Shown here: in pieces, positions 1-64,000 of the stretch
Layout of the letters: every line of letters begins with the position of its first letter
Numbering within the stretch: the first letter of the stretch is position 1
DNA from: Escherichia phage CJY920
Reading direction: 5' to 3' (one strand)
Sequence record: PQ349265.1
DNA: 64,000 nucleotides
The notes under the pieces: generated by a model
What the model was told of the DNA's origin: nothing
The model's input: the letters and a program-made list of their open reading frames with translations, nothing else
Databases searched by the model: none
Made by a program: the position numbers and the translations under genes

Positions 1-695
1 AAATAGTTAAAATATTGATAGATATTAATAATAGCCATTAAATCTTCTGTGGAACGTGGAGTCAAATCCCATGTAAACACTTTAGTTCTATTCTCAGCAC
101 CACCATACATACTTCTGGCTGTCGTATAAATCTGTTCATTATTATCAGCCATTATACCTTGTGTTATACTTTCCAGTGCCCCAAATACTGCAGTTGAAGC
201 AATATTACTTAGCACACCAGTAGCAGTACCTCCGCCTCTGCTGATAAGACTTTCTTGAACATCATTAAATCTATGTGATGATGTATCAACATCGGATTTA
301 GATCTTGGTAAAAGAATATTTGCAACAGGTGCTTTACTTATTGTTCCTGAATTATTATCTGATATTAATCCATTTGACAGTTTTGATACTGTATTACTGA
401 TAGTGTTTCTGGCTGTACGTAAAATACTCGAAGATGAAGAAGAGTAGTTAGATCTCATCAATCTAAGACTTCCAGAATCCCTAGATGACATATTGTATGC
501 AGTAAATAATAATCCATTCTTATATAGATCTGTTACCTGGAAGTCCCCTGTAGTGTCATTACCACTAGCACGCCCAGTTGGAAACTGGGCAGTGTATGTT
601 TTAGTTGCTACTTCTGATTTAGTACTCTGTCCGGCTGAAATTTTCTCACCTGACTTTTTAATTAAATCAGCAGTTATTTCTTTAACAATTGCCAT
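1..695 (-). CDS. 48: baseplate tail-tube cap protein gp48, N-terminal part (ORF runs off the window start)
   Basis: Minus-strand ATG at 695, open to position 1; begins MAIVKEITADLIKKSGEKISAGQ; lies immediately downstream of gene 29 as in T4. Confidence 0.75.
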   Translation of the reverse strand, partial: MAIVKEITADLIKKSGEKISAGQSTKSEVATKTYTAQFPTGRASGNDTTGDFQVTDLYKNGLLFTAYNMSSRDSGSLRLMRSNYSSSSSSILRTARNTISNTVSKLSNGLISDNNSGTISKAPVANILLPRSKSDVDTSSHRFNDVQESLISRGGGTATGVLSNIASTAVFGALESITQGIMADNNEQIYTTARSMYGGAENRTKVFTWDLTPRSTEDLMAIINIYQYFNY

Positions 696-703
696 ATTAT
701 TCC

Positions 704-2476
704 TTAATTAACTCCAGTCGCATCAAATACACCAGGAGCAGTCGTGCTCGTAACAGGTGTCATATTATGAACGACAGTATTTTTCTTAATAACATTATTA
801 GTATTATTGATCGAAGGAGATACTTGTTGAACAGGAGCTTGCTGTGCTTTGTTCTTTTCTATTACCTGGACTTGTTTTGCTTCTGGCGATTTAGCAGAAG
901 TTTCAGGCTTGGCGTTAGGCTGATTTTTCTTGAGCTCTTGATAAGTAGCATCAATTTTAGAAAATCTAGCAGCAAGTTCCTTTTTAACTGCCGGTGAATT
1001 ATTTAAATCTGGGTCATCCATCCGTTTTTTAAGGTCTTCATAGGCAGCTTCAACTGATTTAACTGTTGAGTCTTTACTCATATCAGCCGAATCAGCATAT
1101 TTTTCAAAGCGAATCATCGCGGCGCGCGCTTCATTAGCCTTCATTAAAGCATTTTTTCTTTCTTCAGGTGAAAGTTGCTTTAATTTTTCTTCTTCTGCTG
1201 CACGTTCTTCGTCGGTAGTTAGTGCTTCTTTATTATCAACGCCACGAATCCAGTTAGATGCACGAGTTTTCCAGTTCGCAATTTTGTCTAGTCCTTCTGC
1301 TATTGGACCAAGGTCTCCATTCATTCGTTTATCTTGATAATTTGCAACTTTTTCCTGGTCTTCTTTATTGAGAGATGCTCCAGTAGAATTTTGGAAATTT
1401 TCTAGCGCTCTTCCTTCTACTTCATCAGCGGTATCCTTCATGCCAGGAATGACTCGAAGAATTGCAGCAGATAATTTAGCCATTCCAAGCTGAATAAGTT
1501 CTCCTAAATTATAAAGAACCTTTCCAAGCCCTTCTACAATAGCTACCGTCAAACCGCCCCAATCTCCCTCTTCCCAGAATTTTTTAATTTCATCAATAGA
1601 ACTAAAGATGCTCTGTAATAAAGGACCCCATGTTCCTGTTTCACTAGAGAATTTAGTAAAGTCTGTACTAAATAAATCCCATGCCTGCGAAAATTTATCT
1701 GACCAATATTTAAAGTGAACCATCAGCAGATCTATTCCAACAACAACAGCCAATATCATTGCAGTCATTTTAGCAGCTTCAATAGCAGCACTGACGGTGT
1801 ACTTAAATAGCATGCTTGATATTTTATCAGTAATTGAAATGGATTTTTTAAATCCAAAATCAACTGTCTTTGTTAATTTATCTAAAGCTTGAGATAATTT
1901 TAAGTTAAATGCGTCTTTTTTCTGTTTTTCTTCTGGCGATTCTTGTTTAGGTTCAACTGGCTGAGGGGTAGGGAAAAAATCAGCATCAGGATCATTATTA
2001 ACTGCTTCAGGAGCCGGTAATAAAGGACCCACAGATTCAGCTGTATCGTCCTCAACAACTTTAACAGGAATAGCGCTTTCAACCGTGGCTAAACTAGTTC
2101 CTGTTTGTTGAATTCCGGCTGTCTGGATTTTTTGCTCGAGTAAACTGGTTAATTTATCTAATTTGCTCCCGAGTGATTCACCGATTTCTTTATTAATATT
2201 GTTGCCAATTTCAACAGTTTCAGCAATTAACTCAGAACCAGCAGTAGTATCACTCACTGCACTTTCTACATTGTCAATTGCTCCAATTATTTCATTCGAT
2301 TTTTCTTCGACAGTTTGAGCAATTAATTCAGAAGCAGCTTGAGCATCATCCAATTTCGTAGATATATCGTTAAGTCCAGATAAAGTGTTAGAAGCGGATT
2401 TAGCCGCTTCCTGTGTTGGTTTATTATCTGAAATAACTTTTCTACGCATCGTTTGCATTTCTTGTGGCTTTTTCAT
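704..2476 (-). CDS. 29: tail length tape-measure / baseplate hub protein gp29
   Basis: 590-aa ORF with ATG start; length and position match T4 gp29; coiled-coil-rich sequence. Confidence 0.9.
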   Translation of the reverse strand: MKKPQEMQTMRRKVISDNKPTQEAAKSASNTLSGLNDISTKLDDAQAASELIAQTVEEKSNEIIGAIDNVESAVSDTTAGSELIAETVEIGNNINKEIGESLGSKLDKLTSLLEQKIQTAGIQQTGTSLATVESAIPVKVVEDDTAESVGPLLPAPEAVNNDPDADFFPTPQPVEPKQESPEEKQKKDAFNLKLSQALDKLTKTVDFGFKKSISITDKISSMLFKYTVSAAIEAAKMTAMILAVVVGIDLLMVHFKYWSDKFSQAWDLFSTDFTKFSSETGTWGPLLQSIFSSIDEIKKFWEEGDWGGLTVAIVEGLGKVLYNLGELIQLGMAKLSAAILRVIPGMKDTADEVEGRALENFQNSTGASLNKEDQEKVANYQDKRMNGDLGPIAEGLDKIANWKTRASNWIRGVDNKEALTTDEERAAEEEKLKQLSPEERKNALMKANEARAAMIRFEKYADSADMSKDSTVKSVEAAYEDLKKRMDDPDLNNSPAVKKELAARFSKIDATYQELKKNQPNAKPETSAKSPEAKQVQVIEKNKAQQAPVQQVSPSINNTNNVIKKNTVVHNMTPVTSTTAPGVFDATGVN

Positions 2477-3006
2477 TCAAATAATCCAATAATATTGCCA
2501 ATTCCGGTTATTGGACCATTAGGGCCAGGAATTGCTAAAGTTGTAAAAATATCATTTGCCCATTTTAAAACGAATGCTGGCATCTCAAGAAAATTAATTT
2601 CTTTAACTTCATCATTGACCTTAAGCAAGCATTTGGATAACATATCGCTCACAGTTAAAAATTGTTCAAATTTTCCAGGCGGTCTAAAATAAAATGTATT
2701 TCCTTGGTATTGAAATTCTAATCTTTGGCATACATAAACATCATTAATGTCATAAGTATAACCATCTATTTCTTTACGAGATTTAATCTTTCCATTAAAT
2801 TCCAATAAATGAATTGAAACGAAATCAACTTCTGCTGGTGATAAATTCGGACAAATAGAATCAATAAGAAGTTTTAAATTTTCATCAGGACCTTTAACAT
2901 CTTTTAAAATGTTATAATGTTTAAGACCCATTTTAGGAATAGAAACTTCTTTATTGCTTATTGGAAGAACTACTTTCTTCAGTGGTAGTATCAGATTTAA
3001 ATTCAT
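2473..3006 (-). CDS. 28: baseplate distal hub subunit gp28
   Basis: 177-aa ORF; T4 length and synteny (29-28-27-51). Confidence 0.85.
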
Positions 3007-4126
3007 TTTTAACCTTAACTGGGTCTATTGTTTCCAGTTTCGTTGCATTAGTGAACATATATAGATGAGTTACCGAATTATTATTGGATAATTCATGGAT
3101 GACTTCATCAACGTAAAATTCTGTTTTAAATTGGTTTTTACTATCATTAAAAATAATTTTAACGCCAGGAGTCAAGTTAAAATTACCGACAGTAGAACAT
3201 TTAGCATAACCATCGTATTGTGCCATAGTTTGAAGACGAATAGCTTCTTCATATCCATTCCTATAAGTCATTTCAGAATAAGCACCTGACCTTGATACTA
3301 CAATAGAGTTTTCTCCCTTTCCTGTAGTAATCATTGGCAATGAAGAATCTAAAAATGAATGCGCATAGATAGTAGCGTTTTTCATTGGGTCGCGTTTGTG
3401 AGGATTTGATTTAGTCAACCAAACGAAATCATATGCTAATGGATATTTTAATTCTTGGATGAATTGACCTATTAAAGATGGCTCACCGACAATCATTGGA
3501 TATGGTTCTTGATTTATCATCATATCATAGTCCATCATGTTAACTCCCATGATGTCTTGCCATACAAATACAAATTTGTCACTTCCTACAGCTAGAGCAA
3601 CTTCTCTGACATACGACAAATAGTTTTCAAATGTGCTAGTCCATGGAATATCAGGAACATAAGCATTTATAGCATTTATTGCTGGAGTTAATAACGTGCG
3701 ATCCTGATAAATGACACCAAGCATTTCCTTTATAGATTCACCTGCATCAGAGAAAAACGGTCTGCCAAATTTAAGATTTTCTATAGAATGAATAGTTCCC
3801 AATTCAATAGCAATGATGTTATCACCCTTTGAATCTACAGATACAGAAAAATGCTTACATCCATAAATTCGTGTTTTAACATTATTAATATCGTTTGCAT
3901 TAGCTACAGAAATCTGAATTATTTCATTTCCATCCATTTTTGTATGGATATTTTTAGAATCATAAAACTGCAGCATTCCTTCATTTCGGCCATAAAGAGA
4001 ATCCCGCATAGTTAATGTGGTAATAGTAGCAGCTAATTCAACAAATCTATTATTACTCCAAGAGTCGTAGCTATCAAATAATTTAACGCTGAGATTTGGA
4101 TATCCTGGGCGTTGCAACATACTCAT
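2951..4126 (-). CDS. 27: baseplate hub subunit gp27
   Basis: 391-aa ORF; T4 length and synteny. Confidence 0.9.
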
Positions 4127-4875
4127 TATTGTTTATCCTTCTCAATCAGTTTTAATACGAATCCGCGCTCGGCAGGAATCATTTTCATTATTGAATTTAA
4201 GCTATAATTACTTTTTACGAGTGTGTGATTAATTTGATAAAAAGTAAATATCTCATCTGGGTTAACTAATAGCTTAAACACATCTACTATATCAGTGTAT
4301 TTTTTTACATACTTATCACAGCAGGACATATGTAGAGTTAAATTAATAGGATTCATTGCATCGAGAATTTTTTCTAATGTTTCTATCTCGATGGCGTCAA
4401 CGAGTTCTATTTGACTTGATTCGCTAATTTCCTTCCAATCATACCAAGTTTCATCTACTTGAACAGAATGAATATTTTCAGTAATCATCTTTGCTTTATT
4501 TTCATAAAACTCAGAAGGAAACTTTAATTTAATTTTAACATTAGCTACATCAAAAACAGGTTCCTTTAATTCTTTTTGATATATTTCAAATGGAACTGTC
4601 TTTTCTTTTTTACATTTTGGACATACAAATGTGACCGGTACTTTAGTTTTACCTATTGACCCTACAAATACCTGCAAAAATATAAATGGTTGCCAAGTCT
4701 TCGGATAATCTCCAAAATAATCGGCAATTAAATCAGCAATTATTTCTTTTTGTTCTTGTGGTGACCGATGTTCTATATCGTTTCGAACTAACAAAAAATC
4801 TCGATAATCTTCTACCGTAAATGGTTTAAAACGATGAACACCATCTGGTAATTTACAACGAATAATGTTTGCCAT
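4126..4875 (-). CDS. 51: baseplate hub assembly catalyst gp51
   Basis: 249-aa ORF with ATG start; T4 length and synteny. Confidence 0.8.
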
Positions 4876-4893
4876 AGATGCTCCTTTTATTCT

Positions 4894-4904
4894 ATTTATA
4901 AATA
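4894..4904. promoter_or_regulatory. divergent late promoters: TATTTATAAATA carries TATAAATA on both strands (genes 51 and 26)
   Basis: tatttata at 4894-4901 (minus-strand TATAAATA, about 20 nt upstream of gene 51 ATG) and tataaata at 4897-4904 (plus, about 22 nt upstream of gene 26 ATG). Confidence 0.5.
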
Positions 4905-4925
4905 TGATAAATAAAGGAGCTAAAT

Positions 4926-5552
4926 ATGTATGAATACAAATTTGATGTGAGAGTTGGTTCTAAAATAATCAACTGTCGCGCATTTACTCTTAAAGAATAT
5001 CTAGAACTTATTACTGCTAAAAAGAACGGTTCAGTAGAAGAGATCGTTAAAAAGCTAATTAAAGACTGTACAAATGCAAAAGATTTAAACCGCCAAGAAT
5101 CAGAACTACTGCTGATTCATTTATGGGCGCATTCTCTTGGAGAAGTTAATCACGAAAACTCCTGGAAGTGCACCTGTGGAACTGAAATATCAACCCATAT
5201 AAATCTATTACATACACAAATAGATGCACCAGAAGACCTCTGGTATACACTGGGTGACATTAAAATTAAGTTCCATTACCCTAAAATTTTTGATGATAAA
5301 AACATAGCCCACATGATAGTATCATGCATAGAAACGATTCATGCTAACGGGGAAAGCATTCCAGTTGAAGACTTAAATGAAAAGGAACTAGAAGATTTAT
5401 ATTCTATCATCACAGAGTCAGATATTGTAGCTATAAAAGATATGCTTTTAAAACCTACCGTTTATTTGGCTGTTCCAATTAAGTGTCCAGAGTGTGGAAA
5501 AACCCATGCTCACGTAATAAGAGGCCTCAAAGAGTTCTTTGAGTTACTATAA
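4926..5552 (+). CDS. 26: baseplate hub subunit gp26
   Basis: 208-aa ORF; RBS aaggag upstream of ATG; T4 length and synteny. Confidence 0.8.
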
Positions 5553-5950
5553 TGGCAAATATTAATAAGCTTTATTCTGATATTGACCCGGAAATGAAAA
5601 TGGATTGGAACAAAGATGTTTCCAGATCACTTGGATTAAGGTCAATTAAAAACAGTCTTTTGGGAATTATTACAACAAGAAAAGGTTCAAGACCGTTTGA
5701 CCCTGAATTTGGATGTGATTTATCAGACCAGCTTTTTGAAAATATGACTCCTCTTACTGCTGACACAGTTGAGCGCAATATTGAAAGCGCAGTAAGAAAC
5801 TATGAGCCACGTATTGATAAATTATCAGTTAATGTGATACCAGTTTATGATGATTATACTCTGATAGTAGAAATACGCTTTTCGGTCATCGATAACCCTG
5901 ATGATATTGAGCAGATAAAACTGCAACTGGCTTCCAGTAATAGGGTATAA
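5552..5950 (+). CDS. 25: baseplate wedge subunit gp25 (gpW/lysozyme-like fold family)
   Basis: 132-aa ORF; ATGA-type overlap with gene 26 stop; T4 length and synteny. Confidence 0.85.
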   Translation: MANINKLYSDIDPEMKMDWNKDVSRSLGLRSIKNSLLGIITTRKGSRPFDPEFGCDLSDQLFENMTPLTADTVERNIESAVRNYEPRIDKLSVNVIPVYDDYTLIVEIRFSVIDNPDDIEQIKLQLASSNRV

Positions 5951-5976
5951 TGCTTCACGTTAAAACGTGGTATAAT
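5951..5976 (+). promoter_or_regulatory. MotA-dependent middle promoter candidate upstream of uvsY
   Basis: MotA-box-like taaTGCTTCA at 5948-5957, 13 nt spacer, TATAAT at 5971-5976; uvsY ATG at 6017. Confidence 0.45.
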
Positions 5977-6016
5977 GAATCTAAGTCCATCCAATAACAA
6001 TTGAATAGAGAACAAT

Positions 6017-6430
6017 ATGAGATTAGAAGATCTTCAAGAAGAATTGAAGAAAGATGTGTTTATAGATTCGACTAAATTACAGTATGAAGCAGCTAATAAT
6101 GTGATGTTATATAGTAAATGGCTTAATAAGCATTCAAGTATTAAAAAGGAAATGCTTAGAATTGACGCACAGAAAAAAGTTGCTCTTAAAGCTAGATTAG
6201 ACTACTACTCGGGACGAGGAGATGGTGATGAATTTAGTATGGACCGTTACGAGAAATCAGAAATGAAGACAGTTCTATCAGCTGATAAGGATGTTTTAAA
6301 GGTTGATACCTCGTTACAGTATTGGGGAATTTTATTAGATTTCTGTAGCGGAGCTCTTGATGCTATTAAATCACGCGGATTTGCTATTAAGCATATTCAA
6401 GACATGCGAGCATTTGAGGCTGGAAAATAA
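6017..6430 (+). CDS. uvsY: recombination mediator protein UvsY
   Basis: 137-aa ORF; sequence matches the UvsY I recall; T4 length. Confidence 0.85.
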   Translation: MRLEDLQEELKKDVFIDSTKLQYEAANNVMLYSKWLNKHSSIKKEMLRIDAQKKVALKARLDYYSGRGDGDEFSMDRYEKSEMKTVLSADKDVLKVDTSLQYWGILLDFCSGALDAIKSRGFAIKHIQDMRAFEAGK

Positions 6431-6654
6431 TGAGATATAGCATTGATGATGCTTTTAATTATGAAGAAGAATTCGAAACGGAAATTCAATTCTTAATGAA
6501 AAAGTATAATCTCAAGCGTCAGGATATTCGTATCCTGGCCGACCATCCATGCGGTGAAGATGTACTTTATATTAAAGGAAAATTTGCCGGATATCTTGAT
6601 GAATATTTTTATTCTAAAGATATGGGCATTGATATGCATATGAGAGTTGTATAA
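6430..6654 (+). CDS. hypothetical protein (uvsY.-1 position)
   Basis: 74-aa ORF, ATGA overlap with uvsY stop. Confidence 0.6.
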   Translation: MRYSIDDAFNYEEEFETEIQFLMKKYNLKRQDIRILADHPCGEDVLYIKGKFAGYLDEYFYSKDMGIDMHMRVV

Positions 6655-6657
6655 ATA
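6650..6657 (+). promoter_or_regulatory. late promoter TATAAATA
   Basis: Exact tataaata about 34 nt upstream of the 6691 ATG. Confidence 0.45.
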
Positions 6658-6690
6658 GATATAGATATATATAATTCAGAGGAGACAATC

Positions 6691-6858
6691 ATGTCAGATA
6701 AGATTTGTGTTGTCTGTAAAACTCCAATCGATTCTGCATTGGTTGTTGAAACAGACAAAGGTCCTGTACATCCTGGGCCTTGTTATAATTACATTAAAGA
6801 ACTACCAGTTTCAGAAAGTTCGGAAGAACAATTAAATGAAACACAACTTTTGCTATAG
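6691..6858 (+). CDS. small CxxC protein (uvsY.-2 position)
   Basis: 55-aa ORF not in the track; GAGGAG RBS 7 nt upstream of ATG 6691; MSDKICVVCKTPID; preceded by a late-promoter motif. Confidence 0.5.
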   Translation: MSDKICVVCKTPIDSALVVETDKGPVHPGPCYNYIKELPVSESSEEQLNETQLLL

Positions 6859-6879
6859 TGTGACCTTTAGTCTATAGTT

Positions 6880-6912
6880 TTGGCCCTTCCTTTTTGGTTG
6901 GGCCTTTTTTAA
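6880..6912. terminator. GC hairpin plus T-run between convergent uvsY.-2 and uvsW.1
   Basis: ggccc(6882-6886)...gggcc(6900-6904) followed by tttttt. Confidence 0.4.
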
Positions 6913-6913
6913 T

Positions 6914-7144
6914 TTAAAAGCTTTCTTCTACTTCATCGTCTGAATCTTCTAATTCAGCTCTTTTTCCTGCCAAAGCATCTCTCACAGAGATGTCATCAGT
7001 ATCTTTTAATTCAGTTTCTTTAACTCTTTTCTTATAATAAGCTTCAAGTTCTTCTAAACCTTCTAATGTTTGACAAGAGGCAATTTTACCCATAAATTCA
7101 TCAATAGAAGCTTCATAAAGAAATTGTTTAAATCCTAGTAACAT
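6914..7144 (-). CDS. uvsW.1: UvsW.1 small protein
   Basis: Track ORF starts with TTG at 7156; first ATG gives 76 aa (MLLGFKQ...); acidic C-terminus; T4 synteny. Confidence 0.6.
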   Translation of the reverse strand: MLLGFKQFLYEASIDEFMGKIASCQTLEGLEELEAYYKKRVKETELKDTDDISVRDALAGKRAELEDSDDEVEESF

Positions 7145-7169
7145 CTTTTTCTCCAAAGGGCCGAAGCCC

Positions 7170-8681
7170 TTATAAATTAACTGTTTTCATTACGTAATTA
7201 AATTTTTCATCTGCGTAGCGCTGAATACGATCAATGCCGTGTTTTAAAAGATAGTTCAAATGAACGTATTTCTTTTTCGTATTAGCAGATTTTGGTCTAA
7301 CGCCCGCGTCATCTATGAGGTCCCAGACCGTTGCGATTGTTTTAGAACCATGCTTACGTAATACACGACCGATTGTTTGTAATACAATGATTTTTGATTT
7401 AACGCCGTGCGCTAAAACAACATGATGCAGATTTTTAACTGAAATACCAGTAGAAAATACACCATAACTCGCTACTATAATTATTCCTTTACCGTTTTCA
7501 GCTAAGGTTTTCATTACGTTGCGGGTTTCGGTATCAACTTCCCCTGATACGTAATAAACTTTATCGTATTCATTTTTAATTAAATCGAAAATAGCTTTAC
7601 CGTGTGATACGTGTTTAAACATGACAAAAGCGTTTTCATCTTTTTGCGCAAGCTTAATAGCTAATTTAGCGATCCATTTATTTCTTTTACTGAGCCCAGT
7701 AATAATTTTTATTTCTTCTTGGTAAGTTTTTCCCTTTAATTTAGTAGTGAACTCATCGGGATAGCGAAGAAAAATACTATTAATTTTTAGCTCAGTTACT
7801 TGTCCATCTTCCATTAATTTAGAAGTCGTTACTGGCTTAAATATTTCACCAAACATTCCAACATACTGCATGATATTAGCTTTGCCATCACGTAATGAAC
7901 CAGACAAACCGAATTTGAACATGCAGTTATTTAAACCTGATATGATAGATGAAATACTTTTTCCTGTAGCAAGATGGCATTCATCATTCATCATCATTCC
8001 AAACTGTGAGAACCATTCTTTTGGTTGTTTTACTACAGTTTGCCATGTACCAACAACGACTGGCGCATCATTTTTATATTTATCATCTTTTGATGCTCCG
8101 CCACCGATTTTCTTTATCATTGCATGACTGAATAAACGATAGTCAACGAAGTCATCAGCCATCTGAGTTGTCAGAGCAGTTGTTGGAACAATGATAAGAA
8201 TTTTACCTTCATAATTTTCCAAATAATATCGCGCAAGCAAAGCTTGAATTAAAGATTTACCAGCAGATGTTGGAAGATTAAGAATTCTACGACGATTAAC
8301 TAATCCTTCGAACACTGCATCTTTTTGATACCAGTGTGGTTCAATTCTTTTATTTCCTGAATAGATTTCTAATTTAGAAAGCCATTCATCAAAATCTTTT
8401 CTTGATAATTCTTCTTTTTCATTAATTTGTGGGTCAATCCAGGCTTTATAACCAAAGTTATCACAGAACTTTTTAATTTGCCCGACTAAGCCGAATGGAA
8501 GAAGACGATTATAATCTAAAAGACGGATTCGTCCATCCCAGTTGCCATATCTGAAGCGAGGATTAAACCTATATCCATCAGCTTCAAAGCTAAAGAAATC
8601 ACGGAGTTCATGAAATGTACTTTCTTCACAATCAATTCTCACGTGACTAAAATCATAAAAATGTACTTTAATGTCAGTCAT
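7170..8681 (-). CDS. uvsW: UvsW RNA-DNA / DNA helicase (SF2)
   Basis: 503-aa ORF; Walker A PTSAGKS and DExH-like MNDECH motifs; T4 length and position. Confidence 0.9.
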   Translation of the reverse strand: MTDIKVHFYDFSHVRIDCEESTFHELRDFFSFEADGYRFNPRFRYGNWDGRIRLLDYNRLLPFGLVGQIKKFCDNFGYKAWIDPQINEKEELSRKDFDEWLSKLEIYSGNKRIEPHWYQKDAVFEGLVNRRRILNLPTSAGKSLIQALLARYYLENYEGKILIIVPTTALTTQMADDFVDYRLFSHAMIKKIGGGASKDDKYKNDAPVVVGTWQTVVKQPKEWFSQFGMMMNDECHLATGKSISSIISGLNNCMFKFGLSGSLRDGKANIMQYVGMFGEIFKPVTTSKLMEDGQVTELKINSIFLRYPDEFTTKLKGKTYQEEIKIITGLSKRNKWIAKLAIKLAQKDENAFVMFKHVSHGKAIFDLIKNEYDKVYYVSGEVDTETRNVMKTLAENGKGIIIVASYGVFSTGISVKNLHHVVLAHGVKSKIIVLQTIGRVLRKHGSKTIATVWDLIDDAGVRPKSANTKKKYVHLNYLLKHGIDRIQRYADEKFNYVMKTVNL

Positions 8682-8710
8682 GTCTAAATACCATGTAATA
8701 AATATATCTA

Positions 8711-8718
8711 TATTTATA
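8711..8718 (-). promoter_or_regulatory. late promoter TATAAATA (minus strand) upstream of uvsW
   Basis: tatttata on plus strand at 8711-8718, 30 nt upstream of the uvsW ATG (8681). Confidence 0.45.
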
Positions 8719-8731
8719 CTGAGGAAATATT

Positions 8732-9412
8732 ATGATAGATAAAGATTATATTGCAGAGCTGAAGGCTCTTGATGATAATAAAGAAGCTAAGGCTAAATTA
8801 GCTGAATATGCTGAACAGTTTGGTATAAAGGTCAAAAAGAATAAATCTTTTGATAATATCGTTAATGATATTGAAGAAGCCCTCCAGAAGCTCGCTAGTG
8901 AACCTATGCCAGAGACTGATGGGTTATCTATTAAAGACTTAATCAATGCTGCTGATGCCGCAGAGGGGTTAAAATATGACGATGAAGAAGTCAATCCAGA
9001 AGCAGCACTTCTGATTGATTCTCCGGTTAAATCTGATATTAAAATTGAAGTAGTAGAAACGGATAAAATTCCCGAAAATACAGATGTTTTGATTGAAGAT
9101 ACTCCTTTTGTTGAAGAAAAATTTGAACAGGCTGTAGCTGAGATTATTGAATCTGAAAAGCCGTCTGTATTTACTCTTCCGGAAAACTTTAGTCCGAATC
9201 TTCAGCTGATTGGAAAAAATCCAGGATTCTGCACTGTTCCTTGGTGGATTTATCAATGGATAGCTGAAACTCCGGATTGGAAATCTCACCCAACTAGTTT
9301 TGAACACGCGTCGGCACACCAAACTTTATTTAGCTTAATTTACTACATTAACCGTGACGGATCAGTTCTAATTCGTGAAACACGCAATTCTTCTTTCGTA
9401 ACATTAAAATAA
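8732..9412 (+). CDS. inh: Inh, inhibitor of prohead protease gp21
   Basis: 226-aa ORF; T4 length and position next to hoc. Confidence 0.7.
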   Translation: MIDKDYIAELKALDDNKEAKAKLAEYAEQFGIKVKKNKSFDNIVNDIEEALQKLASEPMPETDGLSIKDLINAADAAEGLKYDDEEVNPEAALLIDSPVKSDIKIEVVETDKIPENTDVLIEDTPFVEEKFEQAVAEIIESEKPSVFTLPENFSPNLQLIGKNPGFCTVPWWIYQWIAETPDWKSHPTSFEHASAHQTLFSLIYYINRDGSVLIRETRNSSFVTLK

Positions 9413-9421
9413 GGATAACTT

Positions 9422-10552
9422 ATGACTTTTACAGTTGATATAACTCCTAAAACACCTACTGGAGTTATAGATCAGACTCAGCAGTTTACTGCTACACCCA
9501 GTGGTCAAACTGGAGATGGACCTATTACATATGTTTGGACTGTAGACGGTGCTCAACAGGAAGAAACGTCAGCAACTTTTAATTATGTATTAAAAGGACC
9601 TGCCGGTCAAAAGACTATTAAAGTAGTTGCAACAAATCAAGTTGCCGATAGTAGTCCCGAAACAGCTGAAATTAGTACAACTATCACAGTTCAAAATAAG
9701 ACACAAACAACTACTTTAGCCGTAACTCCTGCTAGTCCTGCTGCTGGAGTAATTGGAACTCCTGTTGAATTTACCGCTGCCTTAGCTTCTCAACCATCAG
9801 GTGCATCTGCTACGTATCAGTGGCATGTAGATGGTTCTCCTGTGAGCGAAGCAACTAGTGCTACATTCAATTACACTCCTACTACAAGCGGAGTTAAAAA
9901 AATTAAGTGTGTAGCTCAAGTAACAGCGACAGATTATGATGCACTAAGCGTTACTTCTAATGAAGTATCACTGACTGTTAATAAGAAGACAATGAATCCA
10001 CAGGTTACATTGACTCCTCCTTCTATTAATGTTCAGCAAGATGCTTCGGCTACATTTACTGCTAACGTTACGGATGCTCCGGAAGAAGCGCAAATTACGT
10101 ATTCATGGAAGAAAGATTCTTCTCCTGTAGAAGGGTCAACTAATGTATACACCGTTGATACATCATCTGTTGGAAGTCAAACTATTGAAGTTACTGCAAC
10201 TGTTACTGCCACTGATTATGATAGCAAAACTATTACAGCAGAAGGCCAAGTTCAGGTAACTGATAAAGTTGCTCCGGAACCAGAAGGTGAATTACCTTAT
10301 GTTCATCCTCTTCCACATCATAGCTCAGCTTATATCTGGTGCGGTTGGTGGGTTATGGATGAAATCCAAAAAATGACTGAAGAAGGTAAAGATTGGAAAA
10401 CTGAAGATCCAGATAGTAAATACTACCTGCATCGTTACACTCTTCAGAAGATGATGAAAGACTATCCAGAAGTTGATGTTCAAGAATCACGTAATGGATA
10501 CATCATTCATAAAACTGCTTTAGAAACTGGTATCATCTATACCTATCCATAA
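9422..10552 (+). CDS. hoc: Hoc, highly immunogenic outer capsid protein (tandem Ig-like domains)
   Basis: 376-aa ORF; T/S/V-rich repeated beta-type modules; T4 length. Confidence 0.85.
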   Translation: MTFTVDITPKTPTGVIDQTQQFTATPSGQTGDGPITYVWTVDGAQQEETSATFNYVLKGPAGQKTIKVVATNQVADSSPETAEISTTITVQNKTQTTTLAVTPASPAAGVIGTPVEFTAALASQPSGASATYQWHVDGSPVSEATSATFNYTPTTSGVKKIKCVAQVTATDYDALSVTSNEVSLTVNKKTMNPQVTLTPPSINVQQDASATFTANVTDAPEEAQITYSWKKDSSPVEGSTNVYTVDTSSVGSQTIEVTATVTATDYDSKTITAEGQVQVTDKVAPEPEGELPYVHPLPHHSSAYIWCGWWVMDEIQKMTEEGKDWKTEDPDSKYYLHRYTLQKMMKDYPEVDVQESRNGYIIHKTALETGIIYTYP

Positions 10553-10555
10553 TCT

Positions 10556-10584
10556 CAGGGGCTTCGGCCCCTTTCTTCATTTTG
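10556..10584 (+). terminator. rho-independent terminator after hoc
   Basis: ggggcttcggcccc (10558-10571) followed by tttcttcatttt. Confidence 0.6.
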
Positions 10585-10640
10585 AAAGCACACAAAACAC
10601 AATCAGAAAACGATGTATATAATGGCACCAACTCGATAAC

Positions 10641-10856
10641 ATGAGATTGATTATGAGAACTGAGGTTGTGGTGTTTACTCTTCATGAGTCTGGAAAGTCA
10701 TTCATTGAAATTGCTCGTGAATTGAACTTACAGGCGAAAGAAGTGGCTGTATTATGGGCTCGAGCTATGACTGCTAAGAATAAATTTGAGACTCGAGAAA
10801 AAGTTGTCTATAGAAAAAGACATATTAATAAGAAGGTGAAAAATGGAACAGTATGA
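10641..10856 (+). CDS. hypothetical protein, possible helix-turn-helix
   Basis: 71-aa ORF; SGKSFIEIARELNLQAKEVAVLWARA resembles an HTH; occupies the slot between hoc and rnlB. Confidence 0.4.
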   Translation: MRLIMRTEVVVFTLHESGKSFIEIARELNLQAKEVAVLWARAMTAKNKFETREKVVYRKRHINKKVKNGTV

Positions 10857-11121
10857 TCTTTATGAAAATGAATCTTTTGCTAATCAATTACGCGAAAAAG
10901 CACTTAAAAGCAAACAGTTTAAGCTAGAGTGTTTTATTAAAGATTTTTCGGAACTTGCTAATAAAGCAGCTGAACAAGGTAAAACATATTTTAGTTATTA
11001 TTGCACTGCTCGCGATAAATTGATTACTGAAGAAATTGGTGATTGGCTGAGAAAAGAAGGATTTAGCTTTAAAGTCAATAGTGACCAGCGTGATGGTGAT
11101 TGGTTAGAAATTACATTTTGA
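10843..11121 (+). CDS. hypothetical protein
   Basis: 92-aa ORF with ATG, overlapping the previous stop. Confidence 0.45.
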   Translation: MEQYDLYENESFANQLREKALKSKQFKLECFIKDFSELANKAAEQGKTYFSYYCTARDKLITEEIGDWLRKEGFSFKVNSDQRDGDWLEITF

Positions 11122-11130
11122 GGATTAATT

Positions 11131-12135
11131 ATGTTTAAAAAGTATAGCAGTCTTGAAAATCATTACAATTCTAAATTCATTGAAAAACTTTACAGTTTAG
11201 GATTGACTGGCGGCGAATGGGTAGCTCGTGAAAAGATTCATGGCACAAATTTCTCACTAATTATTGAACGCGATAAAGCAACTTGTGCTAAACGTACTAG
11301 ACCGATTCTTCCTGCTGAAGATTTCTTTGGGTATGAAATTATTCTAAAGAATTACGCTGATTCCATTAAAGCAGTACAAGATATTATGGAAACTTCGGCA
11401 GTTGTATCTTATCAAGTCTTCGGCGAATTCGCTGGACCTGGCATTCAGAAGAATGTCGATTATGGTGATAAAGATTTTTATGTATTTGACATTATTGTTA
11501 CTACAGAAAGTGGTGATGTGACTTATGTCGATGATTATATGATGGAATCATTCTGTAATACATTCAAATTTAAAATGGCTCCACTTTTGGGTCGTGGTAA
11601 ATTTGAAGAACTTATTAAATTGCCAAATGATTTAGATTCTGTCGTCCAGGATTATAATTTTACAGTAGACCATGCTGGATTAGTTGATGCAAATAAATGC
11701 GTTTGGAATGCCGAAGCAAAAGGCGAAGTATTTACTGCTGAAGGATATGTATTGAAACCTTGTTATCCTTCTTGGATGCCTAACGGAAATCGTGTAGCTA
11801 TTAAATGCAAGAACTCTAAATTTAGTGAAAAGAAAAAGTCTGATAAGCCTATTAAAGCTAAAGTTGAGCTGTCAGAAGCTGATAATAAATTGTTGGGAAT
11901 TTTAGCTTGCTACGTTACACTGAACCGAGTAAATAACGTTATTTCTAAAATTGGTGAAATTGGTCCAAAAGATTTTGGAAAGGTGATGGGACTAACTGTT
12001 CAAGATATTTTGGAAGAAACTTCTCGTGAAGGTATTACTCTAACTCAAGCGGATAATCCTTCTTTGGTTAAAAAGGAATTAGTTAAAATGGTACAAGATG
12101 TACTTCGTCCGGCTTGGATTGAATTGGTAAGTTAA
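11131..12135 (+). CDS. rnlB: RNA ligase 2 (RnlB)
   Basis: 334-aa ORF; nucleotidyltransferase motif I EKIHGTN (lysine adenylation site); T4 length. Confidence 0.85.
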
Positions 12136-12141
12136 ATAAAA

Positions 12142-12159
12142 AGGGACCGAAAGGTCCCT
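12142..12159. terminator. bidirectional hairpin terminator between rnlB and gene 24
   Basis: agggaccgaaaggtccct followed by ttgtttt. Confidence 0.6.
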
Positions 12160-12164
12160 TTGTT

Positions 12165-13448
12165 TTATTCATCAACGATAATTTTTGGTAATTTAACACC
12201 TAATAAAACAGACAAATCTGAACGACCCGCCATTTTATCCATGTCTCCACCATCAATTATTCTTGCTTCTTTTTCATCTTTTGCTACAGTGTAAGGATTT
12301 GCAGATAAAGCATATCTAACCAATAAACCGATAGATGGTTGTAAGCTTTCTGGATCAACTACAACTTTAAATGCACCTACATGTTCAGGGTCATCTAAGT
12401 CAAGACCTTCTGTATACGGAGCATAGAAAATTGATCCAACAATTTCTTTTTCGCCAATATTTTCTACCACGCCAACGATTACATAATCTAATGGGCTGTT
12501 AGTATCGCAATAAAGCGGTAAACCATTAGCTAAGAACCCGTAGGCATTTTGTGAAAGATATTTATCATCTTCTGGTTTATGTTTTAACCAACCTGATGCA
12601 GCAAGAATCGCAGCGGCACGAGCTGAAGCAACACAGAACGTTGCTGTATAAGTTGATTCTTTTTGGATATGTGAAACCATTTCACATACCATTCGGTATA
12701 ATGAACGACCAGCTTCAGGTGCAGATGCATAACTCAAATCAATGAAACCGGTATCAGTAATTCCTGTAACTTTATAGCGTTTTGATACTGTAATCAAAGA
12801 CTGTAAAATATCTTTATTGATTTCATCCGCCATTTCAGTTGCAAGCAAATCTTCCAGGAAATTAGGAGCATCGAATCCATTTGCTTCTAAATCTTGTGCT
12901 AATTCAACTGTGATGCCAGTTTTAAGTTTACGAGATTTAACTGCGGTTTGCCATTTATTAATCTGGAATCTAGCATCAGCAATTTCGCTATCAGAGCTTT
13001 CAAATTTGCTTGTTACCGCAGCATCAGAAAATAGACGAACCTTTAAAAGAACAATTGCAATCTGAAGAGCTAATTCTAAATCACTTTCTTCAATGGTAGC
13101 AAATGGTGTATCTTCTAATACTTTATAAACGATATTATTATATTTGAATAAATCGCCTTTATTGAGAGTTAATTTAGACTCTTCTGTTAATTCTGTGATT
13201 TGTTCTCGGTCTACGTATCCAGCTTCGCCAGCGTAAGTAGCACCAGTTTTAAATGTAAATTCGTTATCTGGGTTAAGGTATTTGATACCATAAAAAGCAG
13301 CAACAGGTTGATTAGTTCTTTGCGTTGCTACAATGTCAGAATATATTAATTTAGTTGTAGCGCGAGTCAAAGCAACGAGATTTGGGCGACCGATTGAGTT
13401 GCTATTCGTTGTGGTTGATTCGCGCAGAAGTTCGTTGATTTTAGCCAT
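12165..13448 (-). CDS. 24: head vertex protein gp24
   Basis: 427-aa ORF; paralog-like similarity to gp23; T4 length and synteny. Confidence 0.9.
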   Translation of the reverse strand: MAKINELLRESTTTNSNSIGRPNLVALTRATTKLIYSDIVATQRTNQPVAAFYGIKYLNPDNEFTFKTGATYAGEAGYVDREQITELTEESKLTLNKGDLFKYNNIVYKVLEDTPFATIEESDLELALQIAIVLLKVRLFSDAAVTSKFESSDSEIADARFQINKWQTAVKSRKLKTGITVELAQDLEANGFDAPNFLEDLLATEMADEINKDILQSLITVSKRYKVTGITDTGFIDLSYASAPEAGRSLYRMVCEMVSHIQKESTYTATFCVASARAAAILAASGWLKHKPEDDKYLSQNAYGFLANGLPLYCDTNSPLDYVIVGVVENIGEKEIVGSIFYAPYTEGLDLDDPEHVGAFKVVVDPESLQPSIGLLVRYALSANPYTVAKDEKEARIIDGGDMDKMAGRSDLSVLLGVKLPKIIVDE

Positions 13449-13475
13449 TGTATTTTCCTTGTTGAAATATAATAC

Positions 13476-13483
13476 TATTTATA
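13476..13483 (-). promoter_or_regulatory. late promoter TATAAATA for gene 24
   Basis: tatttata on plus strand, 28 nt upstream of the gene 24 ATG. Confidence 0.5.
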
Positions 13484-13508
13484 AAGTTATTTACAAGACC
13501 AAAGTAAT

Positions 13509-14210
13509 ATGATATTATATTCATATACAAATGGAGTGGTGTTTAAAATGAAATATTTAATATATCAAATTACTAATATCATCAATGGAAAAATTTACAT
13601 CGGAGCTCATGCTACTCTTGACGAAAACGATGGTTATATGGGTTCTGGCGTAAACATCAAAAAATCCATCAAAAAATATGGTATTCATAACTTTAAAAAA
13701 GAAATTCTTTATTCTTTCTCCTCATCTGAGGAGATGTATAAAATGGAAGCTTTACTAGTCAATGAGGAATTCGTTATGAGAACTGATACTTATAATGCTG
13801 CTATTGGTGGTAGAGGAAATCCAGTTATAGTTCATTTGCAAGATCCTTCATATCGTAATATGTTATCAATGCGAACAAAAGAAGGAATGACTGCGGAAGT
13901 TAAACGAAAAATATCAAAGGCAAAAACAGGCGTTAAGCAATCTGATGAAACTATCGCGAAGCGAGTTAAAGGGCGCAATGAATATTATAAAACACATGTT
14001 CATCCACGAAAAAATAAACCTATATCGATTTCACATCGTAAAGCTATTTCTGAAAAACTTAGCGGTATTAAAAAATTTATTCCAATATGTATAAAGGGTG
14101 TCAAATTTGATAATCCTGATTACGCAGCGGAGCATTTTAAAGTTAGTCCTAAAACTATTCGCAATTGGATAAATGCGGATGATATGCCTGATTGCTATCG
14201 TATAAAATAG
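13509..14210 (+). CDS. segD: GIY-YIG homing endonuclease (Seg-like; T4 segD position)
   Basis: GIY-YIG core YLIYQITNIINGKIYIGAH..GYMGSG, NUMOD-like repeats and a C-terminal HTH-like tail; the more likely start is ATG 13548 (GGAG upstream), giving 220 aa. Confidence 0.75.
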   Translation: MILYSYTNGVVFKMKYLIYQITNIINGKIYIGAHATLDENDGYMGSGVNIKKSIKKYGIHNFKKEILYSFSSSEEMYKMEALLVNEEFVMRTDTYNAAIGGRGNPVIVHLQDPSYRNMLSMRTKEGMTAEVKRKISKAKTGVKQSDETIAKRVKGRNEYYKTHVHPRKNKPISISHRKAISEKLSGIKKFIPICIKGVKFDNPDYAAEHFKVSPKTIRNWINADDMPDCYRIK

Positions 14211-14212
14211 AA

Positions 14213-14230
14213 AAAGGGAACCCGAAGGTT
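14213..14230. terminator. bidirectional hairpin terminator between the seg gene and gene 23
   Basis: gggaacccgaaggttccc. Confidence 0.55.
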
Positions 14231-14259
14231 CCCTAAAATTGTGCTTCTATCGTTAGAGA

Positions 14260-15825
14260 TTAGATACCTTTAACATATACACGTCTAAAGTAAGCGTTTT
14301 TACCAAGGCTATTCAGAATAGAAGGCATACCGCTCTGGATGCGAGAAGCCGGAGCCTGAGCAGCGGATTCTGCAAATGGGTTGATACCGATACCGTAACG
14401 AGTTTTGAATCCCATTACTGGTTGGAAGTTCTTCGGATCGGAACCACGCAGCGGAGTCAGAGCTACATATGGAGCATAGTAAATACCAGCATCCATTTCG
14501 TTCGGACCTTTATAACCTACAGTGAAATAATCCTGTTTAGCATACTGGTCGATATATACACGGTATTTACCACCCAGAACACCAGCAAATACTGACTTGG
14601 TAGTATCAGTGTTAAAGCCGGTAGCCAGACCCTGTGCAGCATAAGAAATGCCAGTATCAACTGAAGCCAGAACGTTAACTACGTTACGGGAAGCGATAAT
14701 GAAGTTACCTTCACCACGACCGGTCTGACGAGCAATTTCAACTGCTTCTTTGTCAATCTGGAACAACAGAGCTTTAAAGGATTCACCCGCCCAGCGAGCA
14801 CCACGAATATCAATCGGATCCTGGAAGTCAAATACACCAGCTTTAGAACCTGGAGTCAGGGTCATACCAGATTTACCAACCTGAGCTGAGTAGTTAATCC
14901 AATCAACAACTTCACGGTTGATTTCCAGCATGATTTCGGTAGCCAGAATACCAGACAGTTCAGCATCAGCATCCATACCGTGAACAGCGCGGAGGTCTTG
15001 TGCTAATTCGATAGAGTAAGCAGCTTTCAGCTGGCGAGATTTAGCTTCGATAACTTGTTTATCGATACGGAAGCCCATTTCATTCCATGGGTTATCGGTA
15101 GAACCGTTGAAACCTTCCTGAAGTTCAGCGATAGAAGTAGCCATACCTTCAGCGATTTCTACCAATGCACCAGCTTCCATTTGTTTCTTAATTTCAGCAT
15201 CTAATTTAGCTGCATCAGTTGCGCTTGCACTAATTGTTACTTGAGCAGAAGCCTGCAGATACACAGTACCAGTGTCCTGGAAGAAGTGAGTATAGATATC
15301 ACCTACTGTGGTTTCTGTGCTAGCAGCCAGAGCCGGGAATTTCTTAGCAGCACCCTGACCAGAGAACATTGCATCTGGGCCATACATTGGGTGGAATGCT
15401 TCTTTAGCACCGGAAGCGATTGGGTCTTTACCATATACTGCGCGCAGTGCGAATACCTGGCCAGTCGGGCTGTTCATCGGCTGAACACCGCAAATATCGA
15501 AAGCAATCAGGTTAGGAATAGCACGACGTACCATACCCATAACAGCTGGGCCAATCTGAGTTACTGCGCCAGAAGTCTGACCAGCAGCGATGTTAGTAGC
15601 ATTGTAACCGTGGTCACCACCGATTTCAGCTTCTGTTAAGAAAGAACCGAACGCCTGAGCGATTTTTTCGTCTTTGTACTCTGGAGCTGTCTGGAAATCT
15701 TTTTCCTGGTTTTCAAAGATTTTAGCGATAATCGCTTGTTTGCTATTAGCAATTTCCGGTAAACCTTCACCTTCCAGTAATGGCTTCCATTTGTTCAAAA
15801 GTTCAGCTTTAGTTTTGATAGTCAT
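14260..15825 (-). CDS. 23: major capsid protein gp23
   Basis: 521-aa ORF; sequence is recognisably T4-type gp23; strongly biased codon usage typical of a highly expressed late gene. Confidence 0.95.
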   Translation of the reverse strand: MTIKTKAELLNKWKPLLEGEGLPEIANSKQAIIAKIFENQEKDFQTAPEYKDEKIAQAFGSFLTEAEIGGDHGYNATNIAAGQTSGAVTQIGPAVMGMVRRAIPNLIAFDICGVQPMNSPTGQVFALRAVYGKDPIASGAKEAFHPMYGPDAMFSGQGAAKKFPALAASTETTVGDIYTHFFQDTGTVYLQASAQVTISASATDAAKLDAEIKKQMEAGALVEIAEGMATSIAELQEGFNGSTDNPWNEMGFRIDKQVIEAKSRQLKAAYSIELAQDLRAVHGMDADAELSGILATEIMLEINREVVDWINYSAQVGKSGMTLTPGSKAGVFDFQDPIDIRGARWAGESFKALLFQIDKEAVEIARQTGRGEGNFIIASRNVVNVLASVDTGISYAAQGLATGFNTDTTKSVFAGVLGGKYRVYIDQYAKQDYFTVGYKGPNEMDAGIYYAPYVALTPLRGSDPKNFQPVMGFKTRYGIGINPFAESAAQAPASRIQSGMPSILNSLGKNAYFRRVYVKGI

Positions 15826-15843
15826 TTGTGTTAACCTTTAAAA

Positions 15844-16653
15844 TTAGAAACGAGATGCGACTTTCGCATATACACTTACAATATCTTCTGCACCAGGTGC
15901 AGCTTTATCTTCTACAGCTTCAGTGACGAAATTCAGTCCGGCTGCTTCAGTATCAGGAGTATTTATACCCTCAGTAATAGTGCTTTCATCTTTATTAGAC
16001 TTCTTCACCATTTCTACGATGGCACTCAATTTACTTGAGAATTCATCTGAATAATCCATACCTTCGACCAGAGCAGAGACTTTTTCTTTTTGAGACTCAG
16101 TCAGATCTTTAGTACTTTCGCTCAATGCCACTTCACGCTGCACATAATTGATATATGCGTCACGCTTATTGAGTTCTTCGAACAGACGAGCTGATTCTTC
16201 TTTATGTTCTTGCAGCTCTTCTTCCATTTCAGCTACAACATCAACTGATTCTTCTGGAACAACAACGTTGTGTTCAACAAAGAGCTCTTTTAATCCACCA
16301 AGCATGGATTCAAACAGTTCGGCTTTGATGCCTTTATCAACTGCTAATTTATTTTCGGCGAGCCATTCTTTCGCAAGATGGTCGATGAATTTAGAAGCTT
16401 GCTCAGCGATTTTCTTCTCAGCTTTTTCTTCGGCTTCTTCTTTATTTTTTTCTACTTCTTCTTCTGCTTTTTCAGCAATTTTAGCGATATGAGATTCAGC
16501 TAATTTAACGGCGTGCTGCTTGACGGTAGCTTCGAATACAGTGCCGAAAGTTTCTTTTGCTTCCGGAGAAATATTAACTGATTCGAAAATACTATCAAGA
16601 GCAACGGAAGCATCAATTTTTTGCGCTTCAGCAATCAGTTGTTCTTTAAGCAT
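15844..16653 (-). CDS. 22: prohead core scaffold protein gp22
   Basis: 269-aa ORF, acidic coiled-coil; T4 length and synteny. Confidence 0.85.
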   Translation of the reverse strand: MLKEQLIAEAQKIDASVALDSIFESVNISPEAKETFGTVFEATVKQHAVKLAESHIAKIAEKAEEEVEKNKEEAEEKAEKKIAEQASKFIDHLAKEWLAENKLAVDKGIKAELFESMLGGLKELFVEHNVVVPEESVDVVAEMEEELQEHKEESARLFEELNKRDAYINYVQREVALSESTKDLTESQKEKVSALVEGMDYSDEFSSKLSAIVEMVKKSNKDESTITEGINTPDTEAAGLNFVTEAVEDKAAPGAEDIVSVYAKVASRF

Positions 16654-16680
16654 TTTGTAGTCCTGTTGTTTAGATAATAA

Positions 16681-16688
16681 TATTTATA
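16681..16688 (-). promoter_or_regulatory. late promoter TATAAATA for gene 22
   Basis: tatttata on plus strand, 28 nt upstream of the gene 22 ATG. Confidence 0.5.
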
Positions 16689-17322
16689 ACGCTTTTTTCA
16701 TGGCCTCTGCGAGAGCCATATAGGCGTCATCGGCACTTGTATCGGCTTCCGCCGTCTGTGATTCGGTAATTTCCTTAGGAGTTACCCATGCATCTGGAGC
16801 ACTTGGACCCCATACTGCATCAACACCTACAGTTAATTTAAATCCTTCGTTTACGATACGATAACCTTTATTTGTGTCAGTCAATGAACCTAATCCACGA
16901 GAAGAAACTCCTGGAATCCATCCGGCACGAATATTAGCTGCTAATTTATCTCCAGGACCATGGTCACCTTCAATAACACGAGCTCGTCCGTATACGTCAT
17001 TTCCTTTCCACCACATATCTTCTATAATGATAGCGGCTTGCATCGGGTCAACATTAGCGCGTGGAGGATGATTTAATTCTCCGAGAGCTTGTTTAGTTAA
17101 AACTTGCTCATTGATATAGTCTTTTACCGCTTTTTCTAATATGCGTTTTGGATAAAGACGTTTATTTCTATTGACGACTTCCGCTTGCATGAATATTCCT
17201 TCGATGTATAAACCAGGTTTTAAACCTAGGTCTTTTCCATCGTGAGATTCAAGCATTGGCACGCCATCAATAATTTCGCCAGGTTGACCCCAAGTTTCAA
17301 TTAGTAATTGGGGTTCATTCAT
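16684..17322 (-). CDS. 21: prohead core protease gp21
   Basis: 212-aa ORF; T4 length and synteny. Confidence 0.9.
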   Translation of the reverse strand: MNEPQLLIETWGQPGEIIDGVPMLESHDGKDLGLKPGLYIEGIFMQAEVVNRNKRLYPKRILEKAVKDYINEQVLTKQALGELNHPPRANVDPMQAAIIIEDMWWKGNDVYGRARVIEGDHGPGDKLAANIRAGWIPGVSSRGLGSLTDTNKGYRIVNEGFKLTVGVDAVWGPSAPDAWVTPKEITESQTAEADTSADDAYMALAEAMKKAL

Positions 17323-17747
17323 TAGCTTAATCCTAATGCTTTACGGCGTTTAAGAGCTTTTTTACGCTTACGCTGAGCACGAGATTGACCTGCTGGATTG
17401 GCAATCTTCGTTTTGGTAGCTTTGCGAGCAATTTGTCTACGTTTTGCTTTAGACAGCCCAGTGGTTTGAAATGCATTACGTTCGCGCGTTTTGCGGTCTT
17501 TAGTACGTGTAATTTCACCACGAGCTGAAACATGCTTAACAATGAATTCATTTAACGGCATATTTTCATTAATAGAAGCTAATGCAACTGCTAAATCAGT
17601 TTCATCATCAAGCATATTCTCGACAATTGTATTTATATCGTCTTTATTTAAAGCAGAAGACAATTCGTCAAAGCGACCCTGTGCTTCAGGAATAAGTGCT
17701 TCGACATTCTCGAGAACTAATTCATGAGTTTCAGGGATCAGAAGCAT
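17322..17747 (-). CDS. 68: prohead core protein gp68
   Basis: 141-aa ORF with basic C-terminus; T4 length and synteny. Confidence 0.75.
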
Positions 17748-17988
17748 TATTCATCATCCTCGTCTTCGTCATCTTCGTCAGAGTCTTTGTCTTTTTTGTC
17801 GTCTTTATCATCACTATCTTCGTCATCATCCTCGTCTTCAGGTTCTTCACCTTCGATTAAGAAATTACGAGCGATAGCGATTTTTTCTTCTTTAATTAAA
17901 TCAATCGTTCTTGCAGCCATGGCTTCAGCAAATAATTTACGAGCGGCTACGAGGTCGTTTGATTTAATAGCTTCAATTAAACCTTCCA

Positions 17989-17989
<1 letters not shown>
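17747..17989 (-). CDS. 67: prohead core protein gp67 (acidic Asp/Glu tract)
   Basis: 80-aa ORF ending in a poly-D/E run; T4 length and synteny. Confidence 0.75.
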
Positions 17990-19614
<1,625 letters not shown>

Positions 19615-19646
19615 TTAAGCAGGATGGGGATTTCTCCCCATTCATT

Positions 19647-20138
19647 TTATTCCCAATAATCGAGAGCGAGAGTTACTTCAAAGGTTTGGATTTCATTGTT
19701 TGAATCCCAATCTAATTGAAGTTCACCCACGTTAGTAGGCCACAAGCCTTTAATTTCGACTTCTTTTGTTACAGTTTTAGCGTCACGAGCATATTGGCGA
19801 ACAACAGCGCTCTTTTTATATTCTGCTGGTTTTCCACCAGTAATTTCGTTCCCTTGCCCAGCAGCAATGCTTTGCCAATCAACAAACTTCTGGCGAGCAT
19901 CATGTGCTTCATCGTTCATTACTGTAATAGTCCAGTCATCGAATGTACGATCGCCTGCTACGTTAATTTTACGGTTCATAAATCCGACTGGAATTTTTTC
20001 TACAATACCAGCTGGTAAAGCAGTGGCTTTACATTGAAACGTAAAATTTTGTCCAAGATAAGAAATTTCTACTTGGAATAAGTTAGGTCGAGCAAAATCA
20101 CCAGATTCAAACGCTCGTGTTACATCATCTACAAACAT
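19647..20138 (-). CDS. 19: tail tube protein gp19
   Basis: 163-aa ORF; T4 length and synteny. Confidence 0.9.
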   Translation of the reverse strand: MFVDDVTRAFESGDFARPNLFQVEISYLGQNFTFQCKATALPAGIVEKIPVGFMNRKINVAGDRTFDDWTITVMNDEAHDARQKFVDWQSIAAGQGNEITGGKPAEYKKSAVVRQYARDAKTVTKEVEIKGLWPTNVGELQLDWDSNNEIQTFEVTLALDYWE

Positions 20139-20152
20139 ATTAGCCTCTGTAG

Positions 20153-20219
20153 TATTTATATCCCTATGTTTAACCTAGGGCATATAGAATTAAAGAATTA
20201 AGGATATAGTGTATTTATA
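20153..20219 (-). promoter_or_regulatory. two late promoters (TATAAATA) upstream of gene 19
   Basis: tatttata at 20153-20160 and 20212-20219 on plus strand, in the spacer between gene 19 and the HNH ORF. Confidence 0.45.
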
Positions 20220-20245
20220 TGGCCTGCCGAAACAGGCCTTTAGAA

Positions 20246-20737
20246 TCATTCTAGTAAATCCCAAAGATCTACGCTATTTCTTTTTGACTTTTCTCGGTTA
20301 GATTCCCAAGTGATTATTTCTAAATTTTTTACGCTTGCTATAATTTCCGGCGGAATTAAATTATCAAATCCATATTTGATAGATACTTTATGATCGAGTT
20401 GGTAAGCACCTTCTACACCGCACACTCCTATTTTATCAGCATTCGGCCATTTTGACCAAATTTTTCTTATTTTAGCTGACTTAGTTATAGAATGAACTCT
20501 ACTAGCATATAATGCAAACTCTTTTCTTTTACCAGTCCATCGAGGATGTTTATCGCCTCTTTGCCATGGTCTGCTTATTCCGGATTGAACTTCCGAATTT
20601 TTAATAGCAACTTGTTTAATACTACATTTTCTACATGCATGTGTGGGTGTTCTATTTAAAAGCTGAATGCTTCTACTAAATTTAATACCGCACAAATCAC
20701 ATTTAGCGTCAACTATTTTATTACTATTCTTTGGCAT
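20246..20737 (-). CDS. HNH homing-endonuclease-like protein inserted between genes 18 and 19
   Basis: 163-aa ORF; N-terminal CxxC...CxxC zinc ribbon; HNH core QLDHKVSIKYGFDN...NLEIITWESNREK; T4 has no gene at this junction as far as I recall. Confidence 0.8.
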   Translation of the reverse strand: MPKNSNKIVDAKCDLCGIKFSRSIQLLNRTPTHACRKCSIKQVAIKNSEVQSGISRPWQRGDKHPRWTGKRKEFALYASRVHSITKSAKIRKIWSKWPNADKIGVCGVEGAYQLDHKVSIKYGFDNLIPPEIIASVKNLEIITWESNREKSKRNSVDLWDLLE

Positions 20738-20867
20738 TAATTCTATTGGAACAGATACTGTATCATGTTATGATACTTTATATCCTAGAATTGTCGACCA
20801 CATTTTTGAATGATTTCTTGGTTTTATTGTAACAAACTTAGAAATAATCACTTGTTTCCTCGAGAAT

Positions 20868-20881
20868 AGGGGCCGAAGCCC
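20868..20881 (-). terminator. GC hairpin downstream of gene 18
   Basis: ggggccgaagcccc just 3-prime of the gene 18 stop on the minus strand. Confidence 0.45.
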
Positions 20882-20890
20882 CACAATCAA

Positions 20891-22870
20891 TTAACCTGCA
20901 AGACCAGTTAACTCATCGAAATCTGCGCCAGTAGCAGTTGCGACGAAATTAAGTTGGATATAATTTATACTACGAGCCGGTTGGATGTAGAATGTTGCAA
21001 CAAACTCATTTCTATCAATTACTGACGGAGTGTTATTTGTTGTATCGCAAACTACACGATATTCATAAATTCCACCGAGAGCTTTAATTCCCTGTAAGTA
21101 TTGGGCAGTTTCTGTGCGGAATGATGAACGAGTAAACGCGTTGTTTAATTCGAATAAACGATATTTTGAACTACGTCCGATATTCGTTTTCAACATATTA
21201 AACAGACGACGAACGTTAATACGATCAAATGGAGAAGGAACAGAAGTAGCTGTTTTATCACCATACAATACGTAACCATCACCACCTGTACCGGTTACCG
21301 GGTTGATAGCTTCTTGATATAAACGGTCGCGCTGAGCCTGGCGAGTTTCAATAGCAAGTTTAATAACGTTAAGAATCTGGCCGCGATTATAACCAGCTGG
21401 AGACATCCAAGTCTGAGAAACGTTATCAGTTCTTGCGCATAAACCTGCAATATCAGCTGCTAATGGAACCCAGCGATTTACATCATTATATTTGTCATAC
21501 TGATATTTGTAGTTACCATCAATTGCTGCATAGGTTGAACTGATATTAAAGTTATTATCAGTGTATGAACCTGCTGCAGTTCTCCAATTGACTAAGTTAT
21601 CAACAGCACGAGTTACAGGAATTCCAACTACAGTTTCACGCGGTGGTGAGCACAATACTAAGCAATCTTGGCGAGCATCCCCAATTGAAACGACGTGTTT
21701 TTGGACAGTAGATGCTGTTTCTAAAGATTCACCGGCACAAGAACCCGCAATAAACAACTGAACGTCAACAGATTCACGGTCAGCAAAGAAGTCCCAGGCT
21801 TCCATCAAATCTCCTGCTGTTACTTCAGCATTTGATGATAATCCACCAGACAGAGTTAAAATTCCAGAGAAGCCTTCTGGCCAGTTTTGCGCAGTTGCAA
21901 AAATATATTCTGAACCACCTTTTGCGAAAAAGTCATCAATATAGATGTTGCTATCGTAAATATCTTTTTCACCACGCTTTGTTGAAAGAACAACGCTTTG
22001 AACAATAGCATCATTACGACGAACTATAATAGCGTATTGTGAATCAGTTTGTGGTCCATATCCAAACACTGCTTTGGCAGTAGATGCGCGTGTTCCGCCA
22101 CCTGGATAAATTGGGAGTAATGCAGAAGCTCCTTTTGCGTAGTCAGCTTTAGATACAATTTCGATTTCAATTTTATCGCCTAACTCGCCTGGATAAAGAG
22201 CTACTACTCCTGGAATTCCATATTTTTCGAGATTTGCTTGAAATTCAACCGCTGTCACAGCAGCTTCAGCATTTTCAATTTCAGCTAATAAAATACCGGA
22301 ATCAGTAATAATTTTTCCAAGAGTTATTACTGCAGCTAAACCAGAGGAAGACGAAGAAATTTCCGCGGTCCAGTTAGAACCTAATGCTGGATATTCACCG
22401 ACTTCTTTCGCTTTAGCGATAATTTTTGCGGTAGGAATATTAATTTTCTTAATTTTTCCATCAGCATCTACTTCGGTAATTTTACCCTCTGTTTCAACAT
22501 TTTCTGAAACATACTTAACCGTGATTTTATCTCCAACCGCGTAGTTACTACCTGGGGCTGAAATAGTGTATTCAATATTACCAGCAATCGGAGATGAGTT
22601 TTTAGCGGTATCTCTATCGACAGCACGCACAACTCGCAAATCATTTCCATATTGTAAGAAATTCATTGCAGACATAAAATAATCAGCAGTTTCAGCTGTA
22701 GGTTGACCAAAAGTATTAACTAAATCTACTTCATTTGTAACCTGTTTAATCTGAAAAGCAGGACCCCACTGGAATTTACCGGCCAAAGCTGCTGTACCAG
22801 TAGAGTTATTAACAACGGTGCTTTGAACCGTAGTTTCTTTGAGCTCAATGCCCGGAGATAATAAAGTCAT
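20891..22870 (-). CDS. 18: tail sheath protein gp18
   Basis: 659-aa ORF; T4 length and synteny. Confidence 0.95.
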   Translation of the reverse strand: MTLLSPGIELKETTVQSTVVNNSTGTAALAGKFQWGPAFQIKQVTNEVDLVNTFGQPTAETADYFMSAMNFLQYGNDLRVVRAVDRDTAKNSSPIAGNIEYTISAPGSNYAVGDKITVKYVSENVETEGKITEVDADGKIKKINIPTAKIIAKAKEVGEYPALGSNWTAEISSSSSGLAAVITLGKIITDSGILLAEIENAEAAVTAVEFQANLEKYGIPGVVALYPGELGDKIEIEIVSKADYAKGASALLPIYPGGGTRASTAKAVFGYGPQTDSQYAIIVRRNDAIVQSVVLSTKRGEKDIYDSNIYIDDFFAKGGSEYIFATAQNWPEGFSGILTLSGGLSSNAEVTAGDLMEAWDFFADRESVDVQLFIAGSCAGESLETASTVQKHVVSIGDARQDCLVLCSPPRETVVGIPVTRAVDNLVNWRTAAGSYTDNNFNISSTYAAIDGNYKYQYDKYNDVNRWVPLAADIAGLCARTDNVSQTWMSPAGYNRGQILNVIKLAIETRQAQRDRLYQEAINPVTGTGGDGYVLYGDKTATSVPSPFDRINVRRLFNMLKTNIGRSSKYRLFELNNAFTRSSFRTETAQYLQGIKALGGIYEYRVVCDTTNNTPSVIDRNEFVATFYIQPARSINYIQLNFVATATGADFDELTGLAG

Positions 22871-22898
22871 TTTTAATCCTCTTTAATATGCTTTAATA

Positions 22899-27059
<4,161 letters not shown>

Positions 27060-27100
27060 GATTTCTCCTAATCTGGGCTTTAATTAGTTTATAATATTTA

Positions 27101-29612
<2,512 letters not shown>

Positions 29613-29625
29613 TTAAAAATCCTTT

Positions 29626-29641
29626 GGGGCCTTGCGGCCCC
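29626..29641 (-). terminator. GC hairpin between wac and gene 13
   Basis: ggggccttgcggcccc. Confidence 0.4.
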
Positions 29642-29644
29642 ATG

Positions 29645-31102
29645 TTATGCTGGTGATAAAAAGGTAGAAAGTAGTACCCATTCGCCGTCTTTACGAACGT
29701 AAGCTTGGCCATCTTTTGGAGCTTCAGGGATATAACCTGCTTCCTGTAAAGTCTGAACATCCCCCTGTAATGAAGATACATTACTTTTAATACTACGCAT
29801 TTCTTGATTAATAGAAGAAATGTTAGTTTCATTAGCTTTTATTGAATTAGTTAATCCGCGCTCTTCTACCGTTGAACCATTTGGATTTGTGCCGCTTACT
29901 AGTTTATTTAGTGCAACAACTTGGCCTTTAATTCCAGTAGTGTTATTACCAATTTCAACTTGTAAGTTTTGAACATCATTGTTCAGTCTATTAACTGAAG
30001 TTTCAACAGTTGAAACCCTATTTAAAAGAGACCCAGGAGGAGAAGGCTGACCTCCACTAGAATCAGTTCCAACGATTTGGTTTAGCCATGAAACGTTTGC
30101 TCGTAGTCCAGATGAAGTGTTTTCACCAACAATTCCATTTAAAAACTCAATTGATGTTGTATTATCTTTAATTCTACCTTTAATACTAGAAGGAATATCA
30201 TCTGAGCCAATTGACGTTTCAATGACAGTCAATCGTTGTTTAATACCTCCGCTTTTATTTAGTTCATCATTTAAAGCTGAAACTTCTCGTGTATTAGTGT
30301 TAACATCTGTGATTATTGAAGTATTTCCTGGATATCCAATAGAAGTTTTGATAGATTTAATTTCGGAATTAAGATTAATCTGCGATTGATCTAAATTATG
30401 AACACGTGAATATATGCTTTCACTGAATGAAGATGGTCTTTGTCCAAGTTCTTGTCTAAGATTTCCGACTTCAATTGTCAGTGAACCTACATCAGATTCA
30501 ATAAATTTTTCTTCCAAATCACTTAGACGTATTCCTTGGGAAGTTATAGCATCTGTATTATTAATGATGCGGTGCTTCATCCCCGTGCTGCTATTTCCTA
30601 CAACAGGAAGACCATTAATGTCTTGTCCAGCATATTGTCCTAATTCCCTTTTAATCCATAACAAATCATTTCTAATCGTTCTATAAACTGAATTTGCTTG
30701 CGAATTGAATGGACCAATATCAGAAAGAATATTATCAACCGTAGTATTTGTGCCATTTAATATATCAGTATGTTCATTCGTGAGTGTCTTTAAATTTGAT
30801 ATATCATTTTTATTAACACTGATCTGTGATAGCGCTTCTATATCTCCTGATACATCTAAAATGCCTTGAATGGTTTTAATATCTTCCTGAGATGTTTCAA
30901 TGGCAGTTTTAAGAATTCCTACATTTTCATCGAGAACCTCGACATTTTTAAACACGGAAACAGTTGGTCTATTCATTGACCCATCGCTTCCATACTTAGT
31001 ACTAGCTCCTAGTATTTCTTCACCGTTTTTAATCCATGAAATACGTTCCTGGCCTTCGCCAGGAACGCTATCAACAAAAGGTAACTCTTTTAATTCAATC
31101 AT
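29645..31102 (-). CDS. wac: fibritin (whisker antigen control, Wac) with C-terminal foldon
   Basis: 485-aa coiled-coil ORF ending [27 protein letters not shown] (foldon trimerisation domain). Confidence 0.9.
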
Positions 31103-31111
31103 TTGTAATCC

Positions 31112-32668
31112 TTAGTAATGAATTTTAATAATATAGTTTAATGATATATTCCATGGTCTAGTTTCATAACCAATTAATCCTTCACGGTTTAACGTGCCAA
31201 ACGAGTCACGAGCACCACCCATTTCAAATCCGTCGTTAGTAAAGAACAAATGGTTGTCCCAGTCGGCGCTTCTACCATTGCCTAAATATCCACTGCCATT
31301 AGATGCGCCAAACGGTGCATAACCTCTGTTATTTCCATTTTCCCCCCAGGCACCAACATGTTTATGGTATGACATTTGTTGTGCCTGAACACCACCAACA
31401 TGCATTCCGTCACATCCTACACCAAGTCTATCCTTCCCGTAACCATCTTGTCCTCGTTGATTTAAAATATGACCTCCTGTGCCAGCTCCTCTGACGAAAA
31501 GACCTCGCATATCAGGAATGCCAGGGTTATTCCAATCACCACCAAATCTTGTTCCAACTGTGTTTCTATAATCAGGATATTGATCTCCTGACACGGTTCC
31601 GCCGTGGCACATAATCCAACCCGGAGGTGCTGAATCACCCGCAAACATCATAATAGTTCCAACTGGAACCCTTTCGGACGCATATCTTTCAGTGGCAACA
31701 GGTTGATCGCCATTTTTCCACATACCGCCGCGTGACCAAATTCCATTTGCTGTAAGATGGTCTAAATTTAAAGAACCATTAATAGTTTGTCCACCACGAG
31801 TATTAATTACATCTGCGTTCCATGCTAATGCTCCAGAGCTATCACCTTCAGGGGCAATACCGGCTTGCGTCGTTAATTTAACTACTCCACGCATAGAACC
31901 AGTAGCTCCTCGACCATTTAGTGTTTCGCCCGTTACTGCAACATCTCCCAAATTACTGTTAATTTCCGATTGTGTTCCTAAACGTATAACACCCTTATAT
32001 TCTTGTGTTGCAACAGAATTCATAAAGGTATACGGAGAAATTGCATATCCTTCGCGGAGAGTTCCTTGACGAGTTTGCGCAACAGTAGATAATTGAACTA
32101 CACCTCTCACAGATTCTGATGCAGTATCTTCGGAAGGAGCTATTTGTGAAATTAATTTTATTGCAAGTTTTTGTGTTTTTAATGGAGTCATTGCCGTAGT
32201 ATCATCAACGCCAGCTAAAGCTGCAGGTGTAGATGATATTTTAATAACCCCGTTTGATGACTCAGACGAATATCTATTTTGGAACACATCGTCAGTGTGG
32301 TATTTCAGTTTTTGCGGCGTTATTGATGAATTATTATCTGAGCCTTCTAATGTTTCTTCATTTGTTGAATAACGCGTTAAACCATATTTAGTTTCAGTAG
32401 CATTTGGATATAGTAATCTTGTTGCTAATGTAGCTGGCGTAACGATTTTAGAATTATTAGTTCCATCTAAAACTTCTTGCTCTGACGCAATCATTGCTAT
32501 TCCTTTAACTTCCATAGTTGCATCAGGAATACCATTTACGCCGATATTACTTATTTTTGATAATGCAGACTGCACTGTCGTGACAGTGTCAGGAAAATTC
32601 GATCCTACTGGATCGAATTTAACATATTTTGATTCATTTGATACGTGCTGATATGTATTGTTACTCAT
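31112..32668 (-). CDS. 12: short tail fibre protein gp12
   Basis: 518-aa ORF; T4 synteny. Confidence 0.9.
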
Positions 32669-33324
32669 GCTATTCTCTCAAAATAATAAAATACCGTAGG
32701 TTGTGTGTGACTATCTAGCGTGACAGTTTGCGCACCTAATAATTGCCAAGTTCCGTATCCAGGTTTAGAAGGAGAAATTATTTCTTGTTTGAAAGTAATT
32801 CCTTTATCAGAGTATTGTTCTAAGATATGTTCTTGGTTATCTAAATACTTAACTTGTATTTTATTTCCTATGGTAGGATGGTCTTCAAATGAATCAATTG
32901 CAATAAATTTTGCAACCATTTCCTGCAGAGCTGTTCTAACGGCACTGGTAAATTCGATTGAAGTCATTCCGTTAGTAGCTTTAACAGGAATGCCAAACAT
33001 GTTAACAATAACTGGGTCACCTGGTTTGGCTGAAGTATCATTGACAGTTCCTTCAAATGACCAATAGTCTGTTTGCTGCACGCCAGTAGGAGATACACCG
33101 CTTATATTAACTAATACAGCTCCAACTTGTTGCTCTGCCATATTTCTAACATCATTGATAGCAGATTCTACATTTGGGTCATAAAAACCTTTTGCTATTT
33201 GTGAAATTGTTACAGCACCTACTGGCTGATTATTCATAACCGAAATATCATTTTTCTTAGTTCTAAAACCAAGAAAATCTGCTAAGCGGGAAATAACTCC
33301 CGCTTTATTATTAAGTAAACTCAT
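32665..33324 (-). CDS. 11: baseplate wedge / short-tail-fibre attachment protein gp11
   Basis: Track ORF starts at TTG 33342; ATG 33324 gives 219 aa (MSLLNNKAG...), the T4 length; TAATG overlap with the gene 10 stop. Confidence 0.9.
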
Positions 33325-35129
33325 TATGCAATCCTTATCCAACGGTATACAGTAATAGACGGTTGAATATTACTAATATTAGCAGGAGGAGTATGTGAAG
33401 AGTTTGTTGTTGCGTAGTCTTCACGGTATTTTGTATATATAGGACCAGTTTCATCTGGGTCATATTGGCAACCTCCAATAATAACTGATCCGTTTTCGTC
33501 TTCAATTAAAACTCTTTCATCGGTTTTAGTCGCAGGAAGATTTGCATTCTCAAGTGTTACTGATGTTGTTCCAACTGTTCCACCGGCAGTATGTGAAGGA
33601 TTTCCGCTAAAATCTAAATCATTATTGTTTAAAGCAAAGTTTGGATCCGTAACATCATCATTCCATCCTACTAAAACTTGTCCTTTACCAAATAATTTCC
33701 ATGAACCAAACCCCATATAAGTCACCGGATTATTTGGGTTTATAGCATTTTCATAAATTGAACCAACAGGATAAATGCTGTCGAAAATAGATGATATTGA
33801 ATTATACATTCTAGTATAAGAATCAACTTTTTCAACATTTGGCCAACCGATTTTATCAAAATCTGTTAAGGCTACATCACCAGTAACTTCGGTAGATGAT
33901 CCTTTGCTAACATAACGGTCATCCGTTAATTCAATAATGTCATCTTTTTCTAAAAGAGTTCCTAAATCATTATTGAACCACGTTATAACGATTATATCAC
34001 CTGATTCAAATTTTCTATCAAATAAAAGACTGGTAGGTTTTCCATCTTCATATTCTATAGAATAATCTGTGTTTGATTCTTTCCATTCGCCACCAAGAGA
34101 TATACAACCTTCTCGCGTATCTGAACTAGCGCCTTCACACAAAAACAGAGGATATCCAGCGGTTCCAGCCTGCTGCTGTAAAATTCCATTAAAACGAACC
34201 TCAAGAGAATTAGGATTAATGGGTTCACCAGGAATTAATCCAAATGCAGAAAATGGAATTGATTTCATCGCCGATAAATCAGTAACATAAATGCTTCCTT
34301 CTAAAGAAGTCTTTGATGTTAGTTTTGAATCTAGTACTTTTATTTGGCGTCTTGTATATGAACTTCTCCATTGTGATACACCATCCATAAATGTTTCAAT
34401 TTGAACGGTGTCACCAATATTACAAGGCTGTCTTAATCGAATATTAAATCCATCAAGAGGAACTAATTCGCCTTCATTTTCGCCCGGAGAGCCAAAGTCA
34501 CTATTTTCGCTAAATACATCACCGTAATACAATTCGTTACCACGATGTTTTACTCTGATGTTATTGACATTATAACTAGTTCCATTGAAAACATCTAAAA
34601 AGTCTGTTTGCCCTTGAACTTCGACTAAAAATTCTTTGCGAGCTACATTACTAATATCTGAACTAATAATTTTGTCAATTTGTTTATTTTTGACATATTC
34701 CCAACGTCCTGGAGCGCAATAAACGAGCTCTAAATCACTAAATTGAATATTAATTTCAACTGACGATGACGACCCTTTAATTGTATCTCCGGAAGCAGCT
34801 ACTAAAGTAACTGGATTGATGTTCCATGTAGCGAATACGTCTCTAGCTCTAATTACCTTGTTGTAATCATTAACAGTTCCTTTAGGAAGTTGTAGAGTTA
34901 CTCTTCCAGAAGAGGTATTAATAGCGTATGATTTTCCCCATTCTGCCGTTAGTGTTTGTCCAGATGAAGCATCATAAGTTTTCCAGGCACCGGCTGAATA
35001 TGGAACATCTCCATCACCAAGTTCATAATAAAGTTCATCAAAGTTTTCATTTATTTTTATACCACCTTTACGCAGGTAGTCACCGGTACCATCATCAACA
35101 ACATTACCGATATTAATATTTTGTTTCAT
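33324..35129 (-). CDS. 10: baseplate wedge subunit and tail pin gp10
   Basis: 601-aa ORF; T4 synteny. Confidence 0.9.
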
Positions 35130-35995
35130 TATTGAGCCACCCCGATTTTCTGCGTAGCGATAACTTTAACTGCTGCTCTCATACCGACAGTTGAAGAACT
35201 TATAGTCGCCGTTACATAATTTTCTTTAATACTAAATGCAATATTAGCGATTTCGTCTTCTTCGGTTTCATTCCCAACCCGCATGACAGCATATTCAGAA
35301 GAAATGACCGTTGAATTAACAGTATCTACAAGAATATTTATTTCTGCTGTTTTAATTTTTCTTCCATCTACCGATTGGCAAGTAACTAACAATTTAGCCA
35401 TGTTATATTCAGTACGATGAAATAATGGAATGTCAACTGATCCGGATGTAGAAATATTCCATGTACCTTCAGCCGGTGATTCCTTTTGGCCAAACATACT
35501 TTCAATAGAATAATTCCAAACTGACGTAGAATTATCAGATGAAATACAACGTAAAGTAACTTTACTATATGGGCTAGTTACTACCAAATTACCTGAAACA
35601 CCTTTAATTGAATCAATCGCTTGAATCGTTAAAGGATTGGTAACTGATATAGATCCATTTGAGTTAATAAATTCAACGCAATCACCAAGTTCGCCTCTTT
35701 CAATGATAACTTTAACACCTACAGCAGAGGTATCAATATCATGTCTAGTACCAACTTTCACCGGAGTTGCGTACTCTGTGATAGAATGCTTTTGATAATA
35801 TCCAGTAGCATGGATAATTTGGCCGTCAGCACCAGTACCATTTGCTACTGCCATTTTACGCTGATCGCCAAACGCGTTATAAATTGCATTAAAATCACTA
35901 TTAATTTTATTACCACCGTCGAATAAGATATCACCAGTAGAAGCGTTACCAATTTCGCCGGTATCAATCAATTTCTTTGGTTCTTGAATGAACAT
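35129..35995 (-). CDS. 9: baseplate wedge / long-tail-fibre socket protein gp9
   Basis: 288-aa ORF; T4 length and synteny. Confidence 0.9.
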   Translation of the reverse strand: MFIQEPKKLIDTGEIGNASTGDILFDGGNKINSDFNAIYNAFGDQRKMAVANGTGADGQIIHATGYYQKHSITEYATPVKVGTRHDIDTSAVGVKVIIERGELGDCVEFINSNGSISVTNPLTIQAIDSIKGVSGNLVVTSPYSKVTLRCISSDNSTSVWNYSIESMFGQKESPAEGTWNISTSGSVDIPLFHRTEYNMAKLLVTCQSVDGRKIKTAEINILVDTVNSTVISSEYAVMRVGNETEEDEIANIAFSIKENYVTATISSSTVGMRAAVKVIATQKIGVAQ

Positions 35996-36019
35996 AGCGG
36001 TTTCCTTATGAGTTTATAG

Positions 36020-36053
36020 TATTTATAAAGAAAAAGGGAGCCCATGGGCTCCC
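36020..36053 (-). promoter_or_regulatory. gene 8 terminator hairpin followed by late promoter TATAAATA for gene 9
   Basis: gggagcccatgggctccc (36036-36053) then a T-run on the minus strand; tatttata at 36020-36027, 25 nt upstream of the gene 9 ATG. Confidence 0.5.
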
Positions 36054-36058
36054 TTAAT

Positions 36059-37063
36059 TTAAAATGTAAACAGAATATTGATTTCTTCCGTTTGATCCAT
36101 TGCCATAATAATAGGTGGCCTATTTTCCATATAAATCATTTCGCCCGAATGCCTCATTAAATCTTCCGGATCATAGTAATCCTTTTCAGCTTTAACGTTT
36201 GGGTCATTTGGATGAACTTTAGCTTCAAGAGGATTCGTGATTATCGATATTTGTCTAAATCCTTTATTTCCTGGCAATGCAGCTTCAGGAAAATAAACTG
36301 AATCTAAGTATGCTTTAAAACGAATAGTATTTGCCTTAACCCGGTAAATTAATCCAAAATCATCTTGCTGCCAAGTGAGGTTATCTTCATACCCCCATCT
36401 AGTCGGATCTTCTTTTAATTCCTCAGGCCAAGGAACCACGATATATTCATTCGTGCATCTGTTTATAGATACATCAGGCGGAATCTCAAAAAGATATTCC
36501 CATACATACCCGTCTCCAGGTTCGATTGTTCCTTCCGCGTCTCCTCGACCTTCAGGAGGAGTCATTGACCTAACAGAAGGAGTCCATTTTCCACCTAACT
36601 TAAGGCATTCATCCTTATTAGTTAAAGACTCAATTGAACACATTCCGGTATCAGGAACATCTAAACAACGATATACTAACCAGCCTGCGCCTGATTCGGT
36701 AGCGTTGTAAGGAGCTGAGTTACACACTACAATATCGTTAATTCTAAATGTGTATGGATCCGGATATCTAGTATCTCCCCAATCACGACGAGGAATAACT
36801 GCATCAAGCATAGATGGAAGAACCTTCACGGTTCCCATCATATGAGTCCACATGTCAGTTACACCTAACACAGAATCAGTGGGATAAGGTGGGGCAAATC
36901 CCACCTCATTTTCGTTTGATGACCACGGTTCTGATCTTCCAAATGTAATAAAGATAGTGTTTTTATCCGGACCACTTCCAATTGAATTATAAAAATTCAA
37001 CATTTTTTCTGTTCTAAATTTTGAAGTAACTATCGCACGATAGATAACACTTGAATCATTCAT
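36059..37063 (-). CDS. 8: baseplate wedge subunit gp8
   Basis: 334-aa ORF; T4 length and synteny. Confidence 0.9.
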   Translation of the reverse strand: MNDSSVIYRAIVTSKFRTEKMLNFYNSIGSGPDKNTIFITFGRSEPWSSNENEVGFAPPYPTDSVLGVTDMWTHMMGTVKVLPSMLDAVIPRRDWGDTRYPDPYTFRINDIVVCNSAPYNATESGAGWLVYRCLDVPDTGMCSIESLTNKDECLKLGGKWTPSVRSMTPPEGRGDAEGTIEPGDGYVWEYLFEIPPDVSINRCTNEYIVVPWPEELKEDPTRWGYEDNLTWQQDDFGLIYRVKANTIRFKAYLDSVYFPEAALPGNKGFRQISIITNPLEAKVHPNDPNVKAEKDYYDPEDLMRHSGEMIYMENRPPIIMAMDQTEEINILFTF

Positions 37064-40000
37064 CTATTTTAACCTGTGTTGGATTTTCAGGGTCTCTTGG
37101 ATTTCCTATATTATCTTTTAGACGTTTATTAACTAAATCCCTAAATTGTGCAAATGTTGTTCCAGATGCATCAAATAGAGGACTCATTAATTTACGTCGT
37201 TCAGAAGGCAATTGACCTTGAAATATTGAATTATTATTTTCAGCATTATAGTCATCAGGAAGAGGATATTCTACGCCAGCCATTGGGCCAGGTTCATAAA
37301 TTGCTTCGCCTGTTACTGAATCATGCTCAATTTCACCGGTTGGAGTCAATTTAGCTACTCTATCAGCGTATTCAGTAGGCAATCCAGAATCCCATTTATA
37401 GTTTTTGTATTTATTAATTATAGTCTCTGTATGTTTAAGAGTTAAACCAACATTAATAAACATTGTTAAAAGAGTAATTGCTATAAATCCAAATCCTACT
37501 GGATGAACAAAACGAATAACGTCAGATTTCCAGCGGGAAGAAGGTAAATTGGATTTAATTTTCATTACATAATATGATCGACTTCTATTAATATAGTCTA
37601 TATTATTTTGAAGCAAATCTTTTCCTTTAACCCCACGAATAATTTCGCCTTCAAAACTAGGGAGTCTTTCTGCTTTAACTTCTTGACCGGCAATCAATCT
37701 TCCCAAAAGATTATGAATAGTTACGGTCCACTGCAATTTACCATTAGAATAGCTTCTTTCTATATAAGTAACATTACATCTTCCTGTAGCTGTATAAATC
37801 GTTTGTCCTACTAAGTCTTCAGTCAAAGAATCAGATTGAATGATTATATCATATTCAGTACCAGCCCCAGATTCAATTTCAATTTCAACTTCTTCATTAT
37901 AAAGAACTTTAAAAAGAAATTTGTATGATGCTTCAATTCCTTTAGTAGAATAAAAATCATAGCTGCGTGATTCGAAAAATCTTGCAACAGCATCGCGTTT
38001 GTCAGCATTCAAATAAATGTTTCTTTTATATATCTCTGACCACAAATATTCCCATGCATGCTCTTCTCGTGGATATTTGTTACGAATTAAATTTCGTAAA
38101 TTGTTATACTGAGTTCCATATCCATCAGAAAGATACTGAATATATGCTTCGCAAAATGCCTCAAAATTCGAATCCTGTAACAAATAAGAATCAGGCATCA
38201 TTGTGCCAATCAATGGTCTTAAATCAGGGTCAGCTAATCCACGCTCTTCTTCAGGCGACCAAGGAGTTTCATGCTCTTGGTTTTGTAAAAATGCTTTTAA
38301 AAATACTTCAGTTGGCTTCCAAATAATTTCTACAGCGTCTCTAACACGATAGTTAAAATCATAATAAGAAATTATTTCACCGGAGGCTTTATAGAAAAGC
38401 ATCCCAGATGCATATTTTTTAAATCCAGTGAATTTAACATTTGGCATTACTATAGTACAATCGCCATCATCCCAGTATTCATGAACTAATCTATCTGGTG
38501 ATGTTTCAGGAATGTTTTCTATAACTTTAGTATATTTTAAATCAGCATAAACTACTACAACCCTATCAGAGTTGTTTATCCAACAACGTGTGTTAGATTT
38601 TTTAGACCAGTTAAAGAATGGTTCAGCGTAGTATTTCATCGGCTGAGGAGTAAAAGTTTCCCAATCAGACTTTTCATCTGCTATAAATGCCATCATATGA
38701 TAATGCTTATCAGCTAACCATTCACGAGGAAATTCATATTTAACAGCACCGATTAACTGATATTTTGCTGCAGTTTCAGGGTCATTAACAACATTATCAC
38801 TTAAAAATTTAAAATTACTCGATGATAGAGAAACTAATTTACCATCAGTTGACATATTCGCATATCCAGGTTGAATACGTCTTCTTTCTTCTTCAGTGTT
38901 GCCAAAAACTCTTTTCCATGTTTTTGTGTCATGATTTAAAACATATATTCCTTTATCAACAGAATCAATTATTTTTGATGTTCTAGGATTAGCATTTAAT
39001 GTTTCAACTTCACCAATAATAAGAGCAAAAACTTTATCACCGACAGAATCCATTTTATAGCATACTGCTTTAGGATTTCCGGTTATAGTCATAGTATCAG
39101 GTTCAAAAAGCCTTTCCGAATATGTCGGAGATAATGGATCAGAATCTATAGGTGCATTACTCGTTTTTATGTATCTAACTTTGTCTCTGGCGACAACGTA
39201 AATGTAATCATCGGTGCAAGTAATAGCTTCTGCAATGCGATATACATTCGCTGGCAAAGTTGCGTAAGTGGCAAAAATTTCTACATCAAATCCTAAATGT
39301 AATTGGTCGCCAAGTTTAGCGAATGTTATATCCTGAGAACTAAATCTGACATCATCAGCTGACCATCTAACATCAGTAGATTTGCGGCCGTAGAAAATCT
39401 TGTCGTATCCTAGAACGTATGTTGTGTTCGCAGATTGGTAATATACAGTCTTAGATAAAGGATATCCTACACGGTCATTGAAGAGCTTTACAGCTTTCCA
39501 GGTTTGACCTTTATCATTGGATACTTTAACTACAGGTTGATAACGCTCAAAAAGATATAGAATCCCTTCTGATTCCATCAAATAAACTCGATTAATATCC
39601 TTACATACTTGCTGAATAGAACCTTGTATTTCATGATACTCATTTTCACCAATAATAAAATTGCTTATTGATGAAACGTCAACATATGACGGGCTGAATT
39701 GAAATGATTCATTCATCAATGCAGCCATTATAGTGTCATTATTAAAATTAACATAATCAGAATTATTAAGAGTAAATTTTTCCTGAATGAATTTATTAGC
39801 TAATTGCATTTCAATCATGTTTTGAAATGTATAAGCGTTTGTAGCAAAAGTTTCAAACTCTTCGGTATAAATCCAATCAGACTGCTCAAAATCCTGTGCA
39901 GCTGTAGCTACTCTAATAATGTACGATGTCAATGGATTAGCATTATCAAAAAAGAAGCTGTTATTTGCAGTATATCCTAAGTTAATCCATCGGTATTGAT

Positions 40001-40154
40001 TGCTCGGGAGATTTTCCCCCGAGTTTGTTTTTGTCTCAGCGATTTCTACAAAATAGTAGAAATTAGCACCAACGTCATCCCAGCGTACTTGCACCTGATT
40101 TGCGGATAACTTGGAAATTCTGAGACTAGTGACTGAAGGTGCTTTTACTGTCAT
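37056..40154 (-). CDS. 7: baseplate wedge initiator gp7
   Basis: 1032-aa ORF; T4 length and synteny. Confidence 0.9.
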   Translation of the reverse strand: MTVKAPSVTSLRISKLSANQVQVRWDDVGANFYYFVEIAETKTNSGENLPSNQYRWINLGYTANNSFFFDNANPLTSYIIRVATAAQDFEQSDWIYTEEFETFATNAYTFQNMIEMQLANKFIQEKFTLNNSDYVNFNNDTIMAALMNESFQFSPSYVDVSSISNFIIGENEYHEIQGSIQQVCKDINRVYLMESEGILYLFERYQPVVKVSNDKGQTWKAVKLFNDRVGYPLSKTVYYQSANTTYVLGYDKIFYGRKSTDVRWSADDVRFSSQDITFAKLGDQLHLGFDVEIFATYATLPANVYRIAEAITCTDDYIYVVARDKVRYIKTSNAPIDSDPLSPTYSERLFEPDTMTITGNPKAVCYKMDSVGDKVFALIIGEVETLNANPRTSKIIDSVDKGIYVLNHDTKTWKRVFGNTEEERRRIQPGYANMSTDGKLVSLSSSNFKFLSDNVVNDPETAAKYQLIGAVKYEFPREWLADKHYHMMAFIADEKSDWETFTPQPMKYYAEPFFNWSKKSNTRCWINNSDRVVVVYADLKYTKVIENIPETSPDRLVHEYWDDGDCTIVMPNVKFTGFKKYASGMLFYKASGEIISYYDFNYRVRDAVEIIWKPTEVFLKAFLQNQEHETPWSPEEERGLADPDLRPLIGTMMPDSYLLQDSNFEAFCEAYIQYLSDGYGTQYNNLRNLIRNKYPREEHAWEYLWSEIYKRNIYLNADKRDAVARFFESRSYDFYSTKGIEASYKFLFKVLYNEEVEIEIESGAGTEYDIIIQSDSLTEDLVGQTIYTATGRCNVTYIERSYSNGKLQWTVTIHNLLGRLIAGQEVKAERLPSFEGEIIRGVKGKDLLQNNIDYINRSRSYYVMKIKSNLPSSRWKSDVIRFVHPVGFGFIAITLLTMFINVGLTLKHTETIINKYKNYKWDSGLPTEYADRVAKLTPTGEIEHDSVTGEAIYEPGPMAGVEYPLPDDYNAENNNSIFQGQLPSERRKLMSPLFDASGTTFAQFRDLVNKRLKDNIGNPRDPENPTQVKIDE

Positions 40155-42133
40155 TGTGATATAGGCTCCAAATCGATAGTTAAGTATTGTGGACGTAAAT
40201 CATTTTCAAATACAATCAGTGAACCATCGCGTGTGAAAATAACATCGTCTATTGGATCAGAATATAGCTCAATAGTCTGAACCTCAAATTTATCGGATGT
40301 TAAATTAATTTTAGCGATATTCCAATAAATCATGTCAGCTGGATAATTTATTTCACCGATAACGTAGTATTTGTCGCGTCCATCGGAACTTGCTAATTTA
40401 TTAAAATCATTGCCTGTATATGGCTGAATGTTTTCATTTTCTGTAACATCACCCGAAGCAAATGGACCAATAATAACTTTGCCAATTCCTTTAGAATCTC
40501 TGTCTGTTGATACTATACGAACGTCGTATAGTATATCTTCTTCTAAACCAGTATCAGGATTTACAACCTTTCGTCCAGAATTAAATGAAAACGTATTAGA
40601 TTCCATAGAACGGTCTTTTATTTGATTATTGTATTTAATACCTGCTTCAGGCGTTTTATAGAAGTTTTGTACTTCACGAACAATTTGAATTGTCGCTGAT
40701 GAGCCAATGATAGAATGATCTGCATCATCTACATATGTCAACATCTTAGATTTAGCGAAAGATGAGTTAAAAATTTCTACATCTTCGGTATAATAACGAT
40801 CAATTTTATCAATTATTTGACCTTCGAGCCACTGTTCGGATTCTTGCAGCTTATTTAAAGCATATGTGACTTTTAAATTAGTCTTAATAAAAAGGTAATT
40901 AGGAGAAATAATTGATGGTGTAATAGGAGCTAAATTATAGTCTTTGAGATAATTTTTAATATCTTCACGCTGTACAGTAGTTAAATACAGACCTGATTTA
41001 GGTTTAGCAGCAATAAATGCATAACCGGGTTTTGTAGAATCAGTGAAAGTTTGAACTGCTTGAATAATAGAACCAAATCTCTCTGAAACGAATGTATCAT
41101 AATCAGTCGCAGTTACGCAGCGTTGTTGGGTTTCGCGTTTAATAGTACCCAATTCGCGAATACGCTCAATATCTTCTGGGTCACCGCCGCCATCTGCTCC
41201 AACGAAATCTGGGTCGTCGTTTGGATTTTCATTAATATTGATGACAGTTATATTTGTTAATGTATCTGCGTATGAAAATCCGACTGCGCCATTCGCATCT
41301 GCACCGTTAGTACTGATGTACTCAATAACAATCGTAGAGTTCTGGGTAGGTTTAAGACCTCCAATGTAATTAGCGGTCAATGCTCCTTCTGCCGCATTAA
41401 CAGAAATCTCACCTTCACCAAAATAAAATTCAGTATTTCCATCAATAGTTTCACGCATGTAGTAAATTGTTGATGTAGAACCAGCATGAACCATTGACTT
41501 TCTTGTCCAGTTAATCCATTCTGCTCCATCAACGTACAGTTTAACTTGGTTTCTATCTATATTTTTGTCATAAATGATAATCGGTGTTAATTTATCATAA
41601 ATGATTTCAGTTCTTACTATACGTCCCTGGGCTAATTTTAAACGCGGAAAATATTGGTTATTTTTATCACGAATAGCAATAACATCTTCGGTAGAAACGA
41701 AGTTATATGGATTAACAGAAGTATCCTTTGCATATGCTAAAAAGCGAGTTCCGCGAGGAATAGTAATGTAATTCCTATTCAATGCGTCGGTGCATGTTAA
41801 CATAATTTCGGTCTGCGCAGCGGATTTTGAAGTAGGTAAATATCCGTTATCTTGCGCAGCTTGAACAACTGAACTTCGTAAGTTAGCAGTACGCATAAAG
41901 CTTTCATACAAGGCAGCATTACCAAACTGCTGAATGTACAACGTATTATAAGCTAAAAGGTCACACAGAACGTTTAATCTTGAACCTTCAAAATCATAAT
42001 CCAAAAATTCATTTTGGCCATTAAGCCATTCAATGAGGTTTTGTTTTATTTCAGCAAATGTACCCCCGACGAATATCTCGGGAATAGCATTTGCTGTTCG
42101 TGTTAATTGATAATTTACAGGGGTATTTGCCAT
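40151..42133 (-). CDS. 6: baseplate wedge subunit gp6
   Basis: 660-aa ORF; T4 length and synteny. Confidence 0.9.
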   Translation of the reverse strand: MANTPVNYQLTRTANAIPEIFVGGTFAEIKQNLIEWLNGQNEFLDYDFEGSRLNVLCDLLAYNTLYIQQFGNAALYESFMRTANLRSSVVQAAQDNGYLPTSKSAAQTEIMLTCTDALNRNYITIPRGTRFLAYAKDTSVNPYNFVSTEDVIAIRDKNNQYFPRLKLAQGRIVRTEIIYDKLTPIIIYDKNIDRNQVKLYVDGAEWINWTRKSMVHAGSTSTIYYMRETIDGNTEFYFGEGEISVNAAEGALTANYIGGLKPTQNSTIVIEYISTNGADANGAVGFSYADTLTNITVININENPNDDPDFVGADGGGDPEDIERIRELGTIKRETQQRCVTATDYDTFVSERFGSIIQAVQTFTDSTKPGYAFIAAKPKSGLYLTTVQREDIKNYLKDYNLAPITPSIISPNYLFIKTNLKVTYALNKLQESEQWLEGQIIDKIDRYYTEDVEIFNSSFAKSKMLTYVDDADHSIIGSSATIQIVREVQNFYKTPEAGIKYNNQIKDRSMESNTFSFNSGRKVVNPDTGLEEDILYDVRIVSTDRDSKGIGKVIIGPFASGDVTENENIQPYTGNDFNKLASSDGRDKYYVIGEINYPADMIYWNIAKINLTSDKFEVQTIELYSDPIDDVIFTRDGSLIVFENDLRPQYLTIDLEPISQ

Positions 42134-42141
42134 TTTAAATC

Positions 42142-42435
42142 CTATTTAATGAATACTTTAGATGATGCCTGAGCCACAGTATCACCGCATGATATTGGAT
42201 CAGCCATTTGAACAGCTTTCTTTCCATTGACATATACCTTAGAAGTTCTAGGTTGTGTCACTCCGCCATGTGTTTCATATGGCTTTTTAATTTCTGTATG
42301 TTCTGTAATTGGATCACCTGCTACGAGAACAGCAATTCCTCCAGTGAATACTTTACTTTGTGTAGCATTCACAACTGTTGGAGGCCATACTTCATGGCCA
42401 GCAGTAACACACTTATCATAACTTAATCCTGACAT
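42142..42435 (-). CDS. 5.4: PAAR-repeat spike-tip protein gp5.4
   Basis: 97-aa ORF; Gly/His-rich PAAR-like sequence; T4 length. Confidence 0.8.
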
Positions 42436-43013
42436 TTATAATACCCCGCTTTAACTCGCCCCTTTAAGGTACTATAATTTATATTAAGAGCTTTAGCTGC
42501 GATTTTAATACTTTTATATAAAACGCCGTTGATAATAATAGATTTAGCATTAGGGGCTATTTTGCCATACATTGGGTTATTGGCGCCGCACATCTTCGGA
42601 GTTTTACCTCTAGGCCCTCTAGGCCCTCTTTTTCTAGACGATTTAATGCTAATTTTCAATCTAGTTTCACGCGAATGAGATTTACCGTAAAATCCATTTT
42701 TAACACCCGCTGTGCTATGTTTTGGGAAGCCACCGATACCACCTAGTTTCATATTATAAGTTTTCTCAGATTTAACAAATTCCTCTGTGACTATTTCTGC
42801 CTCTGCGTCATACATAGCTTTTTCAGATTCAAAGAATTTTATAATATGCTTATAAAAATTATCTATGCCATATTTTTTAATGGCATTTTTAATGGCAACG
42901 CCAGAACCCATATACCCATCATCCAAATTTGAAGTTTTATGGACACCTACATAAATTTTTCCCGTTGTTTTATTAGTTATTGAATACAAATAAAAATATT
43001 TATGGCCTCTCAT
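42423..43013 (-). CDS. GIY-YIG homing endonuclease (Seg-like)
   Basis: 196-aa ORF; [20 protein letters not shown]...GYMGSG core; NUMOD3-like NGFYGKSHS and GANNPMYGK; C-terminal HTH-like tail. Confidence 0.8.
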
Positions 43014-43518
43014 ACACGTAGCTTCTCAATTTATTAGCCCAACGACTCCAATTTCCAACTATAGTTTTTGTATAATTTTTAACAAGAGTTTTTCTTATTG
43101 GAGCTGGAGGATTCGTTGGTTCAGTAGTATCAGAAGATGACCTAGAATTACTGCCAGAACCTCCAGATTCACTTTGTTCTTGGTAGTCATATATTAATGT
43201 TACTTCGTAAGTGAATGTCTTCTGGAGGTTTTGAGGAGCTTTCCATAGATATAACTGAGTATTAGAATCAGTTGGAAGGTCTTCCCATGAAGCAGCAGTT
43301 TTAAATTCATTATCTAAACGATATTTCAACGCGTCATTTCCAAATCCAAACACAGATTCATACGTTCCATATAAACGATTTTCTTCTACTAAAACCCCAG
43401 GAGTTTCTTCGTAACTAGTTATATTTATAGATACTAACGTTTCACCTGTTTCTAATTGAGCGGTAAAGGTGACGTCGATAGAAGAACCTTCCATGGATTC
43501 TCCTAAATCAGCGCTCAT
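43000..43518 (-). CDS. hypothetical protein (gene 5.1 position)
   Basis: Track ORF starts at TTG 43536; ATG 43518 gives 172 aa; Ser/Gly-rich linker. Confidence 0.5.
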   Translation of the reverse strand: MSADLGESMEGSSIDVTFTAQLETGETLVSINITSYEETPGVLVEENRLYGTYESVFGFGNDALKYRLDNEFKTAASWEDLPTDSNTQLYLWKAPQNLQKTFTYEVTLIYDYQEQSESGGSGSNSRSSSDTTEPTNPPAPIRKTLVKNYTKTIVGNWSRWANKLRSYVYERP

Positions 43519-43528
43519 TGGAAGTATA

Positions 43529-44395
43529 TTAGCCAATTGTTGAATTCTCTAATGATGTAAATTTATAATCACATTTTTTCAACGCTTTTAAAATTGCGTT
43601 ATAACTTACATCCGGGAGGTCGTGTTCAATTGCTTTTTCTCTAAACCATTTGTATTTCTGTGGATGTGGTTTTCCCAAATCCTCCCAAAGTTTTTTGACT
43701 TTTTCTATACTAATCCAAGGTTCAACTGATCTTAGTTTTTTATTTCTAGCATCTAATCTCGATTTTCTTATCAAAGGATCATTCCATGATTGTTTCGTTC
43801 CTTCTATTTTTCCTGGATGATTGATTAATTTGTTTCTATATTCATCGGATTTCCATAAAGATTTAACGGTATTAGAAATACGAATTTTTAATGTTGGATC
43901 ATTTTCAAAAGCAGTTTTCATCGCATTACTCATTTTCTTTCGATATTCTGGTGATGCGCATCTTTCTTTGTTTATTTTAGATATTTTCTCTGAAAATTCT
44001 TTAGTTGACGTTGATTTAGCTAATGCCTTCAATTGAGCTTTCCTATATTCAGGATTAGACCACATTCTCTTCAAATCTTCGGATGAAAAACCATCACCGC
44101 CGGATTTTATATTGGTACATAGAATGTCAGATGATTTATATTTCGAAATCCAATACCTTTCTCTTAAATTAAGAATTTCATAAGTAGAAACAAATTCAAT
44201 TATTTCAAAATCTATTTTATAACCAGGTTTATTGCGTATCTTTTTAATATAATCACCGGAACCTATATACTTGTCATTTTCTAAATCAAAATATCTAGAT
44301 TCATGTTTACCAATATAAACACGTACTAATCCTTTTGGATTAGTAACGGTTGTTTTATATATGTATCTAAATTGAACAGTGTTAGATTTTTTCAT
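43529..44395 (-). CDS. GIY-YIG-type homing endonuclease with repeated W-x-x-P/D-E-Y-R modules
   Basis: 288-aa ORF; FRYIYKTT...VRVYIGKHE core; three repeats WSNPEYRKAQ / SPEYRKKM / KSDEYRNKL also seen in segB. Confidence 0.7.
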   Translation of the reverse strand: MKKSNTVQFRYIYKTTVTNPKGLVRVYIGKHESRYFDLENDKYIGSGDYIKKIRNKPGYKIDFEIIEFVSTYEILNLRERYWISKYKSSDILCTNIKSGGDGFSSEDLKRMWSNPEYRKAQLKALAKSTSTKEFSEKISKINKERCASPEYRKKMSNAMKTAFENDPTLKIRISNTVKSLWKSDEYRNKLINHPGKIEGTKQSWNDPLIRKSRLDARNKKLRSVEPWISIEKVKKLWEDLGKPHPQKYKWFREKAIEHDLPDVSYNAILKALKKCDYKFTSLENSTIG

Positions 44396-44413
44396 AATTC
44401 ACCTCTGAATTAT

Positions 44414-46144
44414 TTATAAACCTACGTCTATACGGCTACCATCAATTGTGTATTGACCAGATGAAATAGAACTCATAGATGCCATTTTTTCTGTCCAATC
44501 GCCACCAACGTCCCAGTCAACTGTCCCAGCAACTTTCCAAGAAAGATTTCCATTTACTGTATTAGTCTGATTTCCTTCAACTAAAGTGGTAGCATCCCCT
44601 TTAACTGTAATGTCAGCATTACCTTCAACTACAATAGTAACATTACCTTTGACTAGGATAGTTCCATTACCTTCAACCGTCTTAGTTTCATCGCCACGTA
44701 CAAATATTGTATTGCTTCCATCTATTTGGTGGAGACGATTATCCATGTTGTAATAAATTTCTGATCCACCGACGTTAGTCTTTTTATCGCCAGCTACCAA
44801 AAAATTACCATCAGCATTTGTTATATCATACAAATTATCAACAGTTTTTCTTGTTCTTCTTCCTGACGGTGATACTTCTTCATAAGTTCCAGTTGGATGA
44901 ACTAATCTATATCGTTCTTGCCCAGGGGTATCATCAAATTCTTGGATATGTCCGCTTTCAGTTTCCATTGTATGCACATAAGGATATTCACCTTTATATG
45001 AAGAAACTGGTTCTTTGAATAAAATTCTCGAGTCATTTGGAATAGGAGGGTCAGCAGGGTCAGAAGATTTAGCTACAGTAGCAGCCATTGCTGACAAAGA
45101 CCTAGCTGGTGTTTTAACTTCAATACCGTATGATTCCAAATTACCCGTAAGAATAATCATGGTAACACGGGATGCACGGCCTTTTGTTTGTTGATACCAC
45201 AATGAATCACGACCAGCTTTATATGCTTTTTCCCAATCTCCGGCTAACATAGCTGTTAACATTGTGCTAAATTTAGCTACACCGCCAACACCCATCTGAA
45301 ATGCCATATTTTCTAATGCCATTTGACGAGAACGATTAACTGCTTGCCAAACTGGGCCAACTTTAGAATGTGATTTAATGTCACGTTGCATATCAGCCAA
45401 ATCGCGTTCAAATAAAGTTACCGCTTCTTCCATTGTAATAGAACCTGGATTTCCGGTAATTTCACGACCAACTTGTTTTGATAAAACTTTATTAATTTGG
45501 TTCATATCACGAACTGGCTGCTTCATGATAAGATGACCAATACCAATTGTCGGATATCCTTCTGTATCCCAATAAACTTTTAGTCTTAATCCTTCATCAC
45601 GGCGAAGCATTTCAGCCATTGACATATTTGGATTATCATCAGTTGGAATTTCTGATAGCGGTCTATCATCGGGATTTATCGCAGTGTCTAGATTGCTATC
45701 TTGGATAATATTAGAAGACGAATCATATCCTACTTCTCCGCCTTGGTTTAATACGTTAGTATCATTTCCTAAACGTCTAGGATACTGTCCGGTTGGGTCA
45801 GAAAATCCTTCAAGTCTATTCGGTTTTTCGCGAACTATTCCACCATACGTGCCAAGGACAATTCCGTTAGTTTTCCATTTGTCTAAAAAATGACCATAAA
45901 CTCTAGTTCCTTCTACCGGTCCAGTAACAGAACCTCCAATTCCAGACATTGCTGCAGAAGTTATAGGTTGAATAACTGACATCCATGGTAATTTTTCAGT
46001 TGGAATACCCATTACATCACCTTGTGCTCTTTGAGGTGGATGCAAACCAACCACACGAACACGAACACGACCTAATTTTAATGGGTCCATTCTATCTTCA
46101 ACAACACCAACAAACCAGTTGAGGTTATTACTTATCATTTCCAT
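44414..46144 (-). CDS. 5: baseplate hub subunit and tail lysozyme gp5
   Basis: 576-aa ORF; central lysozyme domain followed by a beta-helix VxGxxxxx repeat region; T4 synteny. Confidence 0.9.
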   Translation of the reverse strand: MEMISNNLNWFVGVVEDRMDPLKLGRVRVRVVGLHPPQRAQGDVMGIPTEKLPWMSVIQPITSAAMSGIGGSVTGPVEGTRVYGHFLDKWKTNGIVLGTYGGIVREKPNRLEGFSDPTGQYPRRLGNDTNVLNQGGEVGYDSSSNIIQDSNLDTAINPDDRPLSEIPTDDNPNMSMAEMLRRDEGLRLKVYWDTEGYPTIGIGHLIMKQPVRDMNQINKVLSKQVGREITGNPGSITMEEAVTLFERDLADMQRDIKSHSKVGPVWQAVNRSRQMALENMAFQMGVGGVAKFSTMLTAMLAGDWEKAYKAGRDSLWYQQTKGRASRVTMIILTGNLESYGIEVKTPARSLSAMAATVAKSSDPADPPIPNDSRILFKEPVSSYKGEYPYVHTMETESGHIQEFDDTPGQERYRLVHPTGTYEEVSPSGRRTRKTVDNLYDITNADGNFLVAGDKKTNVGGSEIYYNMDNRLHQIDGSNTIFVRGDETKTVEGNGTILVKGNVTIVVEGNADITVKGDATTLVEGNQTNTVNGNLSWKVAGTVDWDVGGDWTEKMASMSSISSGQYTIDGSRIDVGL

Positions 46145-46718
46145 AAGATTTCTCCATTATACGTATAAGGTCGTTCATAAATGAATTGATGTCTGATTTT
46201 GCTATTATTTTTATTTGACGAAGTTTTTCATTTTCAAGAACAGCCGATTCATACGTATCGACCGCAGCAAGTGCTCCTTCGTATTGAGGATATTTTCTAG
46301 CTTTATCGCCTTTATCATACCAAACATACGGATTATCATCGTATGATATTAAATTATAAAATTTTTCACCGTTCTCATTCACATGATACACTATTTGGTC
46401 TCCACCTATGTTTTTGTATTTTTGTATAGATGCTTGATAAGCAGCTTCTTGTGAAGTAATCCATCCATAATACGGATCATAATTATCATTACACATCAAT
46501 AAAACCCAATACAACTGCGGATTTCCATATATAGCATTTGCTAATTCTTCCGGGCGTGGTGAACCTTTAATATAATAAGTACGTAAGCGATATCCCGCAA
46601 GAGCGCGTTTGAAATAGTCTTTATAGTTTCTAAAAATATCTGTCATAGGAATAGTCGGCGCGTTTTTATTCACCGTTTTGGCCGCATATTCAATCGGATC
46701 AAAAAATGTAAAGAGCAT
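46128..46718 (-). CDS. 53: baseplate wedge subunit gp53
   Basis: 196-aa ORF; T4 length and synteny. Confidence 0.85.
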   Translation of the reverse strand: MLFTFFDPIEYAAKTVNKNAPTIPMTDIFRNYKDYFKRALAGYRLRTYYIKGSPRPEELANAIYGNPQLYWVLLMCNDNYDPYYGWITSQEAAYQASIQKYKNIGGDQIVYHVNENGEKFYNLISYDDNPYVWYDKGDKARKYPQYEGALAAVDTYESAVLENEKLRQIKIIAKSDINSFMNDLIRIMEKSYGNDK

Positions 46719-46731
46719 GGGCCCTCCTGTT

Positions 46732-46754
46732 TATAAATATATTATCTATTTATA
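46732..46754. promoter_or_regulatory. divergent late promoters for gene 4 (plus) and gene 53 (minus)
   Basis: tataaata at 46732-46739 (plus, 27 nt before the gene 4 ATG) and tatttata at 46747-46754 (minus-strand TATAAATA, 29 nt before the gene 53 ATG). Confidence 0.5.
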
Positions 46755-46765
46755 AGGAGAATCCA

Positions 46766-47218
46766 ATGGCATATTCTGGAAAATGGGTTCCTAAAAATAT
46801 ATCAAAATATAGAGGTGACCCTAAAAAAATTACGTATAGATCAAATTGGGAAAAATTCTTTTTTGAATGGTTAGATAAAAATCCAGAAATTATTGCATGG
46901 GGTAGTGAAACAGCAGTAATTCCTTATTTTTGTAATGCAGAAGGGAAAAAACGTAGATACTTCATGGATATTTGGATGAAAGATTCTTCTGGACAAGAAT
47001 TTTTTATTGAAATAAAGCCTAAAAAAGAAACACAACCACCAATTAAACCAGCACATCTAACAACTGCAGCGAAGAAAAGATTTATGAATGAAATTTATAC
47101 ATATTCAGTTAATACTGACAAATGGAAAGCAGCTCAAGCTTTAGCTGAAAAGCGTGGAATAAAATTTAGAATTTTAACAGAAGATGGATTACGAGCTCTT
47201 GGCTTTAAGGGGGCATAA
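46766..47218 (+). CDS. 4: head completion protein gp4
   Basis: 150-aa ORF; T4 length and synteny. Confidence 0.85.
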
Positions 47219-48045
47219 TGGCTATTTTTCAAATAATTAATGAAAGCACTCCCCAAGTTCCAAAGGTTAAGCAATCATTAAACGAAAAGAAATGGATTCA
47301 GATAGGTCTTGAATACAAAAAGGCCAAAGCAAAAGGAATGTCAGGAAAGCAATTTGCTGAAGAAAGAGGAATCAAATATTCTACGTTTACTTCAGCAATG
47401 TCAAAATATGCTTCAGGAATTAAAACAGCCGAAAAGATTCAAAATCTTGAATCAAAACCAATGAATAAACTCAATAAGCAAGAAAGACAACTGCTTATGA
47501 TAAATTCATTCAGACAAACATTGCGTGATAAAATTCGTAATGAAGGCGCAGCAATTAATAATAAAACCAGAAAGTGGTTTGCTGAAACTATTAAACAGGT
47601 AAAAGGACATAAAGTTGTTCGCCCGCAGCCGGGACGAATATATGCTTTTGCTTACGATGCTAAACACAAGGAAACTCTTCCTTATTGGGATAAATTTCCT
47701 TTGATAATTTACCTCGGTTTAGGTAAACATAATTTAATGTATGGATTGAACTTGCACTATATTCCACCTAAAGCTCGTCAACAGTTTTTAGAAGAGCTTT
47801 TAAAGCAATATTCAAATACACCTACTATTACTAATAAAACGAAATTAAAAATTGATTGGAGTCAAGTGAAAGGATTTAGGGGTGCAGACCAAATGATTAA
47901 GGCATATATACCCGGTAATATTATGGGTAGCCTTGTTGAAATCGCCCCGAAAGACTGGGCGAACGTTGTATTAATGCCACTCCAAAGCTTCTACTCCAAA
48001 GGAAAACGTTTCTCTGCAAACAAAGTTTGGAGCAATGTACGATGA
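47218..48045 (+). CDS. 2: DNA end protector protein gp2
   Basis: 275-aa ORF; T4 synteny. Confidence 0.85.
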
Positions 48046-48701
48046 ATTATGAAAAAATTTATAATTCACTAATTGATAGGGCTCGCAATAGAGCCCTTAT
48101 TGGATATAAAGAAAGACATCATATTATTCCGAAATGTTTAGGCGGTAGTAATGATGCTTCTAACTTGGTTGATTTAACTCCAGAAGAGCATTATGTTGCA
48201 CATCAGCTATTAGTAAAAATACACCCAAATTCTTTAAAATTATCTTATGCAGCCATAAAAATGACGGTTTCAACTAAATATGTTAGGAGAAATAATAAAG
48301 TTTATGGTTGGTTAAAAAGAAAACATGCAAATAATATTTCAAATACACAAACTGGACGAAAATATTATAATAATGGTAAAAGATGTATAAAATTGCATGA
48401 TGGAGATATAATTCCTGAGGGATTTATTTTAGGAAGAGGATGGAGTCCGACACAAGGCACAACTCATTCTAGAAAAAATGATACATTTAAAAACAAAAAG
48501 CTTCAATCTGCTTTAGCTAATAAACGGTGGGAAAAAGAAAAGAAAATAATGTTAGATAACTTTGGAGTTAGCACTATTGATGAAGCAAAGAAAATTGTTC
48601 TTGATTTTAAATCAACTTGTCATCCAAGATATTGGCGAAAGCCAACTTTAGAAAAATTTCCATTTATGACTTCTGCTCGTTTAAGAAGTCTAATAAATTA
48701 A
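48042..48701 (+). CDS. HNH homing endonuclease (Mob-like) inserted between genes 2 and 3
   Basis: Track ORF starts at TTG 48027; ATG 48042 (ATGA overlap with gene 2 stop) gives 219 aa; [38 protein letters not shown] core. Confidence 0.8.
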
Positions 48702-48807
48702 TTCTATTATCTTCCATTCTTTTCTATTGTTTGTTCTAATTGGAATTGAATGGAAGGGACTTAGACCCATTATACCACCAACATTTATAAAGCATTATGA
48801 GGAATAT

Positions 48808-49338
48808 ATGTCGCAAGAACTACAACAAATTTTTAACCAAGCAAATACAACTAACTTTGTAGTATCAATACCGCATAGTAATACTACATCTGCTTTTACT
48901 TTAAATGCTCAGTCAGTTCCTATTCCAGGAATTAGGATACCTGTTACTGATACCGTGACTGGGCCGTTTGGACTAGGCCGAGCACAGCGTCCAGGAGTTA
49001 CATTTGAGTACGACCCACTCATTGTGAGATTTATAGTTGATGAAGAGCTTAAGTCGTGGATAGGAATGTATGAATGGATGCTAGGAACTAGTAACTATCT
49101 TACAGGCGAAAATACTGCCCAAAAAACAGGTCCTGAATACATTACGCTTTACATTTTAGATAATAGTAAAACTGAAATCGTGATGTCAATAAATTTTTAT
49201 AAGCCTTGGGTTTCTGACCTGTCTGAAGTAGAATTTAGCTACACGGAAGATTCAGACCCGGCTTTAGTATGTACTGCAACGATTCCTTACACCTATTTTC
49301 AAGTAGAAAAAGATGGAAAAATTATAGCAGAAGTTTAA
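48808..49338 (+). CDS. 3: tail completion / tail tube terminator protein gp3
   Basis: Track ORF starts at TTG 48727; ATG 48808 with GAGGA RBS gives 176 aa (T4 length). Confidence 0.85.
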   Translation: MSQELQQIFNQANTTNFVVSIPHSNTTSAFTLNAQSVPIPGIRIPVTDTVTGPFGLGRAQRPGVTFEYDPLIVRFIVDEELKSWIGMYEWMLGTSNYLTGENTAQKTGPEYITLYILDNSKTEIVMSINFYKPWVSDLSEVEFSYTEDSDPALVCTATIPYTYFQVEKDGKIIAEV

Positions 49339-49387
49339 TGCTTCAGTTTCATGTGTTATAATCTTAACTAAATTTGAGGAGAAACAC

Positions 49388-50112
49388 ATGAAACTAATCT
49401 TTTTAAGCGGTGTAAAGCGTAGTGGAAAAGATACTACCGCAGATTTTATCATGGAAAATTATTCTGCAGTTAAATATCAACTTGCTGGTCCTATTAAAGA
49501 TGCATTGGCTTATGCATGGGGCGTATTCGCAGCAAACACTGACTATCCTTGCTTAACTCGTAAAGAGTTTGAAGGAATTGACTATGATCGTGAGACTAAT
49601 TTGAATCTGACTAAATTAGAAGTAATTACGATTATGGAACAAGCATTTTGCTATCTTAATAGTAAAAGCCCAATTAAAGGCGTGTTTGTTTTTGATGACG
49701 AAGGAAAAGAATCAGTTACTTTCGTAGCATTTAACAAGATTGCTGACGTTATAAATAATATTGAAGATCAATGGTCAGTCCGTCGTCTGATGCAAGCCCT
49801 AGGTACGGATTTGATTGTTAATAACTTCGACCGCATGTATTGGGTAAAATTATTTGCTTTAGATTATCTTGATAAATTTAACTCAGGTTATGATTATTAT
49901 ATCGTTCCTGATACTCGTCAAGATCATGAAATGGATGCGGCTAGGGCGATGGGTGCTACAGTAATTCATGTAGTTCGTCCTGGTCAAAAATCCAATGATA
50001 CTCATATTACAGAAGCTGGATTGCCAATTCGTGATGGCGATTTAGTAATTACAAACGATGGTTCTCTTGAAGAACTTTTTTCTAAAATTAAAAATACACT
50101 AAAGGTACTATA

Positions 50113-50113
<1 letters not shown>
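49388..50113 (+). CDS. 1: deoxynucleoside monophosphate kinase gp1
   Basis: 241-aa ORF; P-loop GVKRSGKDT near the N-terminus; T4 length. Confidence 0.9.
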
Positions 50114-50810
<697 letters not shown>

Positions 50811-50814
50811 TTTC

Positions 50815-50855
50815 ACAAAGTTGTTTACACGTTGATGAGGTAGTGATACTATTAT
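50815..50855 (+). promoter_or_regulatory. T4-type early promoter upstream of ipI
   Basis: GTTTAC at 50823-50828, 17 nt spacer, TACTAT -10; preceded by tttcacaaagtt motif. Confidence 0.5.
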
Positions 50856-50882
50856 CTCATCAAAATTAATTAGGAAAATAAA

Positions 50883-51170
50883 ATGAAAACTTTCAAAGAA
50901 TTTACTTCTACAACTACCCCGGTTTCTACTATTACTGAAGCTACTCTTACTTCTGAAGTTATTAAAGCAAATAAAGGACGAGAAGGTAAACCAATGATTA
51001 GTTTGGTTGATGGCGAAGAAATCAAAGGTACTGTTTACCTAGGTGATGGGTGGTCTGCTAAAAAGGATGGTGCTACAATCATTATCTCTCCTGCTGAAGA
51101 AACTGCGTTGTTTAAAGCTAAACACATTTCTGCGGCACATCTCAAGATTATTGCTAAAAATCTTTTGTAA
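50883..51170 (+). CDS. ipI: internal protein I (IpI-like) with capsid-targeting leader
   Basis: 95-aa ORF; N-terminal MKTFKEF... with an ITE-A motif consistent with gp21 cleavage (L/I-x-E). Confidence 0.7.
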   Translation: MKTFKEFTSTTTPVSTITEATLTSEVIKANKGREGKPMISLVDGEEIKGTVYLGDGWSAKKDGATIIISPAEETALFKAKHISAAHLKIIAKNLL

Positions 51171-51179
51171 TAAATATTT

Positions 51180-51222
51180 CACAAAGTTGTTTACATAGGG
51201 TTTTAGTTGTGATACTATTACC
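51180..51222 (+). promoter_or_regulatory. T4-type early promoter
   Basis: GTTTAC at 51188-51193 with downstream gatactat -10; same upstream motif tttcacaaagtt. Confidence 0.45.
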
Positions 51223-51246
51223 CTATCAACTACCGAGGAGAATAAA

Positions 51247-51432
51247 ATGAAACGTTGTGAATTAATTCGAAATGTTGCTATTGCAATTTCTGCTTCCGCT
51301 TTTAGTTTTTCAATGTTTGTTGGATTTATATGCGGATTATTGACTACAGCAGAAAATGTGTTTTCACTTGTAGTAGCATTTTTAATTGGTTTAATTGCTA
51401 TCGTTATGGATAAAATTTCTAAAGGTGAATAG
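51247..51432 (+). CDS. small membrane protein
   Basis: 61-aa ORF; two hydrophobic segments; GAGGAG RBS. Confidence 0.5.
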   Translation: MKRCELIRNVAIAISASAFSFSMFVGFICGLLTTAENVFSLVVAFLIGLIAIVMDKISKGE

Positions 51433-51433
51433 A

Positions 51434-51817
51434 ATGTATAAAGTGTACGCAGATTATCAGGCTAATCCATCTAAAAAGCCGAATTGTCAAATAGGATGGG
51501 CTCATGATACTTTGCTTGAAGCAGTAGATGCTGCTCAAAAATTAGGATATAAATATGTAGAGATTGTTCAACTACCATCAGGAACAGTTATTACTCTTGA
51601 AGAGTTCAATAATATTAAACCGAACTTTTTACTTTTTGCGGGTGATAATTATTATCCTCGTGGTGGATATTCTGATTTAATCGCGAAAGCCGCTACTGAA
51701 GATGAACTTCGTAATATTATCAAAGAAAATGAAAATAAACCGATGTATGGTTCTAATCGTTTTGACTGGTGGCAAATTGTAAATGCCCATACTCATACTA
51801 TTGTTGATGAAGGCTGA
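51434..51817 (+). CDS. hypothetical protein
   Basis: Track ORF starts upstream at 51395; ATG 51434 with AGGTGA RBS gives 127 aa. Confidence 0.5.
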   Translation: MYKVYADYQANPSKKPNCQIGWAHDTLLEAVDAAQKLGYKYVEIVQLPSGTVITLEEFNNIKPNFLLFAGDNYYPRGGYSDLIAKAATEDELRNIIKENENKPMYGSNRFDWWQIVNAHTHTIVDEG

Positions 51818-51819
51818 TA

Positions 51820-52107
51820 ATGATTCTTTATGCTAAAGTATCGTCCGTTGAAAATGGATATAAATATGATCAAGATGCGGCTAAAGCCTTGATTAATGAT
51901 TATGGCATTTTAACATGTTTTGAAGTTGAAAAGGTTTACATTGACCGTTCATCTTCTCAAGTTAAATTAGTAAAGGAAGACCGTAAATTTAATACAGTAA
52001 ATTTTGATTTCTTTATTGAAACAGAAAAAGGTCCTCTTGAATATGATATTTTCAAGAATCCTTTGAGTCTTGAATGCATCGTAAACATGTATTATCATAA
52101 ATGGTAA
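51820..52107 (+). CDS. hypothetical protein
   Basis: 95-aa ORF with ATG. Confidence 0.5.
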   Translation: MILYAKVSSVENGYKYDQDAAKALINDYGILTCFEVEKVYIDRSSSQVKLVKEDRKFNTVNFDFFIETEKGPLEYDIFKNPLSLECIVNMYYHKW

Positions 52108-52204
52108 ATATGCTTTAAGAATTATTTGTTATTATTAACTCATATCGCACTGATTAATACCCTCTATCATCAAGGGTTCTTGCTTGAGAGCCTTTGTTAA
52201 TAAT

Positions 52205-52277
52205 TGGGAATTAGCCAAGTTGGTAAGGCATAGCACTTTGACTGCTAGATGCAAAGGTTCAAGTCCTTTATTCCCAG
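52205..52277 (+). tRNA. tRNA-Gln (anticodon TTG)
   Basis: Acceptor tgggaat/attccca; anticodon stem tagca/tgcta with loop ctTTGac; T-loop ttcaagt. Confidence 0.8.
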
Positions 52278-52278
52278 C

Positions 52279-52362
52279 GCGAGAATGGCCAAATTGGTAA
52301 AGGCACAGCACTTAAAATGCTGCGGAATGATTTCCTTGTGGGTTCGAGTCCCACTTCTCGTA
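52279..52362 (+). tRNA. tRNA-Leu (anticodon TAA), long variable arm
   Basis: Acceptor gcgagaa/ttctcgt; anticodon stem cagca/tgctg with loop ctTAAaa; T-loop ttcgagt; CCA encoded at 52363-52365. Confidence 0.8.
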
Positions 52363-52370
52363 CCAAATTT

Positions 52371-52442
<72 letters not shown>

Positions 52443-52454
52443 AAATTTAATTTA

Positions 52455-52527
52455 CTCCGTGTAGCTCAGTAGGTAGAGCACCTCACTTGTAATGAGGACG
52501 TCGGCGGTTCGATTCCGTCAATCAGCA
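52455..52527 (+). tRNA. tRNA-Thr-like (anticodon TGT) with non-complementary 5-prime acceptor strand; possible hybrid or pseudogene
   Basis: Canonical D, anticodon (cctca/ctTGTaa/tgagg) and T arms, but 5-prime ctccgtg cannot pair with 3-prime aatcagc. Confidence 0.5.
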
Positions 52528-52533
52528 TATCAA

Positions 52534-52607
52534 GGCCCTGTAGCTCAACGGTTAGCAGCAGTCCCCTCATAAGGGAAAGGTTACCAGTTCGAATCTGGTC
52601 TGGGTCA
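52534..52607 (+). tRNA. tRNA with CAT anticodon (Ile-2/Met type; T4 tRNA-Ile position)
   Basis: Acceptor ggccctg/ctgggtc (one U-U mismatch); anticodon loop ctCATaa; T arm accag-ttcgaat-ctggt; D stem imperfect. Confidence 0.6.
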
Positions 52608-52648
52608 TATTTTGAGAACATAAATACTCTTAGAAATAGGAGATATTT

Positions 52649-53215
52649 ATGTTCCATTACACTTATAAAATAACAAATAAAATTAATAATAAAATTTATA
52701 TTGGTGTGCATTCTACCGAAAATTTAGATGATGGATATATGGGTTCTGGTAAATTATTAAAAAGAGCCCAAGATAAGTATGGTATAGAAAATTTTTCTAA
52801 AGAAATATTAGAGTATTTTGATGATAAAGAATCTATGCTTGAAGCCGAGAAAAATATTGTCACAGAAGAGTTTTTAAATAGATCAGATGTGTATAATTTA
52901 AAACTTGGCGGTGAAGGTGGATGGGACCATTTAAATATTCCTGGGATGCTAAACCGGAAGAAAGATGCTAGCTTAAAAGGAGCTAAATCGTTTAAGTCAC
53001 GGTTTGAAAATGATATTTTACTTCAAGAAAAATATCGTAAAATTGGTTCAAATGTATTTAAACGTTTGTGGTCAACTCCTGAATATAGGGAAAAATTTTT
53101 AAATAATAGCAGATTTTTAAATAAGCATCATACTCCTGAAACTATTAATAAAATGAAAGAAATTCACGCTAAAATAATCACCAGAAAGGAGAAAAGAATT
53201 CCCAATTTGGTATGA
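52649..53215 (+). CDS. segB: GIY-YIG homing endonuclease SegB-like (188 aa; apparent C-terminal continuation in another frame at 53212-53313)
   Basis: YTYKITNKINNKIYIGVH...GYMGSG core; WSTPEYREKF repeat; lies inside the tRNA cluster as T4 segB does. Confidence 0.75.
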   Translation: MFHYTYKITNKINNKIYIGVHSTENLDDGYMGSGKLLKRAQDKYGIENFSKEILEYFDDKESMLEAEKNIVTEEFLNRSDVYNLKLGGEGGWDHLNIPGMLNRKKDASLKGAKSFKSRFENDILLQEKYRKIGSNVFKRLWSTPEYREKFLNNSRFLNKHHTPETINKMKEIHAKIITRKEKRIPNLV

Positions 53216-53313
53216 TGTGGATTCATTCATTAGATGAAAAAGTTTCTAAACGTATTAAGAAAACTGACCCAATTCCAGAAGGATGGTTTAAAGATCGAAA
53301 AATGAAATTTTAA
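53212..53313 (+). CDS. 33-codon ORF, likely frameshifted C-terminal tail of segB
   Basis: ATG overlaps the segB stop (gtATGAtg); MMWIHSLDEKVSKRIKKTDPIPEGWFKDRKMKF; 188+33 = 221 aa, the length I recall for T4 SegB. Confidence 0.35.
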   Translation: MMWIHSLDEKVSKRIKKTDPIPEGWFKDRKMKF

Positions 53314-53316
53314 TTA

Positions 53317-53390
<74 letters not shown>

Positions 53391-53393
53391 CCA

Positions 53394-53710
53394 AACAAGA
53401 AACCGGGTCGCTACCGGTAAGTCGTCGGACTGATGTTCCCTGGGTAAGGAATTGTGTTAATAAATCTTTATGATTTGTTGATGCCCTCTTACATCACAGC
53501 AGAAACGGCGCACAGAATTATCGATTCGAGGAAATATCTTTGCCGTAAGCCGAGTAGCGTTTTTGACGGAACGTTCGGATATGGTCGAGATATGGGCCTT
53601 TTAAAAATATTGAGTAGCGTCAACTACTTAATAACCGGGTTCGAATCCCGGCGTTTCGTACAAACACTTGCCTTAGCAGGTGGAACCCCGACAAGGTTGC
53701 CGCAAGGCTT
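53394..53710 (+). ncRNA. candidate small stable RNA region with tRNA-like elements (position of T4 rnaC/rnaD-type RNAs)
   Basis: No credible ORF; tRNA-like T-arm ccgggttcgaatcccgg at about 53633-53649; several hairpins; ends at a strong terminator. Confidence 0.35.
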
Positions 53711-53738
53711 AGCCCCGACCAAAAGGTTGGGGCTTTTT
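53711..53738 (+). terminator. rho-independent terminator
   Basis: agcccc-gaccaaaaggtt-ggggct followed by ttttt. Confidence 0.6.
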
Positions 53739-53851
53739 GGTATCTAGGCCTTTCTGGACCTCTCTAGGCATCATTTAGTTTCTACCCTTTATAATCCTTT
53801 AATTGCCCCTCCCTGCCCTAGAATTCCCTAAAACTTTTTAAAAAATTTTTC

Positions 53852-53892
53852 ACAAAACTGTTTACATCCCTGTTCTTCCATGGTACTATACA
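53852..53892 (+). promoter_or_regulatory. T4-type early promoter
   Basis: GTTTAC at 53860-53865, 18 nt spacer, TACTAT at 53884-53889. Confidence 0.5.
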
Positions 53893-53932
53893 ACTATCAA
53901 CTACTGATACAGAAAACAACTTGGAGAATAAA

Positions 53933-54196
53933 ATGGATAATTACGGCGAACTGTTCAACTTCTTTATGAAATGTGTTTCAGAAGATTTCGGTCGTACTGT
54001 GAATGATATTAAAGTTATCGGTCCTGACCATCCGATGTTTGAAACTTACGCAGTAATGGGTAATGAAGACGGCCAGTGGTATACTGTAAAAGTTGTGATT
54101 AATATGTTCACAGCAGAAGGTTATGTTAAACTGTCTTCTAAAGTTTACCACGATAACGACGAAATCGCAGAAGAATATTTCAATAATATGAAATAA
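53933..54196 (+). CDS. hypothetical early protein
   Basis: Track ORF starts at TTG 53921; ATG 53933 with GGAG RBS gives 87 aa. Confidence 0.5.
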   Translation: MDNYGELFNFFMKCVSEDFGRTVNDIKVIGPDHPMFETYAVMGNEDGQWYTVKVVINMFTAEGYVKLSSKVYHDNDEIAEEYFNNMK

Positions 54197-54230
54197 GTTT
54201 ACACAGGCTCATGATTGAGATATTATGAGC
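54190..54230 (+). promoter_or_regulatory. T4-type early promoter
   Basis: GTTTAC at 54197-54202, 18 nt spacer, TATTAT at 54221-54226. Confidence 0.5.
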
Positions 54231-54251
54231 CTATAACTTGAGGAGAACATA

Positions 54252-54650
54252 ATGAATATTGAAGATAAAGAAATGCGAGAGTTATATAATTCATTAACAC
54301 CCGAACAACAAAAAGCTGCCAAAGAATTAGAGAAAGCTCTTAGTTTAAGCTTGACAAAAACTGATTGGGCCGCCGTGTATGAAGAAAAAATGAGATCGGA
54401 AAATGAAGCTGTCGAGAGAAATGAATGGATTGTAGACACCAAGATTAGTTCTGATGGATGCTCTGTTGAAGTGTCGGCCGTAATTAAAGGTACTCATGGC
54501 GAAAAATCATGGGGTTGGCATAATGAGGCAAACAAATATATTGTTCTCTCAACGTCAAAAACTTATGGTCAAAAGGTTCCTGTATCCAAAGCTATTATTA
54601 AGCAAGCTCAATGGGAAGCCAATGAAATTTGCCTCGCAAAAATGAAATAA
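54252..54650 (+). CDS. hypothetical early protein
   Basis: 132-aa ORF; GAGGAG RBS. Confidence 0.55.
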   Translation: MNIEDKEMRELYNSLTPEQQKAAKELEKALSLSLTKTDWAAVYEEKMRSENEAVERNEWIVDTKISSDGCSVEVSAVIKGTHGEKSWGWHNEANKYIVLSTSKTYGQKVPVSKAIIKQAQWEANEICLAKMK

Positions 54651-54690
54651 AATGTTTACATCCCTCAAATAACAGGGTATAATACTCTCA
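54645..54690 (+). promoter_or_regulatory. T4-type early promoter
   Basis: GTTTAC at 54654-54659, 18 nt spacer, TATAAT at 54678-54683. Confidence 0.55.
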
Positions 54691-54725
54691 TGGATTTTAA
54701 ATCTTAATTAACCTAAGGAAATACT

Positions 54726-55319
54726 ATGAACACACTGAAGAAAATTGTTGAGTTTATTCGCACTAAACTTGGTTCTGCTATGGCTAAAAATTTATCTGTT
54801 GAAGAACAGTATACTGCCGCAGCAGCAAAACTGCTTGATAAAATTAAAGATCTAAAAACTGCTTCTGTTAAATCTATTAATGAAGAAAAACGTATTCGTG
54901 AACTTGTTATTGAAAAGAATAAACAGGCTGAATCAAAAGAGCGTGAAATTCGCAAGCTTCTTTCTGAAGGTCAAGATGTAACAATGCATGCTAAACTCGG
55001 TTTGCTATATCGTCGAACAGCTGAACAGTTGACTACTAAAGCTGATGGTTATGCTGAAATGCGAATTGAAATCGCCAAGAAAGTAGTTGAGTTAGATGAT
55101 GCTCGTCAAGAACTTGCAGTTAAATTGGAATATATCCGTGAAACTCGAGCAGCGAATGCACTTGGAATTAGTACTGCCGATGATGTAGTTGAAATTGCAG
55201 CACTGACTAAGGTTGATATTGAAGATACTCTTGCCCGAGTTGAAACCTTTAACGGTAATATTTCCGGGGTTGAAACTACCTCTGCCGATGTTCAGGAATA
55301 CATTAATTCTCTGAAATAA
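54726..55319 (+). CDS. coiled-coil protein, possibly PspA/IM30-like
   Basis: 197-aa ORF; long heptad-like charged helices; family assignment is tentative. Confidence 0.4.
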
Positions 55320-55321
55320 TG

Positions 55322-55339
55322 ATAAGGGGCTTCGGCCCC
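55322..55339 (+). terminator. GC hairpin with UUCG loop
   Basis: aaggggcttcggcccctt directly after the stop at 55319; no clear T-run. Confidence 0.4.
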
Positions 55340-55360
55340 TTATACTTGGAGTAAATAGGA

Positions 55361-55975
55361 ATGAAAATGAAAATGCAAAGTGATTTCAATTCAATGTTTG
55401 AAGAGTTCCAAAGACAGGTTGATGTTCCAGACCAATTACTAAATGCTCTTAAACGTATGGCAGAAGGGCGTAATTATTATTGGGGTTCTTCATATGAAAC
55501 TGATGAAAGTCTTTCTGGAAGATTTTCCAGAGGTAAAAAGTCTTTAATACGTCCTGGAATACTTATTAACAGTATTGAATCAATTCATTCATTGACGTGT
55601 GATTTTGATGTTGAATTTACTGATTTCATTTCTCCTGAATGGTCAGTTTGTTATTTAAACGACGATTTTGATTATCTCGGTGTTTATAGTTTAAGCGACG
55701 CATGGTTTAAACGTAATTTACAAAAGTCAAATTTATTTTATATTGATACTACGGTAAAATTTCAGGGAAAGAAATATTTCTTTACTCTTATAGTTGATTC
55801 TGAAACGAAGCATGAAAATAAACGTATTCTTAGTAAAAGAAATATCTTGAATATTGTTGATGATCTTTTTGATAAATTAGTGGAAAATCCTAATTTTGAA
55901 AGTGATTTATTACTAGAAAAATTTGTTAAGGAATGTAGAGAATATGTCAAAGCCATCACTATACCTTCCAAGTAA
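55361..55975 (+). CDS. hypothetical early protein
   Basis: 204-aa ORF with ATG. Confidence 0.5.
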   Translation: MKMKMQSDFNSMFEEFQRQVDVPDQLLNALKRMAEGRNYYWGSSYETDESLSGRFSRGKKSLIRPGILINSIESIHSLTCDFDVEFTDFISPEWSVCYLNDDFDYLGVYSLSDAWFKRNLQKSNLFYIDTTVKFQGKKYFFTLIVDSETKHENKRILSKRNILNIVDDLFDKLVENPNFESDLLLEKFVKECREYVKAITIPSK

Positions 55976-56336
55976 ACCTTTGAAGTATGAATTAAAGCGC
56001 CAGCTAATTCCTACTGATGTATTAATAGGTCCTGTTATACTCATATCATTTGTAATTCTATTGATTATTGGAGGTGTTTTAGATGTTATGACTGATATTG
56101 ATTCTGGCGAAATACTTGTGTTAATGCTAATTCTTCCATTAATAGTTCCACTTTTATTAGTACCTGTAAATTGGGTAGGATACTGGTATCAAGGAAGGCA
56201 TTATCGTAAACGCGTACGTGATTGGAAAGCACAGTGTAAAAAGATTAAAAAGGAACATCAGCTTAAACTTGCTGCGTATGAATTTGATGAAATTATGAAA
56301 TTTGTTAAGGAATCACGATGCAAAAGCCAAAACTAA
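55944..56336 (+). CDS. membrane protein (two TM helices)
   Basis: Track ORF starts at TTG 55923; ATG 55944 gives 130 aa; hydrophobic stretches VLIGPVILISFVILLIIGGVL and ILVLMLILPLIVPLLLVPV. Confidence 0.5.
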   Translation: MSKPSLYLPSKPLKYELKRQLIPTDVLIGPVILISFVILLIIGGVLDVMTDIDSGEILVLMLILPLIVPLLLVPVNWVGYWYQGRHYRKRVRDWKAQCKKIKKEHQLKLAAYEFDEIMKFVKESRCKSQN

Positions 56337-56497
56337 ATAAAGTCAAATATTCGCTTCCTGAGTCATTTTTAATTTTTGCTGTGGCGTTGGCTGCAGCTCT
56401 TGCGGGTAGTCTTTTTGGATTATTAATTGACTGTCTTATTTTAAACATCGACGGCACAGTAAATATAATAGAAGTTTGGAGTGAACCGCTATACTAA
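56318..56497 (+). CDS. small membrane protein
   Basis: 59-aa ORF below the track cutoff; MQKPKLNKVKYSLPESFLIFAVALAAALAGSLFGLLIDCLIL... Confidence 0.35.
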   Translation: MQKPKLNKVKYSLPESFLIFAVALAAALAGSLFGLLIDCLILNIDGTVNIIEVWSEPLY

Positions 56498-56528
56498 AAT
56501 TATTTCATTATTTTCATTCTTTGGTACC

Positions 56529-56678
56529 ATGCTATATTTTCATTATGATAATTTTAAAATAAATTGGCAAAGAAAAAAGGATTACAAAATACAATTAAAA
56601 GAATATAATAGCTACATGTCTTATATTGAAAATGAATCAATGAAAGAGTTTGTGAGTGATTGCAGGAAAATCAAATGA
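56529..56678 (+). CDS. small protein ending ...CRKIK (start uncertain; GTG at 56481 or ATG at 56529)
   Basis: Track ORF uses GTG 56481; hydrophobic N-terminus; paralogous C-terminus to the ORF at 56973-57164. Confidence 0.3.
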   Translation: MLYFHYDNFKINWQRKKDYKIQLKEYNSYMSYIENESMKEFVSDCRKIK

Positions 56679-57016
56679 TTTTAAAAACTCGCTGGTATGA
56701 TTTAGATGACGGGGATGATGGCATTTCAGTTGATAGAGTTGACTGGAATGGCTGTTCCGAAGATATGAAAAATTTGCTGATTAGGGAGTTTAGAATGGGA
56801 TATCAACCAGTTAAGCCATCTACTGCAACAGATGATAAATTCGTGTGTATTTATAATGGTCGCGCTAAGTTAACGAACGCTGATTGGTTCACAGATAAGA
56901 TTATGATTCTGTGGTATATTATTAGTCTTCCTGTGACATCATTCGTATTTTACTTTTTTTATAAAAAATCCAATGGACAGAATAGGAGATTGGATTCTTT
57001 TAACCATACTTGTTAA
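56675..57016 (+). CDS. hypothetical protein with C-terminal TM segment
   Basis: Track ORF starts at TTG 56660; ATG 56675 (ATGA overlap) gives 113 aa. Confidence 0.45.
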   Translation: MILKTRWYDLDDGDDGISVDRVDWNGCSEDMKNLLIREFRMGYQPVKPSTATDDKFVCIYNGRAKLTNADWFTDKIMILWYIISLPVTSFVFYFFYKKSNGQNRRLDSFNHTC

Positions 57017-57164
57017 TATTTTTACAGCAGCAGTACTATCAGGAATATGGTGCGTGTTCATTGAAATGCCATGGCGTTTACGCAGACAGCAAAAGATTTA
57101 TGATGAAAAGAAATATACTCAAAATTTAAATAACTTTATCACTGAATGCAGGAAATTAAAATGA
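56973..57164 (+). CDS. small membrane protein ending ...CRKLK
   Basis: 63-aa ORF with ATG; hydrophobic N-terminal half. Confidence 0.45.
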   Translation: MDRIGDWILLTILVNIFTAAVLSGIWCVFIEMPWRLRRQQKIYDEKKYTQNLNNFITECRKLK

Positions 57165-57601
57165 AAACATTATCAGCTGGTATTATCTTCATGACAGAAG
57201 ATAAAGATTTATTTATGGGTCGGGTTACTGGTTCTCGTAAGCCTGGAATGATGGCCCATCGCTGGGATATTCCAAAGGGTCGTGTAGAAAGTTCTGATTT
57301 AAGCGCACTAGATGCAGCACGAAGAGAATGTTTAGAAGAGACTGGTTTTAGCAATTATAATCCAGACCTTCTAGAAGACCTAGGTGTATTTAAATATTCT
57401 AGTAATAAAGACTTACAGTTATTTTATTATACGATTCCAGTAGAGCATGAGATGTTTAGAAATTGCCATTGCGAGTCTTATTTTGAAAATAAAGATGGCG
57501 TTATGATTCCAGAGATGGATGCTTTTGCTCTTATTCCTCGTACTCAGTGGCAATATGTGATGGGTCCTTCACTTTACCGAATAATGAACAGCCTCTTTTA
57601 A
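57146..57601 (+). CDS. nudE: Nudix hydrolase NudE (e.1)
   Basis: Nudix box GRVESSDLSALDAARRECLEETG; 151 aa from ATG 57146 (alternative ATG 57161 with AGGA RBS). Confidence 0.8.
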   Translation: MQEIKMKTLSAGIIFMTEDKDLFMGRVTGSRKPGMMAHRWDIPKGRVESSDLSALDAARRECLEETGFSNYNPDLLEDLGVFKYSSNKDLQLFYYTIPVEHEMFRNCHCESYFENKDGVMIPEMDAFALIPRTQWQYVMGPSLYRIMNSLF

Positions 57602-58129
<528 letters not shown>

Positions 58130-58132
<3 letters not shown>

Positions 58133-58170
58133 AGTTGTTTACTTTCTCCTAGAACTGTGATAGTATATTC
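58130..58170 (+). promoter_or_regulatory. T4-type early promoter upstream of the ipII-like gene
   Basis: GTTTAC at 58137-58142, 18 nt spacer, TAGTAT at 58161-58166. Confidence 0.45.
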
Positions 58171-58203
58171 ATAGTTACTAATTAAAATATTTAAAGGAAA
58201 CAT

Positions 58204-58506
58204 ATGAAAACATATCAAGAATTTATTACTGAAGCTCGAGTGAGTGCAGGTAAATTAGAATCCGCTATAAATAAAAAGGCCCATTCATTTCATGATTTGT
58301 CCGATAAAGACCGTAAGAAACTTATAAGCCTTTATATTGACAAAGAGCGTATTCTCGCTCTTCCTGGCGCTAATGAAGGTAAACAGGCCAAGCCTTTGAA
58401 TGCTGTCGAAAAGAAAATTGATAACTTTGCTTCTAAATTCGGTATGTCTATGGATGACCTTCAGCAAGCGGCTATCGAAGCAGCTAAAGTAATTAAAGGT
58501 AAATAA
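58204..58506 (+). CDS. ipII: internal protein (IpII-like) with capsid-targeting leader
   Basis: 100-aa ORF; N-terminal MKTYQEFITEA (CTS with ITE-A cleavage motif); basic. Confidence 0.65.
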   Translation: MKTYQEFITEARVSAGKLESAINKKAHSFHDLSDKDRKKLISLYIDKERILALPGANEGKQAKPLNAVEKKIDNFASKFGMSMDDLQQAAIEAAKVIKGK

Positions 58507-58682
58507 CATGGGAACAACCTGGACCTCATGATTCTATGAGGGATTCCCGCCAACCTGTAATAAGGTCGAGCCCAAGTGCGGTAATGGGTAAATACAGAAA
58601 TGGACAATTCATGCGCCATGGAATGGCCCAAATTTAGAGAGAATAAAATGAGAACATTTTTAACTGGTCCTTATCTATCCTG

Positions 58683-59186
58683 ATGAATGCTTTTACACAC
58701 CATTCTGATGCTAGAGTAGAAGAAATTTGTAAAAACGATTATATCCCACCATTTGAAGACTTACTCAAGCAGTATTGCACACTTCGATTAGATGGTGGCA
58801 GACAATCCGGTAAATCAACTGCTGTGACTAACTTTGCTGCTAATTGGCTGTATGATGGTGGAACAGTTATTGTTCTTTCTAATACTTCAGCTTACGCTAA
58901 AATTTCTGCAGGCCACATTAAAAAAGAATTTTCTCGTTATTCTGGCGATGATATTCGATTCCGCTTATTTACCGATTCTGTCCGTAGTTTTATCGGTAAT
59001 AAAGGAAGCAAGTTCAGAGGTTTATCGCTTTCGCGGATTTTGTATATAATCGATGAGCCTGTTAAATCTCCTGATATGGATAAAATTTACGATATTCATA
59101 TTGAAACTGTGCACCACTGTTGCAATAGTAAATGCTGCATTGGTGGTATTACTCGTCCACAGTTTTTCATAATCGGAATGCAATGA
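58683..59186 (+). CDS. P-loop NTPase-like protein
   Basis: 167-aa ORF; Walker A GGRQSGKST and Walker B-like ILYIIDEP; weak RBS. Confidence 0.45.
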   Translation: MNAFTHHSDARVEEICKNDYIPPFEDLLKQYCTLRLDGGRQSGKSTAVTNFAANWLYDGGTVIVLSNTSAYAKISAGHIKKEFSRYSGDDIRFRLFTDSVRSFIGNKGSKFRGLSLSRILYIIDEPVKSPDMDKIYDIHIETVHHCCNSKCCIGGITRPQFFIIGMQ

Positions 59187-59512
59187 TGACAGACACGCAA
59201 CTTTTCGAATATCTTTATTTTTCGCCAAAAACTATTAAAAATAAATTGGTGAATCATTTTGAAATTTTGGCAAATAACAACGTCTTGAGCGAATTTTATC
59301 CTAAGCAATACAAATTACAAAAAGGCGTATTCAAAGGATGCAGAGTTTTGTGCACTGCTCCTAATGCAAGATTAATGAATAAAATTCCATATTTTACCAT
59401 GGAATTTATTGATGGGCCTTTTAAAGGACTAATTACCCAAAGTTTAATGGCATATGATTCTGAGCCATTTTTAATTAAAGAGCAATCTTGGATAAATTTA
59501 TTTTCTAATTGA
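59183..59512 (+). CDS. hypothetical protein
   Basis: Track ORF starts at 59132; ATGA overlap with the previous stop at 59183 gives 109 aa. Confidence 0.45.
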
Positions 59513-59520
59513 GAGGTTAT

Positions 59521-59884
59521 ATGAAAGCATATCAAATTCTTGAAGGCACGCATAAAGGTACTATTTATTTTGAAGACGGTATTCAAGCACGAATTATTGT
59601 CCTCTAAAACTTTTAAAGAGGACTCTTTTGTAGACCCAGAAATTTTCTATGGTTTGCATGCCCGTGAAATTGAAATTGAAACACAGCCTACAGTTAAAAT
59701 TGAGGGTGGTCAACACCTGAACGTTAACGTTCTGCGTCGTGAAACTCTGGAAGATGCAGTTAAGCATCCGGAAAAATATCCGCAGCTGACCATCCGTGTA
59801 TCCGGTTATGCAGTTCGCTTTAACTCTCTGACTCCGGAACAGCAGCGCGACGTTATCGCTCGTACCTTTACTGAGAGTCTGTAA
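59521..59884 (+). CDS. autonomous glycyl-radical cofactor (GrcA/YfiD-like), reading frame interrupted by an apparent 1-nt frameshift near 59600
   Basis: C-terminal [60 protein letters not shown] has the glycyl-radical motif RVSGYAV; ATG-initiated frame (59521-59607) stops after ...GIQARIIVL while the main frame (from 59540) has no ATG. Confidence 0.65.
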
Positions 59885-60060
59885 TGGCAAAGATAATTAT
59901 TGAAGGTTCTAAAGATGTGCTAAATGCTTTCGCCGAGTGGTTTAGTAATTCAGGCGAACAGCAATTTAATGAAGCATGGAACATGGGTGATATTAGTGGA
60001 ATTTATCCTACGACAGAAATTTCTGTTAGGGATATGGCATTCATGAACCTATTCGTTTAG
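59884..60060 (+). CDS. hypothetical small protein
   Basis: 58-aa ORF below the track cutoff; TAATG overlap with the preceding stop. Confidence 0.4.
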   Translation: MAKIIIEGSKDVLNAFAEWFSNSGEQQFNEAWNMGDISGIYPTTEISVRDMAFMNLFV

Positions 60061-60096
60061 TTGAATATGATTTAGGTACTGGTGAGGAAGTAAAAT

Positions 60097-60363
60097 ATGA
60101 TTGAAGATATTAAGGGTTATAAGCCACATACTGAAGAGAAAATCGGTAAAGTGAATGCTATCAAAGATGCTGAAGTTCGTTTAGGACTTATCTTTGATGC
60201 TTTATATGATGAATTCTGGGAAGCACTAGATAATTGTGAAGACTGTGAATTCGCGAAGAATTATGCTGAAAGTCTTGATCAGTTAACTATTGCTAAAACG
60301 AAACTCAAAGAAGCCAGTATGTGGGCTTGTCGTGCTGTGTTCCAACCAGAGGAAAAATATTAA
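60097..60363 (+). CDS. hypothetical protein
   Basis: 88-aa ORF; GAGGAAG RBS. Confidence 0.5.
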
Positions 60364-60641
60364 TGGCCCAATTAAGCGCAGGGTTTGGTTATGAGTATTA
60401 TACTGCCCCTCGTCGTGTATCTGTTGCTCCTAAGAAAATTCAAAGTCTTGATGACTTCCAGGAAGTAGTCCGTAAAGCTTTCCAGGACTATGCACGTTAT
60501 CTTAAAGAAGATTCGCAGGACTGTCTCGAAGAAGATGAAATTGCTTACTATGAGCAGCGTCTTGAACAGCTCAAAAACCTACATGAGGTTCGTGCAGAAG
60601 TTTCAAAGTCTATGAATAAATTGATTAGATTTAAAGAATAA
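60363..60641 (+). CDS. hypothetical protein
   Basis: Track ORF starts at 60321; TAATG overlap start at 60363 gives 92 aa. Confidence 0.45.
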
Positions 60642-60680
60642 CTGTTTACTTTTCCTCTTGACTGTGGTATAATTTTTCTA
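60636..60680 (+). promoter_or_regulatory. T4-type early promoter upstream of the regB-like gene
   Basis: GTTTAC at 60644-60649, 18 nt spacer, TATAAT at 60668-60673. Confidence 0.55.
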
Positions 60681-60700
60681 TCAGTTAAGAGGAGAATAAC

Positions 60701-61162
60701 ATGACTATCAACACAGAAGTTTTTATCCGTCGAAATAAGCTCCGTCGTCACTTTGAGTCGGAGTTTCGTCAAATTAACAATGAGATTCGTGAGGCATCAA
60801 AAGCAGCAGGAGTCTCATCGTTTCATCTAAAATATTCTCAGCATCTTCTTGATCGTGCAATTCAGCGGGAGATTGATGAGACATATGTTTTTGAATTATT
60901 CCACAAAATAAAAGACCATGTTTTAGAAGTTAATGAATTCCTGAGTATGCCTCCGCGTCATGACATTGACGAGGATTTTATTGATGGGGTTGAATATCGT
61001 CCTGGACGTTTAGAAATCACAGATGGAAATCTTTGGCTTGGATTTACAGTTTGTAAACCTAATGCGAAGTTCAAAGACCCGTCACTTCAGTGTAGGATGG
61101 CAATTATCAACAGTCGTCGTTTACCAGGAAAGGCTTCTAAAGCAGTAATTAAAACTCAATGA
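60701..61162 (+). CDS. regB: RegB-like site-specific endoribonuclease
   Basis: 153-aa ORF (the T4 RegB length as I recall); position upstream of vs/tk-region genes; AGAGGAG RBS. Confidence 0.55.
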   Translation: MTINTEVFIRRNKLRRHFESEFRQINNEIREASKAAGVSSFHLKYSQHLLDRAIQREIDETYVFELFHKIKDHVLEVNEFLSMPPRHDIDEDFIDGVEYRPGRLEITDGNLWLGFTVCKPNAKFKDPSLQCRMAIINSRRLPGKASKAVIKTQ

Positions 61163-61169
61163 GGTAAGC

Positions 61170-61715
61170 ATGAGAAAAGCACTACTCGCTGGTCTATTGG
61201 CCATTTCAATGATGGCACATAGCTCCGAGCATACTTTCAGTAATGTCCAACTCGATAACATGCGTTACGCGTATCAATTCGGGGAACAATTTTCCAAGGA
61301 TGGAAAATATAAAACACATAAAAATATCCACAAGAGCGGATTAGGTCATATAATGGCTGCTATTTTATGGCAAGAAAGCTCTGCCGGAGTTAATTTAAAA
61401 TCTAAACCAAAGCATCATGCCTACGGAATGTTCCAAAACTATTTGCCGACCATGCGTGCAAGAGTTAAGGAACTTGGTTATAATATGACTGATGCTGAAA
61501 TAAAAAGAATGTTGAATAAACGGTCCAATTCAGCTTCCTGGGCGTACATTGAACTTTCTTATTGGTTAAATATACATAAGGGAGATATAAGAAAGGCAAT
61601 ATCCTCTTATAATTCGGGATGGAATGTTAAAGCAGGTTCTAAATATGCTTCTGAAGTCCTAGAAAAGGCTAACTACCTTAAAAATAATAAACTGTTGGAA
61701 ATAGTAAATGACTAA
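61170..61715 (+). CDS. secreted lytic-transglycosylase-like (SLT-domain) protein
   Basis: Signal peptide MRKALLAGLLAISMMAHS; SLT motifs ILWQESSAG (catalytic Glu-Ser), AYGMFQ and SSYNSGWN. Confidence 0.55.
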   Translation: MRKALLAGLLAISMMAHSSEHTFSNVQLDNMRYAYQFGEQFSKDGKYKTHKNIHKSGLGHIMAAILWQESSAGVNLKSKPKHHAYGMFQNYLPTMRARVKELGYNMTDAEIKRMLNKRSNSASWAYIELSYWLNIHKGDIRKAISSYNSGWNVKAGSKYASEVLEKANYLKNNKLLEIVND

Positions 61716-62049
61716 AATTTTGGTTTTATGTATAGGATTAATTTCATTTTCTGCGTTAGCAAATACATCATATACTGAAATTAGAGAGTATGTAAACCGT
61801 ACTGCCGCGGATTATTGCGGGAAAAATAAAGCATGCCAAGCTGAATTTGCGCAGAAATTAATATATGCATATAAAGACGGAGAAAGAGATAAATCAAGCA
61901 GATACAAGAACGATACTTTATTAAAACGATATGCTAAAAAGTGGAATACCTTAGAATGTTCAGTTGCGGAGGAGAAAGATAAAGCCGCTTGTCATTCAAT
62001 GGTTGACCGTTTGGTAGATTCTTATAATCGAGGATTGAGCACTAGATGA
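61708..62049 (+). CDS. small secreted protein with four Cys
   Basis: Sec-type signal peptide MTKILVLCIGLISFSALA with AxA-like cleavage site; 113 aa. Confidence 0.5.
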   Translation: MTKILVLCIGLISFSALANTSYTEIREYVNRTAADYCGKNKACQAEFAQKLIYAYKDGERDKSSRYKNDTLLKRYAKKWNTLECSVAEEKDKAACHSMVDRLVDSYNRGLSTR

Positions 62050-62513
62050 TTGTAAAATATATCAAGGGCGATATTGTCGCCCTTTTCACTGAAGGTAAAA
62101 ATATTGCGCATGGATGCAATTGTTTTCATACTATGGGTTCAGGCGTAGCGGGTCAATTAACCAAAGCTTTCCCTAAAATTTTGGAAGCTGATAAATTACA
62201 GACTGAATGGGGTAATGTAACTAAACTCGGTTCTTACTCAGTCTATGAAAAATACTTTAGGACTCATAAAGCGTATTGCTTCAACCTTTATACTCAATTT
62301 CAACCAGGGCCAAATTTTGAGTATTCCGCTTTAATGAATTGTATGTTAGAATTAAATGAGTTTGGTGAAAATAAACTGATTAAACCTACAATCTATATGC
62401 CTAGGATTGGTGCAGGCATAGGTAAAGGGAACTGGGATATTATTGAGGGGATTTTAGATACATATTCCTCTAAATTAGAAATTGTGATTGTTGATTGGGA
62501 ACCGTTATTATGA
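62046..62513 (+). CDS. macro-domain (ADP-ribose binding/processing) protein
   Basis: GDIVALFTEGKNIAHGCNCFHTMGSGVAGQL and PRIGAGIGKG resemble macro-domain signature regions; 155 aa. Confidence 0.55.
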   Translation: MIVKYIKGDIVALFTEGKNIAHGCNCFHTMGSGVAGQLTKAFPKILEADKLQTEWGNVTKLGSYSVYEKYFRTHKAYCFNLYTQFQPGPNFEYSALMNCMLELNEFGENKLIKPTIYMPRIGAGIGKGNWDIIEGILDTYSSKLEIVIVDWEPLL

Positions 62514-62722
62514 ATATACATTATCCACATCCATATGACCCAAAGAATAAGGTAGTAATTATTCGTCAATGGGAACGCATTTGCCGTACTAAATGTCCAA
62601 TTAATAGTCCGCATGATGTAGATAAAGACTACATTGGAACATTCGTTGAATATACCTTTATTGATAAGAAAGGTCGTAAACAGCATGTAGAAGAATACTG
62701 CTTAAAGGTTACATGGTTATGA
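62510..62722 (+). CDS. hypothetical small protein
   Basis: ATGA overlap start; 70 aa; Cys/His-containing. Confidence 0.4.
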   Translation: MNIHYPHPYDPKNKVVIIRQWERICRTKCPINSPHDVDKDYIGTFVEYTFIDKKGRKQHVEEYCLKVTWL

Positions 62723-62925
62723 GCCAAACTAGTATTCTTAAAAATGCCCATTGTGAAAAGTGTAAATGGCCAGTTGTTTTTGCTTTATGCAACGATGAAA
62801 TGGCTTGTGATTTCGATTATTGGTGCTATTGTTCTAATAAAGGATGCATCAATCATAAAGGTGAAGGATTTTATTCGGGATTTTATCCTTATCCAGATTT
62901 CGTTAAAGAAGGTAAACCGAAATGA
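62719..62925 (+). CDS. hypothetical Cys-rich small protein
   Basis: ATGA overlap start (track alternative 62713); CEKCKW...CDFDYWCYCSNKGC. Confidence 0.4.
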   Translation: MSQTSILKNAHCEKCKWPVVFALCNDEMACDFDYWCYCSNKGCINHKGEGFYSGFYPYPDFVKEGKPK

Positions 62926-63095
62926 ATAGTTTTGAGTTACAGTATGAAGTGTTACGTGAGCTTGATAATTTAATTGAACTCGCTGTCAATAAAGGTTTTG
63001 CCATTGGAATTGGTCAAAAAGATACTGATCATTTAACTATGGAAATATTTAAGCAAAAACGAATTATTTTAAAACTTCTGGAAATTAATATATGA
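62922..63095 (+). CDS. hypothetical small protein
   Basis: 57-aa ORF below the track cutoff; ATGA overlap at both ends. Confidence 0.35.
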   Translation: MNSFELQYEVLRELDNLIELAVNKGFAIGIGQKDTDHLTMEIFKQKRIILKLLEINI

Positions 63096-63277
63096 GTCTG
63101 AGCAAAGAACAAAAAGATAAATTGTTTGAGCTTATCCATGAACTTCTAGATGAGCATACAGAAGCAAACACCTTTTATGATGAATACGGCCCGCTATCTC
63201 CCGAACAGCAGGAAGAATTTGCTGATCGGTTTGATAAGAAAGAAAATGAATTAATAGCTTATGTGAATACGCTTTAA
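63092..63277 (+). CDS. hypothetical acidic small protein
   Basis: 61-aa ORF with ATGA overlap. Confidence 0.4.
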   Translation: MSLSKEQKDKLFELIHELLDEHTEANTFYDEYGPLSPEQQEEFADRFDKKENELIAYVNTL

Positions 63278-63286
63278 GAAGGTGAT

Positions 63287-63868
63287 ATGGCGAGTTTAAT
63301 TTTTACTTATGCAGCAATGAATGCTGGAAAATCTGCTTCTCTTTTGACTGCTGCACATAATTATAAAGAACGTGGAATGAGTGTATTAGTTCTTAAGCCT
63401 GCTATTGATACTCGCGATTCTGTCTGTGAAGTCGTTTCTCGCATTGGAATTAAGCAGGAAGCGAATATTATTACAGATGATATGGATATTTTTGAGTTCT
63501 ATAAATGGGCTGAAGCACAAAAAGATATTCATTGTGTATTTGTAGATGAAGCTCAGTTTTTAAAAACTGAACAGGTGCATCAATTAAGTCGAATTGTTGA
63601 TACATATAATGTTCCTGTTATGGCTTATGGTCTAAGGACTGATTTCGCCGGAAAATTATTTGAAGGTTCTAAAGAACTTTTGGCGATTGCAGATAAACTT
63701 ATTGAACTAAAGGCAGTTTGTCATTGTGGTAAAAAAGCTATTATGACAGCTCGATTAATGGAAGATGGAACACCAGTTAAAGAAGGTAATCAAATCTGTA
63801 TTGGTGATGAAATTTATGTTTCTTTGTGTAGAAAACATTGGAACGAATTAACTAAAAAGCTCGGTTAG
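63287..63868 (+). CDS. tk: thymidine kinase
   Basis: 193-aa ORF; P-loop AMNAGKSAS; C-terminal Cys pairs typical of TK1-type kinases. Confidence 0.9.
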   Translation: MASLIFTYAAMNAGKSASLLTAAHNYKERGMSVLVLKPAIDTRDSVCEVVSRIGIKQEANIITDDMDIFEFYKWAEAQKDIHCVFVDEAQFLKTEQVHQLSRIVDTYNVPVMAYGLRTDFAGKLFEGSKELLAIADKLIELKAVCHCGKKAIMTARLMEDGTPVKEGNQICIGDEIYVSLCRKHWNELTKKLG

Positions 63869-63910
63869 TGCAAAAGTTATAAATAGGTTTATCTAACTAA
63901 AGGGGTATAT

Positions 63911-64000
63911 ATGCTACAATTAACTGAAAAGCAACTTCGCAATCTTACTGTTCTTCAATTAGATGAAATTCGTAGGGAAGTTGGAAATATCATTTCAGCT
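63911..64000 (+). CDS. ORF start (runs off the window end)
   Basis: ATG at 63911 after a GGGG-containing RBS; open to the window end. Confidence 0.3.

Follow-up and report, generated by a model that had tools for sequence, protein, structure and literature searches.

The DNA analysed in our study (hereafter the window) was a stretch of 64,000 nucleotides from the Escherichia phage CJY920. The region under study was found to belong to a T6-like Tequatrovirus and to form its late structural module, lying on the minus strand in the order gene 17, gene 18, an ORF, gene 19 and gene 20 (Table 1). Over a 1.8-kb region the nearest match was phage DCP2 (98.8%); the nucleotide identity with T6 was 98.3%. 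The original prediction had stated that genes 18 and 19 adjoin in T4, and this was confirmed, the T4 spacer being 116 nt long. The 163-aa ORF that it had placed between the two genes was also confirmed, and it constitutes an insertion relative to T4. The TAA stop codon of gene 18 occupies nucleotides 20891–20893, and the alignment with T6, RB3 and RB14 showed that the insertion starts at the adjoining base.

Table 1. Features of the sheath/tube region of the window
Feature	Position	Strand	Remarks
Gene 20, portal	17989–19575	-	
Gene 19, tail tube	19647–20138	-	ORF call; Pfam Phage_T4_gp19, E 3.3e-15
Proximal TATAAATA	20153–20160	-	Same in T4, RB14 and other Tequatrovirus-like empty sites; absent from L020
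Distal TATAAATA, late-promoter core	20212–20219	-	Same in empty sites; retained in L020
Native spacer hairpin, GGCCUG-UUUCGG-CAGGCC	20221–20238	-	Between the ORF and the distal TATAAATA
163-aa ORF	20246–20737	-	Residues 39–201 of ORF19.1
Insert, 644 bp	20247–20890	-	Alignment with T6, RB3, ADUt (occupied) and RB14 (empty)
HNH-like ββα core, YQLDH...NLEIITWESNREK	20288–20404	-	D115/H116, N138, N147, K150
Zinc ribbon CxxC...CxxC	20624–20701	-	C13, C16, C35 and C38 of the 163-aa ORF; putative DNA-binding module
In-frame ochre codon TAA, codon 28	20768–20770	-	TAT (Tyr) in T6 and DCP2
Shine-Dalgarno GAGG (20858–20861) and GTG start (20849–20851) of full-length ORF19.1	20849–20861	-	
Insert-borne hairpin GGGGC-UUCG-GCCCC (GGGGCTTCGGCCCC)	20869–20882	-	Downstream of the gene 18 stop codon, ahead of the ribosome-binding site of ORF19.1
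Gene 18, tail sheath	20891–22870	-	ORF call; Pfam Gp18_dom_I, E 1.5e-39; Phage_sheath_1, E 7.9e-36

The 644 bp of the insert stand in place of 8 bp, TACGGTGC, straight after the gene 18 stop codon. A junction without the ORF was found in T4, in RB14 and in five T4-like contigs from metagenomes. The empty Tequatrovirus-like junctions read GGTTAA-TACGGTGC-ATTCTAAAGGCCTG in seven of seven cases (the sequence downstream of the 8 bp is also written ATTCTAAAGGCCTGTTTCGGCAGGCCATATAAATAC), and the T4 junction reads GGTTAA-TACGGTGC-ATTCTAAAGG. In the occupied junctions, gene 18 ends in GGTTAA, followed by the 644 bp and then ATTCTAAAGGCCTG. The locus therefore shows a presence/absence polymorphism with precise boundaries, the empty sites being identical in 7/7. 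No co-conversion tract or immunity polymorphism was seen in the Tequatrovirus flanks, in a small sample in which occupied and empty flanks were almost identical.

The insert was composed of a GC hairpin, followed by the Shine-Dalgarno sequence GAGG and an ORF of 201 codons that starts with GTG. The hairpin had been expected behind gene 18 at 20868–20881; it is present and belongs to the insert, and its position had to be shifted by one base. It was kept in the alignment of T6, RB3 and ADUt, with a minimum free energy (MFE) of -12.4 kcal/mol in a 41-nt context (z -1.65). The terminator scan did not score it as an intrinsic terminator, and it is likely either to attenuate the transcript of gene 18 or to stabilise it. 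In an extended form, the hairpin may pair in part with the Shine-Dalgarno region, a weak predicted interaction (z -1.65). Translational restraint is known for other T4-type endonuclease genes, and such a pairing would resemble it. The promoter scan found no promoter-like sequence in the leader of the Tequatrovirus insert. A σ70-like promoter inside the ORF (20770–20797) was rejected as a chance match, the region containing 7 such sites against 6.2 expected.

Both TATAAATA motifs predicted between the insert and gene 19 were present, the proximal one being separated by 5 nt from the downstream GAGG (20144–20147), the Shine-Dalgarno sequence of gene 19. The window as a whole contained 25 copies of TATAAATA against 10.5 ± 3.3 expected, and none of 100 shuffles reached at least 25 copies. 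The native spacer hairpin had an MFE of -14.1 kcal/mol (z -3.06). Together with both TATAAATA motifs it was found base for base in T4, in RB14 and in the metagenomic Tequatrovirus-like empty sites. One of the five metagenomic contigs (L019) differed by two bases in the spacer, between the motifs. The 108 bp from 20139 to 20246 were 98–100% identical in about 380 records without the ORF, T4 included. A more distant empty site (L020, gp19 88% identical) contained a compensated hairpin, GGGCTA...TAGCCC, followed by TATAAATA.

According to the original prediction, both late promoters had been reconstructed beyond the insert. Since both motifs and the hairpin occur in phages with an empty site, this reading is refuted: the comparison with insert-free T4-like genomes showed the promoters unchanged there and not dependent on the insert, and the insertion boundary lies upstream of them. 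Judged from these alignments, the native hairpin is older than the insert and the late signals of gene 19 are ancestral. The insertion fell upstream of pre-existing signals, and the expression of gene 19 would have been undisturbed throughout.

The 163-aa ORF was found to be the 3' remainder of a longer gene. PHROG 5104 matched it with an E-value of 3.9e-70, over profile positions 46–209 of 228 only, and the relatives are usually about 190–220 aa long. The N-terminal consensus of the family, MIISKxV, aligned with the GTG at 20851. The reading frame from this GTG is that of ORF19.1 of T6, interrupted by an ochre codon. Over the 752 bp compared, position 20768 was the sole difference between the window and DCP2. 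The stop was unique to the window copy, 0 of 62 database copies being identical across 20735–20805. Between the window and T6, the 201 codons contained nine synonymous changes, one missense change (I56T) and one nonsense change. No Shine-Dalgarno sequence was found before the ATG at 20737, and that methionine is unconserved in the family.

The change from TAT to TAA leaves a stub of 27 codons and a 163-aa ORF without a ribosome-binding site; the window genome thus carries no intact expressible ORF19.1. Therefore, the window copy is most likely inactive and would represent the degenerating phase of the life cycle of a homing-endonuclease gene. The lesion looks recent, because nine synonymous changes stand against only one missense change in the comparison with T6, and the gene appears to have been under purifying selection until then. 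The TAA could be a sequencing error, and the 163-aa remainder might still be made through re-initiation.

The zinc ribbon and the DH...N...WESNREK core named in the original prediction were both recovered, as a CxxC...CxxC module and a nuclease core of the D-H...N...N type. The full-length ORF19.1 was predicted to comprise an N-terminal β/α and zinc-ribbon domain, followed by a C-terminal D-H...N...N ββα domain. The cysteines of the zinc ribbon were invariant or nearly so in 30 sequences. Pfam DUF4379, a treble-clef zinc finger, was matched by 11 of the 30 members (best E 8e-4), and the profile search against the PDB returned the mS66 zinc ribbons (E 1e-4).

In the C-terminal domain, the motif CG..YQxDH-x22-NL-x4-W-x2-N-x2-K was invariant in 30 close relatives. 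The D, H, N and N residues were at least 90% conserved in 145 representatives (50% identity clusters) and invariant in a 40-sequence alignment of the domain, with a spacing of nine residues from N to N. Careful alignment of the 30-, 40- and 145-sequence sets thus showed the HNH residues to be conserved, and the D/H...N...H/N motif residues of the HNH superfamily are present. The AF2 models reached a pLDDT of 84 for a full-length relative and 85.8 for the window C-domain. In these models a β-strand ends in the DH, the next strand begins with the NL and the helix that follows contains the last N; in the isolated domain the elements are strand 53–57 (YQLDH), strand 80–84 (LEIIT) and helix 85–91 (WESNREK). 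The predicted model thus contains the ββα fold with the histidine ending the first strand. Its best structural matches were the Gme HNH nuclease (4h9d) and the GVE2 HNH nuclease (5h0o), with 70–74 aligned residues round the ββα core. Foldseek returned three matches only for the isolated C-domain (Gme HNH, ScoMcrA and PtuB); all are nucleases of the HNH type, and their E-values were non-significant; the top one was Gme HNH 4h9d at a TM-score of 0.45. For the full-length model (multi-domain, pTM 0.5), nothing was found in the PDB at E<0.1. The same C-domain was found fused to NUMOD3 in the relative P0160. NUMOD3 is a DNA-binding module associated with homing endonucleases.

The curated sequence models of the HNH superfamily gave no significant match. 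No HNH family of Pfam matched the window ORF at E<=1, and only two of the 30 relatives reached HNH_4, at a sub-threshold E of 0.021. The PHROG profile labelled 'HNH endonuclease' matched the zinc-ribbon part alone (E 0.0034), and NCBIfam and PADLOC gave no matches. The PDB profile searches with the 30-sequence, 145-sequence and C-domain alignments returned nothing significant for the C-domain. The best nuclease among these matches was the HNH domain of Cas9, at a sub-threshold E of 0.35, which pairs YQLDHI with the catalytic YEVDHI. On all the evidence we regard the C-terminal domain with good confidence as HNH-like; the curated profiles are blind to it. Three further candidates were discarded. 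The PDB profile searches gave a spurious multi-repeat match to leucine-rich-repeat proteins, caused by a 'P-E-I-G-x-I-x-N-L-Q' stretch; Pfam Prim-Pol was weak and below threshold (E 0.014); and the QL01 gene between genes 19 and 20, tried as an HNH reference, showed only a weak match to SegE GIY-YIG in Pfam.

Homologues were found by tblastn in 241 phage records, and the profile search for the family returned 6,331 cluster representatives at E<=1e-3 and 1,469 at E<=1e-10. The homologues shared about 33–67% amino-acid identity with the window ORF and were present in three insertion configurations at the sheath/tube junction. They occurred in Tequatrovirus, in Dhakavirus (UP19, QL01, Bp7 and EcoM005), in the Klebsiella phage Roth77, in four metagenomic contigs, in the Karamvirus myPSH1140 (where the ORF is unannotated), in Acinetobacter T4-like phages, in the Shewanella phage Thanatos-2 and in the Sinorhizobium phage phiM7. 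The placement between sheath and tube was the same in all lineages examined, except for phiM7, where the ORF lies directly after the sheath gene and the tube gene does not adjoin. No copy of the ORF19.1 family was found at another genomic locus.

Among approximately 500 Tequatrovirus-like records, about 69 contained the T6-type ORF, about 49 the RB3-type ORF, and about 380 were empty; among the IMG/VR loci, 14 of 15 were empty. The ORF is therefore not universally carried: its distribution is patchy, approximately 24% of the Tequatrovirus records being occupied. The T6-type and RB3-type ORFs were 56% identical, with flanks 98–99% identical. The RB3-type was 76–100% identical in the leader and the 3' half and only 40–50% identical in the middle part.

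In QL01, UP19 and Roth77 the ORF was present after the sheath stop codon, with a leader made up of a σ70-like promoter, stem-loop, Shine-Dalgarno sequence and GTG. In Bp7, EcoM005 and L025 a 33–36% identical relative was present at the far end of the native spacer, near gene 19, with its own hairpin and TATAAATA ahead, and gene 19 followed within 3–40 nt. L024 and L026, which appear to be related to Dhakavirus by gp18/gp19 identity, were empty. The Dhakavirus ORFs were 66.7%, 49% and 35% identical to the window ORF, whereas gp19 was 73.6% identical in all of them. Within this one genus there are thus two insertion points and three divergent alleles with near-identical flanks, which speaks for independent invasions or horizontal movement. 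Because the divergence of the ORF is not tracked by that of its flanks and the insertions differ between lineages, repeated invasion of one target region by a site-specific mobile gene fits the sequences better than vertical descent with loss.

ORF19.1 has long been known: its GenBank entry is decades old and the gene recurs in many genomes. T6 contains the same gene at the same site and shares with the window the hairpin, the Shine-Dalgarno sequence and the GTG start, differing by TAT instead of TAA at codon 28 and by I56T. The T6 ORF19.1-type genes were found in the databases under the labels 'hypothetical protein', 'head morphogenesis protein', 'holin', 'HNH endonuclease', 'homing endonuclease' and 'restriction endonuclease'. 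The kind of element is also well known, free-standing homing-endonuclease genes of the HNH type being familiar from T-even phages. Hef of phage U5 is a free-standing HNH homing endonuclease comparable with ORF19.1. Like ORF19.1, MobA-E and Hef are small free-standing ORFs between conserved T-even genes, patchy in close relatives and containing an HNH-type motif, and different endonuclease genes are able to occupy one site in different phages. Unlike MobA-E and Hef, ORF19.1 has no detectable similarity to the curated HNH families; its N-terminal domain is a treble-clef-like zinc ribbon and its location is the late structural module. Previous work has shown that MobE mobilises itself (PMC2790892). 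We found no cleavage or homing experiment on ORF19.1 in the searchable literature.

A second known system concerns the leader. PeSLs are mobile regulatory cassettes of T4-type phages, in which a σ70-type early promoter is combined with a stem-loop, a Shine-Dalgarno sequence and a start codon (Arbiol, Comeau and Krisch 2010; PMC2839356). The window leader resembles them in that a variable ORF is immediately preceded by a GGGG...CCCC stem-loop with its Shine-Dalgarno sequence and start codon. It differs in that it contains no σ70-type promoter, no second PeSL flanks the ORF, and the surroundings are a conserved late module. The full form, with a σ70-type promoter joined to the stem-loop, was found in QL01, UP19 and Roth77 and not in the window leader.

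The insert is a copy of the ORF19.1 of T6. We consider it probable that this is a free-standing homing-endonuclease gene, belonging to a divergent HNH-like family (PHROG 5104) resident at the sheath/tube junction of T4-superfamily phages. A mobile endonuclease gene agrees with the patchy distribution and the clean boundaries. Late transcripts of ORF19.1 would start at the late promoter of gene 18, whose TATAAATA was found at 22899–22906, and would read through the insert hairpin. In a mixed infection, the nuclease would cut the empty 18/19 junction of a related phage, or a conserved site nearby, and recombinational repair of the break would copy the gene in. Occupied sites would be immune, the target being split by the insertion. 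A wider proposal, of a large HNH-like homing-endonuclease family dedicated to this junction throughout the T4 superfamily and beyond, swapping its N-terminal zinc-ribbon modules and represented in the window by a copy just inactivated, is put forward tentatively.

The main competitor of a homing gene is transfer of the ORF by homologous recombination at regulatory linkers, in the manner of PeSL shuffling, the nuclease being otherwise employed. The leaders of QL01/UP19 and Roth77 do show the PeSL architecture (PMC2839356), and the window leader retains the GGGG...CCCC stem-loop, the Shine-Dalgarno sequence and the GTG. In addition, both Tequatrovirus and Dhakavirus contain alleles with a short and alleles with a long N-domain, which share genus-specific leaders and 3' ends; this shows that recombination has taken place within and around the ORF. 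However, the Tequatrovirus leader has no promoter and no second PeSL lies downstream to recombine with; PeSLs occupy hyperplastic early regions rather than the late structural module, and such shuffling leaves unexplained why one family keeps to a single junction even in distant genera. We consider it unlikely. An old, vertically inherited accessory gene of packaging or the tail, often lost and possibly a terminase-helper nuclease of the HK97 gp74 type, is also improbable, and slightly more so. Its positional constancy would suit it, since the ORF adjoins the 17-18-19-20 block in all lineages examined, as expected of a resident repeatedly lost, and the dominance of synonymous changes between the window and T6 points to purifying selection. 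Moreover, its best structural matches, 4h9d and 5h0o, are small stand-alone HNH nicking enzymes, a group that has been linked to terminase helpers. Against it, about three quarters of the Tequatrovirus genomes, T4 included, are without ORF19.1, and one genus contains three very different alleles at two insertion points between nearly identical flanks. The T4-type terminase, moreover, already possesses its own nuclease.

If the C-terminal domain were not a nuclease, the protein would be a zinc-ribbon regulator binding DNA or RNA and the D-H...N...N pattern would be coincidental. The curated HNH profiles were indeed never significant, and the sequence-profile matches below E 0.001 were zinc-ribbon modules only, apart from the spurious repeat match; this reading is nevertheless very unlikely in view of the invariant motif and the structural matches. 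The least credible proposal, to which we give almost no weight, is the self-contained cassette of the original prediction, which would have brought two late promoters, or forced their reconstruction, to keep gene 19 under late expression. It accounts for the presence of both TATAAATA motifs between the ORF and gene 19, and the Dhakavirus insert of the Bp7/EcoM005 type does bring its own TATAAATA, gene 19 following closely on the ORF. In the window, however, the 108 bp in which the two motifs and the hairpin lie are almost identical to those of insert-free phages, the distal motif and the hairpin survive in the distant empty site L020, and the boundary of the insertion lies upstream of all of them. 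Nor is the Tequatrovirus insert self-contained, as it has no promoter of its own. In the window copy, the gene is also cut short by a premature stop.

Against the homing-endonuclease background, the new elements are the ancestral origin that the sequences show for the promoters, the ochre truncation of the window copy, the failure of curated profiles to recognise the domain, and the strict fidelity to the sheath/tube site combined with swapped N-terminal modules. With this analysis, a gene that bears various labels in well over a hundred phage genomes can be annotated usefully. If the activity and the target were confirmed, the family would be a new one of site-specific enzymes with naturally swapped DNA-binding modules, and it would explain why the 17-20 region is inherited with a bias when T-even phages are crossed. 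The ochre-mutated copy would exemplify the decay stage of a homing-endonuclease gene.

A separate observation concerns gene 17 of the window, which encodes the large terminase. This gene was found to be split after Glu256 by an atypical split intein, with an N-terminal piece of about 41 aa and a C-terminal piece of about 106 aa ending in HN|C, and an ORF for a TnsA-like nuclease was present between the two halves of the gene. The split gene resembles the unusual terminase case of Dassa et al. 2009 (PMC2677866). Among the 494 matching phage records, just 17 shared this arrangement.

In EcoM005, Bp7 and an IMG/VR contig (L025), a member of the ORF19.1 family (33–36% identity) was found inserted in the native spacer between genes 18 and 19, at the end nearer to gene 19. 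The insert of these three loci contained its own hairpin and its own TATAAATA, and its stop codon was separated from the start of gene 19 by 3–40 nucleotides. The late promoter nearest gene 19 is supplied by the insert in this branch, which is the arrangement that the original prediction had pictured for the window.

The N-terminal/zinc-ribbon region of ORF19.1 was found in two allelic forms, side by side in Tequatrovirus and likewise in Dhakavirus. The short allele was represented by the window/T6 type in Tequatrovirus and by the UP19 type in Dhakavirus, and the long allele, with an insertion of ~9 aa (PLGAxKHGF), by the RB3/ADUt and QL01 types. Within each genus the leaders and 3′ (nuclease) ends of the two forms were near-identical; this sharing suggests that modules were swapped through recombination inside the gene. 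In Enterobacter phage myPSH1140 (NC_055739), ORF19.1 gave one ungapped tblastn match of 200 aa with 61.5% identity, lying in the 780 bp that separate the sheath gene from the tube gene, where RefSeq contained no annotated gene. The homologue looks intact.

Across phage records (including the database matches H2, H3, H18 and H136), ORF19.1 was labelled as "HNH endonuclease", "homing endonuclease" or "hypothetical protein", and also as "putative head morphogenesis protein", "holin" or "type II restriction endonuclease"; the last three labels were unsupported by every analysis in our study. The profile of the C-terminal nuclease domain (alignment A7) matched leucine-rich-repeat proteins (PDB 4u08, E 1.3e-5). 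This match was considered spurious, as the stretch PxEIGxIxNLQxxxWxxN resembles a leucine-rich-repeat unit and the score was summed across 13 repeats. The stretch is a trap for automated annotation.

The large terminase gene 17 of the window was found as three separate ORFs, whereas gp17 of T4 and T6 is unbroken. The piece that follows gp17 residue 256 in the first ORF looks like the N-terminal part of an intein. As a "fractured gene" whose intein is split in an atypical way, the window gene resembles the terminase case among those described previously (Dassa et al., 2009; PMC2677866). The three-ORF arrangement was present in only 17 of the 494 matching phage records, PD112, HY03, SG1 and phiR1-RT among them. 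The large terminase of Shewanella phage Thanatos-2 (MT457553) was likewise in two pieces, the first product of which contained Terminase_6N and Tn7_TnsA-like_N domains; the fractured-terminase arrangement thus recurs in a distant T4-like phage. Thanatos-2 was found to contain both a fractured terminase and an ORF19.1 homologue.

Coordinates of the features in the window and in the compared loci
Feature	Locus	Position	Strand	Content
Nuclease-domain motif	Window	20288-20404		
Gene 17, whole	Window	22902-25754	minus	Three ORFs
Gene 17 ORF 1	Window	24861-25754	minus	gp17 residues 1-256, then ~41-aa piece with Cys at its start
Gene 17 ORF 2	Window	24275-24895	minus	206-aa protein: zinc finger, TnsA-like/endonuclease-I-like nuclease domain (Pfam PF08722, 8e-10)
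Gene 17 ORF 3	Window	22902-24287	minus	~106-aa piece with ...VESHN end, then gp17 onward from Cys257
ORF19.1 homologue	L005 (myPSH1140)	2500-3093		
Large terminase	L033 (Thanatos-2)	1-1980		Two pieces
Additional ORF, genes 19/20	L007 (QL01)	3744-4325		193 aa; Dhakavirus
Additional ORF, genes 19/20	L008 (EcoM005)	3615-4196		193 aa; Dhakavirus
Additional ORF, genes 19/20	L010 (Bp7)	3637-4218		193 aa; Dhakavirus
Portal gene 20	L010 (Bp7)	4276-5498		gp20′ (108 aa), then gp20

The additional ORF between genes 19 and 20 was labelled "HNH endonuclease" in QL01, but its Pfam result was only a weak match to SegE GIY-YIG (E 0.0046). The ORF is possibly a further mobile endonuclease gene, the second of this module. 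The portal gene 20 of Bp7 (HQ829472) was annotated as two neighbouring CDSs, which a frameshift or a sequencing error could explain, as could a genuine split of the gene.

Follow-up and report, generated by a model that had tools for sequence, protein, structure and literature searches.

The closest described relatives of the genes considered here include: (i) SegC of phage T4, listed as an active free-standing GIY-YIG endonuclease whose cassette has no promoter and overlaps the ORF upstream (PMC2988022, which gives Shcherbakov et al. 2002 as the source for the reported activity), (ii) SegB, encoded in the T4 tRNA cluster, which has a Seg-type catalytic domain (Y-x-G-S-G) and one W-S-T-P-E-Y-R-E-K module, (iii) I-TevI (1LN0/1MK0), an intron-encoded enzyme with a nuclease-linker-DNA-binding layout, and (iv) segF and mobE of T4, which carry internal stem-loop terminators in the coding region (PMC2988022). 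Characterised free-standing endonucleases often cut hundreds of base pairs away from their own gene (PMC2988022). Six seg-like genes are listed for T6 (PMC2993671), and the SegB of T6 was recently reported to drive recombination/amplification of nearby genes, to the benefit of the phage (PMC13096335).

The window analysed here, a stretch of 64,000 nucleotides of Escherichia phage CJY920 (PQ349265.1), covers a Tequatrovirus baseplate region with the minus-strand gene order 53-5-(288 aa)-5.1-(196 aa)-5.4-6-7 (Table 1). Two independent free-standing GIY-YIG homing endonuclease cassettes very probably fill both junctions around gene 5.1. The preliminary description had placed two Seg-like GIY-YIG ORFs on either side of a small ORF between genes 5.4 and 5. 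Both ORFs lie at the coordinates given, on the minus strand, the small ORF is gene 5.1 of the baseplate operon, and both proteins match PHROG_314 ('homing endonuclease'), the 288-aa protein at 1e-25. The length of 172 residues assigned to the middle ORF holds from its first ATG, compared to 178 residues from a TTG and 164 from the ATG at 43494; the 43494 ATG is preceded by an AGGAG Shine-Dalgarno and is used in the annotations of T4, T6 and LH2 (a 495-nt gene in T4T, T6 and LH2). Gene 5.1 is conserved among T4-like phages and has no assigned function. An overlap among all three ORFs had also been proposed: gene 5.1 and the 196-aa ORF do overlap, by 14 nt, whereas the stop of the 288-aa ORF and the likely start of 5.1 are separated by a 34-nt gap. 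The overlap of the 196-aa ORF with gene 5.4 is 13 nt. This double arrangement is rare, but each gene taken singly is a typical member of a familiar class.

Table 1. Features of the gene 5 to gene 5.4 region (positions in the window).
Feature	Position	Strand	Basis or remark
Gene 5.4 (PAAR spike tip)	42142-42435	-	Pfam PAAR_motif 4.1e-10; downstream neighbour of segC
segC ortholog, 196 aa	42423-43013	-	ORF; 95% identity to T4 SegC; PHROG_314 2e-54
segC insert, 564 bp	42440-43003		Seen against the T6 allele without segC; window aligned with T4T, T6 and LH2
Gene 5.1	43000-43494	-	164 aa; open frame up to 43536; PHROG_1168 6.6e-73
288-aa Seg-like GIY-YIG gene (= T6ncORF142)	43529-44395	-	ORF and homology
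901-bp mobile cassette with the 288-aa gene	43538-44438		Alignment; replaces 13 nt (ATCGAGGATTGAC) of the T4-type gene 5 3' end
Direct repeat TTATAAAT, 8 bp, right copy	43561-43568	-	Left copy at 44412-44419
Hairpin, perfect 9-bp stem and 4-nt loop	44324-44345	-	Codons 17-23 of the 288-aa gene (V-T-N-P-K-G-L-V)
Shine-Dalgarno GAGGT	44401-44405	-	5-nt spacer before the 288-aa ATG
T4 late-promoter motif TATAAATA	44411-44418	-	Overlaps the replacement stop of gene 5; 15 nt lie between its end and the 288-aa ATG
Replacement gene 5 tail	44414-44438	-	(GG)T AGC CGT ATA GAC GTA GGT TTA TAA = ...GSRIDVGL-stop
Gene 5	44414-46144	-	Baseplate hub and tail lysozyme; 3' end invaded by the 288-aa cassette

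By sequence, the 196-aa ORF is the ortholog of T4 segC. Its product is identical to T4T SegC at 187 of 196 residues in an ungapped alignment, and the gene has the same slot and orientation as segC in T4T. The protein has a GIY-YIG domain at its N-terminus, then a NUMOD3 module and, at the C-terminus, a DNA-binding region resembling that of I-TevI, with Pfam scores over the cut-off for NUMOD3 (32.4 bits) and SegE_GIY-YIG (27 bits) and under the cut-off of 27 for I-TevI_DNA-bd (25.1 bits). The domain order and the overlaps with neighbours on both sides are as in T4. By contrast, the protein differs from T4 SegC by nine substitutions, has 196 rather than 198 residues, and starts with MRGHK and a 14-nt overlap with 5.1 in place of MPMQDHK and a 20-nt overlap; length, start and overlap differ because the upstream 5.1 3' end is of the T6 type here. 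In the window, the SNPs flanking segC are of the T6 type on one side and of the T4 type on the opposite side. The segC insert equals exactly 188 codons, and its boundaries are ambiguous by 6 nt because it is flanked by the direct repeat ATAAAT; phages that lack segC also have both flanking sequences. The ATG and first codons of segC lie within the 3' end of gene 5.1, and its stop lies within the first codons of 5.4. Thus, re-initiation after 5.1 presumably accounts for the translation of segC, a promoter-less insert of in-frame length.

T4 lacks the 288-aa gene, and T6 has it as a 'seg-like hypothetical protein, T6ncORF142' (AXN58183.1), the same gene with identical junctions being found in about 30 Tequatrovirus genomes. 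The T6 gene stands alone without segC, whereas here the two are combined; otherwise nothing of substance distinguishes them. No paper characterising this protein or the T6 gene was found in a full-text literature search. The protein is composed of a GIY-YIG domain (residues 1-103), a helical region (104-223) of six or seven modules of about 17 residues, (S/D)-P-E-Y-R-x-K-x-S, which are divergent and NUMOD3-like, and a small helical C-terminal domain (224-288). Three W-x-x-(P/D)-E-Y-R-x-K modules, shared with segB, had been reported: only one (W181) fits this pattern strictly, while (P/D)EYR itself occurs in three (residues 112, 146 and 181) and a fourth module of the type, at residue 204, is degenerate. 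The likeness to segB stands for a single WSTPEYREK module in each of T4 SegB and the segB-like ORF of the window, not for three. The segB-like product and the 288-aa protein share 26% identity (E 1e-9); the segB-like ORF is the third seg gene within the window and is frameshifted. Unlike T4 SegB, the 288-aa protein has tandem modules, another C-terminal domain and another locus, and its target probably differs from that of SegB.

Neither the full 288-aa protein nor any of three pieces of it gave a GIY-YIG or NUMOD match in Pfam (GerD and GBP matches were discarded as chance level), and phmmer searches of PDB sequences with either protein gave no match. Among 73 homologs of the 288-aa protein, SegE_GIY-YIG is matched by 52 and NUMOD3 by 27. 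The 288-aa family aligns with SegC at 98.8% probability (hhalign), with the PEYR module placed on the SegC NUMOD3, and only the family profile of the 288-aa protein reached I-TevI (E 1.7e-6 against the catalytic domain). In that profile alignment, E78 corresponds to E75 of I-TevI, N94 to N90, and Y12 and Y26 to Y6 and Y17; these four residues are invariant in all 73 homologs, the tyrosines belonging to the motifs R-Y-I-Y(12) and V-Y(26)-I-G. The protein also has the beta-beta-alpha-beta-alpha fold of the GIY-YIG superfamily. Like I-TevI, it pairs this catalytic fold and the Tyr/Tyr/Glu/Asn set with a modular layout, presumably of nuclease, linker and DNA-binding parts; in contrast to I-TevI, its gene is free-standing, it is without a zinc finger, and in place of the segment that holds R27 in I-TevI it has a shorter K-H segment and, after that, the Seg-specific Y-x-G-S-G. 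The 288-aa protein is predicted to be an active nuclease.

Loss of the catalytic Arg or Glu from one of the two ORFs had been named in advance as a reason to doubt the assignment. The Glu is kept in both (E71 of the 196-aa and E78 of the 288-aa protein), while an Arg at the R27 position is missing from both. No equivalent of R27 was found in the 288-aa protein, where K29/H30 are aligned with it at a place that adjoins a gap and is uncertain by a few residues, and the family has no conserved Arg column. Similarly, the window SegC has no catalytic-domain Arg besides R2, and residues 3-198 of T4 SegC hold no Arg ahead of the NUMOD3 module. Since T4 SegC is listed as active (PMC2988022) without such an Arg, this residue is not a valid criterion for Seg-type enzymes.

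The 288-aa gene is under purifying selection and has retained a function, with dN/dS of 0.08-0.10 at dS of 0.9-2.2 (three lineages). The idea that a single functional endonuclease occupies the locus, the other gene being in decay and inactive, draws on the frameshift of the segB-like ORF, as decay therefore does happen in this genome. It is hardly credible, however, for two ORFs that are full length with catalytic residues present, when the nine differences from T4 SegC among 196 residues all fall outside the conserved motifs and the 288-aa gene and its T6 copy share 98.6% DNA identity, with dN/dS of 0.05.

The 288-aa cassette is inserted into the 3' end of gene 5 and brings a substitute tail and stop for that gene, a late-promoter motif, a Shine-Dalgarno and a conserved 5' hairpin. 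The last three codons of the 288-aa ORF, ATT GGC TAA, are the original end and stop of T4 gene 5. The T4 tail reads GGA TCG AGG ATT GAC ATT GGC TAA (...GSRIDIG-stop), and the Ser and Arg codons of the replacement tail belong to different codon families. The gp5 C-terminal tip is changed by the cassette from IG-stop to VGL-stop. This tip of the gp5 spike is the surface that is capped by the PAAR protein gp5.4. A synonymous recoding of the tail de novo, for self-immunity, was considered and then downgraded, as the natural gene 5 end of the distant T4-like Klebsiella phage Marfa (GGT AGC AGA ATT GAT GTA GGT TAA) resembles the replacement tail and makes an imported flank at least as likely.

The late-promoter motif is found at the gene 5 stop of occupied alleles only: it has the same position in T6, LH2, ZQ3 and the metagenome contig L008, with seven of the eight bases visible in F2, and is missing there from T4T, FL18 and NBG1, all of which lack the 288-aa gene. 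It precedes 5.1, 5.4, 6 and 7. The hairpin, about 50 nt into the 288-aa coding region, includes a subfamily-specific insert of four residues (GLVR) that is missing from the 70 other homologs. Between lineages, three of the nine pairs have changed on both sides and none on one side only, the changes being compensatory and synonymous, and 97% of cells are paired compared to 11-47% in slid registers. A stem-loop with a conserved 9-bp stem in the 5' coding region is reminiscent of segF and mobE, and a scan flagged the hairpin as an intrinsic terminator. Unlike the terminators of those genes, however, its U-tract is weak in the window and missing in ZQ3 and F2, so a terminator function is doubtful.

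Both genes are stand-alone ORFs between conserved genes and are sporadic among close relatives. In a survey of about 520 related phage records, segC is full-length in 36, the 288-aa gene occurs in about 30-34, both occur in four, and most have neither. The four double carriers, compared to about two expected for independent genes, are uninformative as to association or exclusion, and no real association is seen. For the unoccupied gene 5/5.1 junction, 485 records show identity of at least 99%, with a seamless join and the T4-type gene 5 tail intact; the unoccupied 5.1/5.4 junction is found in at least 343. Accordingly, neither ORF is a conserved core gene, the other outcome that would have spoken against the preliminary description, and, compared with most relatives, both are insertions. 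The statement that T4 has at most one seg gene here, the second probably being an extra insertion, is borne out by T4, which has exactly one, segC, at the 5.1/5.4 junction.

Every 288-aa copy found is at the same locus, and Shigella phage ESh36 has a gene-less 'scar' allele, in which 851 bp are deleted between the TTATAAAT copies and the substitute gene 5 tail and last 34 nt of the 288-aa ORF are retained. These two observations could be read to mean that the T-even ancestor already had the gene and that most lineages lost it by deletion, with no mobile insertion. Such a history is very improbable, as the empty junction is seamless and scar-free in 485 records and the scar is known from only three or four. 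Moreover, the Mosigvirus-like phages ZQ3 and F2 have an 83%-identical copy of the cassette gene at the same site, while their adjoining gene 5 is only 60-75% identical to those of T4 and T6. Amid this Mosigvirus-type gene 5, a T4-identical tract lies next to the insert and differs in length between the two (about 47 nt in F2 and about 9 nt in ZQ3); the right flank of ZQ3, ATTGGCTAATATACTTCC, is also T4-type. These flanks are conversion tracts, and the co-conversion is consistent with double-strand-break repair.

A domesticated protein that does not home (e.g., a DNA-binding regulator, a nuclease for competition among phages or a driver of recombination or amplification), kept for its benefit to the phage, would fit the full-length purifying selection (dN/dS of about 0.1), which purely selfish elements seldom show towards the end of their life cycle. 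It would also fit the gene's own late promoter and conserved hairpin, the missing canonical Arg, and the benefit reported for T6 SegB (PMC13096335). This alternative is nonetheless quite improbable: no catalytic Tyr, Glu or Asn has been lost, about 94% of relatives manage without the gene, and conversion tracts together with presence/absence polymorphism at one precise site form a homing signature.

Homing by two independent cassettes is the preferred reading, in which the gene identities, the insertion anatomy, the sporadic distribution, the conversion tracts and the purifying selection are established. In mixed infection, each enzyme would cut the allele that lacks its gene, and double-strand-break repair would then copy the cassette and some flank into the cut genome. 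The 288-aa enzyme most likely cuts in, or close to, the T4-type gene 5/5.1 junction, an invariant sequence that the genome encoding the enzyme has in split and altered form; this proposal, drawn from sequence comparison, is weakened by the Marfa-like gene 5 tail, which may be an imported flank, and, as the known endonucleases cut hundreds of base pairs away, the true site may be elsewhere. The double arrangement would be the expected recombinant of a segC-positive and a 288-positive parent. The two genes are only about 500 bp apart; thus, either cut could co-convert both plus the intervening 5.1 allele. T4_ev151 was considered as possible experimental evidence for recombination and set aside, as its mention in the literature is a Shigella phage-cocktail study. 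A more elaborate reading, in which the 288-aa cassette is more than a passive selfish gene and combines a rewritten gp5 tip, a late promoter and a self-limiting hairpin, and joins segC in a drive block of two endonucleases that takes the 5.1 allele along, is unlikely; the hairpin could then be a new self-limiting control element that attenuates the transcript, marks it for processing or is bound by the enzyme, for example.

The understanding of homing endonuclease elements is unchanged by these findings. Among public genomes, the locus displays together several life-cycle stages of a free-standing homing endonuclease: an empty site that is invariant (485 records), occupation in two lineages with conversion tracts of unequal length, a deletion scar with an altered tail, and rare double recombinants. 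Most of the records listed label the 288-aa gene a 'hypothetical protein'; in annotation it can become a Seg-like GIY-YIG homing endonuclease. The T4-type gene 5/5.1 junction is predicted to be a testable target of the T6-type enzyme, and this 288-aa enzyme could help account for the exclusion of markers near gene 5 when T-even phages are crossed.

The GIY-YIG genes of this locus lie in a T4-like (Tequatrovirus) genome segment and include: (i) a 196-aa ORF, assigned to segC, and (ii) a 288-aa ORF of the T6 type, which together flank gene 5.1 in the minus-strand order 53, 5, 288-aa ORF, 5.1, segC, 5.4, 6 and 7. The closest database match to window 42100-44450 is Shigella phage SP21535 (99.0% identity). 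Two endonuclease genes around gene 5.1 had been proposed in the preliminary description, with exact ORF coordinates, and are confirmed by the identity of segC and the PHROG_314 and I-TevI profile matches of the 288-aa protein. The 172 aa proposed for the middle ORF is revised to 164 aa, as the likeliest start of gene 5.1 is ATG 43494, which has AGGAG upstream and is the start annotated in the T4 record (T4T), T6 and LH2. Of the overlaps described among all three ORFs, two junctions stand (14 nt and 13 nt), while the 288-aa stop lies 34 nt from this likely start of 5.1.

Features of the gene 5 to 5.4 region (window positions)
Feature	Position	Strand
Gene 5	44414-46144	-
288-aa ORF	43529-44395	-
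Gene 5.1, open frame	43000-43536	-
196-aa ORF (segC)	42423-43013	-
Gene 5.4, PAAR	42142-42435	-

The segC gene is already known, and the 196-aa protein is identified with it by gapless alignment to T4T SegC (187/196 residues identical) and by its slot between 5.1 and 5.4, the same as in T4T. The protein exceeds the Pfam cut-offs for NUMOD3 and SegE_GIY-YIG (I-TevI_DNA-bd falls slightly under) and matches PHROG_314 'homing endonuclease' at 2e-54. SegC is listed as a free-standing GIY-YIG endonuclease of demonstrated activity, encoded by a cassette without a promoter whose ORF overlaps the gene upstream (PMC2988022). Aligned with segC-less T6, the insert spans 564 bp (188 codons exactly), with an ATAAAT repeat at both ends. 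The segC frame begins, with its ATG and first codons, inside the 3' end of 5.1 and finishes, with its last codons and stop, inside the 5' end of 5.4; both flanking sequences are also found in segC-less phages. A 7-bp palindrome with an 8-nt loop in the 5' part of segC (42865-42886, minus strand; codons N-A-I-K-K-Y-G-I), flagged on both strands by a terminator scan, may be due to chance.

Already catalogued within the Seg family, the 288-aa gene is annotated in T6 as 'seg-like hypothetical protein, T6ncORF142' and called hypothetical in most other records listed; six seg-like genes are listed for T6 (PMC2993671). Searched alone against all Pfam models, the protein has no match; it matches PHROG_314 (1e-25), and a profile of 13 database homologs finds the I-TevI catalytic domain (1LN0 and 1MK0; 1.7e-6 and 2.8e-5), aligning E78 with E75, N94 with N90 and Y12/Y26 with Y6/Y17. 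Searching 1.84 billion representatives with a profile returns 94,750 relatives. In 73 of the best homologs, Y12, Y26, G28, Y42, G44, S45, G46, E78 and N94 are invariant, and Pfam detects SegE_GIY-YIG (52/73), GIY-YIG (31/73) and NUMOD3 (27/73). Of the catalytic Arg/Glu pair, the Glu is present (E78) and the Arg is absent, K29/H30 occupying its place; the 73-homolog alignment has no conserved Arg at the I-TevI R27 position. Since SegC also lacks an R27-type Arg (R2 is the only Arg in the catalytic domain of the window protein, and T4 SegC residues 3-198 have none ahead of the NUMOD3 module), this absence is regarded as a family trait and not as evidence of inactivity.

Residues 104-223 of the 288-aa protein most plausibly consist of six or seven ~17-residue helical modules of divergent NUMOD3 type in tandem, based on the family, Pfam and hhalign evidence; the latter aligns the family with SegC at 98.8% probability and places a PEYR module opposite the SegC NUMOD3. 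A small helical C-terminal domain follows. Three W-x-x-(P/D)-E-Y-R-x-K modules had been described: three do carry (P/D)EYR, but only one fits strictly, and a fourth is degenerate. Their presence in segB amounts to one WSTPEYREK each in T4 SegB and the segB-like ORF of the window. The dN/dS of 0.08-0.10 (dS 0.9-2.2) across three lineages points to strong purifying selection on the 288-aa gene.

Compared with T4 segB (221 aa), the segB-like gene of the tRNA cluster (52649-53316, plus strand) carries a frameshift: an A-run is one nucleotide short (CGCCAAAAATAAT to CGCTAAAATAAT), the frame closes after 188 aa, and the T4-like SegB C-terminus (...GEKNSQFGMMWIHSLDEKVSKRIKK...) carries on in the +1 frame to tRNA-Arg. 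The alternatives are a pseudogene and a sequencing error in the homopolymer. ARAGORN calls only five tRNA genes at 52205-53393 (plus strand), namely Gln, Leu, Gly, a CAT-anticodon tRNA and Arg, and does not call Pro, Ser or Thr in the window; T4T has eight annotated.

In alignment with T4, the 288-aa cassette is a 901-bp block (43538-44438) in place of 13 nt within the last gene 5 codons. Gene 5 now ends in GGT AGC CGT ATA GAC GTA GGT TTA TAA (GSRIDVGL, stop) versus GGA TCG AGG ATT GAC ATT GGC TAA (GSRIDIG, stop) in T4, and the old codons ATT GGC TAA form the last codons and stop of the 288-aa ORF. Across the new gene 5 stop lies a late-promoter motif, TATAAATA, in the occupied (cassette-bearing) alleles examined, a metagenomic third lineage among them, and it is absent from empty alleles; a Shine-Dalgarno-type GAGGT lies 5 nt before the 288-aa ATG. 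In contrast to segC, the 288-aa cassette supplies its own expression signals. The new gene 5 tail was at first read as synonymous recoding for self-immunity, a reading downgraded because gene 5 of Klebsiella phage Marfa has a similar natural end (GGT AGC AGA ATT GAT GTA GGT TAA); the tail may instead be flanking DNA acquired from a more remote donor. Whichever its origin, the T4-type junction sequence is, as aligned, both split and altered in carrier genomes. A second exact TATAAATA motif, within gene 5.1 (43422-43429, minus strand), is also found in T4T, T6 and LH2, is absent from the Mosigvirus-like loci, and could drive 5.4, 6 and 7, plus segC where carried.

Codons 17-23 (V-T-N-P-K-G-L-V) of the 288-aa gene form a perfect 9-bp stem with a 4-nt loop (44324-44345, minus strand), GAAA in T6 and the metagenome contig L008; they include a four-residue insert that 70 other homologs lack. 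Between window/T6, ZQ3/F2 and L008, three third-codon positions per arm co-vary (U-A to C-G twice, U-A to A-U once), with no one-sided pair changes in the stem among these lineages, and 97% of cells in the stem alignment are paired compared to 11-47% in slid registers. As only four distinct sequences are compared, this pattern is suggestive, not proof, of a hairpin kept by compensatory synonymous changes. Internal terminators in segF and mobE (PMC2988022) are the closest precedents; the hairpin is not claimed as a terminator because its downstream U-tract is weak.

Phages ZQ3 (classified as Mosigvirus) and F2, 98.7% identical to each other over the cassette locus, have an 83%-identical copy of the 288-aa gene at the same site. 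In gene 5, the two phages are 95-100% identical to gene-less Mosigvirus phages but only 60-75% identical to T4 and T6. A T4-identical tract adjoins the insert (~47 nt in F2, ~9 nt in ZQ3), and the ZQ3 right flank, ATTGGCTAATATACTTCC, is T4-type. These tracts, unequal in length, are conversion tracts and bear the signature of acquisition by double-strand-break repair. F2 (L007, NC_054913.1) is labelled Tequatrovirus efftwo; the last 400 nt of its gene 5 are 95-100% identical to NBG1 and FL18, Mosigvirus phages that lack the 288-aa gene, and the label looks inconsistent at least over this region. A scar allele, or deletion remnant, occurs in Shigella phage ESh36 (L010 2488-2650), in which the substitute gene 5 tail and the final 34 nt of the 288-aa ORF survive and 851 bp, including the rest of the gene, are deleted between two 8-bp TTATAAAT repeats (window 43561-43568 and 44412-44419). 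Two or three other records, including phages 215Ecol030PP and LF73P3, match its 64-nt left part.

Among 50,697 phage records, the 288-aa gene is present in 34 (29 close Tequatrovirus, three F2/ZQ3 records and two CEV1 fragments), full-length segC in 36, and both in four (SP21535, LH2, Manna and T4_ev151). At 99% identity or more over 120 nt, the empty gene 5/5.1 junction is found in 485 records; the empty 5.1/5.4 junction is found in at least 343. Neither gene is core in the relatives, and both are sporadic insertions. T4 has segC alone and T6 the 288-aa gene alone, in agreement with the earlier expectation of at most one T4 seg gene here, and the reading of the second as an extra insertion is supported by the sporadic distribution and the 901-bp block relative to T4. 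Four double carriers versus ~2 expected by chance indicate neither linkage nor exclusion between the genes. By its T4/T6-diagnostic SNPs the window is a mosaic, T6-type over the 288-aa gene and 5.1 as far as the segC boundary and T4-type immediately past segC, a pattern expected of a recombinant between T4-like and T6-like parents. Over 39600-46950, such SNPs form short alternating runs along genes 53, 5, 6 and 7, a fine-scale mosaic typical of T-even recombination.

The cassette anatomy, conversion tracts, scar allele and hairpin are useful details that hold no surprise for the specialist. Most likely, the product of each gene is a site-specific nuclease that is produced late in infection and would cut co-infecting genomes without its own gene, after which repair would copy the cassette into the cut genome. 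Given the junction anatomy and the conserved empty site, the best candidate target of the 288-aa enzyme is the invariant T4-type gene 5/5.1 junction; cut sites of free-standing enzymes may lie hundreds of base pairs from their own gene (PMC2988022). As the two cassettes are ~500 bp apart, either cut could co-convert both genes, and the double haplotype is the expected product of co-infection between phages carrying segC and phages carrying the 288-aa gene.

Follow-up and report, generated by a model that had tools for sequence, protein, structure and literature searches.

A probable free-standing Mob-family HNH homing endonuclease gene at the end of gene 2 in Escherichia phage CJY920

The genome of Escherichia phage CJY920 (PQ349265.1) carries an open reading frame for a putative HNH endonuclease between genes 2 and 3, and its start codon lies on the stop codon of gene 2. 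This raises the question of whether the frame is a selfish element, a nuclease that serves the phage in the gene cluster where it sits, or a recent copy of the similar gene found between genes 13 and 14 of the same genome. We analyzed a 64,000-nucleotide stretch of this phage, referred to here as the window, to which all coordinates apply. The frame is best explained as a selfish, free-standing T4 Mob (HNH) homing endonuclease gene at the end of gene 2, a reading to which we assign a probability of roughly 85%.

The gene is already known, with annotations in RB32 and some 35 further records. RB32ORF146c (ABI94970.1, DQ904452) was entered in 2006 as a [quoted passage not shown]. The window carries this very gene, at an identical junction and with an identical 4-nt overlap on gene 2; the RB32 protein is 99.1% identical to the window protein, from which it differs by a few substitutions, and copies occur in RB33, HY03, e11/2, fPS-2 and others. 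Literature searches found no paper that characterizes the 2/3 HNH gene.

Reading frame and insertion anatomy

The gene order in this Tequatrovirus window is 5 and 53 (both on the minus strand), 4, 2, the HNH frame, 3 and 1, with the HNH frame co-oriented with both of its neighbours (Table 1). An earlier, sequence-only reading of the locus had given the frame as 48027–48701. An open reading frame with these limits exists, but 48027 is a mechanical call at an upstream in-frame TTG, and the protein quoted in that reading itself begins at the ATG at 48042, which is likely to be the true start. The same reading had also described an overlap between this ATG and the gene 2 stop, and this is indeed what is seen: in cgATGAatt, the ATG occupies 48042–48044 and the TGA 48043–48045. 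A start/stop overlap recurs in orthologs at the same junction, as ATGA in X20 and as TAATG in QL01 and NM4.3, and the 13/14 gene likewise starts with a 4-nt overlap with its upstream late gene.

Table 1. Features of the 2/3 locus and of the related 13/14 gene in the window
Feature	Coordinates	Strand	Basis
Putative T4 late-promoter box, exact (TATAAATA), before gene 4	46732..46739	+	pattern scan
Gene 4, preceding gene 2	46766-47218	+	
Gene 2, coding for the DNA end protector (275 aa); host gene ahead of the insert, presumed target	47218..48045	+	96% DNA identity to T4 gene 2
Gene 2 variant block, CAAAGCTTCTACTCC vs CAGCAGTTCGTTTCA (QSFY in place of QQFV in gp2), 48-57 nt ahead of the HNH start	47985..47994	+	
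Element-specific recoded end of gene 2	48031..48041	+	alignment with T4 and 19 other genomes
Mob-family HNH homing endonuclease gene (probable), free-standing, 219 aa, RB32ORF146c ortholog	48042..48701	+	ORF scan, PHROG 655, records
N-terminal Mob nuclease domain, aa 1-103, HHIIP(26-30)...N41...H50...H54	48042..48350	+	T4 Mob alignment, AF2
Beta-hairpin motif, aa 105-131, common to HNH relatives with unrelated tails	48354..48434	+	homolog alignment, AF2
C-terminal four-helix domain, aa 152-218, presumed DNA-binding, 2/3 orthogroup only	48495..48695	+	alignment, AF2
Right junction, HNH stop TAA at the position of the T4 gene 2 TAA	48699..48701	+	alignment with T4
Gene 3 (tail completion and sheath stabilizer, 176 aa)	48809..49338	+	near-identity to annotated T4/RB32
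Paralogous Mob-family HNH gene (195 aa) at the 13/14 junction	28099..28686	-	in 46/502 related records

Relative to T4, the window contains about 668 bp in place of the final 9 nt of gene 2, with sharp boundaries; this is a simple insertion, and the frame lies outside any intron or intein. Gene 2 of T4 ends in AAAGTCTGG TCA AAT ATC TAA (gp2 ...SNI), whereas gene 2 of the window ends in AAAGTTTGG AGC AAT GTA CG-ATGA (gp2 ...SNVR), where the hyphen precedes the HNH start codon. The recoded serine codon together with G48029–G48030 forms a GGAG Shine–Dalgarno sequence (48029–48032) 9 nt upstream of the HNH ATG. A single edit to this late gene of essential function, from SNI-stop to SNVR-stop, may have given the element its own ribosome-binding site, set its start on the stop codon and destroyed the insertion site.

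At the right junction, the 3′ end of the HNH gene (GTCTAATAAATTAA) is similar to the end of T4 gene 2 (GTCAAATATCTAA). This resemblance suggests that the element sits immediately ahead of the final four gene 2 codons, for which it supplies replacements of its own, a placement that is also supported by phage Manna, which has a T4-like version of the right-junction sequence. The 107-nt intergenic region upstream of gene 3 is the same as in T4, and the GC content of the HNH insert is 29.5%, compared with 35–37% in its flanks.

A pattern scan found a single exact late-promoter box upstream of the HNH gene, at 46732. Because this sole box precedes gene 4, the HNH gene seems to be a promoterless cassette within a late 4-2-HNH-3 transcript; mobA, mobC, mobD and mobE have been reported as promoterless cassettes within late transcripts (PMC2988022). 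Scans for sigma-70 promoters and terminators at the HNH gene showed no enrichment. Coupling of its translation to that of gene 2 is plausible from the overlap. RNA hairpins over the Shine–Dalgarno sequence and AUG were considered as a regulator and rejected: the window gave a z score of −2.97, but such hairpins are not conserved in three orthologs or at the 13/14 gene.

Distribution, diversity and decay

The sequence-only reading had proposed a check for presence or absence of the gene in related phages, and such polymorphism was found in two genera. A 2.1-kb query running from gene 2 to gene 3 matched 513 phage records, 36 of which carry the insert (97–98.5% identity), while nearly all other Tequatrovirus records among them, like T4, have an empty 2/3 junction. 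Among Dhakavirus-type phages, the gene is present in 11 of 58 records. The closest flanks to those of the window belong to Shigella phage SF2-1 (98.5%). Proteins that are about 99% identical are encoded in 36 phage records, where they are annotated as homing or intron-like endonucleases, and orthologs with 60–65% identity occupy the 2/3 junction in Dhakavirus (QL01), Winklervirus (X20) and Moonvirus (NM4.3). A search of IMG/VR with gp2 returned three close Tequatrovirus loci, all without the element; other Mob-like ORFs were observed in IMG/VR loci at the 53/4 and 4/2 junctions.

Population-level comparison was based on an alignment of eight carriers, 11 non-carriers and one deletion derivative. 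In gene 2, in gene 3 and in the region between them, carriers diverge from non-carriers by as much as genomes within either group diverge from one another (about 2–3%), except over the final ~60 nt of gene 2, for which between-group divergence rises to 12–16%. Diversity is 0.77% in the HNH gene versus 2.3–2.9% in the flanks, which are fully shuffled. This pattern fits an element that moves through recombining backgrounds, and the low diversity of the HNH gene relative to its flanks suggests recent spread. The population data are also consistent with super-Mendelian inheritance and co-conversion of flanking sequence.

Three independent decay events were detected. CT01 has a 486-bp in-frame deletion that removes aa 14–175, FL23 and FL44 are frameshifted by a 1-nt deletion at 48221, and in Manna the loss of 1 nt at the stop codon joins the ORF in frame with gene 3. 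Decay of copies is as expected in the life cycle proposed for homing genes, and it raises the possibility that the window copy is itself an inactive relic, kept by linkage or by mobilization in trans. T4 offers parallels in MobA, which is annotated as defective, and in I-TevIII, which is defunct. This reading is unlikely for the window copy because the copy is intact and of the commonest allele: the full-length ORF matches that allele at 99.5% identity, the protein retains all residues that are invariant among 46 homologs, and the reduced diversity of the gene suggests recent spread.

A domesticated role would make the protein an HNH nuclease that serves the phage in DNA packaging or end processing near gp2 and gp4, instead of a selfish one. 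HNH proteins work with terminases in HK97-like phages, and the location of the gene in a cluster for head completion and DNA ends, its late-gene orientation and its overlap with gene 2 would suit such a function, as would the persistence of full-length orthologs at the same site in four genera. We nevertheless consider this very unlikely, because about 93% of Tequatrovirus records, T4 included, are without the gene and because viable isolates carry deleted or frameshifted copies; in addition, a mobile insert typically has the low GC content, reduced diversity and sharp boundaries seen here.

Family membership and protein domains

From the letters alone, the 2/3 frame had been read as a Mob-like HNH endonuclease gene, paralogous to the 13/14 insert but with a different C-terminal half, and the pair had been taken to reflect recent spread of one endonuclease to two structural-gene junctions. 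Family membership, paralogy and the divergent C-termini are all borne out, whereas the recent spread is not. Both proteins match PHROG 655 ("homing endonuclease"), the 2/3 protein at 2.9e-58 and the 13/14 protein at 1e-45. In a pairwise BLASTP comparison, 53 of 116 positions are identical (46%, E 3e-28) between residues 1–111 of the 2/3 protein and 1–113 of the 13/14 protein, so the paralogy holds at the family level and extends beyond the generic HNH motif of about 30 residues; no significant alignment was obtained in the C-terminal parts.

The two window proteins were further aligned over the N-domain with MobB, MobC, MobD and MobE from the T4 record. This alignment has 25 invariant columns, including H26, H27, N41, H50 and H54, and the 2/3 protein contains the N-terminal family pattern MNYxKIYNxLI...HHIIP...GGxD...NxVxLTxxEHxxAHxLLxKI. 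Over this domain (~95–100 aa) the 2/3 protein is 45–54% identical to the four T4 proteins; the highest value is with MobB (54%), the window pair shares 51%, and the remaining pairs share 38–51%. The C-terminal parts are 10–23% identical when forced into alignment. Mob proteins are described as a conserved HNH domain joined to member-specific C-terminal regions (PMC2790892; PMC2988022). Target-specific DNA-binding tails, as suggested in the sequence-only reading, are likewise part of what these papers say of Mob proteins.

The DNA of the two window genes aligns in no more than two short pieces, one of 58 nt (72%) and one of 49 nt (80%). Because their N-domain identity lies in the ordinary Mob range and their DNA similarity is vestigial, they appear to be old members of one family and not recent copies of each other. 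Each also appears to belong to its own site-specific lineage: the 13/14 gene is carried by 46 of 502 related records and the 2/3 gene by 36, and only ESh30, among the records listed, has both. A recent duplication, in which one gene jumped from junction to junction and then exchanged its DNA-binding tail, would account for the 46% identity of the N-terminal ~113 aa and for the 4-nt overlap on an upstream late gene with which both genes begin, but it is very improbable, given that 51% N-domain identity is not above that of MobB or of other Mob pairs, that so little of the DNA aligns, and that the orthologs of each gene are fixed at their own site in many phages with almost independent distributions.

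An AF2 model of the 2/3 protein (mean pLDDT 89.6) predicts an N-domain, with pLDDT above 90 over residues 1–103, in which a beta-beta-alpha core is followed by helices. The predicted HNH core comprises strands 24–27 and 42–45 and then helix 47–60 (pLDDT above 95), and H26, H27, N41, H50 and H54 are invariant in 46 homologs. Next comes a predicted hairpin of strands 107–110 and 115–118 inside a conserved YYNNG...PEGF.GR motif, where G105, P125, G127 and G131 are conserved in the homolog alignment. Homologs that cover only ~60% of the query stop at this motif, and many more proteins match residues 1–131 only and continue into other tails.

Beyond a linker of low model confidence (aa ~135–150), the C-terminal four-helix domain is predicted with pLDDT ~89–95, and the C-terminal 71 aa modelled alone also give four helices (pLDDT 89). 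This domain is conserved solely in the full-length orthologs (P0001–P0024). A fold search of the PDB with it found nothing significant, the best matches being DsrD, a Fur winged helix and a Sox HMG domain, all with E above 3. Since the separate model lacks a significant PDB match, we do not call the domain helix-turn-helix, and, as no solved structure resembles the four-helix domain significantly, the tail is presumed to bind DNA by analogy with other Mob proteins.

Foldseek with the whole model gave weak HNH matches (Cas8-HNH, McrA and Gme; E 0.25–4), and a PDB sequence search returned no match at E ≤ 10. The protein scores below the Pfam gathering cut-offs for HNH (16.4 vs 21.4 bits) and HNH_5 (17.6 vs 27.5 bits), and NCBIfam gave just sub-threshold HNH-domain matches, to IscB and HlpB. 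PF01844 is matched by 32 of the 46 homologs at E ≤ 0.01, and the sub-cut-off score probably reflects a Mob subfamily that has diverged from the profile, not an absent fold.

Two named relatives help to place the protein. I-HmuI (PDB 1U3E), an HNH nicking enzyme encoded within an intron of Bacillus phage SPO1, has the general plan that is also predicted for the 2/3 protein, with an N-terminal HNH nuclease domain, an extended linker and a C-terminal helical DNA-binding module; unlike I-HmuI, the 2/3 gene is free-standing. I-HmuI was not among the fold-search matches of the 2/3 model, just as no PDB chain was matched by sequence, and it has been cited as a structural model for Mob proteins (PMC2790892). 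T4 MobB, encoded between alpha-gt and alpha-gt.2, has the closest T4 N-domain to the 2/3 protein, and some records, such as CAM-21, name the 2/3 gene "mobB". However, the two proteins have unrelated C-terminal regions (10% identity when forced into alignment), the genomic sites differ and the target of MobB is listed as unknown (PMC2988022, Table 1), so that this label is valid at the family level only.

Candidate target and proposed homing mechanism

The variant block that changes gp2 from QQFV to QSFY was examined as a possible target of the endonuclease. Carrier-linked substitutions within the final 60 nt of gene 2 are indirect evidence for a site-specific nick or break in the allele that lacks the element. 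QSFY is present in 37 of 37 element-bearing records; collection-wide, it also occurs in 15 of ~465 element-free records, while ~450 have QQFV. The 15 element-free QSFY genomes keep the T4-type gene 2 end. Twelve differences that appeared to be fixed between carriers and non-carriers (9 vs 11 genomes) were discarded as such in light of these 15 records, and the strictly element-specific differences are only those from 48031 onward.

Element-free phages from several genera have conserved the stretch that encodes PLQQF(V/M)SKGKR. In carriers, the corresponding stretch of gp2 reads QSFY in Tequatrovirus, QAFH in Winklervirus X20 and QSFQ in Moonvirus NM4.3. The QSFY block is therefore a reasonable candidate for a recognition or immunity site, or for a co-converted flank. 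It may also reflect hitch-hiking ancestry rather than a target, because 15 element-free records have QSFY, because Dhakavirus carriers keep QQFV or QQFM and show changes two to three codons upstream instead, and because L009, a distant element-free phage, has QSFQ. A fuller scenario, in which a compact self-serving cassette is combined with QSFY-conferred immunity to cleavage and the 15 element-free QSFY genomes are "cured but vaccinated", is tentative, and we regard it as possible rather than probable. If the same gp2 codons are the target in all four genera, the lineage would have tracked one site across the Tevenvirinae.

The best-studied point of comparison is MobE, a free-standing HNH homing endonuclease encoded between nrdA and nrdB of T4 (Wilson & Edgell 2009, PMC2790892), which nicks a conserved neighbouring gene away from its insertion site, at a position where carrier alleles are polymorphic (PMC2790892). 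The N-terminal nuclease domains of MobE and the 2/3 protein are 46% identical. Like mobE, the 2/3 gene seems to be promoterless and to need transcription from upstream; both genes have a start/stop overlap (UAAUGA in mobE, AUGA at the 2/3 junction), and both are polymorphic among T-even phages. The 2/3 protein differs in its C-terminal part, which is another and longer one (219 aa in total versus 141 aa for MobE), and in its site among late structural genes instead of the nrd genes; in addition, no internal terminator was found in a scan of the 2/3 gene. Nicking is reported for MobE and is predicted for the 2/3 protein.

The insertion anatomy, the polymorphism in two genera, the low diversity, the AT-richness and the decay are direct readouts of the sequence data, and the most likely mechanism of the 2/3 HNH gene, by analogy, is that of MobE (PMC2790892). 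By comparison with MobE and MobA (PMC2790892, PMC2988022), the gene would be transcribed late, on a message that spans genes 4 and 2, the HNH gene and gene 3, and its low-level translation would be coupled to termination of gene 2. Upon mixed infection with an element-free genome, the helical domain at the C-terminus would bind the conserved 3′ end of gene 2 in that genome, and the N-terminal HNH domain would then nick nearby in a strand-specific manner, or possibly cut. Recombinational repair from the element-bearing genome would then give the recipient a copy of the HNH gene together with ~60 bp next to it. In the carrier, the recoded tail of gene 2, and possibly the QSFY block as well, would protect the site.

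For annotation, the 2/3 gene is thus to be treated as an accessory selfish gene that is neither structural nor a packaging gene, and it gives no evidence for recent duplication within this genome. It is typical of the T-even mobile endonucleases and leaves the current understanding of them unchanged. Its value lies in a natural example of the homing-endonuclease life cycle, with intact, deleted, frameshifted and apparently cured alleles in public genomes, and in a concrete candidate target, the stretch encoding PLQQFVSKGKR at the gene 2 3′ end, which would make it a convenient Mob enzyme for studying homing driven by HNH nickases and marker exclusion in T-even crosses.

The endonuclease gene in Manna and CT01

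In Salmonella phage Manna, the stop codon of the Mob-family endonuclease gene has been lost through a 1-nt deletion at the end of the gene, and the frame runs on across the intergenic region into gene 3 to give an annotated HNH-gp3 fusion ORF of 431 aa. T4-like sequence (GTCAAATATCTAA) is found at the right junction of this locus. Shigella phage CT01 retains a 57-aa remnant of the endonuclease ORF, from which a 486-bp in-frame deletion has taken out residues 14-175, that is, the entire nuclease domain. An imperfect repeat, CACTA(A)TTGAT, lies near the deletion breakpoints.

Coordinates of the features discussed here
Feature	Sequence	Position	Strand	Remarks
HNH-gp3 fusion ORF	Manna (L064, PP987310)	825-2120		equivalent to window 48695
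Remnant ORF	CT01 (L059, OK018184)	1025-1198		deleted part, window 48081-48566
13/14 HNH ORF	window	28099-28686	minus	between genes 13 and 14
86-aa ORF	window	27873-28133	minus	downstream of 13/14 HNH gene, different frame
Gene 13	window	28683-29612		late gene upstream of 13/14 HNH gene
Start/stop overlap	window	28683-28686		13/14 HNH gene and gene 13
Inverted repeat, CTTCCATTC...GAATGGAAG	window	48711-48760		gene 2-3 intergenic region; predicted 10-bp stem
Mob-type HNH ORFs	L011 and L013 (phage loci)	about 1337-1672		
Mob-type HNH ORF	L018 (phage locus)	1611-1940		

The HNH gene between genes 13 and 14

The start of the 13/14 HNH gene overlaps the stop of gene 13 by 4 nt, just as the 2/3 HNH gene overlaps the stop of gene 2. 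Its 3' end is in turn overlapped by the 86-aa ORF, which contains two copies of a CPHC...C...H/C motif and aligns with the C-terminal portion of the PHROG 655 profile ('homing endonuclease'; positions 152-234, E 1e-5). The site of this overlap is a C5A6 run (gacccccaaaaaat). The 13/14 endonuclease may either be broken by a frameshift or use one, in which case the zinc-finger ORF could represent its true C-terminal part, with a predicted role in DNA binding.

The gene 2-3 region and the surrounding late-gene cluster

An inverted repeat in the gene 2-3 intergenic region is conserved across T4 and every relative aligned, element-bearing and element-free alike. No T run follows the repeat, which may serve in mRNA processing or stability.

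The carrier-type QSFY block of gp2 occurs together with the T4-type gene 2 end in 15 element-free records (L081, vB_SsoM_113; L082, LH2; L083, F26; and 12 others; equivalent to window 47985-48041). These genomes may preserve the element's ancestral background, or may have lost the element precisely.

Further Mob-type HNH ORFs were observed at the 53/4 and 4/2 junctions of distant T4-like phages in IMG/VR (loci L011, L013 and L018). The late-gene cluster around genes 53, 4 and 2 is a recurrent landing zone for Mob-type HNH genes.

Follow-up and report, generated by a model that had tools for sequence, protein, structure and literature searches.

A Pro/Thr hybrid tRNA remnant lacking an acceptor stem in the tRNA cluster of a T4-like phage

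Results

The stretch of DNA analysed here (the window; 64,000 nt of Escherichia phage CJY920, PQ349265.1) comes from a Tequatrovirus whose closest GenBank phages match it at about 95-96% identity over 10 kb. The tRNA genes form a cluster at 52205-53660, in which a hybrid gene stands between tRNA-Gly and tRNA-Ile. The cluster contains the following features.

52205-52278, + strand: tRNA-Gln
52279-52365, + strand: tRNA-Leu
52371-52442, + strand: tRNA-Gly (TCC), the intact upstream neighbour of the hybrid (ARAGORN; Rfam 65.8 bits)
52443-52461, + strand: Gly-Pro spacer (52443-52454) followed by the tRNA-Pro 5' acceptor strand CTCCGTG (52455-52461); collinear with T4 (1844-1862 of the T4 extract, L001) and ending in tRNA-Pro positions 1-7
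52455-52527, + strand: 73-nt Pro/Thr hybrid tRNA remnant with a TGT anticodon and no acceptor stem (ARAGORN, Rfam model, pairing)
52462-52470, + strand: only remaining copy of the direct repeat TAGCTCAGT (9 bp), the deletion junction, at tRNA positions 8-16; the alignment gap ends here
52471-52527, + strand: tRNA-Thr body, comprising the rest of the D arm, the anticodon arm (TGT), the variable loop, the T arm, the 3' strand AATCAGC and the discriminator A (T4 alignment)
52506-52516, + strand: GGTTCGATTCC in the hybrid T arm, matching the 5' core of the SegB consensus, GGTTCRANTCC (PMC2330249)
52528-52533, + strand: trailer TATCAA preceding tRNA-Ile, with CCA not encoded (ACCA in T4 and T6)
52534-52607, + strand: tRNA-Ile (anticodon CAT, called Met by software), the intact downstream neighbour (Rfam 52.4 bits; tRNA-Ile in the T4 record)
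52649-53215, + strand: segB homing-endonuclease gene, frameshifted
53317-53393, + strand: tRNA-Arg (Rfam 69.2 bits)
53398-53513: rnaD homologue, T4-like
53521-53660: rnaC (species 1 RNA) homologue, T4-like

The cluster is a mosaic. The Gln-Leu-Gly genes and the spacer after them belong to the RPN226/fPS-2/PD112 type, and Ile and segB to that of T4 (segB is 97.4% identical to that of T4 and 82.9% to that of fPS-2). For tRNA-Arg the window has the allele of fPS-2 and RPN226, which shows no sequence relationship to that of T4 and T6 (69.2 vs 48.8 bits). Such a mosaic would be the pattern expected from homing-associated co-conversion. The upstream flank is closest to RPN226 (99.2% identity) and the downstream flank to PD112 and T4 (97.1% identity), all three of which have intact Pro, Ser and Thr genes. 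The initial annotation, made from the letters of the window, had read the cluster in the frame of T4; this was right for the type of cluster, but the phage itself is a mosaic T4-like phage and not T4.

The hybrid at 52455-52527 reads CTCCGTG TAGCTCAGTAGGTAGAGC A CCTCA CTTGTAA TGAGG ACGTC GGCGG TTCGATT CCGTC AATCAGC A. That annotation had described the D, anticodon and T arms as canonical and the 5' strand CTCCGTG as unable to pair with the 3' strand AATCAGC, and both descriptions hold. From 1-72 to 7-66 the opposed acceptor bases are C-C, U-G, C-A, C-C, G-U, U-A and G-A, of which only three of the seven can pair, two of them as G-U wobbles. The minimum-energy fold (-17.3 kcal/mol) consists of three hairpins (D, anticodon and T) and leaves both ends single-stranded, and forcing the RNA into a cloverleaf yields -11.0 kcal/mol, 6.3 kcal/mol worse than the open fold. 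With GCTGATT as the 5' strand, the cloverleaf becomes the minimum-energy fold at -25.4 kcal/mol. No substitute GCTGATT strand occurs on the + strand within 4 kb of the hybrid, and no alternative acceptor helix appears in the fold of the 247-nt Gly-hybrid-Ile transcript. The three hairpins themselves are free of disabling mutations.

The tRNA finders point the same way. ARAGORN, which in the same run calls Gln, Leu, Gly, Ile (CAT) and Arg, does not call the hybrid. A covariance-model scan, proposed with the initial annotation as a check, matched the body only: the Rfam tRNA model (RF00005) gives a local match at 52462-52519, covering model positions 8-63, with 47.5 bits and E = 3.8e-8, while the intact T4 tRNA-Thr scores 75.4 bits over its full length with the same model. 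A match of this strength restricted to those positions indicates that the resemblance of the body to a tRNA is far beyond chance and that the acceptor stem is truly missing. Measured against the RF00005 family, the hybrid has the D arm, the anticodon arm with its 7-nt loop and the T arm with a TTCGA-type loop, and lacks the 7-bp acceptor stem that closes the cloverleaf.

Alignment of the cluster with T4 (NC_000866) accounts for this structure. The two are collinear but for one clean 170-bp gap, whose ends lie inside TAGCTCAGT, a D-arm sequence common to tRNA-Pro and tRNA-Thr. In T4, tRNA-Pro (T4t005) starts CTCCGTG-TAGCTCAGT-TTGGTAGAGC and tRNA-Thr (T4t003) starts GCTGATT-TAGCTCAGT-AGGTAGAGC; the two copies of the repeat, at 1863-1871 (Pro) and 2033-2041 (Thr) of the T4 extract, are 170 bp apart, and a repeat finder places the two copies in fPS-2 at the same distance. 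The window has a single copy, with Pro sequence on its left and Thr sequence on its right. The hybrid therefore shows what is required of a deletion between repeats, namely two flanking copies in the relatives and one at the junction. The absence of Pro and Ser between Gly and the hybrid and the origin of the 5' end from another tRNA, plausibly Pro, which the initial annotation had proposed, are both borne out by this alignment. Its placing of the deletion within a shared D-arm sequence was also correct, although the repeat is the 9-bp TAGCTCAGT and not an 8-bp sequence. A T4 tRNA-Thr with the same 5' strand had been named as what would speak against a hybrid; in T4 this strand reads GCTGATT instead of CTCCGTG.

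The deletion with both of its ends, and the failure of the acceptor strands to pair, are directly observed. Window positions 52455-52470, together with the upstream spacer, correspond to the start of T4 tRNA-Pro, and the 170 bp lost comprise Pro from position 17 on, the whole of Ser with the spacer between it and Thr, and the 5' strand of Thr. The 66 nt at 52462-52527 (the repeat and the Thr body) are identical to T4 tRNA-Thr at 65 of 66 positions. Of the features of T4 tRNA-Thr, the hybrid keeps the body with the TGT anticodon and the place 6 nt upstream of tRNA-Ile, but the 5' strand GCTGATT, complementary to AATCAGC, has been replaced by CTCCGTG.

Two details of the hybrid were considered as signs of decay and rejected, as both occur inside or beside intact Thr genes elsewhere. 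The ATATCA tail also lies 3' of the intact Thr genes of fPS-2, PD112 and RPN226 and is therefore a normal allele, and the C at 52499 in the variable loop, the one mismatch to T4 tRNA-Thr, is shared with phage a48, whose Thr gene is intact. The tail (52527-52530), ATATCA vs ACCA in T4, leaves the hybrid without an encoded CCA, and none is encoded after tRNA-Gly, where the window has CTCA vs CTCCA in T4 (52443). CCA is likewise missing after the Gly and Thr positions in fPS-2, PD112 and RPN226.

The same junction is present in phage T6. There, CTCCGTG-TAGCTCAGT-AGGTAGAGC is base for base that of the window, likewise lies between tRNA-Gly and tRNA-Ile, and goes with the same loss of Pro and Ser. 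A 45-nt junction query, able to seed a match only across the junction, was run against 50,697 phage records that did not include the window's genome. It matched three, all T6: AP018814, its RefSeq copy NC_054907 and the independently sequenced MH550421. About 560 records of the GenBank phage collection contain the Thr body, and among them only those of T6 have the hybrid junction. A 31-nt junction pattern had no match in IMG/VR and a 42-nt pattern had none in metagenome contigs. The sole IMG/VR match to a 25-nt junction pattern (L003) was rejected as a genuine, unrelated tRNA-Pro with a matching 3' strand. With five intact Thr genes of this type, IMG/VR is uninformative as a denominator, and the GenBank phage collection was used instead.

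The T6 copies also bear on whether 170 bp might have been lost while assembling reads across similar tRNA genes. Short repeats are common to tRNA genes, and the adjoining segB differs by one base in a homopolymer, which could be a sequencing error. However, a 9-bp repeat is far too short for assembly collapse, the gap is exact with flanks that are otherwise collinear with T4, and the T6 genomes AP018814 and MH550421, produced independently of each other, have the same junction. As assembly errors do not account for one and the same junction in two independent sequences, the chance that the hybrid is an artefact of sequencing or assembly is negligible.

In T6 (NC_054907 / AP018814, 66642-66716; 1557-1631 of the T6 extract, L002) the hybrid is annotated as a 75-nt tRNA-Thr. 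As in the window, it is passed over by ARAGORN and matched by the Rfam model only in part (positions 8-63, 49.4 bits). Chihara et al. 2026 (PMC13096335) regard it as a normal tRNA-Thr; their tRNAscan-SE table lists T6 Thr at 68 nt and 62.5 bits without a pseudogene flag, the intact Thr genes of other phages scoring 65.5-77.5. Their cloning primer for 'T6 tRNA-Thr' starts at TAGCTCAG, and the clone therefore lacks the CTCCGTG 5' acceptor strand. A literature search for the T6 hybrid and for the classical T-even tRNA catalogues, which took in neither the T4 genome review nor Moen et al. 1978, found no published description of this Pro/Thr fusion, and the mSystems paper on T-series stocks makes no mention of tRNAs. 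A hybrid pseudogene formed by deletion between repeats is a known kind of event; the Pro/Thr fusion itself is apparently undescribed.

Apart from the deletion, the window and T6 have no private variant in common. At the upstream sites 52361, 52443 and 52452 the window has T, A and T (the RPN226/fPS-2/PD112 type) and T6 has C, C and C (the PST type). Downstream, the T6 hybrid has T in the variable loop and an encoded ACCA tail, in contrast to the C (52499) and ATATCA (52527-52530) of the window. T6 also has other spacer variants and a tRNA-Tyr gene downstream of Ile, whereas no Tyr gene follows Ile in the window. The nearest differences lie 10 nt upstream (52452) and 29 nt downstream (52499) of the repeat, and phages whose genes are intact lie as near to the window as T6 does, or nearer.

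Because the window and T6 have different flanking variants to either side of the junction, an independent origin of the deletion in the two phages appears somewhat more likely than not, although this call is based on about six variable positions in phages that recombine very often. The alternative, to which we give a lesser but appreciable probability, is a single ancestral deletion that was spread by recombination, with the flanks exchanged later in short conversion tracts. The junctions are identical, T-even tRNA clusters are mosaic (the window itself joins RPN226/fPS-2-type Gln-Leu-Gly and Arg with T4-type Ile and segB), and flanking markers are co-converted by SegB homing (PMC2330249), all of which would suit common descent. 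Yet the identity of the junctions is silent on descent, because any crossover within the 9-bp repeat yields the same junction. The lack of a further common private variant, the differences both close to the repeat and further out on either side, and the distance of T6 from the window favor two deletions.

Discussion

The T4 alignment, the silence of ARAGORN and the local Rfam match support the initial proposal of a hybrid gene or pseudogene, and the hybrid is very probably a dead tRNA gene that arose by a 170-bp deletion between the TAGCTCAGT copies of tRNA-Pro and tRNA-Thr. It would still be transcribed within the cluster transcript, and the D, anticodon and T hairpins of its RNA would be expected to fold, but an acceptor helix could not form and the RNA would likely be a poor substrate for RNase P. 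The acceptor/T-stem helix is recognised by RNase P. E. coli threonyl-tRNA synthetase makes use of G1-C72 and C2-G71, the first pairs of the acceptor stem; T4 tRNA-Thr has both, and the hybrid has C1-C72 and U2-G71 in their place. Disrupted tRNA helices lead to less RNase P cleavage and a lower yield of T4 tRNAs (PMC11143913), and threonine identity lies in acceptor-stem pairs together with the anticodon (PMC9976931). With the acceptor helix missing, the hybrid RNA would be neither matured nor charged, and from what is known of tRNA biology it is very unlikely that it is used in translation. The phage has lost tRNA-Pro(UGG) and tRNA-Ser(UGA), and by the same reasoning a working tRNA-Thr(UGU) has probably been lost as well. 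Of the neighbors, tRNA-Ile should need only its own structure for maturation. The tRNA-Gly 3' end, normally formed after RNase P cleavage at Pro, may now need cleavage in the A/U-rich spacer, which is speculation.

An acceptor-less Thr-like RNA might instead have been kept for another role, as a decoy or sponge for a host anticodon nuclease or another defense aimed at tRNAs, as a binder of threonyl-tRNA synthetase by way of its anticodon arm, or as a structured spacer guiding the processing of Gly and Ile. Phage tRNAs counter tRNA-cleaving defenses (PMC13096335). Both carriers of the hybrid retain undamaged D, anticodon and T arms, and the differences of the window from T4 there are neither private nor damaging. 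One further study is said to find that phage tRNAs counter tRNA-cleaving defenses. In the E. coli thrS operator, a mimic of the anticodon arm without an acceptor arm binds the synthetase (PMC9976931). Against such a role, the carriers are two lineages only among the roughly 560 records with the Thr body, and the relatives retain the complete gene, thus giving no sign of selection for the shortened form. Moreover, a young deletion would be expected to leave the hairpins intact, and in T6 the over-expressed clone that starts at TAGCTCAG, and has no CTCCGTG, failed to rescue infection from Septu (PMC13096335). Retention of the hybrid for a second function is accordingly improbable.

Given that the hybrid fails the acceptor-stem test that defines a tRNA, it should not be filed as tRNA-Thr but labelled a pseudogene or hybrid, both in the window phage and in the T6 reference genome. 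The real tRNA set of T6 is then Gln, Leu, Gly, Ile, Tyr and Arg. The error is inherited by phage tRNA counts, by codon-usage comparisons and by experiments that clone 'T6 tRNA-Thr'. tRNA finders disagree on such remnants, ARAGORN being silent and the published tRNAscan-SE call being truncated with no pseudogene flag. The hybrid is an ordinary gene remnant. It is of value mainly because it corrects annotation and, in a small way, illustrates tRNA-cluster evolution, being a clear natural case of phage clusters reshaped by short repeats common to tRNA genes, here beside a homing endonuclease that cuts tRNA genes.

In an ancestor of the window phage the genes likely stood in the T4-type order that is usual, Gln-Leu-Gly-Pro-Ser-Thr-Ile. 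The 170 bp between the TAGCTCAGT copies in the Pro and Thr D arms would then have been lost through single-strand annealing of these copies, recombination between them or replication slippage, which joined the tRNA-Pro 5' strand to the tRNA-Thr body. A possible trigger is a double-strand break by SegB at a Pro or Ser T-arm site, followed by resection and annealing of the flanking repeats. SegB is a GIY-YIG homing endonuclease that cuts inside tRNA genes at sites with the 5' core GGTTCRANTCC; cleavage of T4 DNA was detected and mapped at the tRNA-Ser site (PMC2330249). T4 tRNA-Pro and tRNA-Ser each have the SegB motif GGTTCAAATCC, and both motifs lie between the two repeats. Rearrangements of the T6 tRNA region have been shown to depend on SegB, with microhomology at the junction of the amplified repeat (PMC13096335). 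The locus and the endonuclease are the same in that case, and junctions fall at short homologies beside tRNA genes; however, tRNA-Tyr and segB were amplified in tandem there under Septu selection, whereas the window has a deletion in which a role for SegB is only inferred.

In the window, segB has A4 at 53171-53174 vs A5 in T4 and T6. The frame ends at 53215 after 188 aa and not 221, and the last 33 codons continue in another frame at 53212-53313 (full span 52649-53313). The frameshift may truly inactivate the gene, or it may be a sequencing error in the homopolymer. Since segB is frameshifted in the window and a 9-bp repeat can recombine without an induced break, the link to SegB is circumstantial; a SegB break in the deleted interval as the trigger of repeat annealing is a tentative reading, less likely to be true than false, and slippage or ordinary illegitimate recombination would account for the deletion equally well.

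It may also be asked whether the Pro-Ser-Thr deletion is recurrent and selected, either as self-immunisation of the phage against its own SegB by removal of the Pro and Ser T-arm sites or for a decoy RNA against a tRNA-targeting host defense. We see only a slim chance of this. SegB prefers to cut just 3' of CCAR (PMC2330249), and the missing encoded CCA after Gly and the hybrid might lower self-cleavage by SegB. A fourth match to the SegB core GGTTCRANTCC lies at 53638-53648, inside the rnaC homologue, as it does in T4 (3206-3216 of the T4 extract).

Losses from this cluster have precedents. The phage tRNA genes for Pro, Ser and Thr are dispensable in laboratory hosts. The psu-b deletions made in the T4 tRNA cluster in the laboratory in the 1970s likewise removed tRNA genes and left the phage viable. 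Fukada and Abelson reportedly found in 1980 that the classical T4 tRNA-cluster deletions end in short homologies between tRNA genes. Natural T-even phages have also lost tRNAs from the same cluster without loss of viability, as the hybrid phage has, T2 being without Thr (PMC2330249) and KIT03 without Pro.

The same cluster is rearranged in other natural phages too. In KIT03 (AP018932; 1343-1993 of its extract, L014), a segB-like gene lies between Gly and Ser and the Pro gene is absent, and in T2 (AP018813; 5628-6326 of its extract, L015) a reading frame lies between Ser and Ile and the Thr gene is absent. In PD112 (464-1072 of its extract, L004), a reading frame stands at the position of Gln in other phages. 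Among the eight phages compared, the working tRNAs of the window have three private substitutions, G to A at 52261 in the Gln T loop, T to C at 52289 in Leu and T to C at 52549 in the Ile D loop. By our reading, the change in Leu would fall in the D stem and turn a U-G into a C-G pair.

Follow-up and report, generated by a model that had tools for sequence, protein, structure and literature searches.

Counterparts of the T4 stable RNAs rnaD and rnaC downstream of tRNA-Arg in Escherichia phage CJY920, and a covariation-supported cloverleaf model of rnaC

The DNA analysed here, which we call the window, is a stretch of 64,000 nucleotides from Escherichia phage CJY920 (PQ349265.1), and belongs to a T4-like phage (Tequatrovirus). 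On the + strand ARAGORN calls tRNAs for Gln, Leu, Gly, Met(CAU) and Arg(UCU), the last of which ends at 53393. A sequence resembling a MotA box lies at 52109, upstream of tRNA-Gln. The DNA that follows tRNA-Arg is best explained, with high confidence, as orthologues of T4 rnaD (species 2 RNA) and T4 rnaC (species 1 RNA), followed by the 3' trailer of the tRNA operon and an intrinsic terminator. The tRNA-Arg gene is the last true tRNA of the operon, and its 3' CCA stands 1 nt ahead of rnaD. The locus is laid out as follows:

53317..53393, + strand: tRNA-Arg(UCU), called by ARAGORN and scored at 69.2 bits by the Rfam tRNA model
53395..53514, + strand: rnaD (T4 species 2 RNA), 120 nt, transferred from the T4 annotation
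53454..53747, + strand: 97-codon open reading frame with a GTG start, judged spurious from frame comparison, PHROG and Pfam
53515..53520, + strand: spacer of 6 nt (GAATTA) between rnaD and rnaC, mapped from the T4 annotation
53521..53660, + strand: rnaC (T4 species 1 RNA), 140 nt, mapped from the T4 annotation and scored at 163.9 bits by the covariance model R1 described below
53661..53710, + strand: operon 3' trailer, supported by the folding of 53661-53742
53711..53739, + strand: intrinsic terminator, a 10-bp stem with the loop AAAA (hairpin 53711-53734), then UUUUU

An alignment of the window to NC_000866 runs base for base through T4 rnaD and T4 rnaC and on into the terminator, at an identity that we estimate at about 97% over the two RNAs; the mean column identity of the whole alignment, divergent tRNA-Arg included, is 89%. 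Both T4 counterparts, rnaD at 71053-71171 and rnaC at 70908-71046 of NC_000866, are annotated as misc_RNA ("small, stable RNA") adjoining tRNA-Arg, and the bounds given above for the window are coordinates transferred from that annotation. The order tRNA-Arg, rnaD, rnaC, terminator, all on one strand, is that of T4. Relative to T4 the window has a small number of substitutions and, within an internal loop of rnaC, one additional G; rnaC and rnaD are 140 and 120 nt long here, as compared with 139 and 119 nt in T4. The tRNA-Arg next to them is the allele of RB32/RB33 and not that of T4. In RB33 an ncRNA named rnaD ("species II RNA") and then rnaC are annotated at the matching place. Conservation extends widely: 783 phage records were matched in a megablast search with 53300-53900, and 813 in a more sensitive search with 53394-53746.

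A preliminary description of the window, made from the letters alone, had marked the DNA after tRNA-Arg as a candidate stretch of RNA genes and had proposed T4-type small stable RNAs there. Alignment, gene order and the RB33 annotation identify these as true orthologues, and the stretch is real in the sense that it is structured, conserved and shared with the 813 matching records. The elements that the description had singled out are present as well: the perfect tRNA-like T arm is located at 53635-53651, further hairpins occur in rnaD, in rnaC and in the trailer, and the strong terminator is a 10-bp hairpin with seven GC pairs (53711-53734) followed by TTTTT. In terms of discovery this is a locus already known, and the window is a rediscovery of it: the T4 RNAs have been on record as small stable RNAs since the 1970s, and the T4 annotation has included rnaC and rnaD for decades. 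The T4 RNAs are transcribed and stable (PMC3014915; PMC9697503), and a 2022 transcriptome study with northern-blot validation found both to accumulate late (PMC9697503). What is added here is a covariation-backed model of rnaC, an extension of its family to about ten genera and a working covariance model.

Curated models do not recognize the two RNAs. ARAGORN calls no tRNA in 53394-53746, and the tRNA model RF00005 has no match there at E values up to 10. A search of 51800-54300 with Rfam 15 in permissive mode returned tRNAs only, with no family at threshold in 53394-53746; the sub-threshold matches in that stretch are chance matches to isrK (16.2 bits against a threshold of 50) and anti-hemB (14.4 against 49.5). 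Folding energies were compared with those of dinucleotide shuffles. On the sense strand rnaD (53395-53514) has a z score of -2.15, with 7 of 200 shuffles as good, while none of 200 is as good for rnaC (53521-53660; z = -3.23) or for the trailer (53661-53742; z = -3.39). Folding of the antisense strand does not stand out from shuffles (z = +0.23 and -1.13).

An open reading frame of 97 codons overlies both RNAs, and many phage records carry a "hypothetical protein" over the rnaD/rnaC DNA, which raises the question of whether the stretch encodes a small protein, either this frame or one of the shorter ones. The frame has a GTG start preceded, with a 3-nt spacer, by TAAGGA, and its product matches two PHROG families. 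The earlier judgement that no convincing open reading frame is present stands as far as conservation goes, but its statement that a ribosome-binding site is missing does not, given the TAAGGA. The frame exists in the window because of a single nucleotide: the window has GGG at 53594-53596 where T4, RB33 and Killian have GG, and the extra G joins two stop-free stretches. We compared the equivalent DNA of 13 related loci, in which forward stop-free stretches run from 40 to 85 codons (the longest, of 85, in the locus L020) and in most relatives the two stretches, of 51 and 57 codons, do not share a frame; none of the 13 keeps the 97-codon frame. The two PHROGs are tiny and separate, each covering one half of the product (phrog_24262 residues 3-48, phrog_28391 residues 52-97), and most likely gather similar miscalled open reading frames of other genomes. 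The product has no match in Pfam, and substitutions across the stretch obey the rules of base pairing, not those of codons. By this comparison the 97-codon frame is an accident of the window sequence and no gene; the frame analysis effectively refutes a protein-coding reading, to which we give next to no credence.

To delimit the rnaC family, BLAST searches were seeded with the window, Edwardsiella phage PEi20 and one IMG/VR variant. The family spans about ten genera of T4-like phages, well beyond the T-even phages. Karamvirus and Gelderlandvirus carry rnaC between tRNA-Trp and tRNA-Gly, with spacers of tRNA-like length, and in Kanagawavirus it lies between protein-coding genes with no adjoining tRNA. 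It is also found in Moonvirus, Mosigvirus, Gaprivervirus, Dhakavirus, Marfavirus-like Klebsiella phages and an unclassified Citrobacter phage. A covariance model (R1) built from 25 rnaC sequences separates the family sharply from other sequence: true matches score 128-164 bits and everything else in about 2 Mb of sequence scores 37 bits or less. The model yields 32 distinct full-length copies. It does not match rnaD, and the idea that rnaD is a second copy of rnaC was rejected on that ground. Two Dhakavirus genomes (L024 and L025) cleanly lack rnaC and one Mosigvirus has a chimera in its place, which indicates that rnaC is dispensable; its absence in some lineages counts against an essential role. 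Deletions and chimeras are frequent at the rnaD/rnaC locus.

Comparison of these sequences predicts that rnaC is a tRNA-shaped cloverleaf, and the prediction is supported by covariation. Its parts in the window are:

53522..53528 with 53652-53658, + strand: acceptor-like stem of 7 bp (CGAUUCG with CGUUUCG), from covariation
53529..53599, + strand: long arm of about 70 nt in the position of the D arm, from covariation and RNAalifold
53563..53568, + strand: loop L1, UUGACG, the apical loop of the long arm, from covariation
53608..53633, + strand: "anticodon-like" hairpin with a 10-bp stem (53608-53617 with 53624-53633), 9 of 10 pairs covarying
53618..53623, + strand: loop L2, CGUCAA, the 6-nt loop of the "anticodon-like" hairpin, from covariation
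53635..53651, + strand: T arm, CCGGG-UUCGAAU-CCCGG (ccgggttcgaatcccgg), from pattern and covariation
53659..53663, + strand: 3' tail UACAA after the acceptor strand, from 32 distinct sequences

In the alignment of 25 sequences, 92.4% of the cells of the predicted fold are paired and 17 of its 36 pairs have changes on both sides. On four of the five measures none of 500 shuffles reached the observed values, and when the pairing partners were slid along the alignment only 34-45% were paired. An independent RNAalifold fold of the nine sequences that diverge most gave the same cloverleaf. The third pair of the acceptor-like stem is A-U in the Tequatrovirus group and G-C elsewhere (pair 4/140; GC in 14 sequences, AU in 11), while pairs 4 and 5 are U.U mismatches in every rnaC sequence. 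The long arm begins directly after the 5' strand of the acceptor-like stem with 3 basal pairs (53529-53531 with 53597-53599) and ends in an apical stem of 5 bp (53558-53562 with 53569-53573), all five of which covary. Beside its base is a conserved unpaired GG (53595-53596), and the extra G, which among the sequences compared occurs in the window only, falls in the run GGG at 53594-53596. The T stem has 5 bp with a covarying middle pair (UA in 12 sequences, GC in 10, AU in 1), and the T loop across the family is of the tRNA type, UUCRARU. The SegB cleavage motif is RAWTSGAAC (PMC13096335), and the rnaC T arm, read as DNA, fits it.

The likeness to a canonical tRNA (RF00005) covers a 7-bp acceptor stem set on a 5-bp T stem, the loop UUCGAAU, the four-way cloverleaf and the position in tRNA clusters. 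There are also differences. rnaC has no D arm and carries the 70-nt arm in its place; the loop in the anticodon position has 6 nt, not 7; the acceptor stem holds the tandem U.U; and the tail reads UACA as compared with NCCA. Among the 32 distinct sequences the tail is UACAA in 27, UACAG in 1 and UCCAA in 4, the last being of the Marfavirus type. According to the T4 annotation the mature 3' end follows UA (53660). CCA may be added to rnaC after transcription; the T4 tRNA-Ser precursor, for example, has UAA in place of CCA (PMC11143913). With no anticodon and mostly no CCA end, rnaC should not be chargeable. Automatic annotation has labelled rnaC of phage KKP_3262 as a 96-nt "tRNA-Phe". The corresponding ARAGORN-style reading as a long tRNA, in which an internal ACGRAACG pairs with the 3' strand, was tried and rejected because a G.U in T4 against an A.C in Karamvirus breaks that pairing, whereas in the pairing to the 5' end A-U is cleanly swapped for G-C.

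A weaker hint concerns the tertiary fold. In tRNA, G18 and G19 dock on the T loop. The tRNA motif of the rnaC T loop is lost in one lineage only (L162, L213 and L224, which have UGCAUGC), and the same lineage alone has CG in place of the conserved GG. This joint loss would fit a docking of the GG on the T loop as in tRNA.

Of the loops of rnaC, the two of 6 nt are the best conserved. L1 and L2 are exact complements over their full 6 nt. The pair of loops reads UUGACG/CGUCAA in 28 distinct sequences and UUGGCG/CGCCAA in 4, from Marfavirus-type Klebsiella phages. In the 25-sequence alignment the helix that they could form is 100% paired, with one pair A-U in 22 sequences and G-C in 3. Both loops are otherwise invariant across genera while the stems below them vary freely. 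That the complementary loops change together, from A-U to G-C at the predicted position, suggests that L1 and L2 may form a 6-bp loop-loop kiss, which could be intramolecular or could join two molecules. The support comes from a single evolutionary event, in one clade. A kiss within one molecule requires a sharp bend in the long arm. To look for other loop states we scanned IMG/VR and a metagenome collection with degenerate patterns, three of which were too loose and gave mostly chance matches before filtering by R1 and regular expressions. After filtering, these scans revealed no third loop state and added only the variants L145, L162/L213, L224 and L236. TAR-TAR* and ColE1 RNA I-RNA II are kissing complexes with fully paired loops of 6-7 nt. 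rnaC shares with them the complementarity of the loops over their full length (6 nt) and differs in that both loops lie in one molecule of 140 nt and that the pairing is deduced from one compensatory change.

On another reading the two RNAs act in trans, as small RNAs that regulate mRNAs of the phage or of its host by base pairing. Conserved single-stranded segments are present, and one paper refers to "small regulatory RNAs" (PMC9697503). The best-conserved loops of rnaC are, however, complementary to each other and not to an outside target, and the terminator hairpin with its U-tail lies in the trailer, beyond the annotated 3' end of rnaC. A search for antisense targets found no complementarity of 13 nt or more beyond chance in the 64-kb window, the single 14-mer including the window-specific G, and rnaD and rnaC have no match in E. 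coli genomes. We regard a regulatory role of this kind as very unlikely.

The second RNA differs from rnaC in distribution and in pattern of conservation. rnaD was found only in Tequatrovirus, Mosigvirus, Dhakavirus and Gaprivervirus. Its RNAalifold consensus, from 16 sequences, has 32 pairs, 10 of them with compensatory changes. A 5' hairpin (53402-53418) carries an invariant 7-nt loop, GUCGCUA, and an invariant closing stem of 7 bp (53421-53427 with 53506-53513) places the 3' end beside this hairpin. Between the strands of the closing stem is a long irregular arm, the apical part of which (about 53442-53495) is lineage-specific and occurs in at least three unrelated versions. By this comparison rnaD is structured, with a core that does not vary and an apical hairpin that lineages have exchanged.

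The trailer and terminator, 78 nt in all (53661-53738), lie outside both annotated RNAs. The trailer forms small hairpins at 53665-53682, 53684-53698 and 53699-53708, and the terminator has what is typical of intrinsic terminators, a GC-rich hairpin directly followed by a U run where a transcription unit ends. The terminator is conserved in relatives, and both it and the trailer are kept even in the two Dhakavirus genomes without rnaC. In T4, rnaC and rnaD are co-transcribed with the tRNAs, and the primary transcript of about 1.75 kb ends after the species I gene (PMC2330249). According to the literature, transcription of the operon starts at the promoter upstream of tRNA-Gln, gives one long precursor and stops at the hairpin and U run at 53711-53739. 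The host's tRNA-maturation machinery would cut this precursor into tRNAs, rnaD and rnaC. A stacked acceptor stem and T arm form the minimal substrate of RNase P, and in the older literature the processing of species 1 RNA is dependent on RNase P. We infer that this enzyme would cut on the 5' side of the acceptor-like stem, since rnaC keeps the minimal substrate and, in Karamvirus, a tRNA-like spacing; the tRNA-like spacers in Karamvirus and Gelderlandvirus fit excision by tRNA-processing enzymes. After that, exonuclease trimming would leave rnaD ending at its closing stem and rnaC at the nucleotides just past its acceptor stem, and the trailer would be discarded.

This arrangement could mean that the RNAs matter only in cis, as stabilizing or processing modules that shield tRNA-Arg and the segB RNA from 3' exonucleases or that order the cleavage of the precursor. 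The co-transcription with tRNAs would suit such modules, as would the location of T-even rnaD and rnaC as the last genes of the operon, immediately ahead of the terminator, and the constant retention of trailer and terminator. Other genera do not fit this pattern: rnaC is in mid-cluster, between tRNA-Trp and tRNA-Gly, in Karamvirus and Gelderlandvirus, and stands among protein-coding genes in Kanagawavirus. Moreover, both RNAs accumulate late as discrete stable species (PMC9697503). On balance a purely cis-acting role seems unlikely to us.

The acceptor/T-arm/elbow face of tRNA, which rnaC retains, is recognized by RNase P, by the enzymes that add CCA or modify tRNA and by several toxins directed at tRNA. 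As a tRNA mimic, rnaC could occupy or divert a host protein that recognizes this half of a tRNA, for instance a processing enzyme or a defence nuclease that attacks tRNA; rnaD could contribute an effect specific to the host strain. This is our best guess at a function, and we hold it only tentatively. It is favoured by the retained tRNA face, by the nature of the locus and by an evolution experiment. The tRNA locus of T-even phages is an anti-defence locus (PMC13096335). When phage BW1 was adapted to E. coli ECOR34, one convergent SNP (T to C) arose in the rnaD/rnaC region in 3 of 3 lines, with a change in relative bacterial growth from 0.17 to 0.98 (PMC12685909). The SNP might instead act through DNA or through transcription.

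A tRNA-like acceptor/T-arm module fused to another domain in a stable noncoding RNA has precedents in YrlA (RF02553) and tmRNA, whose tRNA-like domains are handled by tRNA enzymes. The resemblance is one of concept. The YrlA model does not match rnaC, its only match in the region being on tRNA-Gly at 18.3 bits (gathering threshold 69), and E. coli K-12 is not known to have a Ro protein partner. In rnaC there is no reading frame for a tag, and in most cases a CCA end is lacking. A more specific version of the mimic model would make rnaC a non-chargeable decoy or blocker, its lower half locked by the kiss, and rnaD a companion whose apical hairpin is tuned to host strains, the two forming a counter-defence pair. 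We consider this version doubtful.

The tRNA-like shape of rnaC also admits another account, that the two RNAs are remnants of decaying tRNAs or pieces of spacer, which persist only as structured by-products of operon processing and without a function of their own. rnaC is, after all, tRNA-shaped, located within tRNA clusters and missing in some lineages; the locus is prone to deletions and chimeras; and 50 years have passed without a function being found. Yet the most constrained parts of rnaC are those that are not tRNA-like: in about ten genera the two 6-nt loops, both U.U mismatches and the tail stay fixed, and the stems covary. The core of rnaD, likewise, is invariant in 16 sequences. Compensatory changes are not expected of a relic, and this origin for the present-day RNAs appears to us decidedly improbable.

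The comparative model of rnaC turns a fifty-year-old question about the function of T4 RNAs into a set of testable features: a cloverleaf in which the U.U pairs are fixed, a concerted change in two complementary loops, tails that read either ACA or CCA, and a T-loop motif that was lost along with the GG. Rfam has no family for rnaC or rnaD, and the covariance model would correct the spurious protein and "tRNA-Phe" annotations that now cover these genes. The RNAs are located in a counter-defence locus, and the presence or absence of rnaC varies by lineage. One evolution experiment suggests that the rnaD/rnaC region helps to determine growth on a particular host strain (PMC12685909). If the decoy model were true, the two oldest orphan RNAs of T4 would be an RNA-based counter-defence pair.

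The segment upstream of rnaD, the counterpart of T4 species 2 RNA, varies among the phages compared. A 345-nt ORF, RB69ORF150c, sits between tRNA-Arg and rnaD in RB69 (L026, 961-1305), and despite this insertion rnaD opens with the same AAGAAGCCGGG sequence, so rnaD need not adjoin tRNA-Arg. In two contigs of the Marfavirus type, some 65 nt of conserved GC-rich sequence (GGGGUGG ... CCCACUCC) come between the upstream tRNA and rnaC, the counterpart of T4 species 1 RNA:

L076, about 1869-1945, minus strand: GC-rich stretch
L082, about 12329-12405, minus strand: GC-rich stretch

This stretch may be another small structured RNA, occupying the position that rnaD holds in T-even phages.

Variation within rnaC itself is illustrated by three related loci:

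L162, 5957-6099: variant rnaC
L213, 2498-2640: variant rnaC
L224, 4200-4342: variant rnaC

In these copies the T loop reads UGCAUGC, not UUCGAAU, and the conserved unpaired GG has become CG; the U.U pairs and both complementary loops are retained. The rnaC of the window has one G more in an internal loop (GGG versus GG, 53594-53596), found only in the window among the sequences compared, and this extra G gives rise to the 97-codon ORF. "Hypothetical protein" features overlie rnaD and rnaC in many other GenBank records, and PHROGs 24262 and 28391 appear to have been made from such ORFs. In Enterobacter phage KKP_3262 (L005, 2547-2642) rnaC carries the label "tRNA-Phe(gaa)", with a length of 96 nt.

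The operon of the window has also been altered upstream. Relative to T4 and RB33, 170 bp have been deleted from the tRNA cluster. At a TAGCTCAG common to tRNA-Pro and tRNA-Thr, the deletion fuses the 5' acceptor strand of the former to the body of the latter, and the product is a chimeric pseudo-tRNA (52455-52527) in which the Rfam match is confined to model positions 8-63; tRNA-Pro, tRNA-Ser and tRNA-Thr are all missing. Two features follow:

Window 52534-52607: tRNA-Met(CAT), called by ARAGORN
Window 52649-53313: segB homing-endonuclease gene, split by a frameshift near 53171

The T4 counterpart of the first is annotated as tRNA-Ile; a CAU anticodon, once modified, is read as Ile, and the difference is one of naming only. 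The segB gene is divided into two ORFs of 188 and 33 aa because its A-run is one A short (GCTA-AAATAATC versus GCCAAAAATAATC in T4), which either marks segB as a pseudogene or is an error in the sequencing.

The DNA of the rnaC T arm (53635-53651), GTTCGAATC, with reverse complement GATTCGAAC, fits RAWTSGAAC, the SegB cleavage motif described for T6 (PMC13096335). This match makes rnaC a likely site of breakage and recombination. A search with R1, the rnaC covariance model built from 25 sequences, found no rnaC in two Dhakavirus loci (L024 and L025, 1500-1700 in each), where the trailer and terminator lie directly 3' of rnaD; Dhakavirus LHE83 (L028) has both rnaD and rnaC, with about 75 nt extra between tRNA-Arg and rnaD. 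Mosigvirus AV109 (L006, 2451-2620) has lost rnaD and most of rnaC, and its gene annotated as tRNA-Asn is a chimera: from the T loop on, its 3' half comes from the 3' end of rnaC, and the trailer and terminator then follow as usual. In T2L the site that SegB prefers is tRNA-Asn (PMC2330249), so this chimera looks like the scar of a repaired break.

Follow-up and report, generated by a model that had tools for sequence, protein, structure and literature searches.

The 64,000-nucleotide window analysed here, which was taken from Escherichia phage CJY920 (PQ349265.1), belongs to a Tequatrovirus (T4-like) genome and carries at positions 59521-59884 a copy of gene vs.6 that is interrupted by one inserted base. 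By synteny and sequence identity we assign this locus to a known gene, the ortholog of T4 vs.6 (protein Y06I, GrcA), present as a disrupted allele rather than as a different gene. The insertion is probably a real and very recent null mutation, a reading that we favor over a sequencing error. Coordinates given below refer to the plus strand of the window unless indicated otherwise. A 601-nt query around the locus matched 795 phage records, 483 of them with at least 95% identity and 640 covering at least 80% of the query. At the nucleotide level, vs.6 is 97-99% identical to hundreds of Tequatrovirus records, and most of the matched records label the gene 'autonomous glycyl radical cofactor', 'GrcA' or vs.6. 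The gene order vs.8-vs.7-vs.6-vs.5-vs.4-vs.3-regB is the same in the window and in T4, PP01, BP32, LYE-01, HP3, IME339 and Elenatom, with vs.6 flanked by vs.7 and vs.5 within the early gene cluster vs.8-regB in the window as in these seven relatives. The upstream neighbor vs.7 (59183-59512, 109 codons) is found where the relatives have it, and its protein is identical to vs.7 of BP32 and differs from that of T4 in 2 residues. A Shine-Dalgarno-like GAGAGG can be read at 59511-59516, 4 nt upstream of the vs.6 ATG. We read vs.6 in full in the seven relatives, and in 7/7 it forms an uninterrupted 363-nt, 120-codon open reading frame starting from the same ATG. From its ATG through the corresponding stop codon, the window copy measures 364 nt, and it is without the single 120-codon frame from the conserved ATG that marks its orthologous group.

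We compared the protein encoded after removal of the extra base with known glycyl radical cofactors. This corrected protein is 100% identical to a common Tequatrovirus allele (122 contigs, RB68 being one example). It matches the Pfam family Gly_radical (PF01228) with E = 2e-18, and the 3' part of the gene does so with E = 1.2e-18, well above the gathering score. At its C-terminal end, the protein is identical in 60/60 positions to residues 68-127 of E. coli GrcA (BLASTP), a stretch that contains the RVSGYAV motif. Within this motif, a GGT codon at 59804-59806 specifies Gly-95, which by its sequence position and the alignment to GrcA corresponds to the radical-bearing glycine (Gly-102 in GrcA, Gly-734 in pyruvate formate-lyase (PFL); role from PMC8683613). 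The best NCBIfam match of the corrected protein is the GrcA equivalog TIGR04365 with 154.6 bits; divergence of the N-terminal half keeps this score under the 170-bit cut-off. E. coli GrcA itself scores 233.9 bits with this model, and a 95-residue remainder of the window gene scores 151 bits. The T4 protein (NP_049730, 'autonomous glycyl radical cofactor GrcA') shares with the window gene the position, the ATG, the 120-codon design and a chimeric build with a host-like 3' block, and it differs from the corrected window protein in 2 residues (T54P, R73H). T4 vs.6 is intact, whereas the window copy consists of a 28-codon frame and a start-less remainder of 93 codons, owing to the extra C at codon 27/28. 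GrcA-like genes also occur in Jiaodavirus JD18, Slopekvirus phiEap-3, Mosigvirus, the T5-like phages AKFV33 and SSP1, and Aeromonas, Vibrio and Erwinia phages, where they code for small stand-alone radical-domain proteins; in total, roughly 1,400 homologs were found in phages. The T4-like members among them have the same N terminus and the 120-residue length of vs.6, and unlike the window copy these genes of other phages are intact reading frames.

The lesion is an extra C at 59601/59602. We aligned the region with BP32, T4, Elenatom, IME339, HP3, LYE-01 and PP01; ATTATTGTCTCTAAAAC in the relatives corresponds to ATTATTGTCCTCTAAAAC in the window, such that GTCTCT has become GTCCTCT. The CC at 59601-59602 is a single C in all relatives compared, and the one-base insertion causes a frameshift. 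Codons 1-27 of the window gene are identical to those of the BP32, T4 and LYE-01 proteins. Because of the extra C, the frame that opens at the ATG stops after 28 codons, and this 5' fragment spans 59521-59607 with its premature TAA at 59605-59607. The 3' part, comprising codons 28-120 and the regular TAA (59882-59884), extends from 59603 to 59884 and contains the whole glycyl radical domain as defined by PF01228 and TIGR04365. Much of this had been anticipated by the original prediction, made from the DNA letters. It had described a phage GrcA/YfiD-like cofactor, which synteny, the 97-99% nucleotide identity and the PF01228 match bear out, with a C-terminal stretch of 60 residues matching host GrcA and carrying the radical motif, a frame ending 28 codons after the ATG at 59521, and a single-nucleotide indel within gtcctct, all of which we find. 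Its alignment of the N-terminal peptide to GrcA also holds (QARIIVSK in the phage, EARCIVAK in the host), and the comparisons with E. coli GrcA and T4 Y06I that it proposed gave the 60 identical C-terminal residues and the 2 differences from T4 noted above. It was mistaken in placing the rest of the gene in the -1 frame: a base has been gained, and the 3' part continues in the +1 frame (59521 is 1 mod 3 and 59603 is 2 mod 3). None of the relatives uses an internal non-ATG start codon matching the second frame, an arrangement that had been named as one that would speak against a broken gene; they use the same ATG, followed by 120 uninterrupted codons.

We next assessed how rare the insertion is. 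A megablast search with a 41-mer centered on the insertion found the extra C in 0/50,697 phage records. This query seeds only on records that contain the insertion, the low-complexity filter does not block it, as checked locally, and a positive control of the same kind, a query for a deletion at 58679, matched 7 records. The wild-type 91-nt stretch is present in 445 phage records, and the best identity of 98.9% corresponds to the single gap. An exact look-up of every possible product of the broken vs.6, and of the 58-residue vs.5 product described below, returned none in a collection of 15 billion proteins. An exact-pattern scan of IMG/VR for the mutant 24-mer gave 0 matches, and the wild-type control likewise gave 0, which makes this collection uninformative for the question. 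Thirty hits of an 18-mer in metagenome contigs were rejected, all being chance matches of about 20 nt without vs.6 homology.

The original prediction had left two explanations for the break, fresh inactivation or sequencing error; our analysis upholds this choice, and the context leans to a real mutation. The insertion perfects an inverted repeat, with its left arm GTCCTCT at 59599-59605 (GTC-TCT in the wild type) and its right arm AGAGGAC at 59617-59623, preceded by an 11-nt loop. The stem is a perfect 7 bp in the window; in the wild type a bulge divides it into 3+4 bp, and the hairpin formed by single-stranded DNA is calculated at -5.6 kcal/mol in the window versus -1.5 kcal/mol in the wild type. 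The inserted base is the one predicted by the opposite arm, as GTCCTCT is the exact complement of AGAGGAC. Random one-base insertions in the window land in a perfect stem of at least 7 bp with a loop of 3-20 nt in 2.3-2.7% of cases, a chance value of ~2.5% that, for a stem as short as 7 bp, is only suggestive. The insertion looks like a quasi-palindrome templated (template-switch) frameshift mutation, a mechanism first proposed from frameshifts in T4 rIIB and yeast CYC1 (Ripley 1982, as cited in PMC7202029). Here, the nascent strand would have switched template within the quasi-palindrome and copied the AGAGGAC arm, turning GTC-TCT into GTCCTCT. As in the rIIB and CYC1 cases and at the E. coli thyA hotspot, a one-base insertion raises the complementarity of the arms. 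Unlike in these known cases, the stem is short (7 bp with an 11-nt loop) and the event is deduced from a single sequence instead of a mutation spectrum, and unlike the thyA hotspot the insertion does not recur among sequenced phages.

A second line of evidence comes from the distribution of indels along the window. In the structural genes between 1 and 50.9 kb, there are 315 homopolymer runs of at least 5 nt and 0 coding frameshifts relative to BP32, and the sole clean one-base difference from BP32 in this part is intergenic. The assembly is not indel-prone. Three one-base frameshifts proved to be private: a seg-like homing endonuclease gene has lost an A from an A-run (53171), vs.6 has gained a C (59601) and vs.5 has lost one (60028). 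All three are located in the dispensable 51-64 kb part. This confinement is as expected after selection and unlikely for uniformly distributed errors ((13/64)^3, ~0.008). Other phages carry such changes as well, and frameshift polymorphism is normal in this gene cluster. Five Shigella phages share with the window the loss of a C at the beginning of vs.8 (58679), and at 56954 a T7 run in place of T6 splits the reading frame of an e.2-like membrane protein, with the T7 form shared only with phage N2 (distant-mode search). A 2-nt deletion relative to the relatives is also seen at 56487 in an e.3-like reading frame. Like the change at 53171, the differences at 56487, 56954 and 58679 affect dispensable genes.

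The third private frameshift affects the downstream neighbor vs.5 (59884-60060), whose ATG overlaps the vs.6 stop codon (TAATG, 59882-59886). Here, a C has been lost between 60027 and 60028, 1 nt after a perfect 14-nt palindrome ACAGAAATTTCTGT at 60013-60026, and the product is shortened to 58 residues instead of 73. A 41-mer test for this deletion, for which the filter was again checked, found it in 0/50,697 phage records. Templating from the palindrome was considered as its cause and rejected, since copying of the opposite arm would give another product. The T4 reference vs.5 is also 58 residues long, via a different one-base deletion near 59933, and is thus shifted relative to the majority form. 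The premature vs.6 stop may lower translation of vs.5, since the vs.5 start overlaps the vs.6 stop, and a polar effect of this kind, with a consequent relaxation of selection on vs.5, is possible.

The strongest alternative to a real mutation is an artefact, in which vs.6 of the phage would be an intact 120-codon gene, with the extra C and probably the missing C at 60028 being errors in the consensus. We regard this as possible rather than probable. The uniqueness of the extra-C allele among the 50,697 phage records and the absence of its products from the protein collection fit an error, as does the finding that removal of one base restores a protein identical to the common allele; that the corrected protein carries no further decay fits an error as well as it fits a very recent mutation. 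The 60028 deletion lies 427 nt from 59601 in the next gene, is a second private single-C indel and is unexplained by templating, and the pair could point to low assembly quality in this stretch. T-even DNA contains only modified cytosines, and some sequencing chemistries have difficulty with these. Against this, neither the 59601 nor the 60028 indel lies in a homopolymer run, the 315 runs of at least 5 nt in 50 kb of structural genes have come through without a coding frameshift relative to BP32, all private frameshifts fall in dispensable genes, and the base inserted at 59601 exactly perfects an inverted repeat, which random errors would do ~2.5% of the time. Odd vs.6 ends are found in other deposited genomes too: in vB-Eco-KMB39 the product is 76 residues long and ends before the radical glycine, and in vB_Eco_Some it is 126 residues long with a shifted C terminus. 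These aberrant products indicate that broken vs.6 alleles, or errors in the gene, recur sporadically.

If the insertion is real, the window vs.6 is most likely a null allele that would yield a 28-residue peptide without the radical domain and at most a trace of a reinitiation product, because the remaining 93 codons have neither an in-frame ATG nor a ribosome binding site. Neither ATG nor GTG occurs in the second frame. TTG is present at 59540, 59570, 59597 and 59654, each time with no Shine-Dalgarno sequence upstream. A Shine-Dalgarno-like AAGAGGA at 59616-59622 was considered as an internal ribosome binding site and discarded, as it is followed only by an out-of-frame TTG. Scans for promoters and terminators between 58.5 and 60.8 kb gave nothing above the shuffled expectation.

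It appears very unlikely that the break is real and the gene still works, with the radical domain made as a shortened spare part by reinitiation at TTG 59597 or by low-level +1 slippage. This TTG has the correct phase and falls within the final codons of the short reading frame, 8 nt before its stop codon; the 95-residue product starting there would be the one that still reaches 151 bits with the GrcA model (TIGR04365). A YfiD fragment comprising residues 61-127 can still be activated in vitro, albeit fourfold less, with near-normal catalysis, but the binding of truncated YfiD to cleaved PFL was too weak to measure (PMC8683613). In the window, moreover, the in-frame TTG codons lack a Shine-Dalgarno sequence and AAGAGGA lacks an in-frame start, there is no slippery motif or stimulator and CUC UAA cannot re-pair in +1, and the arrangement is conserved in no relative. 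A programmed +1 frameshift, or two separate genes coding for a 28-residue peptide and a GrcA-domain protein, is scarcely credible as the normal design and was rejected, because apart from two overlapping frames that together encode the whole protein nothing speaks for it, every relative examined has a continuous reading frame from the same ATG (445 records are unshifted and 0/50,697 shifted), and AUU AUU GUC CUC UAA, judged by criteria reasoned from the prfB paradigm, offers no +1 re-pairing, no upstream Shine-Dalgarno-like stimulator and no frameshift signal. In annotation, the locus should accordingly be labeled as a disrupted (frameshifted) vs.6, and not as two hypothetical reading frames or as a truncated 'pyruvate formate-lyase'.

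The function that would be lost with vs.6 can be outlined from its orthologs. T4 Y06I and E. coli YfiD/GrcA are the two validated 'spare part' proteins, on which PFL activase installs a glycyl radical and which, by binding to oxygen-cleaved PFL, make it active again (Wagner et al. 2001, as cited in PMC8683613). The same source accounts for the statement in the original prediction that T4 carries a YfiD homolog able to rescue oxygen-damaged PFL, this homolog being Y06I. By orthology, radical installation and PFL rescue can be attributed to the uninterrupted form of the window gene only. Intact vs.6 would yield a 120-residue protein, and the host activase PflA would place the radical on Gly-95 of its C-terminal domain. 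This domain would then plug into oxygen-cleaved PFL and restore the enzyme, which in turn could keep fermentative energy metabolism going in the infected cell at low oxygen. We found no in vivo test of the T4 spare-part protein in the literature searched. Loss of vs.6 would cost nothing during aerobic growth in the laboratory. If the lesion is real, the phage represents a natural vs.6-null strain whose comparison with close relatives could reveal the contribution of the spare part at low oxygen, and it would be a neat natural illustration, from a T-even phage, of frameshifting templated by a quasi-palindrome.

The 3' half of vs.6 appears to be derived from the host. A block of 185 nt at 59700-59884 has a sharp 5' boundary and shares 98.4% DNA identity with E. 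coli grcA; upstream of the boundary, nucleotide identity to E. coli grcA is ~40-60%. Positions 180-364 of the query are matched in each of the 5,426 complete E. coli genomes that were searched, and the GC content is 0.49 in the block versus 0.34 in the 5' part of vs.6. The block is 97.3% identical to grcA of a second Escherichia species and at most 91% identical to that of every other genus tested, even where the 60 residues are identical. Its closest match is thus Escherichia grcA, which points to E. coli or something very close to it as the donor. At the protein level, the block corresponds approximately to the structured radical-bearing domain of E. coli GrcA (residues 61-127, PMC8683613), with which it shares the 60 identical C-terminal residues. 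The N-terminal half of E. coli GrcA is only distantly related, and that of the phage protein is AT-rich in its coding sequence and 7 residues shorter.

We compared the 3' blocks of phages infecting different hosts. The final 185 nt of the gene in E. coli phages (the window, T4 and a Mosigvirus) show 97-98% identity to E. coli grcA, and no other genus gives more than 91%. The 3' blocks of the GrcA-like genes in other phages are only 72-85% identical to E. coli grcA, and JD18 matches Klebsiella grcA instead: the block of this Klebsiella phage is 91-93% identical to Klebsiella grcA overall and 93-100% in the core, versus ~85% to E. coli. Reciprocal phage-host comparisons between E. coli and Klebsiella give ~85%. 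The JD18 block carries the Klebsiella-type residues LLDAVEH and LTSEQQ, and its 5' half is of the phage type, as in the E. coli phages. Two phage genera each matching their own host argue for independent replacement of the half that encodes the radical domain. On balance, we lean slightly toward a scenario in which host chromosomal DNA has replaced the 3' half of vs.6 on more than one occasion, such that the spare part tracks the grcA of its host. In the searchable literature, which leaves out much of the older T4 work, we found no discussion of such a replacement. A radical-domain patch that comes from the host and matches the present one is relevant to how phages maintain borrowed metabolic parts in a form compatible with host enzymes.

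Two further features of the window were observed outside the vs.8-regB cluster. Gene 17, coding for the terminase large subunit (22902-25754, minus strand), is split by ~1 kb (about 23967-24982) that BP32 lacks, an insertion common to 17 phage records. The N-terminal piece ends in MIYIDE|CVAKDTKV...AQK followed by a stop codon, the junction of the C-terminal piece reads VESHN|CAFIPNF, and a 206-residue reading frame after the N-terminal piece (24275-24895) contains TnsA-like and endonuclease I-like domains. No Pfam intein match was obtained at the insertion. Judged by its junctions, a Cys after the Walker B glutamate and an HN followed by Cys, the element resembles an intein interrupted by a free-standing endonuclease gene, comparable to the 'fractured gene' arrangement (Dassa 2009, PMC2677866). 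The tRNA cluster at 52205-52607 is shorter than in BP32 and Elenatom. ARAGORN reports tRNAs for Gln, Leu, Gly and Met, followed by Arg at 53317, and the Pro, Ser and Tyr tRNAs are absent from the cluster. At about 52455-52530, there is a tRNA-Thr-like body with the anticodon loop CTTGTAA, which is not called by ARAGORN and in which the 5' acceptor arm is unpaired with the 3' arm; it looks like a recombination or deletion remnant.
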